A DNA stretch of 64,000 nt from an uncultured delta proteobacterium (GCA_963708295.1 CAVPSJ010000011.1:128001-192000), one strand, 5' to 3'; positions 1 to 64,000 are shown, counted from the stretch's first letter. The notes: generated from the sequence alone by a model not told the origin. Numbers and translations are program-made.

Positions 1-262
1 TTTTACAGGGTGGCTTGAAAAGGAAGACTTGTGGAAGATTTATCTTGCATCCGATCTCTTTGTATTGCCTTCATTGAGTGAAGGGATGCCCAATGCCATG
101 TTAGAAGCACTGGGACTTGATTTGCCTTGTCTCGGAAGCAATATTCCCGGAATCAAGGATATTCTCCAATATGATGAACTTCTTTTTGATCCTTTTGATG
201 TAGAATCATTTTCTTCAGAATTCAAAGGATATTTTCTCATGCCAATGATTTCGATGCGGTGA
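1..262 (+). CDS. Glycosyltransferase family 4, C-terminal part (truncated by window edge; 3' end appears frameshifted)
   Basis: SDLFVLPSLSEGMPNAMLEA = GT4 ExxxxxxxE motif. Confidence 0.8.
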   Translation, partial: FTGWLEKEDLWKIYLASDLFVLPSLSEGMPNAMLEALGLDLPCLGSNIPGIKDILQYDELLFDPFDVESFSSEFKGYFLMPMISMR

Positions 263-388
263 GACAATTGTGTCAGGAAAGAAAGAGCAAATTCATTTTT
301 GATTGGAAGGAAAGGTTTTATGGGTTAAGTTGTGCATTTTCATCCAAAACATGTTCTTGGGAAAGTGGGTAACGTGAAGCAGGATTTA

Positions 389-1186
389 ATGAACCTGGAC
401 AGGGCTGGAAAATCATACTGGGACCATAGGTGGGAGAATACTTTTTTACCTGAAGTGATTAATCCATATCGGTCCAGGTCCAGATCATTATTTGGATCGG
501 AAGTTTCATGATTTTTTCCGAGGGGTGTTTTCAGACAGGGAAACGGAGAATAAGACGTTACTAGAAATTGGCTGCGCAAGATCGATATGGCTTGCCCTAT
601 TTTGCAAAGGAATTTGGGTTTAAAGTTTATGGCATTGATTACTCTGAAATAGGGTTGTCAGCAAGCAATGCAAATATTATCAAACGAAGGAGTAAAAGGT
701 GACATTGTTTGTGCGGATTTCTTTTCGCCTCCTGAGTCTATGATTGAGGAATTCGATGTAGTGATTTCGTTCGGGGTCCTCGAACATTTCGAGGACACCG
801 AAGGCTGCATTTTAGCTTTTTCACAATTTCTCAAGCCGAAGGGAATTTTGATAACAAACATTCCAAACCTTATTGGTTTGGTAGGATTAATTCAAAAGCT
901 GATCAATCGAAATGTACTTGATATTCACGTTCCTCTATCTCCCGAGGAGATTTTGAAGGCGCATCAGAAGAAACATGCTTGAGCCGGTCTCATGTGACTA
1001 TTTCCTTGTCTGCAAACTTTGGAGTGTGTGAATTTTGAAAATTTGAGAGGCAGCTTCATTTATACATGGATTCTTCAGTCATTCTGCTGGTTGAACAGAA
1101 TAATCTGGTTCATTGAAAAGCTAATTCCAGTGAAACCAAATCGTTGGAGTTCGCCTTATATCAACTGTGTTGCGATTAAACGCTGA
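389..1186 (+). CDS. Class I SAM-dependent methyltransferase (several apparent frameshifts; intact core ORF 668..982)
   Basis: Fragments read MNLDRAGKSYWD..., LLEIGCA (motif I), FDVVISFGVLEHF, LKPKGILI. Confidence 0.7.
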
Positions 1187-1262
1187 AATCGATGTTGTGA
1201 ACCTTGGGAAAGAACAGTTCTTGAGTACGTTATCTTTAAAAGAGTAGTATGAAATAGTTGTT

Positions 1263-2700
1263 ATGGGCATAATCAAGAAAGTATTCGGAGCTTCAGCAAT
1301 AATTATATTTGCAAATGGTTTAAATCGGTTATTTGCTATTTTGGCAGCTCCCGTTCTTACCCGGGTGTTGGGCCCTGCACCATATGGAATCATGGCATTG
1401 GTAGGGACTGTTACCAGTTTGGCATCTACGTTGAGTCTTCTTGGAATTGATATGTCCTATGCAAGGTTTTATTTTTCGAAAACAAATACAACCAGTCAAG
1501 CGGTGGAAAAATTTTGTTGGCGTTATGCTATTCTTTCTTCAATAGCCGTTGGTATTCTATCTATTTTTGTGTGGCAGTTACTGTTAGGAAAACCCTATAA
1601 TAGCTTCCTCATCGCTCTTATGGTGGGTCTTACGATAATATTATTTGTGACCAATACGATGTCCCAGACCGGCGCACGTTTGAGGGAGAAGTATCGTCGC
1701 ATGGGATTGGCAATCATTGCTTCGGGGATCTCCGCAACCTTAACAACGATTCGGTTAGCAACGCTTTGGCGTACAGATGAATGGCCGCTTTTGATAGGAT
1801 TTACTCTCGGAATACTGATGAGTGTCGTCGATCACGGGTATCCCCAAGGGTAATTCGTTAGCAAGAGCATCTGGATTAACGGTCAAGGAGAAATGGTCTA
1901 TCGTTAAGCTGGGGTTACCAGGCTTGGTTACAGGAACTATGTATTGGGTACTGAGTTCTTCCGATCGCTGGTTTCTTAAACATTTTTTGGGGGAACAGGT
2001 CGTAGGAATCTACTCCTTTGCATATAATGTAGCAATCATCGGAATAATTGTAAATACTGCCATGGTATTGACATGGTTTCCGGAATCAATAAAAGCTTAC
2101 GAAAAAGATGGCGTAGGAGCTTCCGCAGTTCTTGGGGAGGTTTGGGGGGGGTTGGCTCTCCTTTTGTGCTTAGTCTGGTTGATGGTTGCTTCGATCGGTG
2201 GCGACACTATTCGATTTTTGGCAGACTCGCGATTTCATAGAGGCGCTGCATATGTTCCATGGATCGCTGGAGGTGTTTATTTTTACGGTATGGCCCAATT
2301 AGCTAATACTGGATTGCTAATCTCAAAGAACATGAAGCCTGCTGCAAGTCTGTGGTTCATCGGAGGTGTTCTTAAACATTATTTTAAACTATTTTATGAT
2401 TCAAGTATGGGGAGCTTACGGTGCAGCAGTAACAAATTGTTTGAGCTTCGGTTTATTTATTTTGGAGTAATGTGGAAATCAATAAAGCTTTTTAAATTGA
2501 ATTTGGCGTGGGAAAAACTTCTGGGGGGAGGAATAGTTGTTCTGATATGTGGTGTGGTAATGAGCCCACCGTGGCACTCTTATCCGCTGGTAAGCATTTG
2601 CCTGAAGCTTCCAATATATTTTGGGATTTCACTATGTTTGATCTGGTTGACTGTACCAAGTTGGGTGCGTCAGTTTAAGGCCCAGTTGAAAAGGTGTTGA
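1263..2700 (+). CDS. wzx: Wzx/MOP-family polysaccharide flippase (split into ORFs 1263..1853 and 1822..2700)
   Basis: PVLTRVLGPAPYG, many TM helices, SSDRWFL...VGIYSFAY motif. Confidence 0.8.
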
Positions 2701-2716
2701 TGAGAGGAATATCATA

Positions 2717-3913
2717 ATGAAAATACTCTCAATCCTTCCGTTTAGTCCCCCTTCAAGGTTATGTGGCGGCGCAGAGACCCAGATGCACTCTATACACAAA
2801 GGGCTCTTGTCGCAAGGCATTGATATCCAAGTACTAGCAAGCATTTCAGAGGTAGGTTCATCATATCAAGAGTATGAGAAGGTTCCGATTTGGGGGATCA
2901 ACTTTCCACTGTTGACCTGCAGTATATTACATCCATTGAATATCATATCTTGGTTAAATTGGAAGAGGATGCTTAAGTTTGTCGACGAGAAGATTCAAGG
3001 AATCAATCTGATCCAGGTAACCCCATTTCGGGAACCCGCCTTTTGGGGGCATTGGCTTTCCAGACATCTTAATGTGCCCTGGTTGGCAAGAATGGCTGGT
3101 AGTGGATCAAACGGCGATTTCAGGTACATGTCGAATTTTATTTCGAGAAATTTTCTAATGAGACGTTCACTTCCGGCACTGCGCGCGAGTTGTTCTTCCA
3201 TTATTGCCCTTGATGATGAAACTCAGAAAGAAGCAGTTGCAAACGGATTCCCAAAAGAAAAAGTCGTAGTGATTTCGAACAGCTTTGTGCTAAACGAGAT
3301 GCCAGCCCTGGAAGTTGCCCAGGAGGTTCCGACGAAGGGTATATGCCTTTTCTTGGGCAGGATAGTAAGCGGAAAAAGAGTTAAGGATTTGATTAGGGCA
3401 TATTCTATTTGCACGAGAGGGCAGCTTGAGATACCTACCCTGTGGGTAGTAGGGGGCGGAGATACCGATTCCGTCCACGTAATGGTGGATAGTTTGAACC
3501 TTCAGGACACAGTGACGGTTTGCGGCCACCAAAAGGAGGTCGAGAAGTTTTTGCAAAAGGCCATTTTCATGGTAAACCCTTCCGAAAGCGAAGGTTTCCC
3601 GAATTCTATCCTAGAGGGATGCGCGTTCGGTGTACCAGCAATTTTGTCAGACATCCCGGTCCACAGAAGGATTGCGAAGGGGACGGGTATGGAGGATTTT
3701 TTGTTTCCAGTAGGTGACGAAAGACTCTTGGCGGAAAAAGTTGTCCGTTTTCTTTCATTAAAGCAGAAAGACGTAATTGATAAACGAATTCGATCCTTTC
3801 AATATGCGCAAGGTTTTAGTCAAAAAAAGAGAAACGAAGCTTATCTTACTTTATACGATAGGGTTATTAGGTGCCATGGCGTGAAAAATGAACCATCGAC
3901 GAAAGGCAATTAA
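2717..3913 (+). CDS. Glycosyltransferase family 4
   Basis: GGAE N-terminal motif, FLGRI..KR, PSESEGFPNSILEG. Confidence 0.88.
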   Translation: MKILSILPFSPPSRLCGGAETQMHSIHKGLLSQGIDIQVLASISEVGSSYQEYEKVPIWGINFPLLTCSILHPLNIISWLNWKRMLKFVDEKIQGINLIQVTPFREPAFWGHWLSRHLNVPWLARMAGSGSNGDFRYMSNFISRNFLMRRSLPALRASCSSIIALDDETQKEAVANGFPKEKVVVISNSFVLNEMPALEVAQEVPTKGICLFLGRIVSGKRVKDLIRAYSICTRGQLEIPTLWVVGGGDTDSVHVMVDSLNLQDTVTVCGHQKEVEKFLQKAIFMVNPSESEGFPNSILEGCAFGVPAILSDIPVHRRIAKGTGMEDFLFPVGDERLLAEKVVRFLSLKQKDVIDKRIRSFQYAQGFSQKKRNEAYLTLYDRVIRCHGVKNEPSTKGN

Positions 3914-4011
3914 AACTAAGGAATCAGGCAAGGGATCTCGGTGTGATATTGCACCAAAAGTAACTTATTCAGATTATCAATTTTCAAACGTTGATTAGGG
4001 AATTGTAAAGA

Positions 4012-4866
4012 ATGAACCGTTCGACAAATCACCATAAAAAAAGGGTAACCCAAGAGAATCGATTTGAGTTTGGAATGAACTGGATGCGATTTCTTTCAAT
4101 GTTAGATGAAAATCGATTATTACAAGCCGAGAACTCGCTGAAGCAAATGCTGGAGATCGATGATTTAAACGGAAAATCCTTTCTTGATATCGGGTCGGGA
4201 AGTGGTTTGTTTTCTCTTGCTGCCAGAGAATTAGGCGCGGAAGTCCATTCACTTGATTATGACCCGCAGTCGGTGGCGAGCACCTTGGAACTAAAACGAC
4301 GTTATTTCGCGGATGATGCAAACTGGACAATTGAACAAGGCGATGTTCTGGATACGGACTATCTCCATGCTCTTGGACAATTTGACGTGGTCTACTCCTG
4401 GGGGGTTCTTCATCACACAGGGGCGATGTGGCAAGCGTTAGCGAATGTCGTTCCGCTTGTTGTTCAGGAAGGGAAACTTGCTATTTCAATCTATAATGAC
4501 CAAGGGATAACGAGTCTGCGCTGGGCCAAATTGAAGAAGTTCTATAACCAATCTTCCAGACCTGTTCGGATGTCCATTGTGCTAACGGTGGGAGCCTTTC
4601 GTCTTTTCAGTCTGGCATTGAATCGACTCACCAAGTTCCAGAATCCCCTTCCTTTTAAGGAATGGGCCGAAAGCAAGAAAGAGAGAGGGATGTCTGTTTG
4701 GCATGATCTTGTCGACTGGGTGGGCGGCTATCCTTTTGAGGTTGCAAAACCTGAAGAGATTTTTGATTTCTACCGAGAAAAAGGGCTTCATCTTGTTAAG
4801 CTAAAGACATCCTGGGGTGGTTGTAATGAGTTCGTGTTTCTTCGAGAAAATAAGAGGAAAACATGA
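4012..4866 (+). CDS. Class I SAM-dependent methyltransferase (glycan-cluster type)
   Basis: FLDIGSGSGLFS, FDVVYSWGVLHHTG, DWVGGYPFE. Confidence 0.88.
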   Translation: MNRSTNHHKKRVTQENRFEFGMNWMRFLSMLDENRLLQAENSLKQMLEIDDLNGKSFLDIGSGSGLFSLAARELGAEVHSLDYDPQSVASTLELKRRYFADDANWTIEQGDVLDTDYLHALGQFDVVYSWGVLHHTGAMWQALANVVPLVVQEGKLAISIYNDQGITSLRWAKLKKFYNQSSRPVRMSIVLTVGAFRLFSLALNRLTKFQNPLPFKEWAESKKERGMSVWHDLVDWVGGYPFEVAKPEEIFDFYREKGLHLVKLKTSWGGCNEFVFLRENKRKT

Positions 4867-6043
4867 AGGTTTTAATGGTCATTTCACAGTTTCATCCAAT
4901 AATTGGTGGCGCCGAGAAACAGGCAAAACTGCTTGCAAAGAAATTGATTGAGAAAGGGATTAACGTAACGATAGTGACAGGATGGTGGAAGTTTGGAACG
5001 CCTCGATAGAGAAATGCTGGATGGGATAATGGTTTTCAGGAATTTTTCATGTTGGGGGATGTTTGGAATTAGGGGAATTCGGACCTTGGGAGCGCTTATC
5101 TATATGTTCACTCTTGCTCTTTATCTTCTCGCCCACCGGCGAGAATACGACATCATTCACGTTCATCAGGCCTTGTACCCCGCTTTTGTTGCTGTGGTTA
5201 CTGGCAAAGAAGTTCTTGGAAAGCCAGTCATTGTTAAGACGGCGAGCTCGGGCATGACAAGCGATATTAAGCAACTGAAGGGATACCTATTAGGAAACAT
5301 GCAACTAAGATATCTTATTAAAAAGATGCGTTGTCTGGTTGCAAATAGTAAAGTCGGAGGAGATGAATTCAAGGCAATAGGTTTTCCAGAGTCGAAAATT
5401 GTTCTTATCCCGAACGGGGTTGAGATTCCAAAAGAGAGAAAAATCCTTTTCGGTGAAGTGAAAATCGTAACTGCTGTCGCAAGACTAAGCCTGGAGAAAG
5501 GAATCGATGTTCTGCTAAAGGCATGGGCGGAGGTAGCGGCATTGCACCCGACGCTAAAACTGATAATTGTTGGTCAAGGTCCTTTAGAGTCGTCACTGAA
5601 AACACTACGTAAGGATTTAAGATTGGCTGACTGTGTGGAGTTCGTTGGGGCAATTCTTAATGTGAATGAACGGTTGATCGATTCTGACCTTTTTGTGCTT
5701 CCATCGAGGACCGAAGGGCTATCGAATGCACTATTAGAGGCCATGAGTCACGGGTTGCCGTGTATTGCGACAAATGTTGGAGGTAATTTTGAAATTATTG
5801 GAGAAGATGAAGAGGTAAAGATTAATCCGGGGCAATTTGCCACCGGGAGGAACGGTTTACTCGTCAACCCCGACGATGTTGAGGGGATGTTCTGAGGCAA
5901 TGCTCTACTTAATTCGAAATGAAATGGAGAGGCAAAACATCGGTAACAGAGGAAGGTTATATATCCAGGAGAATTATTCTATCGATCTGATAACCGATAA
6001 ATATATCGAATTGTATCAACGTACGGTAGGTAGGAAATCCTGA
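4863..6043 (+). CDS. Glycosyltransferase family 4 (frameshifted near 4990 and 5880; core ORF 4993..5895)
   Basis: ATG 4863 gives MKVLMVISQFHPIIGGAEKQ; ARLSLEKG; LPSRTEGLSNALLEAM. Confidence 0.82.
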
Positions 6044-8031
6044 TGTGCGGAATCTGTGGAGAGATAGACTTTAATAGAGGCGTGAAGGCTGAGCCCATTC
6101 AAAGGATGTGTAGAGTATTAGATTATCGAGGGCCTGATGATGAAGGCATGGTCTTCATCAAAGGCAATGAATGCTTTGAAATGAAGGGTCCTTCACAATC
6201 CTCTCTTGGAACAAGCCGGCTTTCAGGTCGGTTTAGGTCATCGGCGCCTTTCCATCATCGATCTTTCGGAGGCTGCTCATCAACCCATGTACGAATGAGG
6301 ACGGAACGATCTGGATCGTCTTCAACGGAGAGATTTATAACTTCCAGGAGATACGAGAGGGGTTGGAAAAAAAGGGACATTTCTTTAAATCGAAATCGGA
6401 TACGGAAGTCATCCTGCATGCCTATGAAGAATGGGGTGTTGAGTGCCTGAACCGTTTGCGTGGCATGTTTGCGTTTGCGATATGGGATTCAACACTGCAG
6501 CGTTTATTCATGGCCCGGGACCGACTTGGGAAGAAACCTTTGGTTTATTTTAATCAAAACGGGCAGTTTGTCTTTGCTTCGGAAATTAAGGCCCTTCTTC
6601 AAGTTCCAGGGGTCGAAAAGAAGGTAAATGGGAATGCTATCCATCATTATTTAACTTATCAATATGTCCCTTCTCCGGATACCATCTTCGAAGGTATCAA
6701 AAAACTTCCTCCTGCCCATTACCTCCTTTATGACCGGGATGGAAGTCTAAGAATAGAGCGCTACTGGAGGCTCCATTTTAATTCGAGCCATCATACTGAC
6801 ATCGACCTGCAAGAGCTAAGTGATCGAATACGAGACAGAACTCGAAGAATCTGTGAAGCTCAGGTTGATCAGCGATGTTCCCCTGGGCGCTTTTCTGAGT
6901 GGAGGTAGTGGATTCGAGTCTAATCGTTGGAATGATGGCAAAGCTGAGCGGAGCACCCTGTCAAGACCTTTTCGATCGGATTTGAAGAAAAGGATTTTGA
7001 TGAGCTTTCCTATGCGCGAGATCGGTTTCAAACCATTTTTCAACAGACCATCATGAATTTATCGTCAAGCCCGATGCCATTGAAATTCTTCCGAAACTTG
7101 TGTGGCATTATAATGAACCGTTTGCCGATTCTTCTGCGATTCCGACTTATTATGTCGCTAAGATGACGAGGGACTATGTGAAGGTCGTGCTCACGGGAGA
7201 TGCGGGGGATGAAAATTTTGCCGGTTACCCAAGGTATCTGCGGAGTAAGTGGTTAGTTCTTTTTTCCAAGACTGCCGAGACGATGAAACGGGATATTCTC
7301 CCCCCTTTGTTGAGAATGACTGCTCAATTTCACTGGAGGGAAAAGACCTTGAATCGCCTGGCCGCTTTCATCGAATCTATCTCCTCCAATCAGGTGAGGA
7401 ACTATGCAGAGCAGGTGAAAATCTTCAATGCGGAAGAGAAGGGAAATCTCTATTCTCCTCAATTCATACAGGAGGTGAGGGAGAGCGATTCGGTCGAGTA
7501 TCTCCTCGGCAAGTTTGAGGAAGCCGGGACAAACGATCTGATTGACCAGCTATTATATCTCGACATTAACACCTATCTACCTGAGGACCTCCTTGTCAAA
7601 ATGGATATCGCCACCATGGCCAACTCTCTGGAGGCAAGGGTTCCCTTTCTGGATCATCAATTTATGGAATTCATTGCAACCATCCCCTCTCATTTAAAAT
7701 TGAAGCGAACGGTCACTAAGTACATTCTCAAACAAGCCTTTTCTGATTTTCTCCCTCAAGGCTATTCTGACACGAGGGAAAATGGGGTTTGGAGTTCCAG
7801 TTTCAAGATGGTTTAGAAACGAATTAAAGGATTATGTCTATGAAATTCTATTGGACCCAAGGACTCTAAATCGGGGATATTTCAGCGAGAGATGGCATTG
7901 AGCGCCTGCTCAATGATCATATAGCAGCCCGTTACGATCATTCCTCGAAGATCTGGGCTTTACTCTTTTTGGAGATTTGGTTCAGGGTTTTTATCGATAA
8001 AGAAGGAGATTCTTTTTTACATGGAGTTTAG
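6043..8031 (+). CDS. asnB: Asparagine synthase-like glutamine amidotransferase (glycan-modifying type), broken into several ORF fragments
   Basis: MCGICG Ntn start, RGPDDEG, SDTEVIL, RDRLGKKPL, AFLSGG, EPFADSS, LTGDAGDE, SLEARVPFLD. Confidence 0.85.
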
Positions 8032-9932
8032 ATACGAATGGAGTACGACCAATTCGGTGCCGTTGAACTTGAGGGCGGCAGCAAACCCGTCAAGCTAATC
8101 GGGCTCTGTCTTCCTTATCTCGGTATTTGTTGCAATACTCTACTTCAATTCTTTAGGGAATCAGTTTACAAATTGGGATGATGGAATGATCTATCAAAAT
8201 CCTCCAAGTCCGAAATTTGAATTGGGATCGGGATTAAAAAAATATTTACGCTTCGAACCAGGGAATACTTACCAGCCCATCCGGATGCTCAGTTATGCCA
8301 TTGATTACAAAATCTGGGGACTGAACCCCCTAGGATATCACATCACCAACATTCTTTTTTATATATTAACCTGCATTATGGTCTTCTTCACCCTCCGTCT
8401 CCTCTCTGCTGAATTAAGAGAAGGAAGCCTCTCCGGACTCTCATGGACGGGTTGCCATTTTTGGAGCACTTCTTTTTGCCGCCCACCCCGTGCACGTCGA
8501 AGCTGTCACTTGGCTTGCGGCCAGAAAAGAAGTCCTTCAAGGATTCTTCTTCTTCCTTGGATTCTATCTCTACCTCAAGGCAAACAAGGAGACCGGACGA
8601 AGAGCCTTTTACTTTTACCTAAGTCTAGTGGTCCTTTCCATTCTTTTGGCCACTCTTTCAAAACCTTCTGCAGTTATCTTCCCAGGGGTTATTGCTGTGT
8701 ATGAGATTTCTAAAAGAAAAAAGGAGGTCGTTGCTTATTTCAAACGTCACTGGGTCTTCCTTATCTCCCTTCTAATCCTATCGGCCATCTTCACATTCAT
8801 TTTAATAAAAGTGATGTTGGAAGCAGGAGGCATTAAACAATATAAGGGGGATAGCTTCGCAAGTAACTTTCTGGTTTGCGTCTACGTGTTTCTGCAAAAC
8901 ATTAAACTTCTTCTCTTCACGGTGAATTACTCGGCAGCTTATTCTTTTTTTGTGAATATGCCGGTTTTTTGTCTGACGAATGTGATCTTACTCCTCATCA
9001 CGATCGGTCTTTTTGCCGTCAGTGTCCTATCTCTTCGGCGGACCAAGATCATCTTTTTCTCCTTCTTTTTCTTCTTTATTGCGCTTCTTCCTTACTTGAA
9101 TATTATTCCCATCAGTACGCTCAAGGCGGACCGCTATGTATTCATAGCGTCTTTTTCCTACATTCTTCTGCTGGGAGTTGCCTTTGACTATCTATATGCT
9201 TATCAGCACAAAAGGTTTTCTCAAGGATTCTTCAAATTACTGTCGGTAACACTCTTTTTGTTTCTCTTAACAGGCTATTCATTTATGACCATCCGACAAA
9301 ACACCCTATGGCAAAACAGCTACACTTTATGGGCTGACGCAGTTGAAAAACACCCTGAAAGCAACACGGCGAACGCATTGATGGGTGTCGTTTACATGGA
9401 TTTGAGAATGGATCAAGATGCAATAAAACATCTCGAAAAGGCCGTTCAGCTAGTTCCATACGATTACCAATCCCGGAATAATCTTGGCATTGTTTATGGC
9501 AGATCGGGTGAGCCTGAGAAAGCATTGAAGGAGTTCTCAGCCGCGATGCAGTTGATGCCCGATGATGATACTATCAAAATCAATCTATCTGTTTTTTATC
9601 AGAGGCATAAAGAGTATAAAAAAGCCGAAGAGGTTCTCCAATATTTGTTATCGAAGAATCCTCAAAATGCCAATCTTCACTACCGATTAGGCCTTATCTA
9701 TAGAGATGCGGGTCGCTATCAAGAGGCTGTTTCAGAATTCCTAAGATCCGTAGAATTAGCTCCGCACATCATCAGTGGTTATGAGGAACTCGGAAATATA
9801 TATGCGACACGGATTGGCGATTTGGAAAAGGCGAAATATTATTATGGGAAGGGCATTGAAGCGGCACCCAAAGCAAAAGCCAGAATTGAAGATCTGAGGT
9901 GGATGGTGCAAGATTTGGAAAGCCACAAGTAG
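8021..9932 (+). CDS. TMTC-like GT-C membrane glycosyltransferase with C-terminal TPRs (5' part frameshifted; ORFs 8186..8704 and 8490..9932)
   Basis: NSLGNQFTNWDD, YQPIRMLSYAIDY, YHITN, HVEAVTWLAARKE, SKPSA, ADRYVF, W..S.TLW followed by TPR repeats. Confidence 0.75.
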
Positions 9933-9969
9933 AGTAGGGTATGGCGGATCGCACAGAGAGAGGATTTGA

Positions 9970-10731
9970 ATGCTGAGTGTTGTTTCGATTATATTCGGGG
10001 CACTGATCGGTAGCTTTTTGAACGTCTGCATCTTTAGACTGCCCAAAGAAGAATCTATTGTCTGGCCAGGATCCCACTGTCCGCATTGTAAGAATCCGAT
10101 TAAGTATTACGACAATATCCCTCTGATCAGTTACCTTTTGCTAGGGGGGAGATGCCGCCATTGCCGTGGCACGATTTCCTTTCAGTATCCGCTCGTTGAG
10201 GGAATCACAGCCCTCAGCTCACTGATTTTGTTCATGAAATTCGGACCCTCCTTAAGTTATCTCTTTTATTTTATTTTCGTTGCCGCCCTCATTGTCGTCA
10301 CCGTCATCGATCTCTATCATCAGATTATCCCGGATGTGATCAGCCTTCCAGGGATAGGAGTAGGTTTACTGGCTTCTCTGATGATTCCCCAAGTCACTTT
10401 CTTAAGTTCCCTGGGGGGCGCCCTATTGGGAGGTGGGGGCTTATTTTTGGTCGCAACCCTGTATCAATGGCTCTTTAAAAGAGAAGGTATGGGAGGAGGA
10501 GATGTTAAATTGCTGGCGATGATTGGCGCTTTCCTGGGGTGGAAAGCCGTCATCCTTACTATTCTTTTAGGCTCACTTATTGGTTCTATTATTGGTATAG
10601 GCCTTATGATCTTGAAGGGAAAGGATTTTAAGTACGCCATACCCTTTGGACCATTTCTTTCCATGGGTGCCGTCATCGCTCTTTTTTATCAAGATGGAAT
10701 CATAGCGTGGTACCTGCAGTACAAAGGATGA
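9970..10731 (+). CDS. pilD: Type IV prepilin peptidase/N-methyltransferase
   Basis: GSFLNVCI.RLP, two CxxC, GMGGGDVKL, PFGPFL. Confidence 0.95.
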   Translation: MLSVVSIIFGALIGSFLNVCIFRLPKEESIVWPGSHCPHCKNPIKYYDNIPLISYLLLGGRCRHCRGTISFQYPLVEGITALSSLILFMKFGPSLSYLFYFIFVAALIVVTVIDLYHQIIPDVISLPGIGVGLLASLMIPQVTFLSSLGGALLGGGGLFLVATLYQWLFKREGMGGGDVKLLAMIGAFLGWKAVILTILLGSLIGSIIGIGLMILKGKDFKYAIPFGPFLSMGAVIALFYQDGIIAWYLQYKG

Positions 10732-10732
10732 C

Positions 10733-12409
10733 ATGAAAAAAAGCTTGTGGATGTTTAGAAAAATTGATCTAAGCCTCAGGACGGAGGTCATTATTAACAT
10801 CTCCTTTCTCATGTTGGCAGCCATCCTTTTAATCGGCTTCACAATCTCCAACATCAACGAGAGGAATATCGTCCAAGAAAAGACCCGAAGTGGCAAAAGA
10901 ATGATCCAGGATTTTCAAATGATCATAGATTTTATCTCAAAAGACGAAAAAGAGTTTCCATTAAGTCGTCCCCGGATCACAAAAGAGATTCAAGATTTCG
11001 CGCATCTCTATTCAGGAGAGAAGGGGTTTTATGAGTTATTGGTCGTAGATCATCAATTCAATATTATCACCAGCAAGAAATCGGAGTGGATCAATCGGCG
11101 ATCTACCGATCCTTTATTGGAAAAGGCTGTCCGAACAGGGGAATTGAGCGCGGAAATCGAAAAATCAGGAAGCTTTCTTTCACCAACTTATAAGAGAATG
11201 AAACTCCATTCGCCCTTATGGCATCAAGGAAAGATTGTGGGCGGGATTCAAATGGAAGTTCCTATTTTGGATTTGGTAACGAATTTATTAGAATCAAAGA
11301 AAATCATCTTGATCACCATCATTTCCGATGCTCTTGTCCTAATTTTCTTCGGGAGCTTTTTGCTCTCTCGTGTCCTAGTGAACCCGATGAAAGACCTCGT
11401 TCGATTGACAAAAAGAATCAGCGCCGGCGACTTCAGCGAAACGATCGAAGTGACTAACAAGAACGAAATTGGACAACTTCAAGAATCCTTCAATCGAATG
11501 ATTGAGAAGCTGAAAACAAATCAAGAAAGCTTAGGAAATTATCTGGAATCCCTTGAATCGACGAACAAACAACTGAAGCAAGCCCAGGAAGAACTGATCC
11601 GGTCAGAAAAACTTGCGTCCGTTGGAAGGTTCGCCGCGGGCGTAGCCCACGAAGTGGGAAACCCCCTGGGGGCCATTCTGGGGTATACAAGTATTCTGAG
11701 AAAAGAAGGAGTGGAGCGTGAAGAATCCGAAGACTACATGAAGAGGATCGAAAACGAAATAGAACGGATTAACACAATCGTCCGAGGACTTTTGGATTTT
11801 GCTAGGCCATCTAAATTCGAAATACGGGAAGTCGAGATCAATAAAATCATCCAAAGCACCCTTTCTTTATTGGCCTATCAAACAAATTTCAAAAACATCC
11901 AGACTCAGTTGAATCTACAATCTGACCTTCCCTTGATCAAAGGGGACGAGTCTCAGCTTTCTCAAGTGTTTATTAACATCATTTTGAATGCCATCGATGC
12001 CATGCCGAATGGAGGCGTTTTGGAAATTCAAACGAAAGATCATGTCATCGAGTATTTAGATGACGATCGGTCTCAGGAGATATATGCTCCGAGACGTAGA
12101 AGTGATCCCACCGAATTCGATTACTCCCGTTTGCGGAAACTCCCTCCGTATCCACCCGGGTTTACAAAATTCTCAAGAGGGGACCGGCTGGTTAAAGTCG
12201 GAATCACAGATACAGGGATCGGGATTAAGAAAGACGATTTAGAAAATGTTTTTGACCCATTTTTCACAACGAAGGCTCCGAATAAGGGAACCGGACTGGG
12301 TCTATCGATTTCATTAAAGATTGTTGAATCGTTGGGAGGAGAAATCAGAGTGGAGAGTGAACTCGGTAAGGGAACAAGATTTGAAGTGTACTTTCCCGCT
12401 GCTGCTTAA
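10733..12409 (+). CDS. HAMP-domain membrane sensor histidine kinase of the pilus locus
   Basis: Two TM segments, HAMP, AHEVGNPL H-box, N/G1/F/G2 boxes. Confidence 0.9.
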   Translation: MKKSLWMFRKIDLSLRTEVIINISFLMLAAILLIGFTISNINERNIVQEKTRSGKRMIQDFQMIIDFISKDEKEFPLSRPRITKEIQDFAHLYSGEKGFYELLVVDHQFNIITSKKSEWINRRSTDPLLEKAVRTGELSAEIEKSGSFLSPTYKRMKLHSPLWHQGKIVGGIQMEVPILDLVTNLLESKKIILITIISDALVLIFFGSFLLSRVLVNPMKDLVRLTKRISAGDFSETIEVTNKNEIGQLQESFNRMIEKLKTNQESLGNYLESLESTNKQLKQAQEELIRSEKLASVGRFAAGVAHEVGNPLGAILGYTSILRKEGVEREESEDYMKRIENEIERINTIVRGLLDFARPSKFEIREVEINKIIQSTLSLLAYQTNFKNIQTQLNLQSDLPLIKGDESQLSQVFINIILNAIDAMPNGGVLEIQTKDHVIEYLDDDRSQEIYAPRRRSDPTEFDYSRLRKLPPYPPGFTKFSRGDRLVKVGITDTGIGIKKDDLENVFDPFFTTKAPNKGTGLGLSISLKIVESLGGEIRVESELGKGTRFEVYFPAAA

Positions 12410-12423
12410 GGAGGAGAGAACAA

Positions 12424-13803
12424 ATGGTTTCTAAACGCATTCTCATTGTCGACGATGAAGAGAGTTTTAGACACATGCTATCCGTGATCTTGGTCAAGGA
12501 GGGCTATGAGGTGGAAACTTCTGCCAACGCAGAGGAGGGACTACGGAAGGCGGCTGCATCGGTCTTTGATCAAATCCTTTGTGATATCCGTATGCCCGGT
12601 ATGGATGGGTTGTCATTTTTACGAGAGATCAAAAAGACCGAAATCGAAGCGACCATCATCGTCATGTCGGCTTACGGAACGGCGGATATTGCCATTGAAG
12701 CGATGAAGCTCGGAGCCTACGATTACATCTCAAAACCCTTTAAGCCGGATGAAATTATTCTGACCTTGAGAAAAGCTGAAGAAAGGGAACAACTCAGGAG
12801 AGAAAATCAGCTTTTGAGAAAGGAGGTGGCGAGGGAGTACAGTTTTGAAAATATCGTCAGCAAAAATGAAAAGATGCAAAAAATATTCGACGTCATCAAG
12901 AAAGTGTCGCAGTATAAATCCACGGTACTCATCACGGGAGAAAGCGGGACGGGAAAAGAATTGGTGGCGAGAGCCCTGCACTATAATAGCGGTCGTTCCC
13001 AAAATCCTTTTATCGCGGTCAATTGCGGAGCGATTCCCGAGAATCTATTGGAGAGTGAACTTTTCGGCCATGCCAAGGGAGCGTTTACCGATGCGATTCG
13101 GACGAAGAAAGGCCTGTTCGAAGAGGCGGATGGAGGAACGCTCTTTTTGGACGAGATTGGAGAATTACCCGGTCCGCTTCAGGTAAAACTCCTCCGTGTG
13201 CTCCAGGATGGAGAGATCAGGAGGGTAGGAGAAGGCAAACCCATTCAGATTGATGTGAGAATCGTGGCTGCCACGGTCAAGGATCTGCAAAAAGAGGTGA
13301 ATGAAGGACGCTTCAGGGAGGACCTATTTTATCGGCTCAACGTTCTCCCTCTTCATATCCCTCCCCTTCGAGAGAGGAAAGAGGATATCCCTTTGCTCAT
13401 CCGTCATTTTATCGCGAAATATAACCAAACGATGAATAAGAACGTAACGAGTGTTGATCACAAGGCGCTGGAAATGCTGATGAGCTATAAGTGGTTTGGG
13501 AATGTAAGGGAACTTGAAAATACGATCGAAAGAGCGATCGTACTTTCCGAGAAGAATAACATTGAGTCGGAAAATTTGCCCGGCGAGATTTCAGATTTTA
13601 AGGAGGAATTAAAGATCGAGACTTTGCCCGATGAAGAATACTCAATCAAGAAAGCCTCTAAATCTTTGGAGATCAATTTAATCAAAAAAGCCCTGAAAAA
13701 GACAAAGGGAAACCATACTCATGCGGCAAGGCTGCTTGAAATTAGCCACCGCGCCCTGCTTTACAAAATTAAGGAATACGAAATTGTCGAAAATGGACTG
13801 TAG
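12424..13803 (+). CDS. Sigma54-dependent response regulator (NtrC/PilR family)
   Basis: REC + GESGTGKE + GAFTDA + FLDEIG + Fis HTH. Confidence 0.93.
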
Positions 13804-14021
13804 ATTATCGGCAACAAAACACACAGATCTGCTGAGTTTTTCATTCAAATTTCCCTTAAAGCTATGCAATATTTTCCTAATTAATTTAAACTTTTCATAA
13901 GCAATAGGAAACACAATTACAGGAGATTATTTCCTAAATGCTTAATCTTTGCCACCAACCCCTTTAATCTATTCAATAATTCTATACGACAGTTTTTCCC
14001 TTCCCAGAACCTGAAATCCAT

Positions 14022-14037
14022 TGGTACAGGTTTTGCA
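14022..14037 (+). promoter_or_regulatory. Sigma54 -24/-12 promoter of first minor-pilin operon
   Basis: TGGTACAGGTTTTGCA, exact GG-N10-GC spacing, just upstream of RBS GGAGG and TTG 14075. Confidence 0.75.
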
Positions 14038-14074
14038 ACCCCTTAGCTCAAAATCAATTCCCGGAGGCGAGACT

Positions 14075-14467
14075 TTGAGCCGCTTTAAGAAATCAAAAGG
14101 ATTCTCACTTATTGAGGTGCTTATCGCATTAGTTATTTTATCTGTCTCATTATTAGCCCTCGCGGGTTTGATGGTGACGACAACGAGGAGCAATTCGTTT
14201 GGAGGCCACCTGACCGAGGCTGTCACATTCGCCCAACAAAGACTCGAAGCGTTAAGAGTCGCTCCTTATAACACGATCGTAACTCCGGGAGGCCCAGTGA
14301 CCCAAACGGGTGTTCCGTCTGGAATTGATTACGCGATTAATTGGGTCGTGACCCCCAATGGGGATAATTCTTTAAGAAGAGTCACGATGACGGTCAATTG
14401 GAATGATGGAGTCACTCATTCATTCAGCATTGTAACCGTGATAAAGAATCCTGGCAGCGGGATATGA
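14075..14467 (+). CDS. pilV: Type IV minor pilin PilV (set 1)
   Basis: KG/FSLIEVLIAL prepilin cleavage motif; start reassigned to TTG 14075 after RBS. Confidence 0.85.
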   Translation: MSRFKKSKGFSLIEVLIALVILSVSLLALAGLMVTTTRSNSFGGHLTEAVTFAQQRLEALRVAPYNTIVTPGGPVTQTGVPSGIDYAINWVVTPNGDNSLRRVTMTVNWNDGVTHSFSIVTVIKNPGSGI

Positions 14468-15162
14468 CAAGCGCAAATAGCGGAGAAAGGCGTAACCCTA
14501 TGCTGTTGAAATCAGTCCTGGATAGAAAAGGTATTACCCTGATTGAATTGATGGTGGCACTGGTGATTTCTGGAATAGTGATTGGTGCGGTTTACCGTCT
14601 CTTCATCGTTCAAACAAGGGCTTATAGCGTTCAGGATCAAGTTGTAGAGATTCAGCAGAATGTCCGAAGTGCGATGGAAGTTTTGTTGCGGGATCTCCGT
14701 ATGGCAGGGTGCGACGATGATAACACGGTTGGAAAGCCATCGCTTGTTCCAATGGTCACTCCTGTCGCCGACAATGCCATTACTGTAAGCTACAGATATT
14801 ATGACCAAAACAACGCATTGAATCGGATAACAGCCGCTTACACTCTGGTTGGGACGGATTTACAAAGGCAGCTGACTCTTAATGGGGTAGGTAATCCAGC
14901 AGAGGTCATCTTGCCAAATGTGAATTCATTCATCTTGACTTACGGTATTGACGCAGACGGAAACCGAATCGTGGATGATCAGAACGGAAACGGCATTGTC
15001 GATACGGGTGATTATGTCCTTGCCGGCGCCGTAGGAGCAAGTAGGGTCATTAGTGTCCGCGTACAGTTATCGGCAAATCCTTCACCAAGTAATCCGGATG
15101 CGGTAGCCCAAGTTTCTCCAAGAAGGTTAGATTCCGTCGTCACACTGAGGAACCTTCTCTAA
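14464..15162 (+). CDS. pilW: Type IV minor pilin PilW (set 1)
   Basis: KG/ITLIELMVAL, RDLRMAG, C-terminal V.LRN. Confidence 0.85.
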   Translation: MTSANSGERRNPMLLKSVLDRKGITLIELMVALVISGIVIGAVYRLFIVQTRAYSVQDQVVEIQQNVRSAMEVLLRDLRMAGCDDDNTVGKPSLVPMVTPVADNAITVSYRYYDQNNALNRITAAYTLVGTDLQRQLTLNGVGNPAEVILPNVNSFILTYGIDADGNRIVDDQNGNGIVDTGDYVLAGAVGASRVISVRVQLSANPSPSNPDAVAQVSPRRLDSVVTLRNLL

Positions 15163-15193
15163 GAGGGAAAGTTTTGACTGAGAGGATGCATCG

Positions 15194-15727
15194 ATGATGA
15201 CAAAAAGAATCGGTATTAAATTGAATAATCAATCGGGCGCCGCTCTCGTGATCGCCCTGATCATGATGATTGTCCTAACGCTGATCGGTCTTGCTTCGAC
15301 CTTTAGTTCAACATTTGAGAGCAAGCTTTCAGGGAATAAAAGGGAGTCGACAGGCGCTTTCTTTACAGCCGATTCGGGTCTCGAGGCCGCTAAGTCTACC
15401 AGAACAAATTTTGATACCACCACAGGCGATTATGTGACCCCCGGCGCAGTTCCGGCCAACCTCGCCGATGAGGCAATCGATTTGGTGCGAACAGGAACTA
15501 ACCTCAATTTACCAGGCGGTTTAACTTTTACAATCCCCCCAGCAGTTACCATTTACCATTTGAGAGCAGGAGGGGAAGGTATCCGGTCCTATCGATCGGA
15601 TCGCTACATTATCGATTCAACCGGGCGGGACCAGCTCGCGGGTCTTGCCTTATTAGGGTCCAGATGCGAGATCAGGGAGAAACGGTTGTTACGGAGCCTT
15701 GGTCCGTTCAGTGAAATGGAAAACTAA
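15194..15727 (+). CDS. pilX: Type IV minor pilin PilX (set 1)
   Basis: SG/AALVIAL lacking Glu5; AFFTADSG PilX motif. Confidence 0.85.
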   Translation: MMTKRIGIKLNNQSGAALVIALIMMIVLTLIGLASTFSSTFESKLSGNKRESTGAFFTADSGLEAAKSTRTNFDTTTGDYVTPGAVPANLADEAIDLVRTGTNLNLPGGLTFTIPPAVTIYHLRAGGEGIRSYRSDRYIIDSTGRDQLAGLALLGSRCEIREKRLLRSLGPFSEMEN

Positions 15728-15739
15728 GAGGAGAATACT

Positions 15740-18700
15740 ATGAAGGTGCTGAAAACCTTAACGATTTCTTTCTTATTCATGGTTTTATTGAATCATTCAT
15801 CTTTCGCCCATGACACGGACCTTTATATCGCAGAGGGGCAGGGAGTCGAACCCAATATCCTGATTCTGTTTGATAACTCGGGCAGCATGGGTGAATACGT
15901 AATGACCCGTTATTATCAAGATGGTATCAGACTATGGCGCTACCCCCCCGACGGCGGACCGAGACACGGTCTATAGGAAGCAGGGGAGCACTTTTAGTTT
16001 CTTTGCAGCCGACATTTCCAATGTTGCATGCAATCACGCAAGAACTTCACTAAGAAATACCGGTCACTATACGGGCGGTACAAATTCAAGTTGCGGAGGG
16101 AGCTCGCGGACGCTCTGGACCGGAAACTACAGAAATTATATTGCCTCCGGTGGAGACATTTCGGAGAAAAAGATAGATATTGCTAAGAGGGTGATGACAG
16201 ACTTTTTGACTGCGATTAACGGCGTACGAATCGGCGCATTCGTCTTTAATACCGATGAAGGAGGCCGGGTTCAGACCACCGTTAAGAGTCTTACGGATAC
16301 GGAGCGGGCACAATTAATTACCGACTTTAATGCCATCAATCCTGAAACATGGACCCCTCTTGCAGAGACGCTTTATGAAATTGGACTCTATTTTAAGGGG
16401 GGTCGAAGTTATTTCAATTCTGGAGTGAATTATATAAGCCCGATTCAATATTCTTGCCAGAAGAATTACGTCATCATCATTACGGACGGAAACTCCACTC
16501 AAGACCGAAGCTCGGTACTGGCTAATGGTGCGACTGTAAGCGGTGTTGTTTATCCGGCCATCGGAGACCGGGATGGGGACCAGAAAGAGCCGATCGGTGC
16601 AACCCATGATCCACACTATGCCGATGATGGATCCGATTATCTCGACGACGTTGCTAAATATCTCTATGATACGGATCTTCGATCTGACCTGACCGGTGTA
16701 CAAAATATTGTCACTTACACCATCGGTTTTACGGCCGGCTCAAACGTTGACCTTCTCGAGAGGACTGCGATCAATGGACACGGAAGATATTACTATTCCC
16801 AGGATGCCCAAACATTATCATTTGCCTTTCAAAACATCATTGATGAAATTTTGGAGGAGACCTCTTCCTTCGTTGCGCCCGTTGTTCCCGTGGACCGAAT
16901 GGAGCGAACCCAGTCCGGTCATTATATCTATATCGCTTTATTCAAACCCAAGAATCACAAAATGTGGAGCGGAAATATAAAAAAGTTTCAACTCGCTGAT
17001 AATGGAGATATCCTGGACGCAAACGGCACCCTTGCCATCGACCCGAGCACGCATCAATTTTATCCGGCGATCCATTCTTTTTGGACGAGCGGAACTCTTT
17101 TAGATGGGGGAGATGCAGAAAGAGGCGGGGTCGGGGAGGTGCTTATGAACCGGAATTTCGCATCCAAGTCCCAGAAAAATATACACTTACAATACCGATG
17201 TGGGAAATAGTGTTTTAACGCACACCTCCAATGCTTTTACCAAGACAAACGCCTTTATTACGCCCGCGCGGTTAGGCGTGGGCACCGATACGACAGAGCG
17301 TGACAAACTGGTCGACTTTGTTTATGGGTACGATGCCTACGACGAAGACGGAAATGGGATCACCAATGAGAAAAGGGATTGGATTTTAGGCTCGTTTCTT
17401 CATTCGAAACCCTTCATCGTTCACTACGATTCCATGGATGTGGTTTTTGCCGGGGCCAATGATGGGATGCTTCATGCCTTTAAGGATAGCGACGGCGAGG
17501 AACTCTGGGGGTTTATTCCTCCTGATCTTTTGAACAGGCTGAAGGCGCTCCATGCCGATGTCCTGGAGATGTTTGTGGACGGCTCCCCCAAAGCCTACAT
17601 TTCTCGGAATAGTGATGGCACGATTCAACGAGTCATTCTTATCTTTGGATTGAGGAGAGGTGGAAATCACTACTACGCCCTTGATGTCACCGATCCGGTG
17701 GCCCCTCAGTATCTGTGGGAAATTGATCCCGACGCTGCGGGGTCTCCTTACGCACTCATGGGGCAATCCTGGTCAGCACCGACCCTGGGACAGGTTGCCT
17801 GCCTCACGGGAACCCCGAATTGTCCCGCAACGGGGAGAAGGTGGGTGGCTTTTATCGGCGGCGGGTTTGACACGGATCAAGACCTCGACGTTCCACCTGC
17901 TTCCGACCACCTGGGAACGGCTGTTTATGCTGTCAATATATTCGACGGTTCGCTTGTGGCGGGATTTACTCCTGCTACCTATACGGGGATGACCCATGCC
18001 ATTCCCAGCGATATTGTAAAAGTGGACACGGATTATGACGGAATCGTGGAGCGGCTTTATGTCGGAGACCTCGGGGGCCAAATGTGGCGGTTTAATGTCA
18101 GTGATACGGATCCGAATAATTGGTCCGCGAGCGTTCTTTTCACCTCTGCGTCCGGCACAAAGATATTTTATCCACCCGATGTGACTTTAGAATGGAATTC
18201 TGCGACAAGGCGAGGGTATGAGATGGTGTTTTTTGGAACTGGAGATCGGGAGCATCCAAAAGAGACTGCCGTCGTCAACCGACTCTATGCCGTAAAAGAC
18301 ACGAGCAGTGGGACAACATTAACAGAAAGCGATCTTTACGATGTTACCTCCGATGAGTTGCAACAGGCCGGAACGACTGACCAAAGAAAAACTGAAATAT
18401 TAGCTGCCTTGAATACGGCGGCCGGATGGTATATCCAATTTGAGTCAGGCGAAAAAGCTCTTTCGGCTGCAGTCGTATTTAATCAGAACGTTAATTTTAC
18501 CACCTATACACCCCCTCCGGAGAGTGGGGGTGACCCTTGTTATGTTGGGGAGGGGCAAGGCAGAGTATACAAAGTAAATTATTTGACAGCCTGTGCCGTA
18601 TTGGATTTTGACCATTCAGGACAGTTAACAGCGAGAGATCGATACGATTATGCGGGCCACGGGATTCCGTCTGGCGTTGTGATCGCCATCCTGCCTAATA

Positions 18701-18801
18701 CGATCATGGAATATACGGGAATAGGAGGAGGAATCTATTACAGGCAACCAGGGGGTTCACCGGGCACGAACGTTAGGGAATATTGGAAGATTGTTTTTTG
18801 A
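15740..18801 (+). CDS. pilY1: PilY1/PilC tip adhesin: signal peptide, vWA domain, beta-propeller (frameshifts near 15930 and 17170)
   Basis: PNILILFDNSGSM MIDAS, TPLAETL, IITDG, GANDGMLHAF, GEELWGFIP, D.D.DG..ERLYVGDLGG. Confidence 0.88.
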
Positions 18802-18815
18802 GAGGAGGAGGAATT

Positions 18816-19175
18816 GTGAAAAAGCGTGACTTGATTAAAAGGATGATGATCTTTGTTTTGTCGTCTGTGGTTATCTTTTCGACTCTAAGTGTTGCGTCTG
18901 GACAGGCTGTATATAAGAATCAAGGGTCAATTTTGCAAATAGATCATAAAAATAATACGATGATTGTTAACGAGAGACATCTTGTTTGGAATCAAAACAC
19001 AGCTTTTTACGATAGCAAGGGTTCTCTCACAGATCTAGGAGGATTCAAGCTTAAATCATGGGTATATATTGAGGGGACGACAAACAGGAACAATATCATC
19101 TTAATCGAAAAGATTTACTTACTCCCTAAATATGTTGGAAAGAAAGAGAAAAACCGTTATCCCTTTATGGAATAA
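18816..19175 (+). CDS. Exported small hypothetical protein (DUF5666/OB-fold-like)
   Basis: Strong RBS before GTG 18816, signal peptide, beta-rich mature part. Confidence 0.6.
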   Translation: MKKRDLIKRMMIFVLSSVVIFSTLSVASGQAVYKNQGSILQIDHKNNTMIVNERHLVWNQNTAFYDSKGSLTDLGGFKLKSWVYIEGTTNRNNIILIEKIYLLPKYVGKKEKNRYPFME

Positions 19176-19197
19176 GGGGGGGCAGCGCTGCCGACCG

Positions 19198-20121
19198 ATG
19201 ATTCTTGATCGAGCCATAGCCCTCATTCCTATTTTACTTATTCTTTGGGGAAGTTTATCCTGCGGTAGGCAAGAGATCACCGAGCCTAAGAGGCCGGGGA
19301 ATGCCCCGCCTCTTATTACCTCGGTCAGAATTCTACCGGAGCATCCGACGAAAGTGAGTATATTAAGCTTGGTCATCCAAAGCAAGGACCCAGGCGGCAA
19401 GCCCGTCGTTTACCGTTGCCAATGGCTGAGGAATAATGAGGAAATGACTGGGGAAGATAAAGAGACACTAAAATGTGATGGTCTCAACAAGGGCGATCTC
19501 ATCCAGGTTAGAGTGATTCCATCGGATGGAACAGCGAATGGAGAGCCATTTCTATCTGCTTCTGCTAAGATCCTCAACTCTCTACCGGTGATTCAAGAAG
19601 TGCGAATTGAACCCAGGTTGGCCGGCAATGAAGATCTAAAGGTCTTCGCAAAAGGCTTTGACGCCGATGGAGACCCCGTTCATTATACCTATCAATGGGA
19701 AAAGAGCGGGGTGATTTTAAGTGAAGAAAAGACTGAAATCTTAGAGAGGGGAAAATTTAGAAAAGGGGATTCCATCGCTGTGATCGTGACGCCGGGTGAT
19801 GGTGAATCGACGGGCATGCCCAAAAAATCAGGACCCACTCTTATTCCCAATAGCTCCCCGATCATCGTTTCTTCTCCTTCTAATACAATAAGTGGAAGTG
19901 TTTACACGTATCAGGTCAAGGCGGATGATCCCGACCATGACCCGATCACTTTCAGCTTGAAAACCGGGCCTAAAGGAATGGAGATTGACAAGGAGACTGG
20001 CTTAATCCGCTGGCAGATCGTGAAGGGGGATCGTGGAACACAAACCGTAGAGATCGAAGCCTCCGATACGGAAGGGGCGAAGAGCCTCCAAAGATACACA
20101 TTGGCCATCGAGTTCAGATAA
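19198..20121 (+). CDS. Lipoprotein with tandem Ig-like/putative Ig domains
   Basis: LSC lipobox; repeated N..P.I and D.DGD motifs; YTYQVKA.DPD.D...GM.ID..TG.I.W. Confidence 0.75.
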   Translation: MILDRAIALIPILLILWGSLSCGRQEITEPKRPGNAPPLITSVRILPEHPTKVSILSLVIQSKDPGGKPVVYRCQWLRNNEEMTGEDKETLKCDGLNKGDLIQVRVIPSDGTANGEPFLSASAKILNSLPVIQEVRIEPRLAGNEDLKVFAKGFDADGDPVHYTYQWEKSGVILSEEKTEILERGKFRKGDSIAVIVTPGDGESTGMPKKSGPTLIPNSSPIIVSSPSNTISGSVYTYQVKADDPDHDPITFSLKTGPKGMEIDKETGLIRWQIVKGDRGTQTVEIEASDTEGAKSLQRYTLAIEFR

Positions 20122-20145
20122 GATGAGACACCTATGGAGTGAAAA

Positions 20146-20589
20146 ATGAATAAAAGAGGGGTAACATTAGTTGAATTGATTGTTGTCCTTGTTATCATTG
20201 CTATCGGAGCCACATTAATGGTCCCGGGATTTACTCGATGGATGCCTAAATATCGCTTAAGAAGTGCGACCAGAGAAATTGTCTCCACGATGAGGGCTGC
20301 CCAGTTGAGAGCAGTAGCAAATAGTTTTGATTATCAGGTAATATTCACGCCTGCTGGCCCGGGTCTCGGAACCTACATCCTTCAGCGTAACTCAGGAGGA
20401 TTGAGTACCAATGACGGAATCGCCCAAACCGTTCCGGAGGGAATAACCTTTGCGACAACCTTTCCTGGTAATACAGTCGTCTTCAACTCCAATTCAACGG
20501 CGACACCCGGCAGTGTTACTGTATCAAACCCCCAAGATCAAAGGACGATAAGGGTCTTATCTTCCAACGGAAGAGTCTCGGCTCAATGA
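20146..20589 (+). CDS. fimT: GspH/FimT-family minor pilin (set 1)
   Basis: RG/VTLVELIVVL; C-terminal GRV. Confidence 0.85.
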   Translation: MNKRGVTLVELIVVLVIIAIGATLMVPGFTRWMPKYRLRSATREIVSTMRAAQLRAVANSFDYQVIFTPAGPGLGTYILQRNSGGLSTNDGIAQTVPEGITFATTFPGNTVVFNSNSTATPGSVTVSNPQDQRTIRVLSSNGRVSAQ

Positions 20590-20712
20590 ATCGACCCACC
20601 GGCCAAAATCAAGAATCTCCTCTCTAAATTCCTTCACGTTTTGATCTGACCCCGCCTCCATTCCCCTTAGACGATGCATGGGTTCCACAAGCGAATCATC
20701 CAAGAAATATTA

Positions 20713-20740
20713 TTGACAAATGTCTTGAATTCAATACAAT
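20713..20740 (+). promoter_or_regulatory. Sigma70-type promoter of second minor-pilin operon
   Basis: TTGACA-16 nt-TACAAT. Confidence 0.6.
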
Positions 20741-20773
20741 GAAGCAGATAGAGGATTGAACCTACCGAACCCG

Positions 20774-21226
20774 ATGAATCAACGAGGTTTCACATTAATT
20801 GAATTGGTCGTGGTCACGGTCATTATTGCGGTCGGCGCTTTATGGCTAGTTCCTAACCTCGGCGCCTGGTTGCCGAATTACCGTTTGAGAAGTGCATCGA
20901 GAGATATTGTATCAACGATGAGGGCGGCTCAAATGAAAGCCGTTTCTAATAACGCTCAATACCGTGTCAATTTAGACGATGCCGAAATCGGAGTTGCAGG
21001 CAGTTATATCCTTCAGCGCAACTCCGGAGGGGGGTGGGTGAATGACGGAGCACTCCAAACACTTCCCACCGGGATTACGATCAACACCGGCCAATTGCCT
21101 GCGGGCAGGGTTATCTTTAACCCTAATTCCACATCCTCGGCTGGAAGTGTAACATTACAAAATAAGAGAGGAATGCTGCGAAAGATTACAATTACACCTG
21201 CGACGGGAAGGATAAGAATTGAATAA
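20774..21226 (+). CDS. fimT: GspH/FimT-family minor pilin (set 2)
   Basis: RG/FTLIELVVV; paralogous to 20146..20589 (shared YRLRSA.R.IVSTMRAAQ, YILQRNSGG). Confidence 0.85.
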   Translation: MNQRGFTLIELVVVTVIIAVGALWLVPNLGAWLPNYRLRSASRDIVSTMRAAQMKAVSNNAQYRVNLDDAEIGVAGSYILQRNSGGGWVNDGALQTLPTGITINTGQLPAGRVIFNPNSTSSAGSVTLQNKRGMLRKITITPATGRIRIE

Positions 21227-21596
21227 GGAGCTTGAAAAACCCAACGGGTTCACCCTAATCGAAGTGGCGGCCTGCTTGATCATTTTGGCTGTAGGTCTTC
21301 TCGCAATTGCGGCGATGCAAATCACTTCGACAAAGGGTGGCACCTTCAGTAGTCACCTCACCCAGGCCACCTTTATTGCTCAAGACAAACTGGAATATTT
21401 AAAGAATCTGTCTTACAGCGATTCCAATTTAAGCAACGGAGAACACAACGAAGGCATTCTACCCGGGACGATCTTTTCAAGGCAACATCATATTGTGGAG
21501 GATGCTGGAAATTCAATGAAGACGATTACCGTAACTGTTTTGTGGACAGATCGAGGGAATCACAGCGTCTCTCTTTCAACGATGAGGGCGAAATAA
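21219..21596 (+). CDS. pilV: Type IV minor pilin PilV (set 2)
   Basis: NG/FTLIEV, AQDKLE, ITVTV.W. Confidence 0.83.
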   Translation: MNKELEKPNGFTLIEVAACLIILAVGLLAIAAMQITSTKGGTFSSHLTQATFIAQDKLEYLKNLSYSDSNLSNGEHNEGILPGTIFSRQHHIVEDAGNSMKTITVTVLWTDRGNHSVSLSTMRAK

Positions 21597-22393
21597 TGCA
21601 TCTGATAATTTTTGAAAAGAAGAATGGGGTGACGCTGATAGAGTTACTTCTTGCCTTGATGTTGAGCGGTATTCTAATTTCTGCCCTGTATCGAACCTTC
21701 ATAACTCAACAAAAAACCTACACGGTTCAGGATCAAGTGGCAGAGATGCAGCAAAATGCAAGAATCGCGATAGATCAGATGACCAAAGAGATCAGAATGG
21801 CTGGGTACGGGGGCGATATGTTGTCTATTTTCGCTGATATCAATGGATTTACCGACATTATCACCCCTGCGAGCGACACAATTACGGTCATCTTAGCGGA
21901 TCAGGTTGGAGTCTTAAAAGAAAACACGCCAAAAGGGGCTCGTCAGCTGAAGGTGACGAATGCGGCGATATTTAACGGGGATAAAAAGAAATATTTGTGT
22001 CTGAATGGGCTCAATAATTATTTGGTTGAAAGTGTAACAGGGGATACCCTGACGCTGAGCGCTCCTTTAAGAGAAGGGCATCCAGCCAACCGACCCGTAT
22101 ATCTGGTTAAAGCAATCAGTTATTATCTTGGAGTAAGCGGTGGCAAAACCGTCCTTCGAAGAAATGAGAATACGGGTGGCGGTGGACAACCTTTGGCCGA
22201 CAATATTGAAAGCATTGAGTTCACCTATTTTGGCGCCGATGGAAATGTAACTTCGAACCCACCGGATATTCGAATGGTTGAGGTGGCGGTTACTGCGAAA
22301 ACAAATATGTTGGACCCCCAACTTAAAGCGGGAGATGGATATCGGAGAAGAACGTTGTCTTCTAATATTAGAGTGCGAAATGCTGGATTATAA
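21596..22393 (+). CDS. pilW: Type IV minor pilin PilW (set 2)
   Basis: NG/VTLIELL, KEIRMAGY, C-terminal RVRN. Confidence 0.83.
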   Translation: MHLIIFEKKNGVTLIELLLALMLSGILISALYRTFITQQKTYTVQDQVAEMQQNARIAIDQMTKEIRMAGYGGDMLSIFADINGFTDIITPASDTITVILADQVGVLKENTPKGARQLKVTNAAIFNGDKKKYLCLNGLNNYLVESVTGDTLTLSAPLREGHPANRPVYLVKAISYYLGVSGGKTVLRRNENTGGGGQPLADNIESIEFTYFGADGNVTSNPPDIRMVEVAVTAKTNMLDPQLKAGDGYRRRTLSSNIRVRNAGL

Positions 22394-22417
22394 GCGATCC
22401 GTCGATGGTGGTGAGAA

Positions 22418-23602
22418 TTGAAAACGAAGCAATTGGGAGAAGAAAGGGGGATGGTCGTAGTACTCGGGATGCTCTTGCTTTTGGTAGCAACGGTCATTGG
22501 GATCAGTTCGTTAAATACCAGCACCTACGACATCCGTATTTCCGGCAACCAACGGGCATCCGTGCAGGCCTTTTACGTTGCGGAGGCGGGAATAAACGAA
22601 TTTATGGGCAGGGTTAGGCCCGGTGCAACAAATCAAATATCTGACAGCGACCCTTTCAATCCCGCCTGGAAAATTCTCCTTGCCAAAGATCCCGGGAAGG
22701 GGGCAGGTCAAGTAGGTTATGTTTCCGGTGCCCCGAATTCTATCTCGAGTTTGCAGAATGAGATGGATTTTGGAGTGGAAATAAAACACAAAACGGACGA
22801 GACCAACCAAGTGACTACCTATGGCGGTGCCCCAGTCTATATACTAAAAAGCCACGGGTTTACAGCGGATGGGGGGTATAAAGTGCTGGAAGTCGAGTTG
22901 ATACGAAGCCCTAATTATGATCCTCCTTCTGCTGTTTATTCGGAGAAGCCTGTTCATATTCGTGGGAGTTCAACTTACATAAACGGAGATGATCTTTGTG
23001 GTACGACGAAAAAGCCAGGCGTTGCAACAACGACAGCGACAATCCCACCGATTATTAAATCGGGGAACCCTTCCATCAATGGTTCACCACCGGAGGTCAC
23101 CCAATCAAGCACCCCGCCTCCTGCGGAGCTGCAACTAAAAGAGATGCTAGATTACTTAAAAGGCGCTGCAGACTTCAAGTATGATTTTAATGAGAATCAA
23201 ACATTGACCGGATATTCTGAGCGCTGGGGAACACCGACCAGTAGCGACAGGACTGTCCCAATCACATACACAGGACCGATGAGTATTGTTTATTTCAATT
23301 TGCAGGGAACTCAAACATTGAAACTAACAGATTCCCATGGAGCAGGTATTCTTCTCGTTGAAGGAAATCTTGAAATTAACGGGGGATTTACCTGGTACGG
23401 AGTCATCCTGGCAACGGGAGCAGTGGGGTATACAGGCGGCGGGCAAAAGAATGTGACCGGAGGGATCATGGCAGCGGGAAGTGCCGCGATGGGGATAGAT
23501 ATTGATGAAAATACGGGTATTTTGTATTGCAGTACTGTATCAAATAGACTAAAAGAAGTCGTCCCGCCCTTCAGAATAACCCGATGGCGGGAAATATTCT
23601 AG
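22418..23602 (+). CDS. pilX: Large PilX-family minor pilin (set 2) with extended C-terminal domain
   Basis: RG/MVVVLG no Glu5, AFYVAEAGI, G.GILLVEGNL.ING...W.G, terminal WRE. Confidence 0.8.
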   Translation: MKTKQLGEERGMVVVLGMLLLLVATVIGISSLNTSTYDIRISGNQRASVQAFYVAEAGINEFMGRVRPGATNQISDSDPFNPAWKILLAKDPGKGAGQVGYVSGAPNSISSLQNEMDFGVEIKHKTDETNQVTTYGGAPVYILKSHGFTADGGYKVLEVELIRSPNYDPPSAVYSEKPVHIRGSSTYINGDDLCGTTKKPGVATTTATIPPIIKSGNPSINGSPPEVTQSSTPPPAELQLKEMLDYLKGAADFKYDFNENQTLTGYSERWGTPTSSDRTVPITYTGPMSIVYFNLQGTQTLKLTDSHGAGILLVEGNLEINGGFTWYGVILATGAVGYTGGGQKNVTGGIMAAGSAAMGIDIDENTGILYCSTVSNRLKEVVPPFRITRWREIF

Positions 23603-23652
23603 CCTGCCTGCTGACCGGAGGAATTATTTTCCTCGCTTCATCTTTTTCCTAT

Positions 23653-24609
23653 TCATTTTCTGAGCGGCTGGAGTTTACCGATCTTTTCCCTAGCTTCCGA
23701 AAAGGAATGATCCAATTTCAGTACGAAGTTGAAAGTATCGATGGCCGAAGAAACCATCCCGCTTGCCTCATAGGCCAAGCCAAGATTGAAGTGGAGGCGG
23801 GCCAATTTTTCATTAGATAATCCTGGTATCTTGGAGCATGTTTTATAGTATTCGATCGACTTGTTATAGTCTCCCTTCTCCGAATAGCAATTTCCCAGCA
23901 TGATATAACAATCAAATTTCATGGAGGGGGTGGATGAAGCCAATTCAAATTCCGAGATGGCATAGTCGAAGAGTTCCATCTCCTTATATGCGATGCCAAG
24001 GTGATAGTGAGTCTCTGATTCCTTGTCAAGGGTTGAGGCTCCAGATTGGGAAGACAATACGGGAGGTTCTGTGGCATATGAAGAGGCAAGGCCCGGGAGC
24101 TCAGGCGCTGGCTTTTTCCCAGAGGGAGGATATCTCGAAGGCAGGGATTCCGCTGCAGCCGGGGGCGGGATCGGCTTCTCCTTTGGTTGTTGAGGGCTCT
24201 CTATATTCTTAAGACCCTTTATGGCTTCTGAGTCACGGGGGTTGATCTGCAGGATACTCTGGTAATAATTCTTTGCGTTTCCCGCAAGACCCTCCTTTAG
24301 ATATAGTATCGCTATCTTATGGAGGGCATCCGTAAATTTTGGATTAATCGAAAGGATCTTTTTGTAAATGGAGATAGCTCGAAAATTCAAATCCTCTTCC
24401 GCGTAGAGGGTGGCTACCTTCACATAGGCCTGTATCGCTTTATCCTCTTCTCCGTTTTTTAAATAAAGATCTCCTAATTTAAGGTGCAGCCGTTTGTCTT
24501 GAGGATCAGCCTCGACTAATCTCAAATACTCAGTAATCGCTTTTTTGAGTTGCCCTTTGAGAATGTACTTCTGTGCAGTGTCGAGTACGTTTTCTTTATC
24601 GATACCCAA
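23653..24609 (-). CDS. Cytoplasmic TPR protein, SgmX-like termini
   Basis: N-terminal TPRs (AQKYILKGQLKKAI.EY), Pro-rich linker, C-terminal ETHYHLGIAYKEMEL...AI.EF TPRs. Confidence 0.75.
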   Translation of the reverse strand: MGIDKENVLDTAQKYILKGQLKKAITEYLRLVEADPQDKRLHLKLGDLYLKNGEEDKAIQAYVKVATLYAEEDLNFRAISIYKKILSINPKFTDALHKIAILYLKEGLAGNAKNYYQSILQINPRDSEAIKGLKNIESPQQPKEKPIPPPAAAESLPSRYPPSGKKPAPELPGLASSYATEPPVLSSQSGASTLDKESETHYHLGIAYKEMELFDYAISEFELASSTPSMKFDCYIMLGNCYSEKGDYNKSIEYYKTCSKIPGLSNEKLARLHFNLGLAYEASGMVSSAIDTFNFVLKLDHSFSEAREKIGKLQPLRK

Positions 24610-24856
24610 ATTTTCCCTCGAGAAAAATTTTAATTAAAAATTAGCCAATTAACTTGAAAAAGTCAAGTTTTTAAAAACGTTGAATCAGAATGAGATACCG
24701 ACCAAAAAGCAAAAATGCCGGGTTTTGACAGCTGTAACATAATGACGACTGAAGGCCGCTAACCCATAACCCTCCATATCTTCCTAAATTAAAATCCGGA
24801 TCTCCTGAGTCATTCACAGAAGAAATTGATAGAATTGTTTTATCAGTGGTTAAATA

Positions 24857-24885
24857 TTGACCATCGCCTTTATTTTTGTTATGAT
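24857..24885 (+). promoter_or_regulatory. Sigma70-type promoter upstream of mgl operon
   Basis: TTGACC-17 nt-TATGAT with extended -10 TG. Confidence 0.5.
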
Positions 24886-24958
24886 GCGTGAAAATCTAAG
24901 ATTATATTAAGTAGCTGAAATGACTAATTATTATCTTAATCGATTATTTAACAAAAAT

Positions 24959-24974
24959 TGGTATTCATTTTGCT
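24959..24974 (+). promoter_or_regulatory. Sigma54 -24/-12 promoter upstream of mgl operon
   Basis: TGGTATTCATTTTGCT, GG-N10-GC, ~50 nt before ATG 25023. Confidence 0.65.
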
Positions 24975-25022
24975 TATACTATCCAAAAGTCCCTAATAAT
25001 TGTGGCCAAAAGTGTAAGGAAC

Positions 25023-25712
25023 ATGCTGAAAGATTCAAAGAGAGTCTTAATCGTGGATGACGAAGAAACTTTGACATGGAGCATGGCAAGAAGCCTTTCC
25101 AAGGACAAGGATAATTATGAGGTGATGATCGCGAACAATGGGAAAGAGGCTTTGAACTTGCTAAAAAAAAATAAGATCGATTTGGTCATCTCCGATATCA
25201 GAATGCCAGACATCAATGGATTGGACCTTCTTGTAACGATTAAGAAAGAATATCCCCAAACGAAAGTCATCATTATGACTGCCTACGGATCAACCGATGT
25301 TCAGAAAGAGGCCAATTTGAGAGGGTCCCTCTACTATGTCGAAAAGCCTTTTGAGATATCTGATTTAAGGAGAATTATTATCGATTTGATCGGCAACAAG
25401 AAGGGATTTCGTGGAAAAGTTTTTGGTCTTCAACTTACGGATATTATTCAAATGAATTGTCTAAGCCGGTTAACCACCGCACTGATTATCACACGAGACG
25501 GAGAAAAGGGAGTGATCTATCTGAACGAAGGAGAGATCATTCACGCCGAATGTGGTGAACAGAAAGGAACAGATGCCTTTTACAAAATCTTGAGTTGGCA
25601 AGAAGGTGAGTTTCTTTCCGATAACAGCGCCAATCCTCCCATTCAGACCATCTATCAGAATTGGGAGCATCTGCTGGTCGAGGCCATGCGGCGGAATGAT
25701 GACAAATCGTAA
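25023..25712 (+). CDS. Response regulator with C-terminal DUF4388/PATAN domain
   Basis: REC (IVDDE, SDIRMP, TAYG, KPF) then GF.G....L.DIIQM..G.I...EGEI.HA...G.DAF..IL.W.EG.F. Confidence 0.85.
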   Translation: MLKDSKRVLIVDDEETLTWSMARSLSKDKDNYEVMIANNGKEALNLLKKNKIDLVISDIRMPDINGLDLLVTIKKEYPQTKVIIMTAYGSTDVQKEANLRGSLYYVEKPFEISDLRRIIIDLIGNKKGFRGKVFGLQLTDIIQMNCLSRLTTALIITRDGEKGVIYLNEGEIIHAECGEQKGTDAFYKILSWQEGEFLSDNSANPPIQTIYQNWEHLLVEAMRRNDDKS

Positions 25713-25754
25713 GCGACTCTATCAAGCGGGCTGGGTTGTAGAAAATCAACTGAT

Positions 25755-26192
25755 ATGAACATCGTCATTACAGAAAAGGATATAAAAAAGATAACGTATT
25801 GCCTAAATAAAATGGTGTCTTCATCGATGGCTCATTCTGTGCTGCTCATCGATCGATCGGGCCAGCTGATCGCCCATGAGGGGAATACTCCCGAGATCGA
25901 TATTATATCCCTCTCGGCCTTAACAGCGGCCAACTTCGGGGCTACTGCGGAAATCGCCCGAATGTTGGGAGAAGAAGAGTTCACTCTCTTATTTCATAAA
26001 GGACGATGCGAAAATGTTTATTTTTCCGCCATTGGTGAGCATGTCATTATGGTGACCCTTTTTGATGACAAGACCTCCCTGGGGCTGATCCGGTTACAAA
26101 TTAACAAGATTATTGACGAGCTCTCAAAAATTCTTTCATCCATCTTTGAAAAAGAAAGATCGAAATCGAGTGAATCGGCACGATCTTCTTAA
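25755..26192 (+). CDS. mglB: Roadblock/LC7 protein, MglB GAP
   Basis: LLIDRSGQLIA, LSAL.AANF.AT..IA..LGE.EF..LFH.G, SLGLIRL; directly upstream of mglA. Confidence 0.88.
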   Translation: MNIVITEKDIKKITYCLNKMVSSSMAHSVLLIDRSGQLIAHEGNTPEIDIISLSALTAANFGATAEIARMLGEEEFTLLFHKGRCENVYFSAIGEHVIMVTLFDDKTSLGLIRLQINKIIDELSKILSSIFEKERSKSSESARSS

Positions 26193-26210
26193 AGAGGGGA
26201 AGAAACTTTA

Positions 26211-26837
26211 ATGCCTTTCATTAATTTTAGTAAAGATGAGATTCAGTGCAAAATTGTCTATTATGGAGCAGGATTTTGTGGAAAGACCACGAACCTGCAA
26301 TATATCTACGGCCAAACCATCGAGGACATCAAAGGCAAGATGGTATCGATTGATACCAAGGGTGATCGAACACTCTTCTTCGATTTCTTGTCTTTGAGTT
26401 TGGGGAAAATCAGGGGATTTGATATACGGGTTCAACTTTATACGGTCCCTGGGCAAGTCCATTATGACGCGACGAGAAAACTGGTTTTAAAGGGGGTGGA
26501 TGGAGTCGTCTTTGTAGCCGATTCATTGAAAGTGCAAAGGAAAAAGAACATCGAAAGTCTCATCAATCTGGCAAAAAATTTGGCGGAGAAGGGAGTCAGT
26601 ATTAGGAGTGTTCCGCTCGTCATTCAATACAACAAACGCGATTTAGACGGGACAGATTCGGAAATTCTTCCTGTTGATATTCTGGAAAAGGATCTCAATT
26701 CGATGTTGAAGGTGCCGTCCTATTCAGCCAGCGCTTTGAAAGGGGTCGGCGTTTTTGAAACCCTTAGAGAAATCAGCAAGTTGGTGGTAAAAGAGGTTAG
26801 CCGAAAGGTGATGTTGCTGGATAAGCAATCACAGTAA
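26211..26837 (+). CDS. mglA: Small Ras-like GTPase MglA
   Basis: KIVYYG.G.CGKTTNL, DRTLFFDF, LYTVPGQV, QYNKRD. Confidence 0.93.
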   Translation: MPFINFSKDEIQCKIVYYGAGFCGKTTNLQYIYGQTIEDIKGKMVSIDTKGDRTLFFDFLSLSLGKIRGFDIRVQLYTVPGQVHYDATRKLVLKGVDGVVFVADSLKVQRKKNIESLINLAKNLAEKGVSIRSVPLVIQYNKRDLDGTDSEILPVDILEKDLNSMLKVPSYSASALKGVGVFETLREISKLVVKEVSRKVMLLDKQSQ

Positions 26838-26857
26838 GGAAAAAGGGAAAATAGAAG

Positions 26858-28246
26858 ATGGACAAGGTAATGGAAGAAGAGGATTTCAAAGGTCTGGATG
26901 AAGAGATTGATGATGCCGTAGACCGCCTGTTTATAGACAACAAAAATAAGAGAAGCGCAGGGAAAAGCTTCTCTGCGGCCCCCCCGGTCCCGAAGACTCC
27001 TTTGAAACCCATCATCGAGGAGCCTTCCATGAAGTCTCCCGCTTTAGAGCCCTCCCTGGAGTCTCTCCCCTTGGAGCCTTCTATGGAATCTCCTATTCCG
27101 GAGCCCTTCGCGAAACCTTCTGCTGCAGAACCCTCCATGAAGCCTTCTTTCTTGGAACCTTCTTACGAATTCGAATTAGAGAAGAATGTTTTTGAATTAG
27201 AGAAGAACGTTGCCCTGGAGCCAACGCCCCCGCCGCCTCCTCCTCCCGCTCCCGTCCAATTCTTAAAATCCATTGAGAGTATGGAGGCTCAACTTCTCTC
27301 CCTCGAATGGGAGATCACGGAGGAAAAACTTAAAAAGACAAAGGAGGAGGTCCTTGCTCTGCGGGAATTGTTGAAACAGAAGCCCGAGCTTGCTTTAATC
27401 TTAACCGGCATGGAAAAAGTCCTAAACCACATGCTTAAGAATGAAGAGGACATCCGGCCTTCATGGATCAAAATCTTGCTGGATTCAAAGGAAACGATAA
27501 AGCTCCTCACGAGAATAGAAACAGAGCGCGAAATTAACGTTTATAAACAGCTGGCTTATCTTGGGATCGAATCGAGATTCTCCTCCCTGGACGGGTTGAC
27601 CGAGTCCAAGGTCGTTCCACCTTCTCCCGGCAAAGCAGAAGGGATTGAAAGGATTGCCCTCTCTCCTCCCGGAGAGAAGAAGATGGAAGACATGTCGAAC
27701 AAAATGAATTTATTTATGGCAAACGCAGAGGAACTTTTCAGAACGATGAAACAACAAATATCCAGCCTTGAGGAGGCGACTCGAAAAACTCAGGCGCCGC
27801 CCGTAGAGATTAGGCCCAAACCCCTGAACGTTGCGTCGCCCGTAGAAGTCAGGCTCAAACCCTTGAATGTAACGATTATCAGAGTAGATAAGAAATTATT
27901 TGGAGTACAAAGTGAAGCAGTTTTCAAATTATTCAAAGCCCCCAACACGTTTCAAAAAAGATATTCAAACCAAGAAAAAATACGCTTAAGAGATTTTGAA
28001 ATCAAGTTGGTCAACCTAAAGAAAATTCTAGCCATCCCAGGGGGTGAGCCAAAAGGGGAGATAAACATCCTTGCGGTAAAGGACAAAGGAGAATACAAGG
28101 GGTTCCTGGTGGATCAAGTCATTAAGAAAGTGTCGGCCCCCTCCGAAAAGGAGGGTGAAGTCGGCGAATACTTCTCGGGGGTTATTCATTTCACATACCA
28201 AGAGCAGTCCGTGGAGATCCCTATTCTTGATTTAAGAAAGTTTTAA
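26858..28246 (+). CDS. Hypothetical protein: acidic N-terminal helix, Pro-rich repeats, helical middle, C-terminal CheW-like domain
   Basis: C-terminus FGV....V.K, LVNL.K.L, GFLVDQV, IPILDL resembles CheW fold. Confidence 0.55.
   Translation: MDKVMEEEDFKGLDEEIDDAVDRLFIDNKNKRSAGKSFSAAPPVPKTPLKPIIEEPSMKSPALEPSLESLPLEPSMESPIPEPFAKPSAAEPSMKPSFLEPSYEFELEKNVFELEKNVALEPTPPPPPPPAPVQFLKSIESMEAQLLSLEWEITEEKLKKTKEEVLALRELLKQKPELALILTGMEKVLNHMLKNEEDIRPSWIKILLDSKETIKLLTRIETEREINVYKQLAYLGIESRFSSLDGLTESKVVPPSPGKAEGIERIALSPPGEKKMEDMSNKMNLFMANAEELFRTMKQQISSLEEATRKTQAPPVEIRPKPLNVASPVEVRLKPLNVTIIRVDKKLFGVQSEAVFKLFKAPNTFQKRYSNQEKIRLRDFEIKLVNLKKILAIPGGEPKGEINILAVKDKGEYKGFLVDQVIKKVSAPSEKEGEVGEYFSGVIHFTYQEQSVEIPILDLRKF
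27020..27211 (+). repeat. Intragenic degenerate 27-bp repeats (EPSxxxxxx, about 6 units) plus 21-bp tandem duplication (FELEKNV x2)
   Basis: EPSMKSPAL/EPSLESLPL/EPSMESPIP/EPFAKPSAA/EPSMKPSFL/EPSYEFELE; ttcgaattagagaagaatgtt tttgaattagagaagaacgtt. Confidence 0.8.
27794..27871 (+). repeat. Intragenic 39-bp imperfect tandem duplication
   Basis: APPVEIRPKPLNV / ASPVEVRLKPLNV. Confidence 0.8.
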
Positions 28247-28249
28247 GGC

Positions 28250-29422
28250 TTGAGTTCTTTTATGAACCAGACTCATACAACCACTGAAATTGAAGAAAAG
28301 ATTGCAAAAAAAGATGAAGCCATCCAACACCTGACTCGGAGACTGGAGGATGTAAAAAACTTCACGGAGAGTATCATCCAGAGCATCGGGAGCGGAATCA
28401 TCATCACCGAGATGAACGACACGATAACTTACATCAATAAGGCGGGCGAACGCATCCTGGGATACCGCAAAGAGGAGTTGATCGGTAGGCCTTTCAGCAT
28501 TTTCAGTTTGAAAGAGAAGCAGAGTGCCATTCCTTCATTTCTCAATAATCCGGATGACATGGATACCCGGAAAGAAGGATGGATGAAGAAGAAGGATCAT
28601 GCCGAATTTCCTGTAGGATTTACGATCAATAACCATTTAAGTGTCCGGGGTGAAAAAATAGGAAAAATTGTCGTGTTCCGAGATTTGACGAATGTTTATA
28701 AAATTCAGGAAGAAATACTGAGAATGGATCGACTCGTATCATTGGGAAAACTGGCCTCAGGCATTGCGCATGAATTGCGAAATCCACTCGCCGGGATTAA
28801 GACGACCGCCCAAGCCCTTGGCGAGGAGATGGCCGGAGACGATTCGAGAAGAGAATATTTGCATCGAATCACTAAAGAAATTGATCGTCTCAATGACCTC
28901 CTCAAGACATTTTTTTCTTTTGCCAAACCACAGAACCTGAATCTCGTTCATTGCTATATCAAAGATATTATCAATGAGATCATCCCATTTCTTATTAAAG
29001 AGATCGCCGATAAAGGAATTCGTTTCACTGAAACGTACCATCCCCAACTTCCCAAGATCAAAGTGGACAAGACTCAAATCCATCAAGTCTTTCTCAACTT
29101 GTTTTTAAACGCGATTCAGGCCATGCCCAACGGAGGCGAACTCAAAATCGAGGCCAGCCCAATGACCGCAGACCCTCTGAAGGGATCTAAACAAAATTCT
29201 GTCAGGGTCGTTATCTCGGATACCGGTAGAGGCATTCCCGCTCAAATTGTCCACAAAATCTTCGATCCTTTTTTTACCACAAAGCCTAAAGGGATCGGGT
29301 TGGGCCTTTCCATTACTTATCAGATCATTAAGAAACACGGGGGGACGATCAAGGTGGATAGCGAATGGGAGAGGGGAACTTCTTTCATTATTAATTTACC
29401 GGAGACGTTGGAAACCACATGA
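28250..29422 (+). CDS. Soluble PAS-domain sensor histidine kinase
   Basis: PAS (N.A.ERILGY..EEL.G, VFRDLT), AHELRNPL, G1/F/G2 boxes, no TM. Confidence 0.9.
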   Translation: MSSFMNQTHTTTEIEEKIAKKDEAIQHLTRRLEDVKNFTESIIQSIGSGIIITEMNDTITYINKAGERILGYRKEELIGRPFSIFSLKEKQSAIPSFLNNPDDMDTRKEGWMKKKDHAEFPVGFTINNHLSVRGEKIGKIVVFRDLTNVYKIQEEILRMDRLVSLGKLASGIAHELRNPLAGIKTTAQALGEEMAGDDSRREYLHRITKEIDRLNDLLKTFFSFAKPQNLNLVHCYIKDIINEIIPFLIKEIADKGIRFTETYHPQLPKIKVDKTQIHQVFLNLFLNAIQAMPNGGELKIEASPMTADPLKGSKQNSVRVVISDTGRGIPAQIVHKIFDPFFTTKPKGIGLGLSITYQIIKKHGGTIKVDSEWERGTSFIINLPETLETT

Positions 29423-30792
29423 GACCATCTATTCTCATCGTTGACGATGATGGAGTGATGCAGGAAACTCTCTCGGGCGTCTTAAAGAAGAGAGGGTATG
29501 AAATGTTCTCAGTCGGCTCCGGGAACGAAGCGCTTTCAACGATCAAGAAGAATGTCATTGACCTCATTCTCCTGGACATAAAACTTCCCGACATAGACGG
29601 TCTGGAGGTCCTGAAAAAAATAAAGGAATTTGATACTGAGATTTTAGTCATTATGATGACCGCGTTTTCTGACGTGCAAACGGCAGTTTCTGCTATGAAA
29701 TCTGGAGCTTACGATTACATCAACAAACCCTTTGAATTAGACGAGCTAAAATTGCTCATTGAAAAAGGGCTAGAGACAAAAAGCCTAATCAATGAAGTGA
29801 GGAGACTCCACCGACAGCAAAAAGAGAACTATCAAAATAGCCATATTTATGGGGTCAGTCCCCAAATTCATTACGTTAAAGAATTGATTGGAATGATTAG
29901 CAAAACTCACAAAACGTCAGTCTTGATCCAGGGCGAAAGCGGCACCGGGAAAGAGTTGGCCGCGAATGCCATTCACTACAACAGCCTTCGGAGCGACAAG
30001 CCTCTGATGAAAATCAATTGCAGCGCGATACCGGACTCTCTCTTAGAATCGGAGCTTTTCGGATATGAGAAGGGCGCTTTCACAGATGCCAAGAACACCA
30101 AGAAAGGTCTTTTTGAATTGGCGGACGGAGGGACTGTTTTTTTGGATGAAATTGGGGATATGAACCCGTTCTTGCAATCCAAGATCTTGAGAGTCCTTGA
30201 AGGGCAATCCTTTATGAGAGTAGGAGGAGAGAGAGAAATCAAGGTCGAGGTTCGCATCATCGCTGCAACCAATAAGAATTTGGAAGCCATGGTGAAGGAA
30301 GGGTTGTTCCGAAAGGACTTATATTACCGGCTGAAGGTAATGGTCGTCGAGATGCCCCCCCTGCGTGATAGACTGGAAGATATCTTGCTGCTTTCAAATT
30401 TATTCATCGAAGAGAACAATAAGGAATATAACAAGGGTATTCGGGGCTTTTCAGAAGAGGCGAAGAAGTTGATGGTTCAGTATTCCTGGCCGGGCAACGT
30501 GAGGGAATTAAGAAATGTTATTGAAAGGGCAATGATTTTAACGGACCAAGAGGTCATCACCCCGAAGCATCTCCCCTTTGAATTGAAACAGACTGAAGAA
30601 ATCCGTGGAGATGCAGAGCGTGATCTAGCCGAAGTTACTTCCGATATGTCTTTGGAAAATATGGAAAAAATGCATCTCTCTAAGGTATTGAAAAAATTGG
30701 AATGGAACAAATCAAAGGCTTCGAAAACATTAGGCATTTCCAGGGCCACCCTGAGGGCTAAAATTAAGAAGTATAATCTCAGGGAAAATTAA
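29419..30792 (+). CDS. Sigma54-dependent response regulator (NtrC/AtoC family)
   Basis: [28 protein letters not shown]. Confidence 0.93.
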   Translation: MRPSILIVDDDGVMQETLSGVLKKRGYEMFSVGSGNEALSTIKKNVIDLILLDIKLPDIDGLEVLKKIKEFDTEILVIMMTAFSDVQTAVSAMKSGAYDYINKPFELDELKLLIEKGLETKSLINEVRRLHRQQKENYQNSHIYGVSPQIHYVKELIGMISKTHKTSVLIQGESGTGKELAANAIHYNSLRSDKPLMKINCSAIPDSLLESELFGYEKGAFTDAKNTKKGLFELADGGTVFLDEIGDMNPFLQSKILRVLEGQSFMRVGGEREIKVEVRIIAATNKNLEAMVKEGLFRKDLYYRLKVMVVEMPPLRDRLEDILLLSNLFIEENNKEYNKGIRGFSEEAKKLMVQYSWPGNVRELRNVIERAMILTDQEVITPKHLPFELKQTEEIRGDAERDLAEVTSDMSLENMEKMHLSKVLKKLEWNKSKASKTLGISRATLRAKIKKYNLREN

Positions 30793-30904
30793 TATGTAAT
30801 ATTAGGATGTTATTAAATGATTGTGAAATGGTTTATTAGATTTGGGAGGATACTTATTAGAATTTTATAAAATACTGAAATATTTTCCTTGACTTTTTTG
30901 AAAA

Positions 30905-30928
30905 TTTGTTAATAATTTTGTTAATAAT
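30905..30928. repeat. Perfect 12-bp tandem direct repeat in pilM promoter region
   Basis: TTTGTTAATAAT x2, just downstream of TTGACT at 30889. Confidence 0.6.
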
Positions 30929-30970
30929 TTATCTCGGTCCATTTCATTGAAAAATGAGGGGGAAAAATAA

Positions 30971-32026
30971 ATGTGGGGCAAAAAGAAAGACGTCATTGGC
31001 CTTGATATTGGATGCAGTTCAATCAAGCTGGTGGAGCTAAAAGAGGATCGGAGTGGGTACAAGCTACAGAATTTGGCGATTTCGCCTCTGCCGCCAGAAG
31101 CGATCGTTGACGGAGCCCTAATGGATTCGGTTACGATTATCGATACCATACGGGATGCGATCGCCGCTTCCAAAACAAAGACAAAAGATGCTGTGACTTC
31201 AGTTTCCGGGCATTCCGTCATCGTTAAGAAAATTTCCCTGCCTTTTATGACAGAAGCCGAGTTGGAAGAATCTATCCAGTGGGAAGCGGAGAGATATATT
31301 CCATTTGATGTCAATGATGTCAACATTGATTTCCAAATATTCGGGGCGGCACCGGAAAATCCGGAAGCCATGGATGTCGTTTTAGTGGCGGCGAAGAAGG
31401 ACATTATCAATGACTACATCTCCGTCCTCATGGAATCCGGATTAAACCCCGTCATTATCGATACGGACTCTTTCGCTTTGGAAAATATGTTAGCGCTTAG
31501 CTATGATATAGGAAAAGAAGAAACCGTTGCAATCGCTAATGTTGGAGCAAGTGTCACCAATATTAATATCATTAAGAACAATATCTCAGCCTTTACCAGG
31601 GATGTTTTCAAAGGGGGGAATCAAATCACAGAAGAAATTCAGAGGCAACTCCATGTCGACCACGACGAGGCTGAAAAGATCAAAGTGGGCGCCAAGGCCG
31701 ACCTCAGCTCGCAGCCGGTTGTCCAAAACGTATTGAAAACAGCCTCTGAATCATTAGCCGTGGAGATAGGGAACTCCTTGGATTTCTTCCAATCCACCAA
31801 CGCTTCCGAGAAAATCGCCAGATTATACTTGAGCGGTGGAGGGTCCAAAATCAAGGGTTTTGATATCATTCTGCAACAACAGGTCGCAATACCGGTGGAA
31901 GTCGTTAATCCATTCAAGAAAATAGACTATCGGGGTAAAGATTTTGATCTTGAGTATTTAAGAGAAATTGGGCCGATCATGGGAGTGGCAGTAGGTCTTG
32001 CCTCAAGAAAGGTAGGGGACCGATGA
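30971..32026 (+). CDS. pilM: Type IV pilus assembly protein PilM
   Basis: GLDIGCSSIKLVEL actin-like fold, EAE.YIPF, LSGGG. Confidence 0.95.
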   Translation: MWGKKKDVIGLDIGCSSIKLVELKEDRSGYKLQNLAISPLPPEAIVDGALMDSVTIIDTIRDAIAASKTKTKDAVTSVSGHSVIVKKISLPFMTEAELEESIQWEAERYIPFDVNDVNIDFQIFGAAPENPEAMDVVLVAAKKDIINDYISVLMESGLNPVIIDTDSFALENMLALSYDIGKEETVAIANVGASVTNINIIKNNISAFTRDVFKGGNQITEEIQRQLHVDHDEAEKIKVGAKADLSSQPVVQNVLKTASESLAVEIGNSLDFFQSTNASEKIARLYLSGGGSKIKGFDIILQQQVAIPVEVVNPFKKIDYRGKDFDLEYLREIGPIMGVAVGLASRKVGDR

Positions 32027-32565
32027 TCAAAATTAATTTGCTTCTAGCGAGAAAAGAAAAGAAAAGAGCCGGGATGAAGAAGGAATTCATTGTTCTCATA
32101 CTTTCCGTCGTCCTTTTATTGGCGGCCTTCATCTTTATCCAGTGGGGATTAAGCAAAAAGATAGAGGATACCCTGGCTCAGAATGCCCAGAAAAAGCAGG
32201 AGATCGCGAAGTACAGGTCTCTCACCACAGAAGTCGAAAAAAAGAAACAAGAGCAGAAGATGTTGCAGAACCGATTGGATGTCATCAATTCGTTGAAAAA
32301 AGACAAGGCAAGGGCTGCAATGGTTTTGGACCAATTGAGTATTGATAAACCGGAAAAACTTCAACTTGAATCTCTGAAAAAAGATGGGGCAAAGTTAGCA
32401 ATTGAAGGGGTTGCTTTAGATGACGAGACGATTGCCAATTTCATGACCAATCTTAGAAAGTCGAAGCTTTTTAAGAATGTCGACCTTGTTGTGAGTGAGC
32501 AGATTGAGCAGAACAAAATGAAAGTGAAGAAATTCGTCCTTTCGTGCGAGATCATTCAAACATAA
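32023..32565 (+). CDS. pilN: Type IV pilus assembly protein PilN
   Basis: MIKINLL motif, TM, coiled coil. Confidence 0.92.
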   Translation: MIKINLLLARKEKKRAGMKKEFIVLILSVVLLLAAFIFIQWGLSKKIEDTLAQNAQKKQEIAKYRSLTTEVEKKKQEQKMLQNRLDVINSLKKDKARAAMVLDQLSIDKPEKLQLESLKKDGAKLAIEGVALDDETIANFMTNLRKSKLFKNVDLVVSEQIEQNKMKVKKFVLSCEIIQT

Positions 32566-32578
32566 GGAGAGGGATCAA

Positions 32579-33208
32579 ATGGCACTGAAAATAGATTCAA
32601 TCTTAAAACTCCCGACGCCAAAAAAGGTTCTTATACTGGTCGTTATTTTATGTGCCATGGCTGGGCTGTATCTTTGGCGTTTTTTCCTTCCCAGTCAGGA
32701 GGATCTCAGGGCGGCGCAGGGCGAGGGAATCAAATTGGAGAACGAATTGAACAACAGTAGAGCCATCGCAAGAGATCTCCAGAAATATAACGAGCAGGTG
32801 GCCAAGTTAAATGAAGAGCTGAGAGATGCCCTGACGCAACTTCCCAACGAAAAGGAGATCCCAGAGATACTAAAAACCATATCCAGCCTCGGGAAGGAAT
32901 CGAACCTTGAATTTACGCTTTTTAAGCCTAGACCCGAACAGCCTCAACAATTTTTTGCCAACGTTCCAATCGACCTGGTTGCATTGGGAAGCTATCATAA
33001 TGTAGGAATTTTCTTTGACAAGGTGAGCAGGCTTCCAAGAATCATTAACGTCGTTGATTTCAATCTGACAAAGGCAAAAGATGCCAAGGATATTAAGGGA
33101 CAGGGTGAAAACGAAATCCTATTAAAGACATCCTGTATGATCAGTACTTACCGATTTCTAGAACAGAAAAGCGAGGAAAAGAAAAGTGAAACGAAATCCA
33201 ATCCGTAG
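32579..33208 (+). CDS. pilO: Type IV pilus assembly protein PilO
   Basis: LP.EKEIP.IL, G.YH..G.FFD.V..LPRI. Confidence 0.92.
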   Translation: MALKIDSILKLPTPKKVLILVVILCAMAGLYLWRFFLPSQEDLRAAQGEGIKLENELNNSRAIARDLQKYNEQVAKLNEELRDALTQLPNEKEIPEILKTISSLGKESNLEFTLFKPRPEQPQQFFANVPIDLVALGSYHNVGIFFDKVSRLPRIINVVDFNLTKAKDAKDIKGQGENEILLKTSCMISTYRFLEQKSEEKKSETKSNP

Positions 33209-33791
33209 GAAACAGAGGATGAAGGGATCTCTAAAACCAGAACGAAATAAGAAGGGATTCTGGTGGGTAATCCTATCGATGTTCTGCTTCTTTTTGATAG
33301 GAGGATGTGGAGAAGGAACACCTCCGCCCTCTACTCCTTCAAAAGTGAAGTCTCCCACCGTGGTAAAAAAGAAGGAAGAGCCGCCCAAGTTGGCCGAAAA
33401 AAAGGAGCCGGAGAAGAAGGAGGGAGCTGAATATTCATACAATCCTGTCGGAAAACCGGATCCCTTCCGGCCCTTCATCCAGTTGACTTCCGCCAAAGGA
33501 GGGTCTAAGACCGCTCCCCTCACTCCTTTGCAGAAATACGATATTAGCCAGTTAAAACTTGTAGCTATTATTTCCAACCCCAGCGGGAATATTGCTCTCG
33601 TCGAAGACGTTGCTGGAAAGGGATATTTTTTGAAAAAAGGAACATGGATTGGGAAAAATGACGGGAAGGTCACCAAGATCCTGAAGGATAAAGTGATCAT
33701 AGAAGAGGTTTATCAGGATATTTTTGGCCAAACCAAAACGAATGAGGTTTCAATATCTCTTCATAAAGCTGAAGAAGGAGGAGAATCATGA
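33186..33791 (+). CDS. pilP: Type IV pilus assembly lipoprotein PilP
   Basis: IGGC lipobox, Y.P.GK.DPF.P, PLQ.Y...QL.LV. Confidence 0.9.
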   Translation: MKRNPIRRKQRMKGSLKPERNKKGFWWVILSMFCFFLIGGCGEGTPPPSTPSKVKSPTVVKKKEEPPKLAEKKEPEKKEGAEYSYNPVGKPDPFRPFIQLTSAKGGSKTAPLTPLQKYDISQLKLVAIISNPSGNIALVEDVAGKGYFLKKGTWIGKNDGKVTKILKDKVIIEEVYQDIFGQTKTNEVSISLHKAEEGGES

Positions 33792-36568
33792 GACGTTTTC
33801 AAATCCTTAAAGTGACCTTGGGAGTTGTTCTATTGCTCTTTATAGCAGGGTGTGCGACTAAGACCGCTACGACGCAAACGGCCAAACCGGATATGTCCAC
33901 GCCGCCGGTAGCAAAGGTATCGATGATCAAAAAGATATCCTTTACTGAGGAACAAAATTATACGAGAATTCAAATTGAAGGGTCTGAGCCCATTGCCCCC
34001 CCGTTCTATAAATTATTGTCCGATCCTCTCAGGATTACCATCGATGTTCCGAACATTGATCTAAAACAGATTAAAAGCCCCCTTAGAATTGAAAACGGAA
34101 CGATCGGGGACGTTCTGACAACACAGTATGATGACAAAGGAAGAATTGAAATCAGTCTCCTTCAGATGACCAACTATAATATCTCAAACGAAGAGAAGGA
34201 TCTCATCATTGATGTTGAAAAAGTGAAAAAAGCCGAAGAAACGAAGGAAATCAGAAAAGAGGAAGAGACCTTAAAGGAAACAAAAGTCGAAGCTCCCGTT
34301 CCGGAGCCCAAGAAAGAAGAAATCCCTCCCGCACCGCCACCTCTGAACAAGGCCACGAAAGTGGTCAATGTTTCCTTTGAGGAGAGAAAAGATTTTGTTG
34401 TTTTCAACATCCTGGCCGACGGGAAAATCGAGAACTTCAACGCCTTCAAGTTGGATTCCCCCCCAAGATTGGTTCTGGACATTTGGGGAGTGGATACCCG
34501 AAAGAGTTCTTTTAAGGTCAAAAACCCCTTAATCAAAGGGGTTCGCGTTGGGCATTACCAGGATAAACTGAGGTTGGTTTTTGATTCCTCCAAACCGCAA
34601 CTCCCGCCCTATCAAGTCAACCGGATTGATGATAAGCTGATGGTTTCCCTTGGAAATATTCCACAACTCTCTGAACCCCAGATCTATGTCCCGGAAAAAT
34701 CGGCGAGGGAATCCTCTGTGGTTCCACAAGGTCAAGCAGGAAGTCGACCGAACATGGGTAAGCCGGGCACTCTGACAAGTGTCGATTTTAAACGAATGGA
34801 TGATAAATCGAGAGTCATCCTCTCCCTTTCCTCAGAGGATCTTCAGGTTGAATCATCCAGCCCTTCCAAAAATATGATCGCTATTGATGTCAGGAATACA
34901 TCGGCCCCAAAACGTCTTCTGAAGGGGATTGATGCGAGTGGTTTCGAGAGCGTCGTGAACTATATCGATCTCAAAAACGTTAAGATTGGAAAAGGCCAGG
35001 ATGTCCGGGTATCCGTTAGATTGCGAGAAGAGGCCTCCTATGAAACAATCAAGGAAGGCAAAGAAATCTTTATCGATATCAAAGAAAGAAACAAGAAGAT
35101 CGAGGCAAAGACAGCGGTCCCGCCAGAAATAAAGCAAGAGGAGGGGGCTGAGGGAAAAAAAGAAGAAGGAGTGAAGAAACAGAACGAGGTCAAGAATGAA
35201 GAGAAACCCGCACCGGAAATGAAGAATCAGGAAATGAAGGCTGCAGAAAAACCCATCCCTCCAACCCCGATAGCGAAGAGAGTAAAGGTAGAAGAGGAGA
35301 GTAAGGTTTTTGGGGGCGACCCCCAAAAAGTCTATTCAGGAAGAAAATTATCTCTCGATTTCAAAGACGCGGATATAAAGAACATCCTCCGGTTGATTGC
35401 CGAGGTAAGCAACTTGAATATCATCGTAGCGGATGAGGTGACCGGAAAGATTACCATGAGGTTGGTAGACGTGCCCTGGGATCAAGCGCTTGATATTATT
35501 CTGCAATCCAAGCGTCTCGATAAGAGACAGACCGGGAATGTGGTACGAATTGCCCCCGTAGATGCGCTGAGAAAGGAAGACCAGGCCAGTCTAGAAGAGC
35601 TGAAATCGAAGGAGAGACTCGAACCGATGGTGAACGAGCTGATCCAGGTCAACTATGCTACGGCCAAAGAGATCATGCCCCAGTTGAAGAGCATTCTGAG
35701 CGAACGGGGGGATGTCAAAGTAGATGACCGGACAAATACGTTAATCATAAAAGACGTCTCCAAAAACATTCCAGCCGCTAAAAAACTGGTAAAGTTCTTG
35801 GATACAAAAACGCCCTTGGTCTTAATTGAGGCAAGAATTATCGAGGCCAACCTCTCTTTCCAAAGAGAATTGGGTGTGCAATGGGGGATGCTGATGGGAG
35901 GGGGAAAGGCGACGGTAGGAGGAGGTACTACGGGCACGGCTTTGGGAAGCGCTGTCAATAGGGTTGTTGATCTCGCGGCAACTCCACGATCAGGCCTAGG
36001 AGGCGGAGGTCTCGGGGCGGCGGGGATCCTTTCTGCTATTTTCAGCAGAGGAACGATACAAGAGATCGACATCACCCTTTCCGCCCATGAAAACCAAGGC
36101 AATGCTAAAATCATCTCAAGCCCCAAGATCGCAACTCTTGATAACAAAGAAGCGTCGATTGAGCAGGGGCTTAGGATTCCCTACCTGAAGCTGACCACTG
36201 AAGGAACCGTTACAACCGACTTTATTGACGCCAATATCAAGTTGACCGTGACCCCTCACGTGACAAACGATGGGACCATCAAATTGATTCTTAAGGTGAA
36301 GAAGGATGCCCCGGATCAATCTATCACGGTCCAAGGGGTCCCCAGCATTGATAAGAAAGAGGCGATCTCAGAGGTCCTGATCAAAGATGGCGGAGTCGTT
36401 GCGATTGCAGGGATTTACTCGATCCAAAAGAATGATGGAATGGAAGGCGTCCCTCTCTTTAGTAAGATCCCTCTATTGGGCTGGCTGTTTAAGAGAGAGA
36501 ACAAGGAGGACACCCGAAAGGATTTGTTAATCTTCATCTCGCCAAGAATCATGAAGGATGAAGTTTGA
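33788..36568 (+). CDS. pilQ: Type IV pilus secretin PilQ with N-terminal AMIN domains
   Basis: AMIN repeats (P.R..IDV), Y.GR..SLDFKDAD, VPWDQALD, VPL.SKIP.LGWLF. Confidence 0.95.
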   Translation: MRRFQILKVTLGVVLLLFIAGCATKTATTQTAKPDMSTPPVAKVSMIKKISFTEEQNYTRIQIEGSEPIAPPFYKLLSDPLRITIDVPNIDLKQIKSPLRIENGTIGDVLTTQYDDKGRIEISLLQMTNYNISNEEKDLIIDVEKVKKAEETKEIRKEEETLKETKVEAPVPEPKKEEIPPAPPPLNKATKVVNVSFEERKDFVVFNILADGKIENFNAFKLDSPPRLVLDIWGVDTRKSSFKVKNPLIKGVRVGHYQDKLRLVFDSSKPQLPPYQVNRIDDKLMVSLGNIPQLSEPQIYVPEKSARESSVVPQGQAGSRPNMGKPGTLTSVDFKRMDDKSRVILSLSSEDLQVESSSPSKNMIAIDVRNTSAPKRLLKGIDASGFESVVNYIDLKNVKIGKGQDVRVSVRLREEASYETIKEGKEIFIDIKERNKKIEAKTAVPPEIKQEEGAEGKKEEGVKKQNEVKNEEKPAPEMKNQEMKAAEKPIPPTPIAKRVKVEEESKVFGGDPQKVYSGRKLSLDFKDADIKNILRLIAEVSNLNIIVADEVTGKITMRLVDVPWDQALDIILQSKRLDKRQTGNVVRIAPVDALRKEDQASLEELKSKERLEPMVNELIQVNYATAKEIMPQLKSILSERGDVKVDDRTNTLIIKDVSKNIPAAKKLVKFLDTKTPLVLIEARIIEANLSFQRELGVQWGMLMGGGKATVGGGTTGTALGSAVNRVVDLAATPRSGLGGGGLGAAGILSAIFSRGTIQEIDITLSAHENQGNAKIISSPKIATLDNKEASIEQGLRIPYLKLTTEGTVTTDFIDANIKLTVTPHVTNDGTIKLILKVKKDAPDQSITVQGVPSIDKKEAISEVLIKDGGVVAIAGIYSIQKNDGMEGVPLFSKIPLLGWLFKRENKEDTRKDLLIFISPRIMKDEV

Positions 36569-36682
36569 CCGGCAAGTGCCCCGTCCCGCCAAAGCGGGGT
36601 AGGCGCGGGGTCAAGGGACAAAATTAGAAAGATATTTGTTTGCTGGGCCTCCCGTTCACCACTGCGTGCCCGGGAGGCCCAG
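36565..36682. repeat. Pair of GC-rich hairpins between convergent pilQ and pyrD (REP-like/terminator)
   Basis: TTGACC..CCCGC-CAAA-GCGGG..GGTCAA (36565-36614) and 12-bp stem CTGGGCCTCCCG/CGGGAGGCCCAG (36643-36682). Confidence 0.55.
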
Positions 36683-36752
36683 GCCTTTGGTCAGAGAGCT
36701 TCAAAAGAAGCCCCTTGGCGCTTTTCCTCAGGATCCATCAGGGGGTATTTAT

Positions 36753-37667
36753 TTATCCAAACGTGCCAGTTAATTTCTGAATACTGTCTATTTTATTCCG
36801 GGTGAGGTATTCTCTTATCCCGCGAACCACCTCTAGCCCTGTTCTTGGATTAATTAGATTGGCCGTTCCAATTTGAACCGCTGAAGCCCCCACCAGAATG
36901 AATTCAATCGCATCCTCGGCATTCATGATGCCTCCCATCCCAATGACAGGAATGCTCACGGCTTGACCGACTTCCCAGACCATCCTCAACGCAATCGGTT
37001 TGATCGCTGGACCTGAGAGGCCTCCAATGATATTACCCAATTCTGGTTTTTGGGTATGGATATTCACGGCCAGAGCCCGGAAAGTGTTCACAAGCGAGAC
37101 AGCATCTGCTCCTCCCTCCTCAACACTCTTAGCCATCAAAGCAATATCTGTAACGTTCGGTGACAACTTTACAATCAAAGTCAACGCTGTCGATTTTCTT
37201 ACTGCCCTCACAAGGTGATAGGCCATTTGGGGATCGGTACCGAAAACAATTCCGCCTTTCTTAACATTGGGGCAGGAAATATTCATCTCAAGGCCTGAAA
37301 TGCCTGTGACGTCATCAAAACGCCTTGCGAGTTCAACATACTCTTTTTGGGTATTCCCAAAAAAGTTGATGATCAGATGGGTTTCTAAGTTCTTATAATA
37401 GGGTAATTTATTCTTGATGAACTGTCGAAATCCGGGATTTTGAAGCCCGATGGAATTGATAATCCCCCCTTCTGTCTCAAAGATTCGAGGCGGAGGATTT
37501 CCCGCCATGGGTTTCAATGAAATCCCTTTCGGGATGATAGCCCCCAGACGACTCAGGTCGAAAAAATCCTCAAATTCCTCGCCAAACCCAAAGGTCCCCG
37601 AAGAAGCGACCACGGGGTTCCTCAGCATCATTTTCCCGATTCTTACTGTGAGATCAAGCTCTTCCAT
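36753..37667 (-). CDS. pyrD: Dihydroorotate dehydrogenase family 1B catalytic subunit
   Basis: ASSGTFG, NSIGLQNPG, NISCPN, KLSPN, GGLSGPAIKP. Confidence 0.95.
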   Translation of the reverse strand: MEELDLTVRIGKMMLRNPVVASSGTFGFGEEFEDFFDLSRLGAIIPKGISLKPMAGNPPPRIFETEGGIINSIGLQNPGFRQFIKNKLPYYKNLETHLIINFFGNTQKEYVELARRFDDVTGISGLEMNISCPNVKKGGIVFGTDPQMAYHLVRAVRKSTALTLIVKLSPNVTDIALMAKSVEEGGADAVSLVNTFRALAVNIHTQKPELGNIIGGLSGPAIKPIALRMVWEVGQAVSIPVIGMGGIMNAEDAIEFILVGASAVQIGTANLINPRTGLEVVRGIREYLTRNKIDSIQKLTGTFG

Positions 37668-37677
37668 AAAACCGTGC

Positions 37678-38502
37678 TTATTCCCAGGCGACGTCTTCTA
37701 TGCGAAAAACGGGACCTTCTTGGCAGACCCGTTGGTAGAGTTTCTTTGGATTTTTCATCCTGACCACACATCCCCAACATGCCCCAAAACCACATCCCAT
37801 TCTTGCCTCCAAGGAAACCTGACAGATAAATTTCTTGGATTTGATAGTTCCTGCCAGCGCCTTTAACATCGGGACCGGCCCGCAGGCATAGACATAGCAT
37901 CCTTCATTTTTCCTGAATTTTCTTGTCTCAGAGATGAATAGATCAACGACCGTTCCTTGAACACCCAGACTTCCGTCTTCTGTGGCTGTCAAGATAGTTG
38001 AATTGAGTTTTCCAAAATCCTCCACACCCAAAATATCATTCCGTGTCTTTCCCCCGATCAAGACCGATAGTTTTCCGTCCTTCAGTGCCTCGGCCAGGGG
38101 ATACAGCGAGACGATCCCTACTCCTCCTCCAATAAGAATACAATTGGCAGAAGAGGGGAGGGGAGGGAGGGTAAAACCGTTTCCCAAAGGGCCGATGAGA
38201 TTCACCCTTTGTCCGTTGCTCAAGGTGGTCATTTTTTGAGTTCCTCTTCCCATCTTTTTGTAAAAGATGAACAGATAACCTCTTTTTCTCCTTTCCGGAT
38301 GGCTGAGGGGGTAGCTTTTGTAAACGCTAAACGGACGTCTCAAAAGGGGGGAGGCATTGTCAGAAACCCTGAGCATCACAAATTGGCCGGGCTTGATTTG
38401 ATTGGCAATCGGAGGGCAATAAATCTCAAGTATAAAGTAGTGAGATCTTATCTTCTTGTTCCTTACAACCATTCCATCTGTCTGTAGGGGCATCATCTTC
38501 AA
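37678..38502 (-). CDS. pyrK: Dihydroorotate dehydrogenase electron transfer subunit
   Basis: LRRPFS, GPLGNGF, ACGP, MGCGFGACWGC...VC.EGPVF. Confidence 0.93.
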   Translation of the reverse strand: MKMMPLQTDGMVVRNKKIRSHYFILEIYCPPIANQIKPGQFVMLRVSDNASPLLRRPFSVYKSYPLSHPERRKRGYLFIFYKKMGRGTQKMTTLSNGQRVNLIGPLGNGFTLPPLPSSANCILIGGGVGIVSLYPLAEALKDGKLSVLIGGKTRNDILGVEDFGKLNSTILTATEDGSLGVQGTVVDLFISETRKFRKNEGCYVYACGPVPMLKALAGTIKSKKFICQVSLEARMGCGFGACWGCVVRMKNPKKLYQRVCQEGPVFRIEDVAWE

Positions 38503-38972
38503 ATTGTCTTCGTCATCAGGAGAGCATCGAATTTTCCCTGGTAAAAGTTTTTTCTCACCCCCGTGGACTCATAGGAAAACAACCGATAGAGGCGGATCGC
38601 CGGTTGGTTCGAAATATGGACTTCGAGATGCAACGTTTTAATTCTCCTTCGACGGCTAAACTCGACATAAAATCCCATCAGCCTCTTGCCGACACCCAAT
38701 CGTCTGTAATCGGAATGTACGCAAATTTTAAAAAGCTCGGATTCTTCCGCCACATTGCGAAAACATATAAAACCCATTAGCCGCTGTTTACCGCGGTCTT
38801 CAATCTTCATTACAAAACAATATCCAAAAGGGTTCCTCATCTCTCCAACGAACATGTTCTTGGACCAACGGGTGTCGGGGTTGGGACTTTCTAACGCAAT
38901 GACCTCATCCAGGTCCTGGATACCCATTTCTTGAATCGTGACTTTTTCCCATTCCACTTTTTCAAAACCCAC
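38499..38972 (-). CDS. rimI: Ribosomal-protein alanine N-acetyltransferase (GNAT)
   Basis: RRLGVG, LEV..SN..A..LY, RK.FY...DAL.M. Confidence 0.85.
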   Translation of the reverse strand: MGFEKVEWEKVTIQEMGIQDLDEVIALESPNPDTRWSKNMFVGEMRNPFGYCFVMKIEDRGKQRLMGFICFRNVAEESELFKICVHSDYRRLGVGKRLMGFYVEFSRRRRIKTLHLEVHISNQPAIRLYRLFSYESTGVRKNFYQGKFDALLMTKTI

Positions 38973-38997
38973 GGAAAATCAAGGAAAGCGAGCCGGA

Positions 38998-40902
38998 TCA
39001 ATGGGATTCCATCCGATTCAATAATTCCTTCGCTGCTTTCCTCATATCCTCATCTTTGGATTGGTCGAGGATGATCAGGTAGGATTTTTTGGCCTCTTCA
39101 TATTTTCCCCCTCGCCTTTTCAGATTCCCGATTTCCAAATGGGTCAGAAAGAACCAGGAGGAGGTCCCTTCTAAATATCGCATCGCAGTTTCGAAATTTT
39201 GAAGGGCTTTTTCAAATTTCCCTTCCTGATAGAATATTTCCCCCAAGCTGAAGTAGGCCTGGCCGAATAATTCTAAGATGTTCCCCTTTAGGATGATCGA
39301 GTAATACTGGACCGCTTCAACAATATTCTTTTTGCTAAAACTTATATTTCCTAATTGCAACGCGGCGTGGTAGAAAAGGGGATGATCCGGAAAATCTTCA
39401 AGGACTTTCTTAAAAGCATTTTCGGCTTTGTCCTGCTCGCCTCGAAGGGCATAGACACCCCCTATCTGAGTCAGTGCAAAAAGCTGCCAAACATTTTTCT
39501 TGCCTTGGCGGGCAGCGAGGCTGTACGTTTCTAAGGCCTGGTCCAGATTCCCCGATTTGGCAAGACATTCGCCCTTGATAAACAAGCCCTCTTCAACATA
39601 TCTGGAATTTGGGAATTCGAGAAGCAAAATATCTAAATTGGTGATGGATTCTCTAAGCTTATTTTCGAGGAAATATCCATTTCCGATCTGGAAGAGCGCT
39701 TTTTCCCTAAACCGCGTATTGAGGATGTTGAAATAATAGGGCAGGGCTTCCGATACCTCCCCTTCGGTAAAAAACATTTCAGCGTTTAACCATTGGATGA
39801 ATGCTTTCTCATCTTCGAAATGGTCCAGTTTTTGTAACCGTTGAAAAATTCGATTGGCCCCCTCTCGGTCGCTCAATTGAATGTAGTTCCAATAAAGGGT
39901 CAGGAGGGAGATTCCTCCCCAGCTATTTCCTTGTGAGGCATTTAGTATGAAATTCAATTCCTTGATGGAAGACAAGTAATCACCGCCCGCCAGGAGCATT
40001 TTCCCCAGCAGATAATGAGTCGACAAAAGAAGGGGTGAGTCCTTAAATTGATTCTTAAATAATTGGAAGGCGTCGACAGCGTTCTTGACATTTCCAAGTT
40101 GATATTCGCAAAAACCTATCCTCCACGCGACTTCAGGGGCAAGAGGATCATTCTTAAATCGACCCTGAAAGGTCTGGTAGCAACGGTTAGCTTCACTCAT
40201 CCTGCCTAATTTTAATTGCGACTCCCCCAGCCAGAACAAAGTATATTTTACGTATCCCGCGGGAAGGGATTTAGGGTTTTCCCATAAGGTCTGAAAATAC
40301 CCAGCTGCCGTTTCATATTGCTTCTGTTTGAAGGATACGAGCCCTAACCAGAACAGGGAGGACCGTATGAGCTCAACATCCTTCGAAGATTGGGAAGCTT
40401 TCTTTAGAGTTGACTCCGCCGCTGTCAATTGATTTGCTTCAAGCTCAAGCAACCCCAGGAGATAGTAGGAGCGATCGAGCTGGTCAAATTTCGTGTACCT
40501 CCTGATGATGGACTCGAGAAGTTTCGTCGCCTCCTCCCGGTTGCCTAGTCTAATCTCCAGCTCTGCCATTCCCAGAAGAGCGTCATCCATGTTTTCAAAG
40601 CTCTTCGCGTCATTGATAATCCTGAAAAAAAACGCCCTGGCTTCCCTCAATTTTCCCTTGATAACTAAAGTCCTGCCCAGAAGATAATAAATGTCAAATA
40701 CCCTGGAATGCTTGGGATAATTCGTTATGAAATTCGTGAACTGTCTCTCGGCTATGTCATAAAGGCCATCCTTAAACGCCCCAGTTCCAACCCATATTAA
40801 TTGTTCATCTTCGTTCAAGGTTTTGGAATGGCCTTCCGGAACATGAAAAACGCCATAGACGAAAACACTGAGAAGTAAGCAAAAGGTTATCTGCCTCTTC
40901 AT
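38998..40902 (-). CDS. Exported tetratricopeptide-repeat protein
   Basis: Signal peptide followed by many TPR units (YbgF/BamD-like F...YP.S). Confidence 0.8.
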   Translation of the reverse strand: MKRQITFCLLLSVFVYGVFHVPEGHSKTLNEDEQLIWVGTGAFKDGLYDIAERQFTNFITNYPKHSRVFDIYYLLGRTLVIKGKLREARAFFFRIINDAKSFENMDDALLGMAELEIRLGNREEATKLLESIIRRYTKFDQLDRSYYLLGLLELEANQLTAAESTLKKASQSSKDVELIRSSLFWLGLVSFKQKQYETAAGYFQTLWENPKSLPAGYVKYTLFWLGESQLKLGRMSEANRCYQTFQGRFKNDPLAPEVAWRIGFCEYQLGNVKNAVDAFQLFKNQFKDSPLLLSTHYLLGKMLLAGGDYLSSIKELNFILNASQGNSWGGISLLTLYWNYIQLSDREGANRIFQRLQKLDHFEDEKAFIQWLNAEMFFTEGEVSEALPYYFNILNTRFREKALFQIGNGYFLENKLRESITNLDILLLEFPNSRYVEEGLFIKGECLAKSGNLDQALETYSLAARQGKKNVWQLFALTQIGGVYALRGEQDKAENAFKKVLEDFPDHPLFYHAALQLGNISFSKKNIVEAVQYYSIILKGNILELFGQAYFSLGEIFYQEGKFEKALQNFETAMRYLEGTSSWFFLTHLEIGNLKRRGGKYEEAKKSYLIILDQSKDEDMRKAAKELLNRMESH

Positions 40903-41507
40903 TTTAGATGGGATTCCTCATTCTTTCTGATCGACCGTAATTCTTCCGGTGTATTCACATTGATGAATGATTCTCCTCCGGGATCATAGCGAAGGAAATC
41001 TTTCTCATCGACGATCTTGACCTTAACCTGGTCGTAGATATCGACAATCTTAGATTTTCCTTCATCAATCATTCTCCTTATCGGTTTGACGCAGTTCTTA
41101 GAATAGATTGCATGTAAAGGCTCTAATCCATCTTTTGTCCGTGGGATAACGACATCTGCATCGTCTATCTTTTCAATCAAATATTGGACCAGGGATTTCT
41201 TTATAAACGGCATGTCACAGGCGACACAAAAGGAATGCTGAAAGGAAGCGAAAACAATTCCTGTGTACAAACCTCCTAAGGCGCCTTTGCCCGGAATGAG
41301 GTCTGAAAAAATCTTCGAGTCAAACCCTGAAAACAAATCTTTTTGATTGGTAACGATAATCACTTCCCGAAAGAGTCCTTTAAATAAGTCGTAAATTCTC
41401 TTGATAATAGGGACTCCTTCAATCTGGATGAAAGCTTTATTTTCTCCCATCCGGACGCTTTTGCCGCCGCAAAGAATGATGCCCGTGATTTCTCTCTTGG
41501 ATTCCAA
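40899..41507 (-). CDS. mobA: Molybdenum cofactor guanylyltransferase
   Basis: ILCGGKS.RMG.NKA, ACDMPF, EPL.A.Y, N.NTPE. Confidence 0.92.
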   Translation of the reverse strand: MESKREITGIILCGGKSVRMGENKAFIQIEGVPIIKRIYDLFKGLFREVIIVTNQKDLFSGFDSKIFSDLIPGKGALGGLYTGIVFASFQHSFCVACDMPFIKKSLVQYLIEKIDDADVVIPRTKDGLEPLHAIYSKNCVKPIRRMIDEGKSKIVDIYDQVKVKIVDEKDFLRYDPGGESFINVNTPEELRSIRKNEESHLK

Positions 41508-41540
41508 GATAGTGTCTGATAAGATATATTATGTTAACTT

Positions 41541-42644
41541 TTAATTCCCCGCCTTGAAAAATCCCTTCCAACCATTCTCTCCCCTATCTTTCTTTTTACT
41601 CAACCCCTCAAATTCCCTTAATATCTCTTCCTGCCTTTTCGTCAAATTATTGGGTGTCTTCACGATAATCTGTACAATTTGATCTCCTCGACCATAACCT
41701 CTTGTTCTTGGAAAACCTTCTCCTTTTATCCTTAAGATCTGCCCACTTTCAATTCCTTTCGGTATGTCAAGATTTCCCTTCCCGGTTAAGGTGGGAACTT
41801 CTATTTCGGTTCCTAGCGCAGCTTGCGGGAAGCTTATGGGTATTTGGCAAATAAGGTCATCCCCCTCCCGCGAAAAAAAATCATGCGCCTCTACAAAAAT
41901 GAAAACGAAAAGGTCTCCGGGAGGGCCTCCTTTTTCTCCTTCCTCACCTTCACCGCGAATTCTAATCTTCGATCCTGTATCAACACCCGGAGGAATTTTT
42001 ATCTGGATTTTTCTTGTTTTTCTCACTTTTCCATGTCCGCGGCATTCCTTACAGGGATGAGGGATAATATTTCCTTCTCCGCGGCACTGGCTACAAGTCG
42101 TGCTGATTGTGAAAAAACCCTGAGAGCGCGTAACCTGCCCTGTTCCTTTGCAATTCGGGCAATGGGTAGGATACGTCCCGGGTTTAGCTCCAGTTCCGGT
42201 GCAGACTTCACATGGAACATTCTTCGGTATTTCAATCTCTGCTTCCTTACCGGAGGCAGCCTCATAGAATGATATCTTTAGATCATATCTTAAGTCCGCT
42301 CCAGGACGAGCCCTCGTTCTGCGTCTCCCGGTGGTTCCAAAACCAAAAAAATCTTCAAATATGTCCCCGAAGGTAGAGAAAATATCTTCGAATCCCCTAA
42401 ACCCCGTAAACCCGGTGCCTTTCAAACCTTCTATCCCATAGCGATCATAAATGTCCCTTTTTTCCGGGTCTCTGAGAACTTCGTAAGCCTCTGAGGCTAT
42501 TTTAAACTTTTCCTCTGCCTCTTTGTCACCGGGATTTCTGTCCGGATGGTACTGCATCGCAATCTTGCGGTAACTCTTCTTTACCTGGTCCTCAGTAGCA
42601 TCCTTTGAGACGCCAAGAATATTATAATAGTTTTTCTCTTCCAT
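41541..42644 (-). CDS. dnaJ: Molecular chaperone DnaJ
   Basis: HPD J-domain, G/F region, four CxxCxGxG repeats. Confidence 0.95.
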
Positions 42645-42739
42645 AAATCCGTATGCTCATTCCCGTCTGAAAGAAACTCAGATCTTACACCCCGGAATTC
42701 ATCCGGAGTGTCGCACAAAGTCACCCGGTGGTGCATGAC

Positions 42740-43084
42740 CTATTTTTCGTATTTCTCAAGAATCTTGCCCGTTCTTCCACCTTCAACTATCTCATCCATT
42801 TTAGATCCCAGGTCAACGCCTAAATCTCTCATCTTTTTCTTAGCCCACAGCCCGACATTTCTCGAGTCCTTATAAAATCCATCGCTCTTTGGTTTTGACG
42901 GATCAAAGTTTGCTAACCGAGATTCTTCGGTTTGGTGGACGCGAAACGAAGAAACCAATTTAGTTAGGTTTCGGCTGTGGCAGTATTTACATCTGATTTT
43001 ATGAACTTCTTCCGTGTTAAGAATCAGCTCGCTGAATTCCCGCTTGCATTGCTCACAGCGATACTCATATATTGGCATGGTCAC
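42740..43084 (-). CDS. FmdB-family zinc-ribbon protein
   Basis: MPIYEYRC..C....C..C.S. Confidence 0.85.
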   Translation of the reverse strand: MTMPIYEYRCEQCKREFSELILNTEEVHKIRCKYCHSRNLTKLVSSFRVHQTEESRLANFDPSKPKSDGFYKDSRNVGLWAKKKMRDLGVDLGSKMDEIVEGGRTGKILEKYEK

Positions 43085-43314
43085 TTTCCTTTTGCCTTCT
43101 TTTTTGTCACTTTTTTCTTAAGCGATGCCTCACTCACCTCTCTTGATTCGGATTGATCTGAATCGGCTGCAGCCTCTTCAGGATTGAATAACTTGGCGCT
43201 TACATCCGGCAGTTTTGCTAGAAAAATCTCGTAATCTTTTTGAGTGATTACCCCGCTCTTCATATTCCTTGCAACATTCCTCTTGTCAAATTTCTTATCT
43301 TCGTCAATATGCAT
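43081..43314 (-). CDS. Small hypothetical protein
   Basis: RBS GAGGAG before ATG 43314; FDKR.V.RN...G.I...DY...L..LPD. Confidence 0.65.
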   Translation of the reverse strand: MHIDEDKKFDKRNVARNMKSGVITQKDYEIFLAKLPDVSAKLFNPEEAAADSDQSESREVSEASLKKKVTKKKAKGK

Positions 43315-43485
43315 ACCGTTCTCCTCGATTTTTTTTACATAATAAAAGTTAGCATAATTTCCCATTTCCTTCAAGATGTATTATAACATCTTGTTATTTA
43401 AAATACATTTTAGCGTGTCATTCCAATCGACGGATGATAGAGATTTTAGGGACAAGGTATACTTAGAGAAGATTGTACAAAATTG

Positions 43486-43514
43486 TTGACAAATTTCAAA
43501 AATGTCTATATTAA
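43486..43514 (+). promoter_or_regulatory. Probable sigma70 promoter for reductase-ketosynthase-sensor operon
   Basis: Perfect TTGACA followed by AT-rich TATATTAA -10 region. Confidence 0.5.
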
Positions 43515-43651
43515 TAAGGTCAGCCGTTTAATTGAAGTTCAGGGGGTGAACTCCGGAATCTCTTCGTTTTGCTATTCATTCTGATGAAATTCCACGTCTG
43601 TGCGTCTTTCAGGATTTCTTGACTGCCCCCCAGAGGAGGATCGGCCCAAGG

Positions 43652-44614
43652 ATGAATATTCTTATTACCGGAGCAACTGGTTTTATCGGAAGATATCTTA
43701 CAGCAGCCCTGTCCAAGACTTATTCAGTGAGGTGCCTGGTAAGAAAAACTAGTGATATCAGCCCACTCAGAGACTTAAATGTTGAGCTGGTTTATGGGGA
43801 TTTACTTGATAAAGCCTCGTTACTTCCCGCCTTGGATAAGATAGATATCGTGTTCCATCTCGCAGGGGAAGTATATTCAAAAAAGGGGGCTGACTATTAC
43901 AATGGCAACGTTATGGGGACCAGGAACCTTTTGGAAGTATCTAAGAAAGGAAATCTCAAGAAAATAATTTACTTGAGTAGCATAGCAGTTTATAAACCGG
44001 TCAAGGAAAAAAAATTGCTTGCCGAGGAATCAGAGTGTGGTCCGATTACCCTATATGGCAAGAGTAAACTCGCTGCAGAAACAATGGTTAGACGGTCCAA
44101 TATACCGTTTGTTATCGTTAGAGCACCAGTTATATATGGCCCTAACCAGCCGCCTGTAATAAATAATTTTTTTTTAAACGCTCTTAAAAAGAAAAAAGTC
44201 TATATTATTGGAGACGGTCAGAATCTCCGAAGTATTTGTTTCATAAGAAATCTTACTAATGGACTATCGTTATTAATCAATAAGTTAGAAGCTGAAGGAA
44301 GAACATACGTGCTGTCTGACAACACGCCTTACACTTTCAACCAGATAACCTCGGCGATATCAAAAGTGTCCAACCACAAAATAAGGATCGTCTATCTGCC
44401 GAGCATACTAGCAGGAATCTCATGGCAAATTTATAAATTGATGGGTAATCTTTTTAATTTGTATTTTGTGGGCCTTTATGGGATCAAAACGATGCAACTA
44501 CATTTGGGATGCGATATCACCAAGGCTATGAAAGAAATGGGATACAGACCCTCAATCAGTCTGGAGGCGGGGATTAAATATACCGTCGAATGGATAGAAA
44601 ATTGTAACCTCTAG
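43652..44614 (+). CDS. NAD(P)-dependent extended SDR (epimerase/3-beta-HSD-like oxidoreductase)
   Basis: ITGATGFIG, FHLAG, LSSIAVY, YGKSK, R...IYGP. Confidence 0.88.
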   Translation: MNILITGATGFIGRYLTAALSKTYSVRCLVRKTSDISPLRDLNVELVYGDLLDKASLLPALDKIDIVFHLAGEVYSKKGADYYNGNVMGTRNLLEVSKKGNLKKIIYLSSIAVYKPVKEKKLLAEESECGPITLYGKSKLAAETMVRRSNIPFVIVRAPVIYGPNQPPVINNFFLNALKKKKVYIIGDGQNLRSICFIRNLTNGLSLLINKLEAEGRTYVLSDNTPYTFNQITSAISKVSNHKIRIVYLPSILAGISWQIYKLMGNLFNLYFVGLYGIKTMQLHLGCDITKAMKEMGYRPSISLEAGIKYTVEWIENCNL

Positions 44615-44643
44615 AAACTTCTGGAAACATAAACTTAAGCCTA

Positions 44644-45909
44644 ATGTATGGAAAATTAATGGAAAAAAGAAGAGTGGTTATCACAGGAATGGGAGTGGTT
44701 GCTCCCAACGGGATAGGATTAGAAGATTTTTGGAGTTCATTGTCACTCGGGCGATCGGGAATAAAAAAAATTACACGATTCGACGTATCCTCATACCCCG
44801 TCCAAATAGCTGGTGAAGTGCAGGATTTCAATCCTTTGATCTATATGACTCCCAAAAGAGTGAGACATATGGACAGGTTTGCTCAATTTGCAGTTACCTG
44901 TGCTAAAATGGCTTTAGAGGATTCCAAAGTAGACCTGACTAACACCGATACAAATAGAATCGGGATTGCTCTGGGATCGGCGCTTGGGGGGTTTCCTCTC
45001 GCTGAGGAACATTACGCGATTTTTTTAGAAAAAGGACTTAAGAGGGTTGACCCATACTTGGCAACAAGAACTTATATAGGGGGATCAACGAGTCAAGTTT
45101 CTATTGAATTAGGAATTAAAGGCCATTCAAATACAATCGGAGGGGCATGCGCGGTGGGAGCAGATAGTATCGGGTATGCACTTCTTGCGATTCGAAATAA
45201 TTTTGCTGATCTGATGATTGCGGGAGCAACAGAAGCACCTATTGCACCGCTAACCATTGGTTCCTTCTTCCAAATCGGGGCTCTCTCTCGTAAGAATGGA
45301 GACCCGACTCGGGCCTCAAGACCGTTTGATAGAGAACGAGATGGTTTTGTAATGAGCGAAGGAGGAGGAGTCTTGATCCTTGAAGATCTGGAAAATGCCC
45401 TAAGGAGAGGTGCCTCTATTTATGCGGAGGTGCTTGGTTACGCTACCACGAATGACTCTTATAGTATCACACATCCGCTACCTGACGGCCTACAGGCTAG
45501 AAAAGCGATGCAACTGGTACTGGAAGATGCCAATGTGGATCCCTCTGAAATCGATTACGTTAATGCTCATGGTTCCTCAACACCCTTAAATGATAAAATC
45601 GAAACAAAGATTCTAAAAGAAATTTTTGGAGAAAGAGCTTATAAACTACCCATCTCCTCCAATAAATCAATGATAGGCCATTCCTTAGGGGCCTCAGGAG
45701 CAATAGAGGTCATTGCTAGTACATTGACAATAAGGTACCAATTTATTCCTCCAACAATTAACTATGAATTTCCTGATCCTGAATGTGATTTAGATTACGT
45801 GCCAAATAAAGGAAGGAAGGCTTGCATTAACACGGTTCTATCGAGTTCATATGGATTCGGGGGGAAAAACTCCAATATTATTATAAGAAAATTCTCTACG
45901 TCTCATTAA
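44644..45909 (+). CDS. Stand-alone beta-ketoacyl synthase (FabF/KS-alpha family)
   Basis: RRVVITGMG, GACA catalytic Cys, NAHGSST, KSMIGHSLGA, GFGG.N; no ACP or other fab gene adjacent. Confidence 0.9.
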   Translation: MYGKLMEKRRVVITGMGVVAPNGIGLEDFWSSLSLGRSGIKKITRFDVSSYPVQIAGEVQDFNPLIYMTPKRVRHMDRFAQFAVTCAKMALEDSKVDLTNTDTNRIGIALGSALGGFPLAEEHYAIFLEKGLKRVDPYLATRTYIGGSTSQVSIELGIKGHSNTIGGACAVGADSIGYALLAIRNNFADLMIAGATEAPIAPLTIGSFFQIGALSRKNGDPTRASRPFDRERDGFVMSEGGGVLILEDLENALRRGASIYAEVLGYATTNDSYSITHPLPDGLQARKAMQLVLEDANVDPSEIDYVNAHGSSTPLNDKIETKILKEIFGERAYKLPISSNKSMIGHSLGASGAIEVIASTLTIRYQFIPPTINYEFPDPECDLDYVPNKGRKACINTVLSSSYGFGGKNSNIIIRKFSTSH

Positions 45910-45927
45910 GAATAGTAGCCTAGTCAG

Positions 45928-48088
45928 ATGAACACCTCTTTCATTATATCAGCAGCTCTATTAGGAATGCTCAGCCTCCTTTTTGGCGTTTTTGTCTATG
46001 CTAAGAACAAAACCTCAAATGTTAATAAAACCTGGATGATACTAAATTTCAGTGCTTCGTTATGGAGTTGGTCCCTCTTTGCGAGAGAATTATGCTCCGG
46101 TAGAGAAACAGCTCTTTTTTTTGTACGACTATGTTATGTTGGAGCAATTTTCATCCCACCCCTTTTCTTCCATTTTGTTAGTTTTCTAACGAAACGACTA
46201 GGAAGCAAATTGATTTTAGCTTTTTACAGTATAAGTTTGATTTTCTTAATCTTCAATTTCACAACTTTATTCATTAAGGATGTTAGACCAATTCTTTCTT
46301 TTCGTTATTATGGCATTCCGGGAATAGTATTTCCTTTCTTCGTCGGTTCGTTTATTGGGATAACAAGTTATGGCCATTATGTGTTATTTAGGTATTTTAG
46401 GGAATCACGGGGCGAAATACGAAATCAAATCAGATATTTGTTGTCTGCCACAATTATCGGTTTCTTAGGAGGGATATCAACCTTTTTGCCCGTTTTTAAT
46501 ATTGAAGTATTCCCATTTGGGTTTTATTTAATTTCGGTATACGTCGTGATTATCTCATATGCAATCGCAAAACACAGGTTGATGGATATTAATATTGTGT
46601 TAAAGAAGGGGACAACTTACATTCTTCTGTTGATAACCTTGTTTGTCCCGTCATTCCTTTTGATTCTTCTCGGCCAAAAGCTCTTCTTCTTTAAGATTAG
46701 TTATTTGTTCACGGCCATCATTGTTGCACTTCTATTTTTGGTGACCATCCTCTTTTACAGGATTAAGCCTCAGGCTGAAAGAGTGGTCGAGCAAGTTTTA
46801 TTCAAAAACCGCTACGATTATCGGGAGACGTTGGCAGACTTCAGCAAAGCCATGGTTTCTATTTTGGACCTGCAATCTCTTTCACGAAGAATCTTCGAAA
46901 CGATTACACAGACCATGGGGGTCGAGAAGGGATCTCTGTTTTTGTGGAATGAAGAAAAAGCAGGTTATTCTTTGTTCGAATCGAAAAGTATTGAAGCAAC
47001 TAGTGCAATTTCTCAGATTCCCAAAAGACGATCCCCTACCCCATTATTTGCAGAAAACGGGAGAGATTATTACCCGAGAAGAATTGGCAAAGGGAGTCAA
47101 TAACCCACCATTGAAGGATATTGCGGAGAAAATGTCTCTTTTAGATGCAGAAGTATCTATTCCTTTCATCTCAAAGGGACAACTCGTCGGTATGATGAAC
47201 TTGGGCTACAAGTTCACCAAAGATATTTATTCTTACGAGGATATTGAATTGCTCAGCACCCTGGCCAATCAAACGGCGATTGCTATTGAGAATGCAAGGT
47301 TATATGAAGACCTGAAGAGGTCAAAATCGTATATGCGCAGGGCGGATCGCCTTGCTTCCCTGGGAACCCTTACGGCTGGACTGGCCCATGAAATTCGTAA
47401 CCCCCTGGTGGCGATCAAGACCTTAACTCAGTTGTTGCCCGAGCGGCTTGAGGATGAGGAATTTCGAAGCCAGTTTCTCAAGATTGCTTCGGGGGAGGTA
47501 GACCGCATTTCTTCGCTCGTCAATGAGCTTCTCGATTTTGCCAGACCTTCCGACCCCAAGTGGGCGTTCGAGGACATCAACGCGATTTTAGACGGGATGA
47601 TTCTTTTGGTTTCGACGGGGACGAAGAAAAAACTCATCACCATTATTAAAAACTATGCCTCTAATTTACCACTTGCTCAGATCGATCGGGAACAGATTAA
47701 ACAAGTTGTTTTGAACATTTTATTGAATGCGATTGATGCTACCCCCGAGAACGGCACAATTACGGTTCAAACCCGATCCTTCATAAAACCAGGCGGAGAA
47801 CCCTACGTCCAGATTGAGCTCACGGACACGGGTTGTGGCATTCCAAGGGAGAACTTAGAAGACATCTTCAATCCTTTTTTCACAACAAAAGCCGCCGGGA
47901 GCGGGTTAGGGTTATCCATTTCGAACCAGATCATTCAAGACCACAAAGGATATATTGATGTGGAGAGTCAGTTGGAAAAAGGATCTTCCTTTTTCATCAA
48001 TTTACCGATCCGTCAGGACCATCCTAAAAGAAGAACGAGGGATTCAGAAAATAGCCAAAATGTCTCGTTGACCCCCGAGGAGCGATGA
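45928..48088 (+). CDS. Multi-TM (HisKA_7TM-like) + GAF sensor histidine kinase; single gene split by an extra base near 47023-47026
   Basis: N-terminal TM bundle ending YAI.K.RLMDI, GAF (EDIELL.TLANQ.AIAIENARLY), AHEIRNPL; removing one base from the C/A run gives continuous ..SQIPKDDPLPHYL.. Confidence 0.85.
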
Positions 48089-49623
48089 ACTACCAAGAGC
48101 TAATTCATTCCCCAATTATCTCATCTCAGATTATTTCGCTTATCGAAAAAGCCTCCCATAACAGTATCCCCGTTCTTATCCAGGGGGAGCATGGAACAGG
48201 GAAAGAATGGGTCGCTAAGATCATCCACCACGCCGGGGATTGGAAGTATTACCACTTTTATAAGATCGATTGCAAAACACAAACAGAGGATTCGTTCAAT
48301 CAACAGCTACAACGCATCTACACTGAGAACAACTTCGGAACCATCCCTGCCACAGTTTATTTCAAAGAAGTCGCCAGTCTGGAACCGCCTCTCCAGTCAA
48401 AGCTACTGGAACTGGTGGAAGATGGTTTTTTCCAAGCAGGTCTGGACAAGAAGATCATCACCAATCTCAGATTCATTGCGTCTTCCTCAGAGGATTTAAG
48501 AGAGAAAATCAGTCAGGGAAGATTTTCCGAGGATTTACACCACCGGCTCAATATTCTATCGATCCATATCCCACCCCTGAGAGACCGCGCCAAGGAGATC
48601 GCAACGATCATCAAATATGTTTTGGAAGAATATTCTAAGAAAATGAAAATAGGTAAGGTAGGAATATCTGACGTGGTTCTGAAATTGCTACAAAACTATT
48701 GGTGGCCGGGGAACCTGAAGGAATTGCAGCAAGTCATCGTCCGAAGTGCGATCTTTTCAGGGGGTAACCTTTTGACGGAAAAAGATCTTCTCTTCGAATC
48801 GGAAAATGAAAACAAATCTTTTGTCGCTTTTCTGAAGAAAGCCGACAAGGTCCCCGTCGAATCAAAACCCACCAACTTCTCATCCGACCAGAATGCGCAT
48901 CTTTTTTCGCTCTTCTTAATGGAGCTGGTCCATCGGATCAAGAATCCTTTGGTCTCCGTTAAGACCTTCACTCAACTTTTGCGAGAAAAATTCAACGACG
49001 GAGAATTTAGAGAACATTTTTACAAGATTGTCACGGAGGATATTGAAAAGATCGATACCGTCATGAACGGTCTTGTCCGTTACGTCAAAATTAATACGCC
49101 GATGGAAAAAAGGGACACGATCCACTTCATTCTCGAAGATGTATTAAGAAATCACGAAGCAGAACTCGAACGTAGAAAGATAAAACTGTTCAAGAAATTC
49201 GAAAAAGATCTTCCTGAAACGACCCTCCACGACGAACAGCTGAGATACATTTTGAATGCCCTTCTTCAATACGCGATCCCTTTTATCACTCCCAGCGGAA
49301 GCATCGGATTCTTAACCAAATCGTCTGATGCGGGAACCGAAGCCGGCGGATCACTCCCAAGGAATGGGAGATACATTGAAATTTTGATTGTTTTCACGGG
49401 TTACCGGAAACCCTTTGAACAATTCGAAACCGTATTGGGGATTCCTGCTGCCCCGAAGGAAGAGGCCATCGAATTGGAATTAAGGCTTATTAAAGAGATT
49501 ATTCAAAAGAATCAAGGGATGATGAAATTCGAAGTGAATGAAAAGAAACCGAGGACAGTGATTTCTTTGAAATTCCCTACTGAAAGAAGAAAGTTGATCT
49601 ATTATCAACCTGCGAATGTCTAA
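48085..49623 (+). CDS. Degenerate sigma54 AAA+ domain fused to HisKA and degenerate HATPase domain
   Basis: GEHGTGKE, WPGNLKEL but no GAFTGA, Walker B FKEV; C-half ELVHRIKNPLVSVKTFTQLL. Confidence 0.75.
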   Translation: MNYQELIHSPIISSQIISLIEKASHNSIPVLIQGEHGTGKEWVAKIIHHAGDWKYYHFYKIDCKTQTEDSFNQQLQRIYTENNFGTIPATVYFKEVASLEPPLQSKLLELVEDGFFQAGLDKKIITNLRFIASSSEDLREKISQGRFSEDLHHRLNILSIHIPPLRDRAKEIATIIKYVLEEYSKKMKIGKVGISDVVLKLLQNYWWPGNLKELQQVIVRSAIFSGGNLLTEKDLLFESENENKSFVAFLKKADKVPVESKPTNFSSDQNAHLFSLFLMELVHRIKNPLVSVKTFTQLLREKFNDGEFREHFYKIVTEDIEKIDTVMNGLVRYVKINTPMEKRDTIHFILEDVLRNHEAELERRKIKLFKKFEKDLPETTLHDEQLRYILNALLQYAIPFITPSGSIGFLTKSSDAGTEAGGSLPRNGRYIEILIVFTGYRKPFEQFETVLGIPAAPKEEAIELELRLIKEIIQKNQGMMKFEVNEKKPRTVISLKFPTERRKLIYYQPANV

Positions 49624-49632
49624 GAAAGGGAG

Positions 49633-51036
49633 ATGTTACCAGTGAACGAGAAGCTCAGAAGTGTCTTGGTGGTTGACGACGAGGTCGGGGCCCGTGAATC
49701 TCTCAAGATGATTCTAAAAAATGATTATGAGGTGTTTTCAGCGAAAGATGCGGAAGAGGCGTTTCATCACATCAAAGAGCGTTCCCCGGACGTCATCCTC
49801 CTGGACATCATTCTGCCCGACCTCGATGGGTTGAAGGTCTTGGAGAGGATCAAGCAGAATGACCCAGATATGGTTGTGATTATGATTACGGCCACAAAAA
49901 CGGTCAAAACGGCCGTAGAAGCAATGAAGCTCGGAGCCTATGATTATGTGACCAAACCCTTCGATATTGATGAATTACGCCTGATTATCAGCCGGTCCTT
50001 ATCCACCAAGGCTCTGGAGCACGAAGTTAAATATCGCCGAGAGGAGATGGATAAAAACTTTGATTTTAGAAATATTATCGGGAAAAGCAAATCCATGAAG
50101 GACATTTTCAAGGTGGTTAAACAAATCGCAGATTCGAAATCCACGGCTTTAATCATGGGAGAGAGTGGAACAGGAAAAGAGCTGATTTCCCGAGCTATCC
50201 ATTATAATAGCAATCGCAAGAATTATCCTTTTGTCACTATTAACTGTGCCGCGATTCCAGAAACGCTGATCGAGAGCGAACTGTTCGGACATGAAAAGGG
50301 GGCATTCACCAACGCCATCGAAAAGAAACTGGGCCGCTTCGAGGTCGCCCATCAGGGAACCCTTTTCCTTGATGAAATCGGTGAGTTGAGTTTGGCCACC
50401 CAGGCCAAAATCCTCAGGTTTCTTGAAGAAAGAGAATTTAACCGCGTGGGCGGCTCGAAGACGATTAAAGTTGATGTAAGGCTGATCACGGCTACCAACA
50501 AAGACCTGAATCAAATGATCAAGAAGGGAGGTTTCCGTGAGGATCTTTATTATCGAATTAACGTCGTCCCCATTTTGATCCCTCCCCTAAGGGAAAGGAA
50601 GGAAGACGTTCCTCTATTAATCGAGCATTTTGTAGGTAAATTTGGCACCGAAAATAATAGGAATGTGAAAGGAATCAGCAAAGAGGCTTTAGAGGTAATG
50701 ATGCAATATGAATGGCCTGGGAACATCCGCGAGTTAGAAAATTTGATTGAGCGCGTGATTACTTTGACGTCCAATGAATTTATTCAGCTGAATGAATTGC
50801 CTCCTTTCTTCAAGAGTGGTCCCCAGGTTGATGGATTGAAAGAATCGGTCCTGGGTGGAAAAGTCTCTTTTCTGCAAGCCGAAGAGGAGTTTGAGCGGGA
50901 GGTCATTTTAGACGCTTTGAAAAAGACGAATAACATCCAGTCCCATGCGGCAGAAATCTTAGGGATTAGCCGCCGGATATTGAAATATAAAATGGATAAA
51001 CTGGGCATCAATCAGGTTAAGCTCAAAGATTATTAA
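49633..51036 (+). CDS. Sigma54-dependent response regulator (NtrC family)
   Basis: [26 protein letters not shown]. Confidence 0.93.
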   Translation: MLPVNEKLRSVLVVDDEVGARESLKMILKNDYEVFSAKDAEEAFHHIKERSPDVILLDIILPDLDGLKVLERIKQNDPDMVVIMITATKTVKTAVEAMKLGAYDYVTKPFDIDELRLIISRSLSTKALEHEVKYRREEMDKNFDFRNIIGKSKSMKDIFKVVKQIADSKSTALIMGESGTGKELISRAIHYNSNRKNYPFVTINCAAIPETLIESELFGHEKGAFTNAIEKKLGRFEVAHQGTLFLDEIGELSLATQAKILRFLEEREFNRVGGSKTIKVDVRLITATNKDLNQMIKKGGFREDLYYRINVVPILIPPLRERKEDVPLLIEHFVGKFGTENNRNVKGISKEALEVMMQYEWPGNIRELENLIERVITLTSNEFIQLNELPPFFKSGPQVDGLKESVLGGKVSFLQAEEEFEREVILDALKKTNNIQSHAAEILGISRRILKYKMDKLGINQVKLKDY

Positions 51037-51044
51037 AATCATCA

Positions 51045-51072
51045 CAAAATTGTTAAATCCCGTTCAATTTTG
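51045..51072. promoter_or_regulatory. Inverted repeat, candidate enhancer (UAS) for sigma54 promoter
   Basis: CAAAATTG-12 nt-CAATTTTG about 120-145 bp upstream of the -24/-12 element. Confidence 0.45.
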
Positions 51073-51189
51073 AAGAACCCTGCCACGGGCGCCCCTTGGA
51101 ACAGCATCCCTCTCCGAATCGTATGATGATTCTTTTTTAATTCCAAATAGTTACACATCTATGTAAAATCGATTCTTCATGCCAGCATA

Positions 51190-51205
51190 TGGCAAACTTC
51201 TTGCT
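51190..51205 (+). promoter_or_regulatory. Sigma54 -24/-12 promoter of HD-GYP gene
   Basis: TGGCAAACTTCTTGCT, GG-N10-GC, near consensus. Confidence 0.8.
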
Positions 51206-51251
51206 TAAATGTTTCTTTTATCTGATTCCTATTCCACCGGGGGGCGAGGCA

Positions 51252-52388
51252 ATGGAAGCAAAAACCAACGCATCCAACATTCTCATCGTCGATGATGAAA
51301 TTGGGCCTAGAGAATCTCTACGAATGGTCCTAAAGCCGAACTATAATGTCTATACCGTTGAAAACGGATACGCTGCCATCCAAATGATTCAACAGGTCGA
51401 AATGGACGTATTGACGTTAGACCTCAAGATGCCAGGGATGAACGGAATCGAAACGCTCAAAGAAATTCGAATGATTTCCCCGGATGTCATGGTCATCATT
51501 ATCACAGGATACGGAACCTTGAAAACCGCCATTGAGGCGATTCGCTACGGGGTCTTTGATTATATCCCAAAGCCTTTCAATGTCCCCGAAATTTTATCGA
51601 TTATTGATAAATCCATCCAACGACGAAAACTCAATCTGAAGGTAAAAGAAGTTCTTGGCAACTGTTTCAATCAACAGCTCCTTCAAGAGCCCCTTGCTAA
51701 TGGGGATTCCCCCGTTCAAGGAGAAAACAAGCCAGTCGCCGATTGTAAATGGGATGATATTAACCTCTCGGACACGCAAAGTTGTCTCGAATTTGCCAAG
51801 GTCCTGGCATACACCCTTGAAGAGAAAGATCCTTATACCTCAGGCCATTCAGAGCGGGTCTGTTATTACTCGGATTTTATTTCCAAACGTCTTTCACTTT
51901 CACCTAAGGAGCGGAGTGAATTGCAGATCGCGTCTTATCTCCACGATATCGGAAAAATCGGCATCAGCAATCGGTTCATTAATAAAAAAGGGACCCTGAC
52001 CCCAACGGATTGGGCTGTCATCAAGCAGCACACCAGAAAATCGATTGAGCTTTTAGTCCCCTTGAATCTTTCCTCTAACATCATTTCTTATATCCAACAC
52101 CACCATGAACGTTACGATGGAACAGGCTATCCAGACGGATTAGCGGGGGAAAGAATCCCCCTGGGGGCGAGAATTATTGCCATCTCCGATTCCTACGACA
52201 GCATGACCTCGGATCGACCCTACCGAAAACCTCTTACGAACGGAGATGCGAAGAGTGAATTGCTGAAAAACGCCGGAAAGCAGTTTGATCCGAAGATTGT
52301 CAGTCTCTTCTTGGATGTATTAAAGGAAATGGAAGATGTCTTTCTCGTAAAAGATCATCTCAGAGCTCCTGCAGTATCCAATAGCTAG
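51252..52388 (+). CDS. REC + HD-GYP cyclic-dinucleotide phosphodiesterase (RpfG-like)
   Basis: REC; KDPYT.GHS.RV, LHDIGKIG, HHERYDGTGYPDGL; start moved to ATG 51252 (after RBS and downstream of the sigma54 promoter). Confidence 0.92.
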   Translation: MEAKTNASNILIVDDEIGPRESLRMVLKPNYNVYTVENGYAAIQMIQQVEMDVLTLDLKMPGMNGIETLKEIRMISPDVMVIIITGYGTLKTAIEAIRYGVFDYIPKPFNVPEILSIIDKSIQRRKLNLKVKEVLGNCFNQQLLQEPLANGDSPVQGENKPVADCKWDDINLSDTQSCLEFAKVLAYTLEEKDPYTSGHSERVCYYSDFISKRLSLSPKERSELQIASYLHDIGKIGISNRFINKKGTLTPTDWAVIKQHTRKSIELLVPLNLSSNIISYIQHHHERYDGTGYPDGLAGERIPLGARIIAISDSYDSMTSDRPYRKPLTNGDAKSELLKNAGKQFDPKIVSLFLDVLKEMEDVFLVKDHLRAPAVSNS

Positions 52389-52407
52389 AACGGTCCGGGA
52401 GATTTCA

Positions 52408-53163
52408 ATGAGCCGACTCATCCGTTGTAAGAATTGTGATCAAATTTTTCTAAAAAGCCCCTTTGACAAATGTCCGGAATACGGATTAGACTCCGGTGAT
52501 CCCCCTGAGAACTTTCAAAGCGTGGAGAGAGATGATTTCAGAGATTTCTTATTCCACCATCGGGGTCACCAATTGGAGGATTTGGATATCATTGAAGACT
52601 CTTACGTTAGCGAAAAGGCTTACTCCGAACCCGTCAAAACTTCTTTTCTTAAAGCGACCAACGGAAGAGAAAAGTTCGTGATCAAGAAATCTAGAGAGAG
52701 AATTGACGAACCCTTGAAATACGAATTGGTCTCCGGAGACTATTGCCTCAAATGCATCTCCGTAGTAATTCAACCCGAGGAGATCGAGAAACAATTAAGA
52801 AGAGAACTAAACCCGCCCCCTTCTCAAGACAAAATCGATGCCTTTCTGAAATTGATGGGTGCTCTCGCCGAGGACGTTGCCCTTCAAGACCTGGAAAGGA
52901 TTCCCGAGGCATCTCACCATCCTCTGGAGGTTTATTATAGAATCGATGATGTCCGTGTCATATATCTATTGAGAAACTGCCGCCATATTTTCGAAGGACA
53001 GGAATATTCGGCCATGGAGGAGTTCATCCGCCGACATAAGGACGATGGGGTACTGTTATTGAAAGCAATCTATAAAATCCAGATCAGCCAGAAGGCCGGA
53101 ACAAGGAAAAGGGTAACATCTCCCCTGCCCTTCGAAAAAGAAGAACTTTTTGGACAAAAATAG
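52408..53163 (+). CDS. Hypothetical protein with N-terminal CxxC
   Basis: Long ORF 19 nt after HD-GYP gene with RBS GGGAG; CKNC and HHRGH motifs. Confidence 0.7.
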   Translation: MSRLIRCKNCDQIFLKSPFDKCPEYGLDSGDPPENFQSVERDDFRDFLFHHRGHQLEDLDIIEDSYVSEKAYSEPVKTSFLKATNGREKFVIKKSRERIDEPLKYELVSGDYCLKCISVVIQPEEIEKQLRRELNPPPSQDKIDAFLKLMGALAEDVALQDLERIPEASHHPLEVYYRIDDVRVIYLLRNCRHIFEGQEYSAMEEFIRRHKDDGVLLLKAIYKIQISQKAGTRKRVTSPLPFEKEELFGQK

Positions 53164-53325
53164 ACTTCCCTCCTTCCTTCCTTCTTTTTCCCAACACAGA
53201 GGTCCCTGACTCGCCCTCAGGGACTTCTGTGGGTTTTCACAAAATTCAAACAATAAAATTGACAATAACACTTTAATCGGTTATTTTGGAATTAAATCTG
53301 CTGCTTACGCTCTTGGAGTATAGAG

Positions 53326-54174
53326 ATGGGTTCTTTCATATCAAGCCAAACATTTTTTAATATTTCGATGGGTATCTATCTCTTTTGTTTCCTGGGTTAT
53401 CTCATCTTTACAGCCACAAGAAATAGAAGTCTCGGAACCCTCTCCAGTTTCTTGCTCATCATTGGACTTCTTATTCATTCAGGAGGCCTTGTCGTCCGCT
53501 GGGTGGAGACACATCAGACGGGTTACGGCTATATCCCCCTGTCCAATATGTATGAATCCCTGATCTTCTTCTCTTGGACCATTGTTTTGATCTATCTTAT
53601 TCTGGAATTGAAATATCGGCAGAAAATCATAGGGGTTTTTGTCACTCCTTTTGCTTTCCTGGCGATCGCCCTTACCTCCATCATCCCAGGCATAGATGCA
53701 AAGATCACCCCCCTGATGCCTGCCCTCCAGAGCAATTGGTTAACCATCCATGTGACCACCTGTTTTTTTGGATATGCAGCCTTCGCGGTGTCTTTTGGAG
53801 TCAGCATTCTTTATTTAATCCGAGACAAGAAGGGGTCGCCTAAGGAGGAAGGTTCAAAATGGCTGCCTTCGACCCAAATTCTGGATGAGATCAACTATAA
53901 ATCGATTGTGATCGGGTTTCCCATGTTGAGCTTGGGCATTATTACAGGTGCGGCATGGGCAAATTATGCGTGGGGGACTTACTGGAGCTGGGATCCCAAA
54001 GAGACCTGGTCTCTCATTACTTGGTTTGTTTATGCCGCCTTCTTACATGCTCGATTTACAAGGGATTGGAGAGGAAGAAAGGCCGCGATTCTGTCGATTG
54101 TCGGGTTCGTTGCAGTCTTATTTACCTATTTTGGCGTGAATTACATTCTTTCAGGACTCCATAGCTACGCTTAG
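53326..54174 (+). CDS. ccsA: System II cytochrome c biogenesis heme-delivery protein
   Basis: P.SN.YES, LQS.WL..HV, WA..AWG.YWSWDPKE WWD motif, GLHSY. Confidence 0.93.
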   Translation: MGSFISSQTFFNISMGIYLFCFLGYLIFTATRNRSLGTLSSFLLIIGLLIHSGGLVVRWVETHQTGYGYIPLSNMYESLIFFSWTIVLIYLILELKYRQKIIGVFVTPFAFLAIALTSIIPGIDAKITPLMPALQSNWLTIHVTTCFFGYAAFAVSFGVSILYLIRDKKGSPKEEGSKWLPSTQILDEINYKSIVIGFPMLSLGIITGAAWANYAWGTYWSWDPKETWSLITWFVYAAFLHARFTRDWRGRKAAILSIVGFVAVLFTYFGVNYILSGLHSYA

Positions 54175-54178
54175 CCGA

Positions 54179-54604
54179 TTAAAAGCGATAGAGCTCCTCG
54201 TCATACATGTGAACCCAATTCTTTCTCAGAACCTGCACCGCTTCATCCATTTTATCCACGCCAACAATGAGTACGGTCTTTTCCCCTGTTCCAAGGCAGG
54301 TATAGAGATATTTCACATTAATAGAAAGTTCTTTAAGGGGTTTTAGAACGGCGTTCAAGCCTCCTGGATGATTGGGAGTTTCCACCGCTAATACATCTGA
54401 CATTTTTATCGAATAACCGTGGCTCTTAAGGATATTGGCAGCTTTTTCAGGATCGTTTGCCACGAATCGAACAGCACTGATGTCTGCGGTGTCAGCGACA
54501 CTGAGGGCGATGATGTTGACGCCGTTCTCGCCTAAATACTCACTCACCTCGGAGAGTTTACCAGGAACATTTTCGAGACTAACAGAGATTTGCTTGACAG
54601 GCAT
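54179..54604 (-). CDS. Tandem ACT-domain protein
   Basis: QISV.LEN.PG.L, ..PGGL..VL. Confidence 0.88.
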   Translation of the reverse strand: MPVKQISVSLENVPGKLSEVSEYLGENGVNIIALSVADTADISAVRFVANDPEKAANILKSHGYSIKMSDVLAVETPNHPGGLNAVLKPLKELSINVKYLYTCLGTGEKTVLIVGVDKMDEAVQVLRKNWVHMYDEELYRF

Positions 54605-54619
54605 GTCCCCTCCCCTTGA

Positions 54620-55156
54620 TCATTTCAGATAGTCAAACCCCAATTGCAATGCAGCTTTATTGGATTTAACCACTCCTGGATTTCGGCCGCCAAAAGTATC
54701 TTTCACGACTTTAAGCATCGTGTCCAGTGAGGCCAGACCGGATTTCTTAATAAAGGCTCCCAGCATGATCATATTGGCCACTTTGCTCCCAAGGGATTCT
54801 TTGGCCAGGTCATTGACTGGAACTTCAAAAATCTCTAAATCCCCCCGGACGGGCCTTGACTCAACCATGCTCGAATTCAAAAAAATCGTACCCCCGGATT
54901 GGACCTGGTTCTGAAATCGGAATAACGACGGACTATTCATCAATACGGCAAATTCAGGTTGTGAAGCGACCGGTGAGGCAATCTCTTCTGTAGAGATAAC
55001 GACTGTGCAATTAGCTGTCCCCCCCCTGACCTCGGCTCCGTAGGAAGGCAAACAGGTGACATTTTTCTCCTCATACATTCCAGCAATCGCCAATAGGTAA
55101 CCCATCATGATCACCCCCTGGCCGCCAAATCCGGAAAAAATCGTCTTAATGAGCAT
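54620..55156 (-). CDS. 2-oxoacid:ferredoxin oxidoreductase gamma subunit
   Basis: SGFGGQG, PSYGAEVRGG, NMIMLGA. Confidence 0.9.
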   Translation of the reverse strand: MLIKTIFSGFGGQGVIMMGYLLAIAGMYEEKNVTCLPSYGAEVRGGTANCTVVISTEEIASPVASQPEFAVLMNSPSLFRFQNQVQSGGTIFLNSSMVESRPVRGDLEIFEVPVNDLAKESLGSKVANMIMLGAFIKKSGLASLDTMLKVVKDTFGGRNPGVVKSNKAALQLGFDYLK

Positions 55157-55907
55157 CCTTTTTATCCCCGGTGACATCTTTCAGTATTCCGAGAGGGAAA
55201 TGGACGGTCATCACCTCGTCGATCCATTTACAGGCTTGAACTGGCTCCATCTTCCAGTTGGTAGGGCATGGAGATAAGACCTCGACGAGCGAAAACCCAT
55301 GTCCCTCGAGTTGAACGCGAAAGGCTTTCGCAATTGCCTTTTTGGTCTTCAAAATGTTCGCCGGGCTGTTAACCGCCGTCCTTTCAATATAGGCACTGCC
55401 CCTGGCAACAGCGAGCATTTCGCTAAGATTGATCGGCAGCCCATCTCTTTTTTCTTTCCTCCCCCCAGGTGTCGTCGTGGTGTTTTGGCCCAAAATCGTA
55501 GTCGGAGCCATCTGCCCCCCGGTCATTCCATAGACCCCATTGTTGACAAAGATGGTGGAAATGTTTTCTCCCCGAGAGGCTGCATGAATCGTCTCAGCCG
55601 TCCCAATGGCGGCGATATCCCCATCGCCTTGATACGTAAAAACCACACGATCGGGAAGCGCCCTCTTCATCCCGGTGGCTAAGGCGGCTCCTCTTCCGTG
55701 TGAGGCTTCCCCCATATCAATATCAAAGTAAAAATAAGCTAGGACGGCACACCCTGCTGGCGGGATACCAATGATTTTTTCTTGAAGGTTCATCTCATCA
55801 ATGACCTCGCCAACGATTCGATGCAAGAGGCTATGCCCGCATCCCGGACAATAGTGAAATGGGGCTTTTTTGAGAGATTTCGGCCTGGAAAATATCTTTT
55901 TCATCAA
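55146..55907 (-). CDS. 2-oxoacid:ferredoxin oxidoreductase beta (TPP-binding) subunit, VOR-like
   Basis: YCPGCGH, QGDGD..IG, NN.VYGMTGGQ, SPCPTNW. Confidence 0.9.
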   Translation of the reverse strand: MMKKIFSRPKSLKKAPFHYCPGCGHSLLHRIVGEVIDEMNLQEKIIGIPPAGCAVLAYFYFDIDMGEASHGRGAALATGMKRALPDRVVFTYQGDGDIAAIGTAETIHAASRGENISTIFVNNGVYGMTGGQMAPTTILGQNTTTTPGGRKEKRDGLPINLSEMLAVARGSAYIERTAVNSPANILKTKKAIAKAFRVQLEGHGFSLVEVLSPCPTNWKMEPVQACKWIDEVMTVHFPLGILKDVTGDKKDAH

Positions 55908-55911
55908 TCGA

Positions 55912-56982
55912 CTATCCTATCTTCTTCTGATAATAATAGCTGGAGATCACTCTTGAAATTTCCAGAGGGGTCAGGATAACTCCGCCCGGCCTGCCATAAA
56001 AGTGAACCTCTCCGCTCCCTTCGAGCGCTAATTTGACGTCCTCTACCATTTGGCCCATATTCATTTCAAATACAAAAAAGTGCTTCGCTTTCTTCGTCAG
56101 CTCTTTGATGGCCTTATAGGGGAAAGGCCAAAGCGAAATGGGTCGGATCAACCCCACTTTCAGCCCTTCATCCCTCATTCTCTTGATCGCCCCTTTGGCA
56201 ATTCTGGCTGCGATTCCAAAGGCAACCACCATTAACTTCGCGTCATCAGCAAAAGTTGTCTCCCATCTTATCTCTTCTCTGCTAATCCTTTCATATTTCC
56301 TCATCAATTTCCAGTTGTGTTCTTCTTCCTCGAAGGGGTCTAAAATGAGCGATCGAAGGAACCGGCTGGGTCTTCCCTTGGCACCCGTCAGGGTCCAGTC
56401 CTTTTGAGGCAGCTTCTTTATTTGAACCTCAAGGGGCAATTCAACGGGCTCCATCATCTGTCCAAGCATCCCATCTCCAAGGATGATGACAGGTATCCTG
56501 TATCTATCAGCCAGGTCGAATGCTTCATAGGTTAAATTAGCAAGCTCTTGGCAGGAGTTGGGAGCCAGGACGATATTGCGGTAATCTCCGTGCCCGCCTC
56601 CTCTTGTAGCCTGGAAATAATCAGATTGGGCCGGTGCAATGTTGCCAAGACCGGGCCCACCTCGGCTCATGTTCACGATCACTGCAGGCAACTCTAAGGC
56701 GGATAGAAAAGAAATACCCTCCTGCTTGAGGCTGATTCCAGGGCCTGAGGAGGAGGTCATCACTCTTCCTCCTGCCATACTGGCACCGATCACCATATGG
56801 ATTGAGGCGACTTCGCTTTCTGCCTGGATAAAAACCCCACCCTCCACCTTCGATAGCCTCTCTGACATATATTCGGGGATCTCGTTTTGCGGGGTAATAG
56901 GGTATCCGAAATAGAAACGGCATCCCGCGCGGACCGCTGATTCAGCAAGGGCATGATTCCCGCGCATCAATACTTTAGGCAC
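55912..56982 (-). CDS. vorB: 2-oxoacid:ferredoxin oxidoreductase alpha subunit (3-methyl-2-oxobutanoate dehydrogenase VorB-like)
   Basis: GN.A.AE, GYPITPQ, QAESE, SSSGPG.SL.QE, RGGPGLG; start moved to GTG 56982. Confidence 0.88.
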   Translation of the reverse strand: MPKVLMRGNHALAESAVRAGCRFYFGYPITPQNEIPEYMSERLSKVEGGVFIQAESEVASIHMVIGASMAGGRVMTSSSGPGISLKQEGISFLSALELPAVIVNMSRGGPGLGNIAPAQSDYFQATRGGGHGDYRNIVLAPNSCQELANLTYEAFDLADRYRIPVIILGDGMLGQMMEPVELPLEVQIKKLPQKDWTLTGAKGRPSRFLRSLILDPFEEEEHNWKLMRKYERISREEIRWETTFADDAKLMVVAFGIAARIAKGAIKRMRDEGLKVGLIRPISLWPFPYKAIKELTKKAKHFFVFEMNMGQMVEDVKLALEGSGEVHFYGRPGGVILTPLEISRVISSYYYQKKIG

Positions 56983-57208
56983 GATACACCTCGATGGCAA
57001 TTTCCGGGCATGCGATGGCACAGAGGCAACATCCCGTGCATTTTCTGCCCTCTTTTTTCACCTGTTTTTCAATAAAAACGGCAGGGTAATATCCCTTCTG
57101 ATTCATTCGATCAGAAGACTCTATCAAACGATGAGGACAAACAGAAACGCACAACTTGCAGTCTTTACACAATTCCGAATCGATCTCGATCATTCCAGCC
57201 GCCAACAC
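56975..57208 (-). CDS. 2x[4Fe-4S] ferredoxin, delta subunit of the oxidoreductase
   Basis: CKDCKLCVSVCP and CTGCCLCAIACP. Confidence 0.9.
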   Translation of the reverse strand: MLAAGMIEIDSELCKDCKLCVSVCPHRLIESSDRMNQKGYYPAVFIEKQVKKEGRKCTGCCLCAIACPEIAIEVYRA

Positions 57209-57328
57209 TTACCTCCACGAGTATTATCTCACGATGTGAACCATCACGTTATAATCTTGACCAAATAAACATTTTATTATAAAGTTTAATATCTTTAAAA
57301 TCAATGCCTTTAGGCTGCCGTCTGAATT

Positions 57329-58291
57329 TTGATGAACCTTTCGTTAGAACGCCTCGATAAAGAACAAAAGCGTTTAATTATGATTGGAGGAAAAGGAGGT
57401 GTAGGAAAGACCACCTGTGCCTCTGCAATTGCGCTCCATTTTTCCCTCCAGGGAAAAAAGACTTTGATCATCTCCAGCGACCCCACCCCTTCTCTTTCAG
57501 ACATATTTGAAACGGAGATCGGAGATCTGGAAACCCCTATTCAGAATGCGAATAACCTCTACGGGATTGAGATCAGTTCTGAAGGGGTCCTCAAGAAATG
57601 GAAAGAAAGATTCGGGCCTGAAATCTACGAGGTCGTTTCATCCTTTACCTCGCTCGATTACGACTTTGTTGATTATATCGGCGGGGCACCGGGTATCGAA
57701 GAAGAATACATGCTCAATTATATCTTAGAGATGGTTGAAAGCGCGCAATACGATTTGGTCGTCTGGGATACGGCGCCCGCGGGCCATACCCTCCGCCTTC
57801 TCCATCTTCCTCAGATCTTTCTGAAACATCTTGAGGCTGCCACGAAATTTTACATGAATCTGTATAGTTATTTTGACAAGTTAAAGGAAAGTGTGAAGTT
57901 AAAAAAAGGGAAAAGATCTCTCTTGGAAATTATAAGCGGATGGGAGGACTTAGCGGAAAAAGTGGTCAGCTTCATTCGTGATCCTCAGAAATCTGACTTC
58001 ATCATCGTAACCATACCTGAAGCGCTTGGTGTAAGACAGACGGAGAGGATCATTAAAGACTTTGACGAATATCAACTCAACGTAAAACATCTGATTATCA
58101 ATTACGTCATTCAAGAGGCAGATTGTGATTTTCATAAGATTAGAAAAGAGATGCAGCAAAACTATATCCAGATACTGAAAAAGCAATATTCTCCGAGAAT
58201 CGGGCTTATAGAGATCCCGCTGATGCCCCAGGAGGTTAAGGGGGTAGAGAGGATTCGTAAGGTTTCAGAGATCCTCTTTAGATCCTCATAA
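57329..58291 (+). CDS. ArsA/Get3-family single-domain ATPase
   Basis: GGKGGVGKTT, SSDP..SL.D, PGIEE, DTAP.GHTLRLL. Confidence 0.9.
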   Translation: MMNLSLERLDKEQKRLIMIGGKGGVGKTTCASAIALHFSLQGKKTLIISSDPTPSLSDIFETEIGDLETPIQNANNLYGIEISSEGVLKKWKERFGPEIYEVVSSFTSLDYDFVDYIGGAPGIEEEYMLNYILEMVESAQYDLVVWDTAPAGHTLRLLHLPQIFLKHLEAATKFYMNLYSYFDKLKESVKLKKGKRSLLEIISGWEDLAEKVVSFIRDPQKSDFIIVTIPEALGVRQTERIIKDFDEYQLNVKHLIINYVIQEADCDFHKIRKEMQQNYIQILKKQYSPRIGLIEIPLMPQEVKGVERIRKVSEILFRSS

Positions 58292-58334
58292 TTCTTAGGA
58301 ACTCAAGAGTAGTCCGGGTAGGTGTTTAAGTTCA

Positions 58335-58502
58335 ACATCAAATTTCGAATGAACTCAAAAGCTTAAATGCCAAAAACTAATTTAGCATCTTAAGAATTGA
58401 AACCTTTTGAAATTTGGTCATTTGTCATTCGTTTGACATTTGCCTGTCTGCGCGAAGCCCCGCCTTGCGGGACGAAGGCAGGGATTTTGGCATTTGACAT
58501 TG
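58335..58502. repeat. Intergenic degenerate heptamer-repeat region with inverted arms and an inserted GC-rich palindrome
   Basis: TTTG(G/T/A)CA units; AAATGCCAAAA (58365) complementary to TTTTGGCATTT (58485); palindrome CCTGTCT..CCCGC-CTT-GCGGG..AGGCAGG at 58443-58482. Confidence 0.55.
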
Positions 58503-58542
58503 ATTTACTTCACGAGATTTTCAATTTTATGCGGAGGAAACC

Positions 58543-59739
58543 ATGTCTATATTATCGAGTCGCGCAAAGAGTTTAAAACCTTCCCCTACCCTCGCCATCA
58601 ATGCCAAGGCAAAATCGATGCAAGCTCAAGGAATTCACGTCATCAGCTTTGGCGCAGGGGAACCGGATTTCGATACTCCGGAAAACATCAAGCAAGCTGC
58701 GAAGAAGGCCCTAGATGAGGGCTTTACCAAATATACTGCGGTTGGAGGTATAGACGAGTTAAAGGACGCAATCATCAAGAAATTTCAAAGAGATAGTGGC
58801 TTATCCTACAAAAGGGCTGAGATCATTGTTTCATGTGGAGGCAAACATTCTTTCTACAATCTGGCACAGGCTATATTCGATCAAGGGGATGAGGTTATCA
58901 TTCCAGCTCCTTATTGGGTTTCGTATCCTCCCATGGTCTCCCTGGCCGGCGGAACACCGGTGATCGTTGAAACAACGGAGAAGAATGCCTTTAAAATAAC
59001 CCCGGAGGATTTGAAAAAGGCCATCACGCCAAAAACCAAAGCCTTGATCATCAATAGTCCTTCCAATCCTACGGGAAGCGCTTATACCAAAAAGGATTTG
59101 GAGAAAATCGCTGAAATTGCGATTCCGAAAGACTTCTTCGTCATATCGGATGAGATTTATGAAAAGATTGTTTATGATGGGTTCGATTTTATAAGCATCG
59201 CTTCTCTAAGCGAAGAGATGAAGAAGAAAACGATCATTGTCCACGGAGTAGCCAAGACCTATGCCATGACGGGCTGGAGAATCGGCTATACCGCCGGATC
59301 CGATGAGATTATTTCAGCCATGAACAATATCCAGAGCCAGAGCACCTCTAACCCTACTTCCATCGCCCAGAAGGCTTCTGTTGAGGCTCTGGCCGGTCCG
59401 CAGGATGAAGTGGAAAAGATGGTTTCCGCCTTCGCCCAGAGACGGAATTACATTGTTGATCGTTTAAATAAGATGCCGGGGGTGTCTTGCTATAAGCCGG
59501 CAGGAGCCTTCTACGTCTTTCCGAATTTCTCTTCTTATTACGGCAGGGCCTATCAAACCAAGAAAATCGAAAACTCCACACACCTGGCCGACTTTTTCCT
59601 GGATGTAGCAAGAGTGGCTGTGGTCCCGGGAGTCGAATTCGGCGCCGATCCCTTCGAAAGACTCTCTTATGCGACTTCCCTGGAGAACATTAAGGAGGGG
59701 TTGGACCGGATCGAAGAGAGCCTGAACAAATTGAGTTGA
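58543..59739 (+). CDS. aspC: Class I PLP-dependent aminotransferase (aspartate aminotransferase-like)
   Basis: GEPDF.TP, NSPSNPTG, SDEIY, KTYAMTGWRIG. Confidence 0.88.
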   Translation: MSILSSRAKSLKPSPTLAINAKAKSMQAQGIHVISFGAGEPDFDTPENIKQAAKKALDEGFTKYTAVGGIDELKDAIIKKFQRDSGLSYKRAEIIVSCGGKHSFYNLAQAIFDQGDEVIIPAPYWVSYPPMVSLAGGTPVIVETTEKNAFKITPEDLKKAITPKTKALIINSPSNPTGSAYTKKDLEKIAEIAIPKDFFVISDEIYEKIVYDGFDFISIASLSEEMKKKTIIVHGVAKTYAMTGWRIGYTAGSDEIISAMNNIQSQSTSNPTSIAQKASVEALAGPQDEVEKMVSAFAQRRNYIVDRLNKMPGVSCYKPAGAFYVFPNFSSYYGRAYQTKKIENSTHLADFFLDVARVAVVPGVEFGADPFERLSYATSLENIKEGLDRIEESLNKLS

Positions 59740-59745
59740 TTCCCT

Positions 59746-59778
59746 CGCCCTTCTCCTCTGCCCACTGGAGAAAGGGCG
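59746..59778. terminator. Hairpin between convergent aminotransferase and gspD genes
   Basis: CGCCCTTCTCC / GGAGAAAGGGCG imperfect stem. Confidence 0.4.
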
Positions 59779-59870
59779 GGATGGGCGGGGAATCGAGCCA
59801 TGGCGAGACTTGCGGGACATGTCCCGGTCAGAATTGTTTCTGCGTTTGTATTAGTGTACTTCTTCTTTTA

Positions 59871-62407
59871 CTATTTCTTCTCCTTCGCTTTCTTGCTTTT
59901 TTCGAACTCTTCCTTAAGCCCTTGTATTTTTTCCTTGAACTCATCCGTGACTGTTTTCGACTGAGTTTCGTCTGTGATGATATGGGGGGTGAGAAGAAGG
60001 ATCAATTCTCTTCTCTCATCCTTGCGCTGGTTCTTTCCGAAGAAATAGCCAAGAAGAGGGATTCTGGCTAAGAGAGGAACTCCCTGGTTTGAATTGTCTT
60101 TTTCCTTCCTGATCAATCCGCCAATGGCAATCGTCTGGCCCTCTTTAATGGAAACGACTGTTTTGGCAGTTGTCTTGTTGAAGGCAGGAACTGAAAAGGT
60201 CGAAGACGCGGCTGCTACGCCACCAATTGCTACGCTCGTATCTTTCCTTCCGATTTCCCTGGAGGTTAAACTGCTCTCCTCAATGGACAGCTCCAACGTC
60301 ACCAATCCTCCGTCACTGATGCGGGGAGTAATACCCAGGATCGTGCCGATATCCTTGTACTCGATCGTTCCCTCGACAAACCCGGTAGGTGTCGTGGCTG
60401 TTGCGGTTCCAGTTGAAGTATAGGTGTTTGTAAGGATGGGCTCCGATGTCCCGACCTGAATCTTGGCCTCCTTATTGTTGGAGGCAAGGAGATTGGGCGA
60501 GGTAAGCACTCTGGCGCGCCCAAGAGTAGCAGCCGCCGAGATTGCAGCAGCAAACCTGCCGGCTTGTTCAATCGCGTAGCTTATTCCGGGCCCAGCTGCA
60601 GCCGAAATACCCGTACTCGATGCAAAATTTCCATACTGAATTGTCTGTGCCCATTTTCCACCGTCCGAGTATTTCACAAGGTCTATGCCCAATTGCTCGT
60701 TATCCGTTAGAAGGATATCCGCCAACAAGATCTCAATTAAGACCTGTCTTGGGTAGATGTCTAATTTCTTGATGGTTTCCAGGATTCCCTTATAGTCCCT
60801 GGCAAAGGACCGGACCACCAGCGCGTTGTTTGTCTCATCGACGACGACGTTGATCTCCCCTTCCGGAACGCCCGTTCCCTCCGTTGGCGTAGAAGGAGGA
60901 GCAGAGGGAGCGGTGGGGAGCGGTTTGGTCCCTCTGGGAACTTGTTCCGCCACCTTATCCTTGAACTCCGTTTTTTTGTCTTTGCTTGTCACATAGACCT
61001 GCTTCAAGACTTCAGCCAGGTCCTTGGCCTTGGAATTCTGACAATGATAGACAAAGACGCTGTATTTTGTTCCTTCCATGGGAATCTTGTCGAGTTCTTT
61101 CAGCCATGCTTCCACCTTTTCAAAGATACTTGGAATGGAACTTACGGCGAGAAGGGAGTTAATGCGGGTAATCGGCGTAAAGGTGATTCCCACCCCTCTC
61201 CCTGATTTTGTGGAGACTTCAAAAGAAGAAAAAATCTTCTCCATCTCTTTGGCAACCTCCGCGACATCGGCGTTGAGGACCGGATAGATCCTGACCTTTA
61301 AGTCGGTGAAGATGTCGATATCAAAAAGATTGATGATCTCCATCGATTTCTTCACGTTCGACGCCAGGTCGCCAATGATGAGGATATTGCTCGGAGGGTT
61401 CTCCACGATATCCGCTCCGTCCGAAAGGAAGGGTTTGATCATCTTGGAAACTTCCGCCACAGGAACGTACTTCAACGGGAGAATCTGAATGATATACCTC
61501 TCCTCGGAAGAAGGCTTCCCCGAATCTTGCGGGGAGGAAAGTGAAGTGGGCAGCTTTTTCGCTTCCGGCAATGGGACGATCTCATAAATGCCGTCTCTCT
61601 TAACGGCAGTGGCTCCGTTTAATCTTAATATCGATTGGAAGATAGGAAAGACATCTGCAGATGAGATCTGTCCGGAGGTATGAATGTTGACTACCCCTTT
61701 TACCCTTGGATCAATGATGTAATTGATTTTCAGTATTTCTGACATCACACGGATGACTTCATAGATATCTGCATTGTCGAAATTAAAGACAACGCCTGAC
61801 CCCGTACGAGTCGCACTTACCGGTGAAGAAGGCCGAGTCACCGGGGAGGAAGGAACGGGTATGCCCGGGGCTGACTCTTGACCTGGAGCTGGAACCGAGG
61901 GCTGAGTTTGAGCGGTGGACGGAGGGAGGGGTGTGGCCGGGGTTGCGGGTTGCACTTTTGGCGAAGCAGAAGGCATGAGTGGCTGAGGTCTTCTTGAACG
62001 AGCCGGCGGAGCGCCAGGACCGGGCGTGGGCACTGTCGTTGCGGGTGGAGAAACGGATGTCTCGGGTGAAGAGGGGCAGGTGAAGCTGGGGACGTAGGTA
62101 GAGGCTGAGGCGGAAGGAGAGGTTGGGTTGTTGACGGTGGAGGCGGAGCCGGAGATGGGGTCGTGGCAAGACCTGGAGGCAGAGGTAAAGATTGAGGAGG
62201 AGGAAGCAGTTGGGTTGTTGATGGTTGTGGCATCGCCGGAGGTGGCGTTGTCGCGGGTCCCGGAGGTTGAGGCGGCGATACCTGTGCTACTGTAAGAGTA
62301 TCTTCCATCGGTTCGGCTCTTAATGAGTCCACTCCGAAAGAACCGATGCTTCCGATGACCACGCAAAGAATTAAAGTCTTATTAGTCAAATATCTCCGTT
62401 TCTTCAT
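59871..62407 (-). CDS. gspD: Type II secretion secretin GspD with long Pro-rich N-terminus (frameshift near 62076-62079)
   Basis: FNF.NADI..VI..MS..L..NYI.DP.V.G, N-domains, LD....QVLIE, VPLL..IP.LG.FF; signal peptide lies in the alternate-frame ORF 61838..62446. Confidence 0.88.
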
Positions 62408-62442
62408 ATGATCGTATCCCTTCTTCTCATTATCTCTTTTCT

Positions 62443-63252
62443 TCAATTTCCCTCCGTTTTTTGCGATGGGGCGGAGGGCGGGGAATAGGGTCTTCTTCTT
62501 GGATATTCAGTCCGGGGGAGCGTTGGACTGACAGGGCCTCCAGGTTGCGGCGTAGCTACCCCTACCTGACCCGTCCCCGCAGGAAGAGTAGGTCCGGGTA
62601 CGGCTGCAGGCGGAGTTGGAGATGGTTGGGTTGGCGTTGGCATTGGCGATCCTGGGACAGGGGGTTGAGAAACAGGTTGTGTACTTGTGATGGTGGCGGG
62701 CTTGGTTTCCGTTCTAATCTCACTCCTCCTCTTGGACTTCGATTGGTCATAAAGAAGGACTTCAAATGTATCCCCCTCCGCCTCCAACGTGACCCGATCA
62801 GACGATATTTTTGCCAGCTTATATTCCCCCACCCGCTCCCCCACTTTTACAGTAAATGTCTCTCTCTCGCCCTTCTGGAGGGGTCTCCCAGGGCTGGCGA
62901 GGGAAGCAGCCCTATAATCCCCGATAATCGTTACGCCGTACAAAACGATCTGCGGGCGCACGAGCTGTCTTCCCGCGGCACCTATGGGAGTCGGAAAATC
63001 CTTCCTCTCCGGGCTGAAGATATTCTTCTCAGCGATCGAAGCATAGGTTCTCGCGGAGGTAGGATTCTTCTGAGTTCCAAACGTTGAGAGAACCTCCGTT
63101 TTTTCCACCGGCTTCGGTTGTGGTTTCTTCGCCGTGTCCTTCTCGGGCGCCCATTCTACCGGGAGGGTCCATATCTCATAATTCTTGATCATCAGAAGGA
63201 GGACTAACGCAAGAGCCAAGAAACACAAGAATCCGTACTTCGATGACATCAT
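62443..63252 (-). CDS. GspC-like type II secretion protein
   Basis: N-terminal TM, I..KNIFSP.R, L.G....., G..V..Y.L..I...V HR domain, Pro-rich tail; precedes gspD. Confidence 0.7.
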   Translation of the reverse strand: MMSSKYGFLCFLALALVLLLMIKNYEIWTLPVEWAPEKDTAKKPQPKPVEKTEVLSTFGTQKNPTSARTYASIAEKNIFSPERKDFPTPIGAAGRQLVRPQIVLYGVTIIGDYRAASLASPGRPLQKGERETFTVKVGERVGEYKLAKISSDRVTLEAEGDTFEVLLYDQSKSKRRSEIRTETKPATITSTQPVSQPPVPGSPMPTPTQPSPTPPAAVPGPTLPAGTGQVGVATPQPGGPVSPTLPRTEYPRRRPYSPPSAPSQKTEGN

Positions 63253-63914
63253 CCCTGCCTCTCTTTTCCCTTGACTTTGTTCTTTTTCATCAACCCGGAG
63301 ATCGTCATGCTCCCTTGGACACTCGTAGGCATTCTTGGGTTGAAGACGAGAAGATCCAGCTCAGAGATCATCAGCTCTTTCTCATGGTGTTCGATATCAT
63401 AGATAAATTGCCCCAGGCCTGTCATACTGCTGATCGGATTGAAGTCAACGTGAAGAGATACCTTCAGGTAGACATTCATCTCTTTGGGGTCCAGTATCCT
63501 GACACTCCGAATGCCGATCCCGTTCTTCTCGGAAAGCCGCTTTACGATCTCCTGGAGATTGGCGGCTCCGAGCTGGGGATTCTCTCCCGACAGGAGCTTC
63601 TGTTGAATCCCTTCGTACTCTTTAGACGTCCAGGCGAGCTCCTCTTCGATCGCCTTACGATTCCGGAGAAACTCTTCATACTTCAATAAGGCTCTTTTCT
63701 TCAGAGCTATCTCCTCTTCCACCTTCTTTTTCGCCTCGATCAGCGGGAGAACACCAAAGGAAATGACCAGGATGACCGCGACGATTCCAGCCAGCAAAAA
63801 AAGAATTCTCTTCTGAGAAAACTTCACTTTCTTCAAGAAATTCAAATTGAAGAATTTCAAGTTGCTGGAGAGCTTTGAGAACTTCAAACTGTTCGGGAAA
63901 ACCCATTTTTTCAA
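63249..63914 (-). CDS. gspM: GspM/PilO-like type II secretion protein
   Basis: Single TM, coiled coil, A.LQ..V, L..F.Y.IE ferredoxin-like domain. Confidence 0.72.
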   Translation of the reverse strand: MKKWVFPNSLKFSKLSSNLKFFNLNFLKKVKFSQKRILFLLAGIVAVILVISFGVLPLIEAKKKVEEEIALKKRALLKYEEFLRNRKAIEEELAWTSKEYEGIQQKLLSGENPQLGAANLQEIVKRLSEKNGIGIRSVRILDPKEMNVYLKVSLHVDFNPISSMTGLGQFIYDIEHHEKELMISELDLLVFNPRMPTSVQGSMTISGLMKKNKVKGKERQG

Positions 63915-63918
63915 GCGG

Positions 63919-64000
63919 TTATCTTCCCCCCTGAATCTTCGCCTTGATCTTGAACCTCTCCTTTTCTTTGTTTCCTTCGCCTCTCATCTGGCTCTCCTTC
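63919..64000 (-). CDS. C-terminal end of GspL/PilN-like protein (partial)
   Basis: ...KEKERFKIKAKIQGGR* immediately upstream of gspM. Confidence 0.5.
   Translation of the reverse strand, partial: KESQMRGEGNKEKERFKIKAKIQGGR

Follow-up and report, generated by a model that had tools for sequence, protein, structure and literature searches.

Why would the gene for a lone ketosynthase (KS) sit directly in front of the gene for a membrane-bound sensor kinase? This arrangement occurs in a 64,000-nucleotide stretch of DNA from an uncultured delta proteobacterium (the window; GCA_963708295.1 CAVPSJ010000011.1:128001-192000; positions are counted from its first letter). An initial annotation had proposed that the KS and an adjacent SDR make a diffusible signal which is read by the kinase. 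Comparison with related loci points to a lipid-based signalling system in uncultured sediment bacteria. In a search mainly of the main texts of open-access papers, we found no published description of a KS-7TM kinase system.

Genes of the locus

The initial annotation listed six co-oriented genes, encoding an SDR, a KS, a kinase, an AAA+/HisKA fusion, an NtrC-type activator, and a REC-HD-GYP protein. All six are real (Table 1), and the gaps within the first five are tight, as claimed (29, 18, -4, and 9 nt), but a seventh gene and a frameshift that splits the kinase were missed. The degenerate fusion, the intact activator, and the separate sigma54 promoter of the HD-GYP gene were all described correctly. 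Similarly, no ACP or fab partner adjoins the locus; the housekeeping fab operon is ~110 kb away on the same contig. The enzyme genes and the sensing part of the kinase are AT-rich, as had been noticed (GC3 of 0.41 for the SDR, 0.35 for the KS, and 0.335 for the 7TM domain, versus 0.48–0.53 downstream, with a step at the breakpoint described below), but this is mostly at third codon positions, and dnaJ is also low (GC3 of 0.42).

Table 1. Features of the locus, in window coordinates.
Feature	Position	Strand	Remarks
Two ACAA-N2-TTGT-like boxes flanking the -35 of the cassette promoter	43477-43486, 43496-43505	+
Sigma70-type cassette promoter	43477..43515	+	-35 at 43486-43491; left edge of the block (~43516) is just downstream
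Extended SDR, HpnA/OleD-like	43655..44614	+	Optional accessory of type-A cassettes; below all family cut-offs
Dedicated FabF-like ketosynthase, type A	44644..45909	+	Cys-His-His; its clade evolves fast and is linked to 7TM kinases
Hypervariable 7TM input domain of kinase (HisKA_7TM, PF16927)	45928..46572	+	Exchanged jointly with the KS
Conserved kinase core	46573..48088	+	Two further membrane helices, GAF, HisKA, HATPase; begins at exchange breakpoint
Pseudo-activator/pseudo-kinase	48085..49623	+	Degenerate sigma54 AAA+ fused to HisKA
Intact NtrC-family sigma54 activator	49633..51036	+	REC Asp, Walker A/B, GAFTNA, HTH_8
Tandem enhancer boxes	51044-51053, 51064-51073	+	Core motif shared with the boxes at the cassette promoter; the sigma54 site lies 146 nt downstream
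Sigma54 -24/-12 promoter of HD-GYP gene	51190..51205	+
REC-HD-GYP cyclic-di-GMP phosphodiesterase	51252..52388	+	PF00072 + PF13487; HD and GYP motifs intact; ATG at 51252
Conserved protein of no known family (seventh gene)	52408..53163	+

The SDR has the GxxGxxG, Ser, and YxxxK motifs; its scores are below the cut-offs for HpnA (117 vs. 367.65) and OleD (106 and 91 vs. 580). In the pseudo-activator, the AAA+ domain lacks GAFTGA and has an altered Walker B motif, and in several relatives the Walker A lysine is missing as well. Its HisKA domain has an invariant His283 and is followed by a degenerate ATP-binding domain. This protein is likely to be a phosphatase or a phosphotransfer modulator. 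The seventh gene is likely co-transcribed with the HD-GYP gene, and its invariant Cys7, Cys10, His51, and His54 probably form a zinc site. It had no match in Pfam and none in the Atlas at 0.9, and no fold matched it with a Z above 5.4. An Rfam scan of 42000-54500 found nothing.

The input of the kinase had been described as a membrane-embedded helical bundle. It matches HisKA_7TM (67.1 bits against PF16927, with a gathering threshold of 28.6) and has seven helices in the predicted model. The predicted fold is GPCR-like, with an extracellular beta-hairpin; the best match of the model to a GPCR fold had Z = 16.6 (rmsd 3.3, 203 aligned). When the 7TM alignment was searched against solved structures, there was a single weak match (E = 0.039), and the ESM Atlas returned HisKA_7TM clusters only. 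The available excerpts of two papers (PMC5847659, PMC6944256) merely list HisKA_7TM as a sensor domain and give no ligand.

The ketosynthase and the sensor domain form a unit

Across 40 loci from relatives, the KS gene is directly upstream of the kinase in 27 and one gene away in 1. The remainder are three loci without upstream DNA, one deletion, and eight loci from a distant paralogous clade of kinases (KS in 0 of the 6 with upstream DNA). The adjacency also holds in held-out loci, where the KS was found in 11/11 loci with upstream DNA and its type matched the 7TM type each time. The class-level tally is 27/27 loci plus these 11/11. In metagenomes, the KS is directly upstream in 40/40 close loci and in 17/36 distant loci. 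Two different major types are present together in seven of nine multi-copy genomes.

Of the 30 type-A metagenome loci that were informative, 19 have the SDR; it was in none of the type-B genome loci that we examined. Three type-A genome loci have a methyltransferase as an accessory, which the window lacks. Because the SDR accompanies only one type of cassette, the proposal that KS and SDR together make the signal was too narrow: the KS remains as the core, and the SDR is optional. The conserved unit is the KS and the N-terminal 7TM domain of the kinase.

The initial annotation had suggested checking whether the KS and the sensor co-evolve. The KS co-diverges with the 7TM domain, and neither follows the kinase core. 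Across 25 family-level loci, the Mantel correlation was 0.946 for KS and 7TM, 0.11 for KS and core, and 0.012 for 7TM and core, although these values overstate the association because adjacent DNA that moves as a block co-varies whatever its function, and because related loci are not independent. The number of supported tree splits in common was 5, 1, and 0 for the same three pairs. (Two type-C loci, which the junction pattern did not match, were left out; a comparison of 20 loci gave a similar result.) So, as for pherotypes, the kinase core is conserved and the KS varies together with the receptor's input domain.

The block has sharp edges. For instance, loci L040 and L043 have 93.5% and 96.2% DNA identity in the flanks and 97% in the kinase core, versus 36% in the 7TM domain and 59% in the KS. 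Similarity resumes at a single breakpoint within the kinase gene, at ~46573, in the codons just past helix 7, and in the type-discordant pairs that we tested, it resumed at most 25 nt from the same codon. The left edge is at ~43516: similarity to L047 stops at 43516, and four contigs of run X6 have loose ends there. L047 itself has a deletion from about codon 23 of the KS through the breakpoint, so that KS and 7TM are gone together. Three genomes, which may reflect one event, retain the promoter and a kinase that begins with GAF, but neither KS nor 7TM. These patterns point to joint exchange and joint loss of the KS gene and the 7TM domain as one unit, as would be expected of a matched signal-maker and receptor.

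Could the KS and the 7TM domain be functionally unrelated passengers on one recombining block? Physical linkage alone can give correlated identities. However, within the kinase gene the block ends where one domain gives way to the next, KS and 7TM occur as a pair across several phyla and at least four genomic contexts, and both parts are lost together. We find this explanation hardly credible.

Two other comparisons bear on the 7TM domain. Divergence between types was not significantly higher in its outer half than in its inner half (identity of 0.22 vs. 0.28, p = 0.23, from 7 of 13 type-A rows), which speaks against the mechanism proposed below. A complex prediction for a type-A KS with the 7TM domain had a score of 0.00 (mark 0.32), which we counted neither for nor against.

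An unusual family of ketosynthases

The KS scores 525.6 bits against the FabF profile TIGR03150, above the curated cut-off of 493.75, and is 46% identical to the housekeeping FabF, which is in a fabD-fabG-acpP operon (G000 C11:61064) and is 80–90% identical across the same genomes. Grouping with housekeeping FabF would have spoken against the initial proposal; instead, a quick tree places the two in clades of their own (SH-aLRT of 97 and 95).

The KS had been called catalytically complete. This is true of the KS in the window, which keeps the Cys-His-His triad and the conserved Lys, but not of most relatives. In most type-B KSs the second catalytic His is replaced by Gln (11 of 14 aligned sequences and 117 of 120 homologues), and type-C KSs have lost the conserved Lys. 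In FabF, malonyl decarboxylation is the task of the second His and the Lys, so it may be that many members do not elongate chains in the usual way. Also, the family-level cassettes encode neither an ACP nor a release enzyme, which counts against the KS being a synthase.

Alternatively, the KS might be a co-sensor. It would carry an acyl chain on its Cys (from acyl-ACP or acyl-CoA, or from an outside fatty acid), contact the 7TM domain on its cytoplasmic side, and so control the kinase. All aligned cassette KSs retain the Cys and the first His while often losing the second His or the Lys, which would suit this role, and a physical partnership would equally lead to co-divergence, co-transfer, and co-loss. 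But the tailoring enzymes in the same cassette (SDR, methyltransferase, or radical SAM) fit better with a product that is made, and the full triad is kept in type-A KSs. Also, loci in other phyla pair the KS with an ACP or have unrelated biosynthetic enzymes in its place. We think that a co-sensor is unlikely.

We also noticed a second conserved FabF paralogue (G000 C5:93355), which in family f3 stands before the variable KS, perhaps as its partner in a heterodimer. Because 62 of 68 genomes have it, whether or not they have the cassette, this is only a lead.

Proposed mechanism

The idea of a synthase beside its receptor passed the genomic tests of synteny, separation of the KS from housekeeping FabF, and co-divergence of KS and sensor. 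With a probability of roughly 60%, we propose that this is a self-signalling system based on a lipid, with swappable specificity types, which works like Ralstonia Phc or Bacillus comQXP but with different parts. The KS would convert host acyl-ACP or acyl-CoA to a type-specific fatty-acyl small molecule, which optional SDR, methyltransferase, or B12 radical-SAM genes would tailor. The product would be released from the cell and bound by the neighbouring kinase through its GPCR-fold 7TM domain. KS and 7TM would form one specificity cassette that recombines between the promoter (~43516) and the codons after helix 7 (~46573), which would let new signal/receptor types join a kinase core that stays the same. 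Phosphorylation of the NtrC-type activator would be set by the kinase, with the pseudo-activator/pseudo-kinase adjusting its activity. The activator would then bind the shared boxes and activate the sigma54 promoter of the HD-GYP gene, which would lower c-di-GMP, and it would feed back on the cassette's own promoter, probably repressing it.

The promoter regions are consistent with this proposal. The cores of the sigma54 site (TGGCA and TTGC) are invariant in 10/10 aligned loci. The shared box has only two plus-strand matches in the window, one in each promoter region, and the 18-mer is present in 30 of 68 genomes (0 for the control). We suggest that the boxes at the cassette promoter are a putative operator for the NtrC-type activator. 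Because they flank the -35 element, their position suggests negative rather than positive feedback.

The output bears on another explanation, in which the KS serves as a resistant FabF or as a decoy, and an antibiotic that inhibits FabF is what the 7TM domain senses. An altered active-site His in a spare FabF could escape inhibitors, and the sensor's specificity would follow the KS. But the target of the sigma54 promoter is a c-di-GMP phosphodiesterase, not the KS, and unrelated biosynthetic enzymes fill the same slot in other phyla, so an antibiotic sensor seems very improbable.

Another possibility is that the cassette modifies membrane lipids (in chain length, by methylation, or by reduction) and that the 7TM domain senses the modified lipid in the cell's own membrane, as internal feedback and not as cell-to-cell signalling. 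A FabF-type KS with B12 radical-SAM and ICMT-type methyltransferase neighbours does resemble a set of membrane-lipid enzymes, and family-level loci have no linked exporter. However, having several strongly diverged types within one genus, and two per genome, is more typical of social signals, and the housekeeping FabF of these genomes shows no such divergence. We consider internal feedback to be quite unlikely, and return to our proposal of a released signal.

Comparison to known systems

In the excerpts available, Ralstonia PhcB is a methyltransferase that makes 3-hydroxy fatty acid methyl esters (PMC7694676, PMC11960443, PMC6580516). As in our proposal, the gene for the synthase of a fatty-acid-derived signal lies directly before that of a membrane histidine kinase (PhcS), and synthase and receptor co-diverge into signal types independently of the species phylogeny. 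Relative to what those excerpts describe, our locus has a FabF-like KS, an NtrC/sigma54/HD-GYP output, and no methyltransferase in the window.

The staphylococcal agr locus has a mosaic structure. As excerpted, in agr (PMC6580516) and in Bacillus comQXP (PMC4008528), the signal genes co-vary with the N-terminal membrane domain of the kinase while its core is conserved, as we found. The signals in those accounts are peptides, whereas our locus has no precursor peptide or peptide-processing gene.

Xanthomonas RpfF/RpfC/RpfG, in the portion of PMC4159695 available, shares a fatty-acyl signal (proposed here), a membrane kinase, and a REC-HD-GYP c-di-GMP phosphodiesterase. By the same account, RpfF is a crotonase; no gene of our locus has the ECH domain of that family. 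Furthermore, our kinase lacks a REC domain, and our HD-GYP gene has its own sigma54 promoter behind the NtrC-type activator and the pseudo-kinase, so the first link to HD-GYP would be transcriptional, via NtrC, unlike RpfC-RpfG. Photorhabdus PpyS, as partially excerpted (PMC7154725), is also a stand-alone ketosynthase that makes a signal (ours is a candidate), but it is FabH-like and its product is read by a LuxR protein (PluR), while the partner of our FabF-like KS is a 7TM kinase. Our locus encodes no LuxR domain.

Vibrio CqsA/CqsS-LuxO has an acyl-derived signal, a membrane kinase, and a sigma54 activator, which binds the region of its own promoter as well; its synthase is PLP-dependent and its output is via small RNAs. 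The first three parts resemble our proposal, but a PLP-dependent AONS-like synthase is absent from our locus. The combination of a membrane-GAF-kinase with an NtrC-type regulator is also reminiscent of the PEP-CTERM proteins PrsK and PrsR; the kinase halves score 28.8 and 121.9 against TIGR02916 (cut-off 300), and the activator scores 458.5 against TIGR02915 (cut-off 502.6).

Related loci in other phyla

In other phyla, the upstream genes include a small-molecule enzyme or a lipid transporter in 49 of 59 informative 7TM loci, by our own reading of gene lists, with no background control and with common methyltransferases included. Of those 49 loci, 13 have a FabF-like KS. Some of the upstream enzymes are fused to PilZ domains. 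CqsA-like enzymes, below the cut-off of NF005526, were found in just two distant loci of the 7TM family (L108 and L126).

A broader and more tentative reading, for which we would not give even odds, is that uncultured anaerobes and candidate phyla widely use GPCR-fold HisKA_7TM domains as receptors for lipid signals of their own making. The synthases would be carried in plug-in cassettes (FabF-like KSs here; methyltransferases and AONS-like, acyl-ACP-reductase-like, or crotonase enzymes elsewhere), c-di-GMP would close the loop via the HD-GYP output and the PilZ-fused synthases, and the KSs with His replaced by Gln would have non-standard chemistry. If our main proposal is right, then abundant uncultured sediment anaerobes use an additional signalling language, and a subfamily of KSs with altered catalytic residues is labelled as ordinary FabF in databases. 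As there are naturally matched and mismatched versions of KS and 7TM, the ligand of a bacterial GPCR-fold receptor could be tested in a laboratory host.

A frameshift in the kinase gene

One extra base in a run of A at 47023 (+1) splits the kinase into two open reading frames (45928-47103 and 46949-48088). This frameshift is most likely an assembly error because the kinases of relatives are unbroken (about 720 amino acids), contigs from two of four sequencing runs lack the extra base, and the reading frame stays open across this region in a metagenome copy with 89% identity. We also considered a programmed or recurrent frameshift and rejected it: the kinase of L055 is split a few codons away, at a different site, and the other copy in that assembly has several breaks.

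Gene content of the locus

Gene calls and domain searches of the window identified seven genes, all in one orientation, which encode an extended SDR, a FabF-like ketosynthase (KS), a HisKA_7TM-GAF-HisKA-HATPase kinase, a degenerate AAA+/HisKA fusion, an NtrC-type activator, a REC-HD-GYP protein, and an unknown protein of 251 residues. The initial annotation gave six co-oriented genes; the orientation and domain types stand, but the seventh gene belongs to the locus as well. The kinase's open reading frame is disrupted by one extra base. This is most likely an assembly error, because relatives of the kinase are single ORFs of ~720 residues; the base is absent from contigs of two of four sequencing runs; a metagenome copy that is 89% identical over the 7TM domain is uninterrupted (its A run is shorter by one); and no breaks appear in the other window genes that were checked against a close relative.

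Features of the locus (window positions)
Feature	Position	Strand	Remark
Box ACAAAATTGT	43477	+	abuts cassette -35 element
Left cassette edge	near 43516		directly past promoter
SDR	43655-44614		
KS	44644-45909		
7TM input domain	45928-46572		
Cassette breakpoint	~46573		
Kinase core	46573-48088		GAF, HisKA, HATPase
Extra base	47023		
Pseudo-kinase (AAA+/HisKA fusion)	48085-49623		
NtrC	49633-51036		
Box ACAAAATTGT	51044	+	146 nt before sigma54 site
Sigma54 site	51190		conserved
HD-GYP	51252-52388		
Unknown protein	52408-53163		

KS and 7TM form an exchangeable cassette

The locus is a real, well-conserved circuit, and its input end is an exchangeable cassette. The conserved unit is the KS and the kinase's 7TM domain. 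In 40 loci around kinase relatives, the KS is directly upstream in 27 and one gene away in 1; the rest are 3 loci that end before the upstream gene, 1 deletion, and 8 from a distant kinase clade without a KS. A class-wide search found the 7TM family in 34/68 genomes. In loci held out from profile building, a KS of the matching type is directly upstream in 11/11 (one further locus had no upstream DNA). A KS ends within 150 nt in 40/40 metagenome loci at ≥60% identity and in 17/36 more distant ones. The initial annotation had paired both SDR and KS with the kinase. The synteny of the KS holds, but in family-level genome loci an SDR is seen only in type A (A, B, and C are diverged cassette versions), and of 30 informative type-A metagenome loci, 19 have one. 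Other accessories are methyltransferase and B12 radical-SAM enzymes. The genomic setting of the KS-7TM pair varies, with at least four contexts; it is mainly at the dnaJ-ccsA site that genes for the pseudo-kinase, NtrC, and HD-GYP lie downstream of the pair.

The distant clade of 7TM-GAF kinases (L064-L071, 23–27% identity) has NtrC but lacks a KS; its members may be orphan receptors or have an unrelated input. L073, a type-A SDR-KS-7TM cassette, is on a 3.7 kb contig of a MAG assigned as archaeal, which may reflect either mis-binning or transfer.

Within the kinase gene, the position at which the cassette is exchanged is fixed. Immediately past helix 7, protein identity rises sharply. Across 25 family-level loci, Mantel r was 0.946 for KS-7TM (the suggested co-evolution), 0.11 for KS-core, and 0.012 for 7TM-core, and supported tree splits of KS and 7TM agree with each other and conflict with the kinase core, although both tests overstate since kin are not independent. 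Single pairs display the swap directly: the flanks of L040 and L043 are 93.5% and 96.2% identical as DNA and their kinase cores 97% identical, whereas identity drops to 36% for the 7TM and 59% for the KS. Similarly, L185 has the closest kinase core to the window's (84%), but its 7TM is only 25% identical. In type-discordant pairs, alignment resumes within 25 nt of the breakpoint, where GC3 changes from 0.335 to 0.50, in line with the reported AT-richness of the sensing part. Nine genomes have more than one copy, and in seven of them two different major types coexist.

KS and 7TM are also lost together. In L047, the sequence jumps from about KS codon 23 to the breakpoint. In three genomes from three genera (L212, L213, and L214; these losses may be one event), the promoter is kept, the KS and the membrane part are absent, and GAF is the first domain of the kinase; this kinase would be a signal-blind or cytoplasm-sensing derivative. 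Short N-terminal KS remnants found ahead of or next to current cassettes (L242, L252, L254, L260, L044, L047) look like scars of former cassette replacement or deletion.

What the KS might do

The cassette KS exceeds the TIGR03150 cut-off but is distinct from housekeeping FabF. A fabD-fabG-acpP-fabF operon lies elsewhere in the genome, and its FabF is 46% identical to the cassette KS. Across the family, housekeeping FabFs share 80–90% identity, compared with 42–94% among cassette KSs. A quick tree places 31 KSs adjoining 7TM kinases in one clade (SH-aLRT 95), separate from housekeeping FabF (SH-aLRT 97).

We favor a self-made lipid signal as the best explanation, with a probability of roughly 60%. 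Cassette KSs retain the Cys and first His. However, the second His is Gln in 11/14 type-B KSs and in 117/120 homologues, and type-C KS lacks the conserved Lys. Loss of such residues impairs malonyl decarboxylation in FabF, so these KSs might instead perform acyl transfer, act in a heterodimer, or purely sense acyl groups. These losses, as read from the sequences, would count against a simple synthase. One main rival, that the KS acts as a co-sensor, still seems unlikely to us; another, membrane-lipid feedback, we consider slightly less probable than that.

A second FabF paralogue (L152:856-2151; C5:93355-94650 of the source genome, G000) is found in 62/68 class genomes, mostly in single copy; in family f3 it directly precedes the variable KS, resembling a KS/chain-length-factor pair. 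At L191:11395-12534, a DDE transposase gene interrupts a cassette KS.

Promoters and downstream genes

The sigma54 promoter initially annotated for the HD-GYP gene is conserved. Box ACAAAATTGT has two plus-strand copies in the window and 16 genome-wide; 14 of 29 loci examined have it upstream of the cassette, and among the 15 family-level loci with the HD-GYP promoter, 12 have it ahead of that promoter. The promoter 18-mer occurs in 30/68 genomes, all from this family, with zero control hits. We infer activation of HD-GYP by NtrC, which would also repress or tune its own operon.

The middle gene's ATPase motifs are degenerate, as first described, and its invariant H-box resembles that of the 7TM kinase; this combination fits a putative phosphatase or phosphotransfer modulator. 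Four more proteins in G000 resemble its C-terminal pseudo-kinase half at 39–46% identity (C15:262799, C13:110857, C7:205577, C12:105587).

The unknown protein's family has an invariant CxxC...HxxH, and we found no fold match for it. A paralogue (L154:5453-6217, G000 C3) is flanked by a PilZ gene on one side and a GGDEF gene on the other; the family thus follows c-di-GMP genes. It was undetected at the locus in two of the three genomes with 7TM-less kinases (the two loci that reach far enough).

Known systems and other phyla

In excerpts on Ralstonia Phc (PMC7694676, PMC11960443, PMC6580516), the synthase and its receptor diverge together according to signal type; KS and 7TM would be analogous. 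The variable 7TM likewise recalls the variable N-terminal receptor domain of comQXP (excerpt of PMC4008528), and HD-GYP output is shared with Rpf (excerpt of PMC4159695). Membership in each of the three failed on component parts. PpyS resembles FabH and has a receptor of the LuxR kind (excerpt of PMC7154725); here, a FabF-like KS is paired with a 7TM kinase. Our literature searches found no description of a KS-7TM cassette system; HisKA_7TM is simply listed in excerpts of PMC5847659 and PMC6944256.

The predicted 7TM model (mean pLDDT 71, higher across the first 160 residues) aligns with GPCR folds at Z scores of up to 16.6; a shared fold shows no function. The domain is also found in Nitrospirota, Omnitrophota, Patescibacteria, Planctomycetota, and others. 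There, by our own reading and with no background control, small-molecule or lipid-type genes precede 49 of 59 informative 7TM loci (67 minus 8 too short or duplicate): KS-ACP sets, AONS-like, crotonase, LuxD-like, acyl-ACP-reductase-like, methyltransferase, radical-SAM, and FadL. Several of the preceding enzymes bear PilZ domains, and in one case a PilZ-PilZ-KS fusion stands ahead of genes for a 7TM kinase, NtrC, and HD-GYP; c-di-GMP feedback on signal synthesis is possible. PilZ fusions to enzyme genes (KS, methyltransferase, aldehyde dehydrogenase, radical SAM) lie beside 7TM kinases at L092:5638-7899, L103, L113, L125, L143, and L148.
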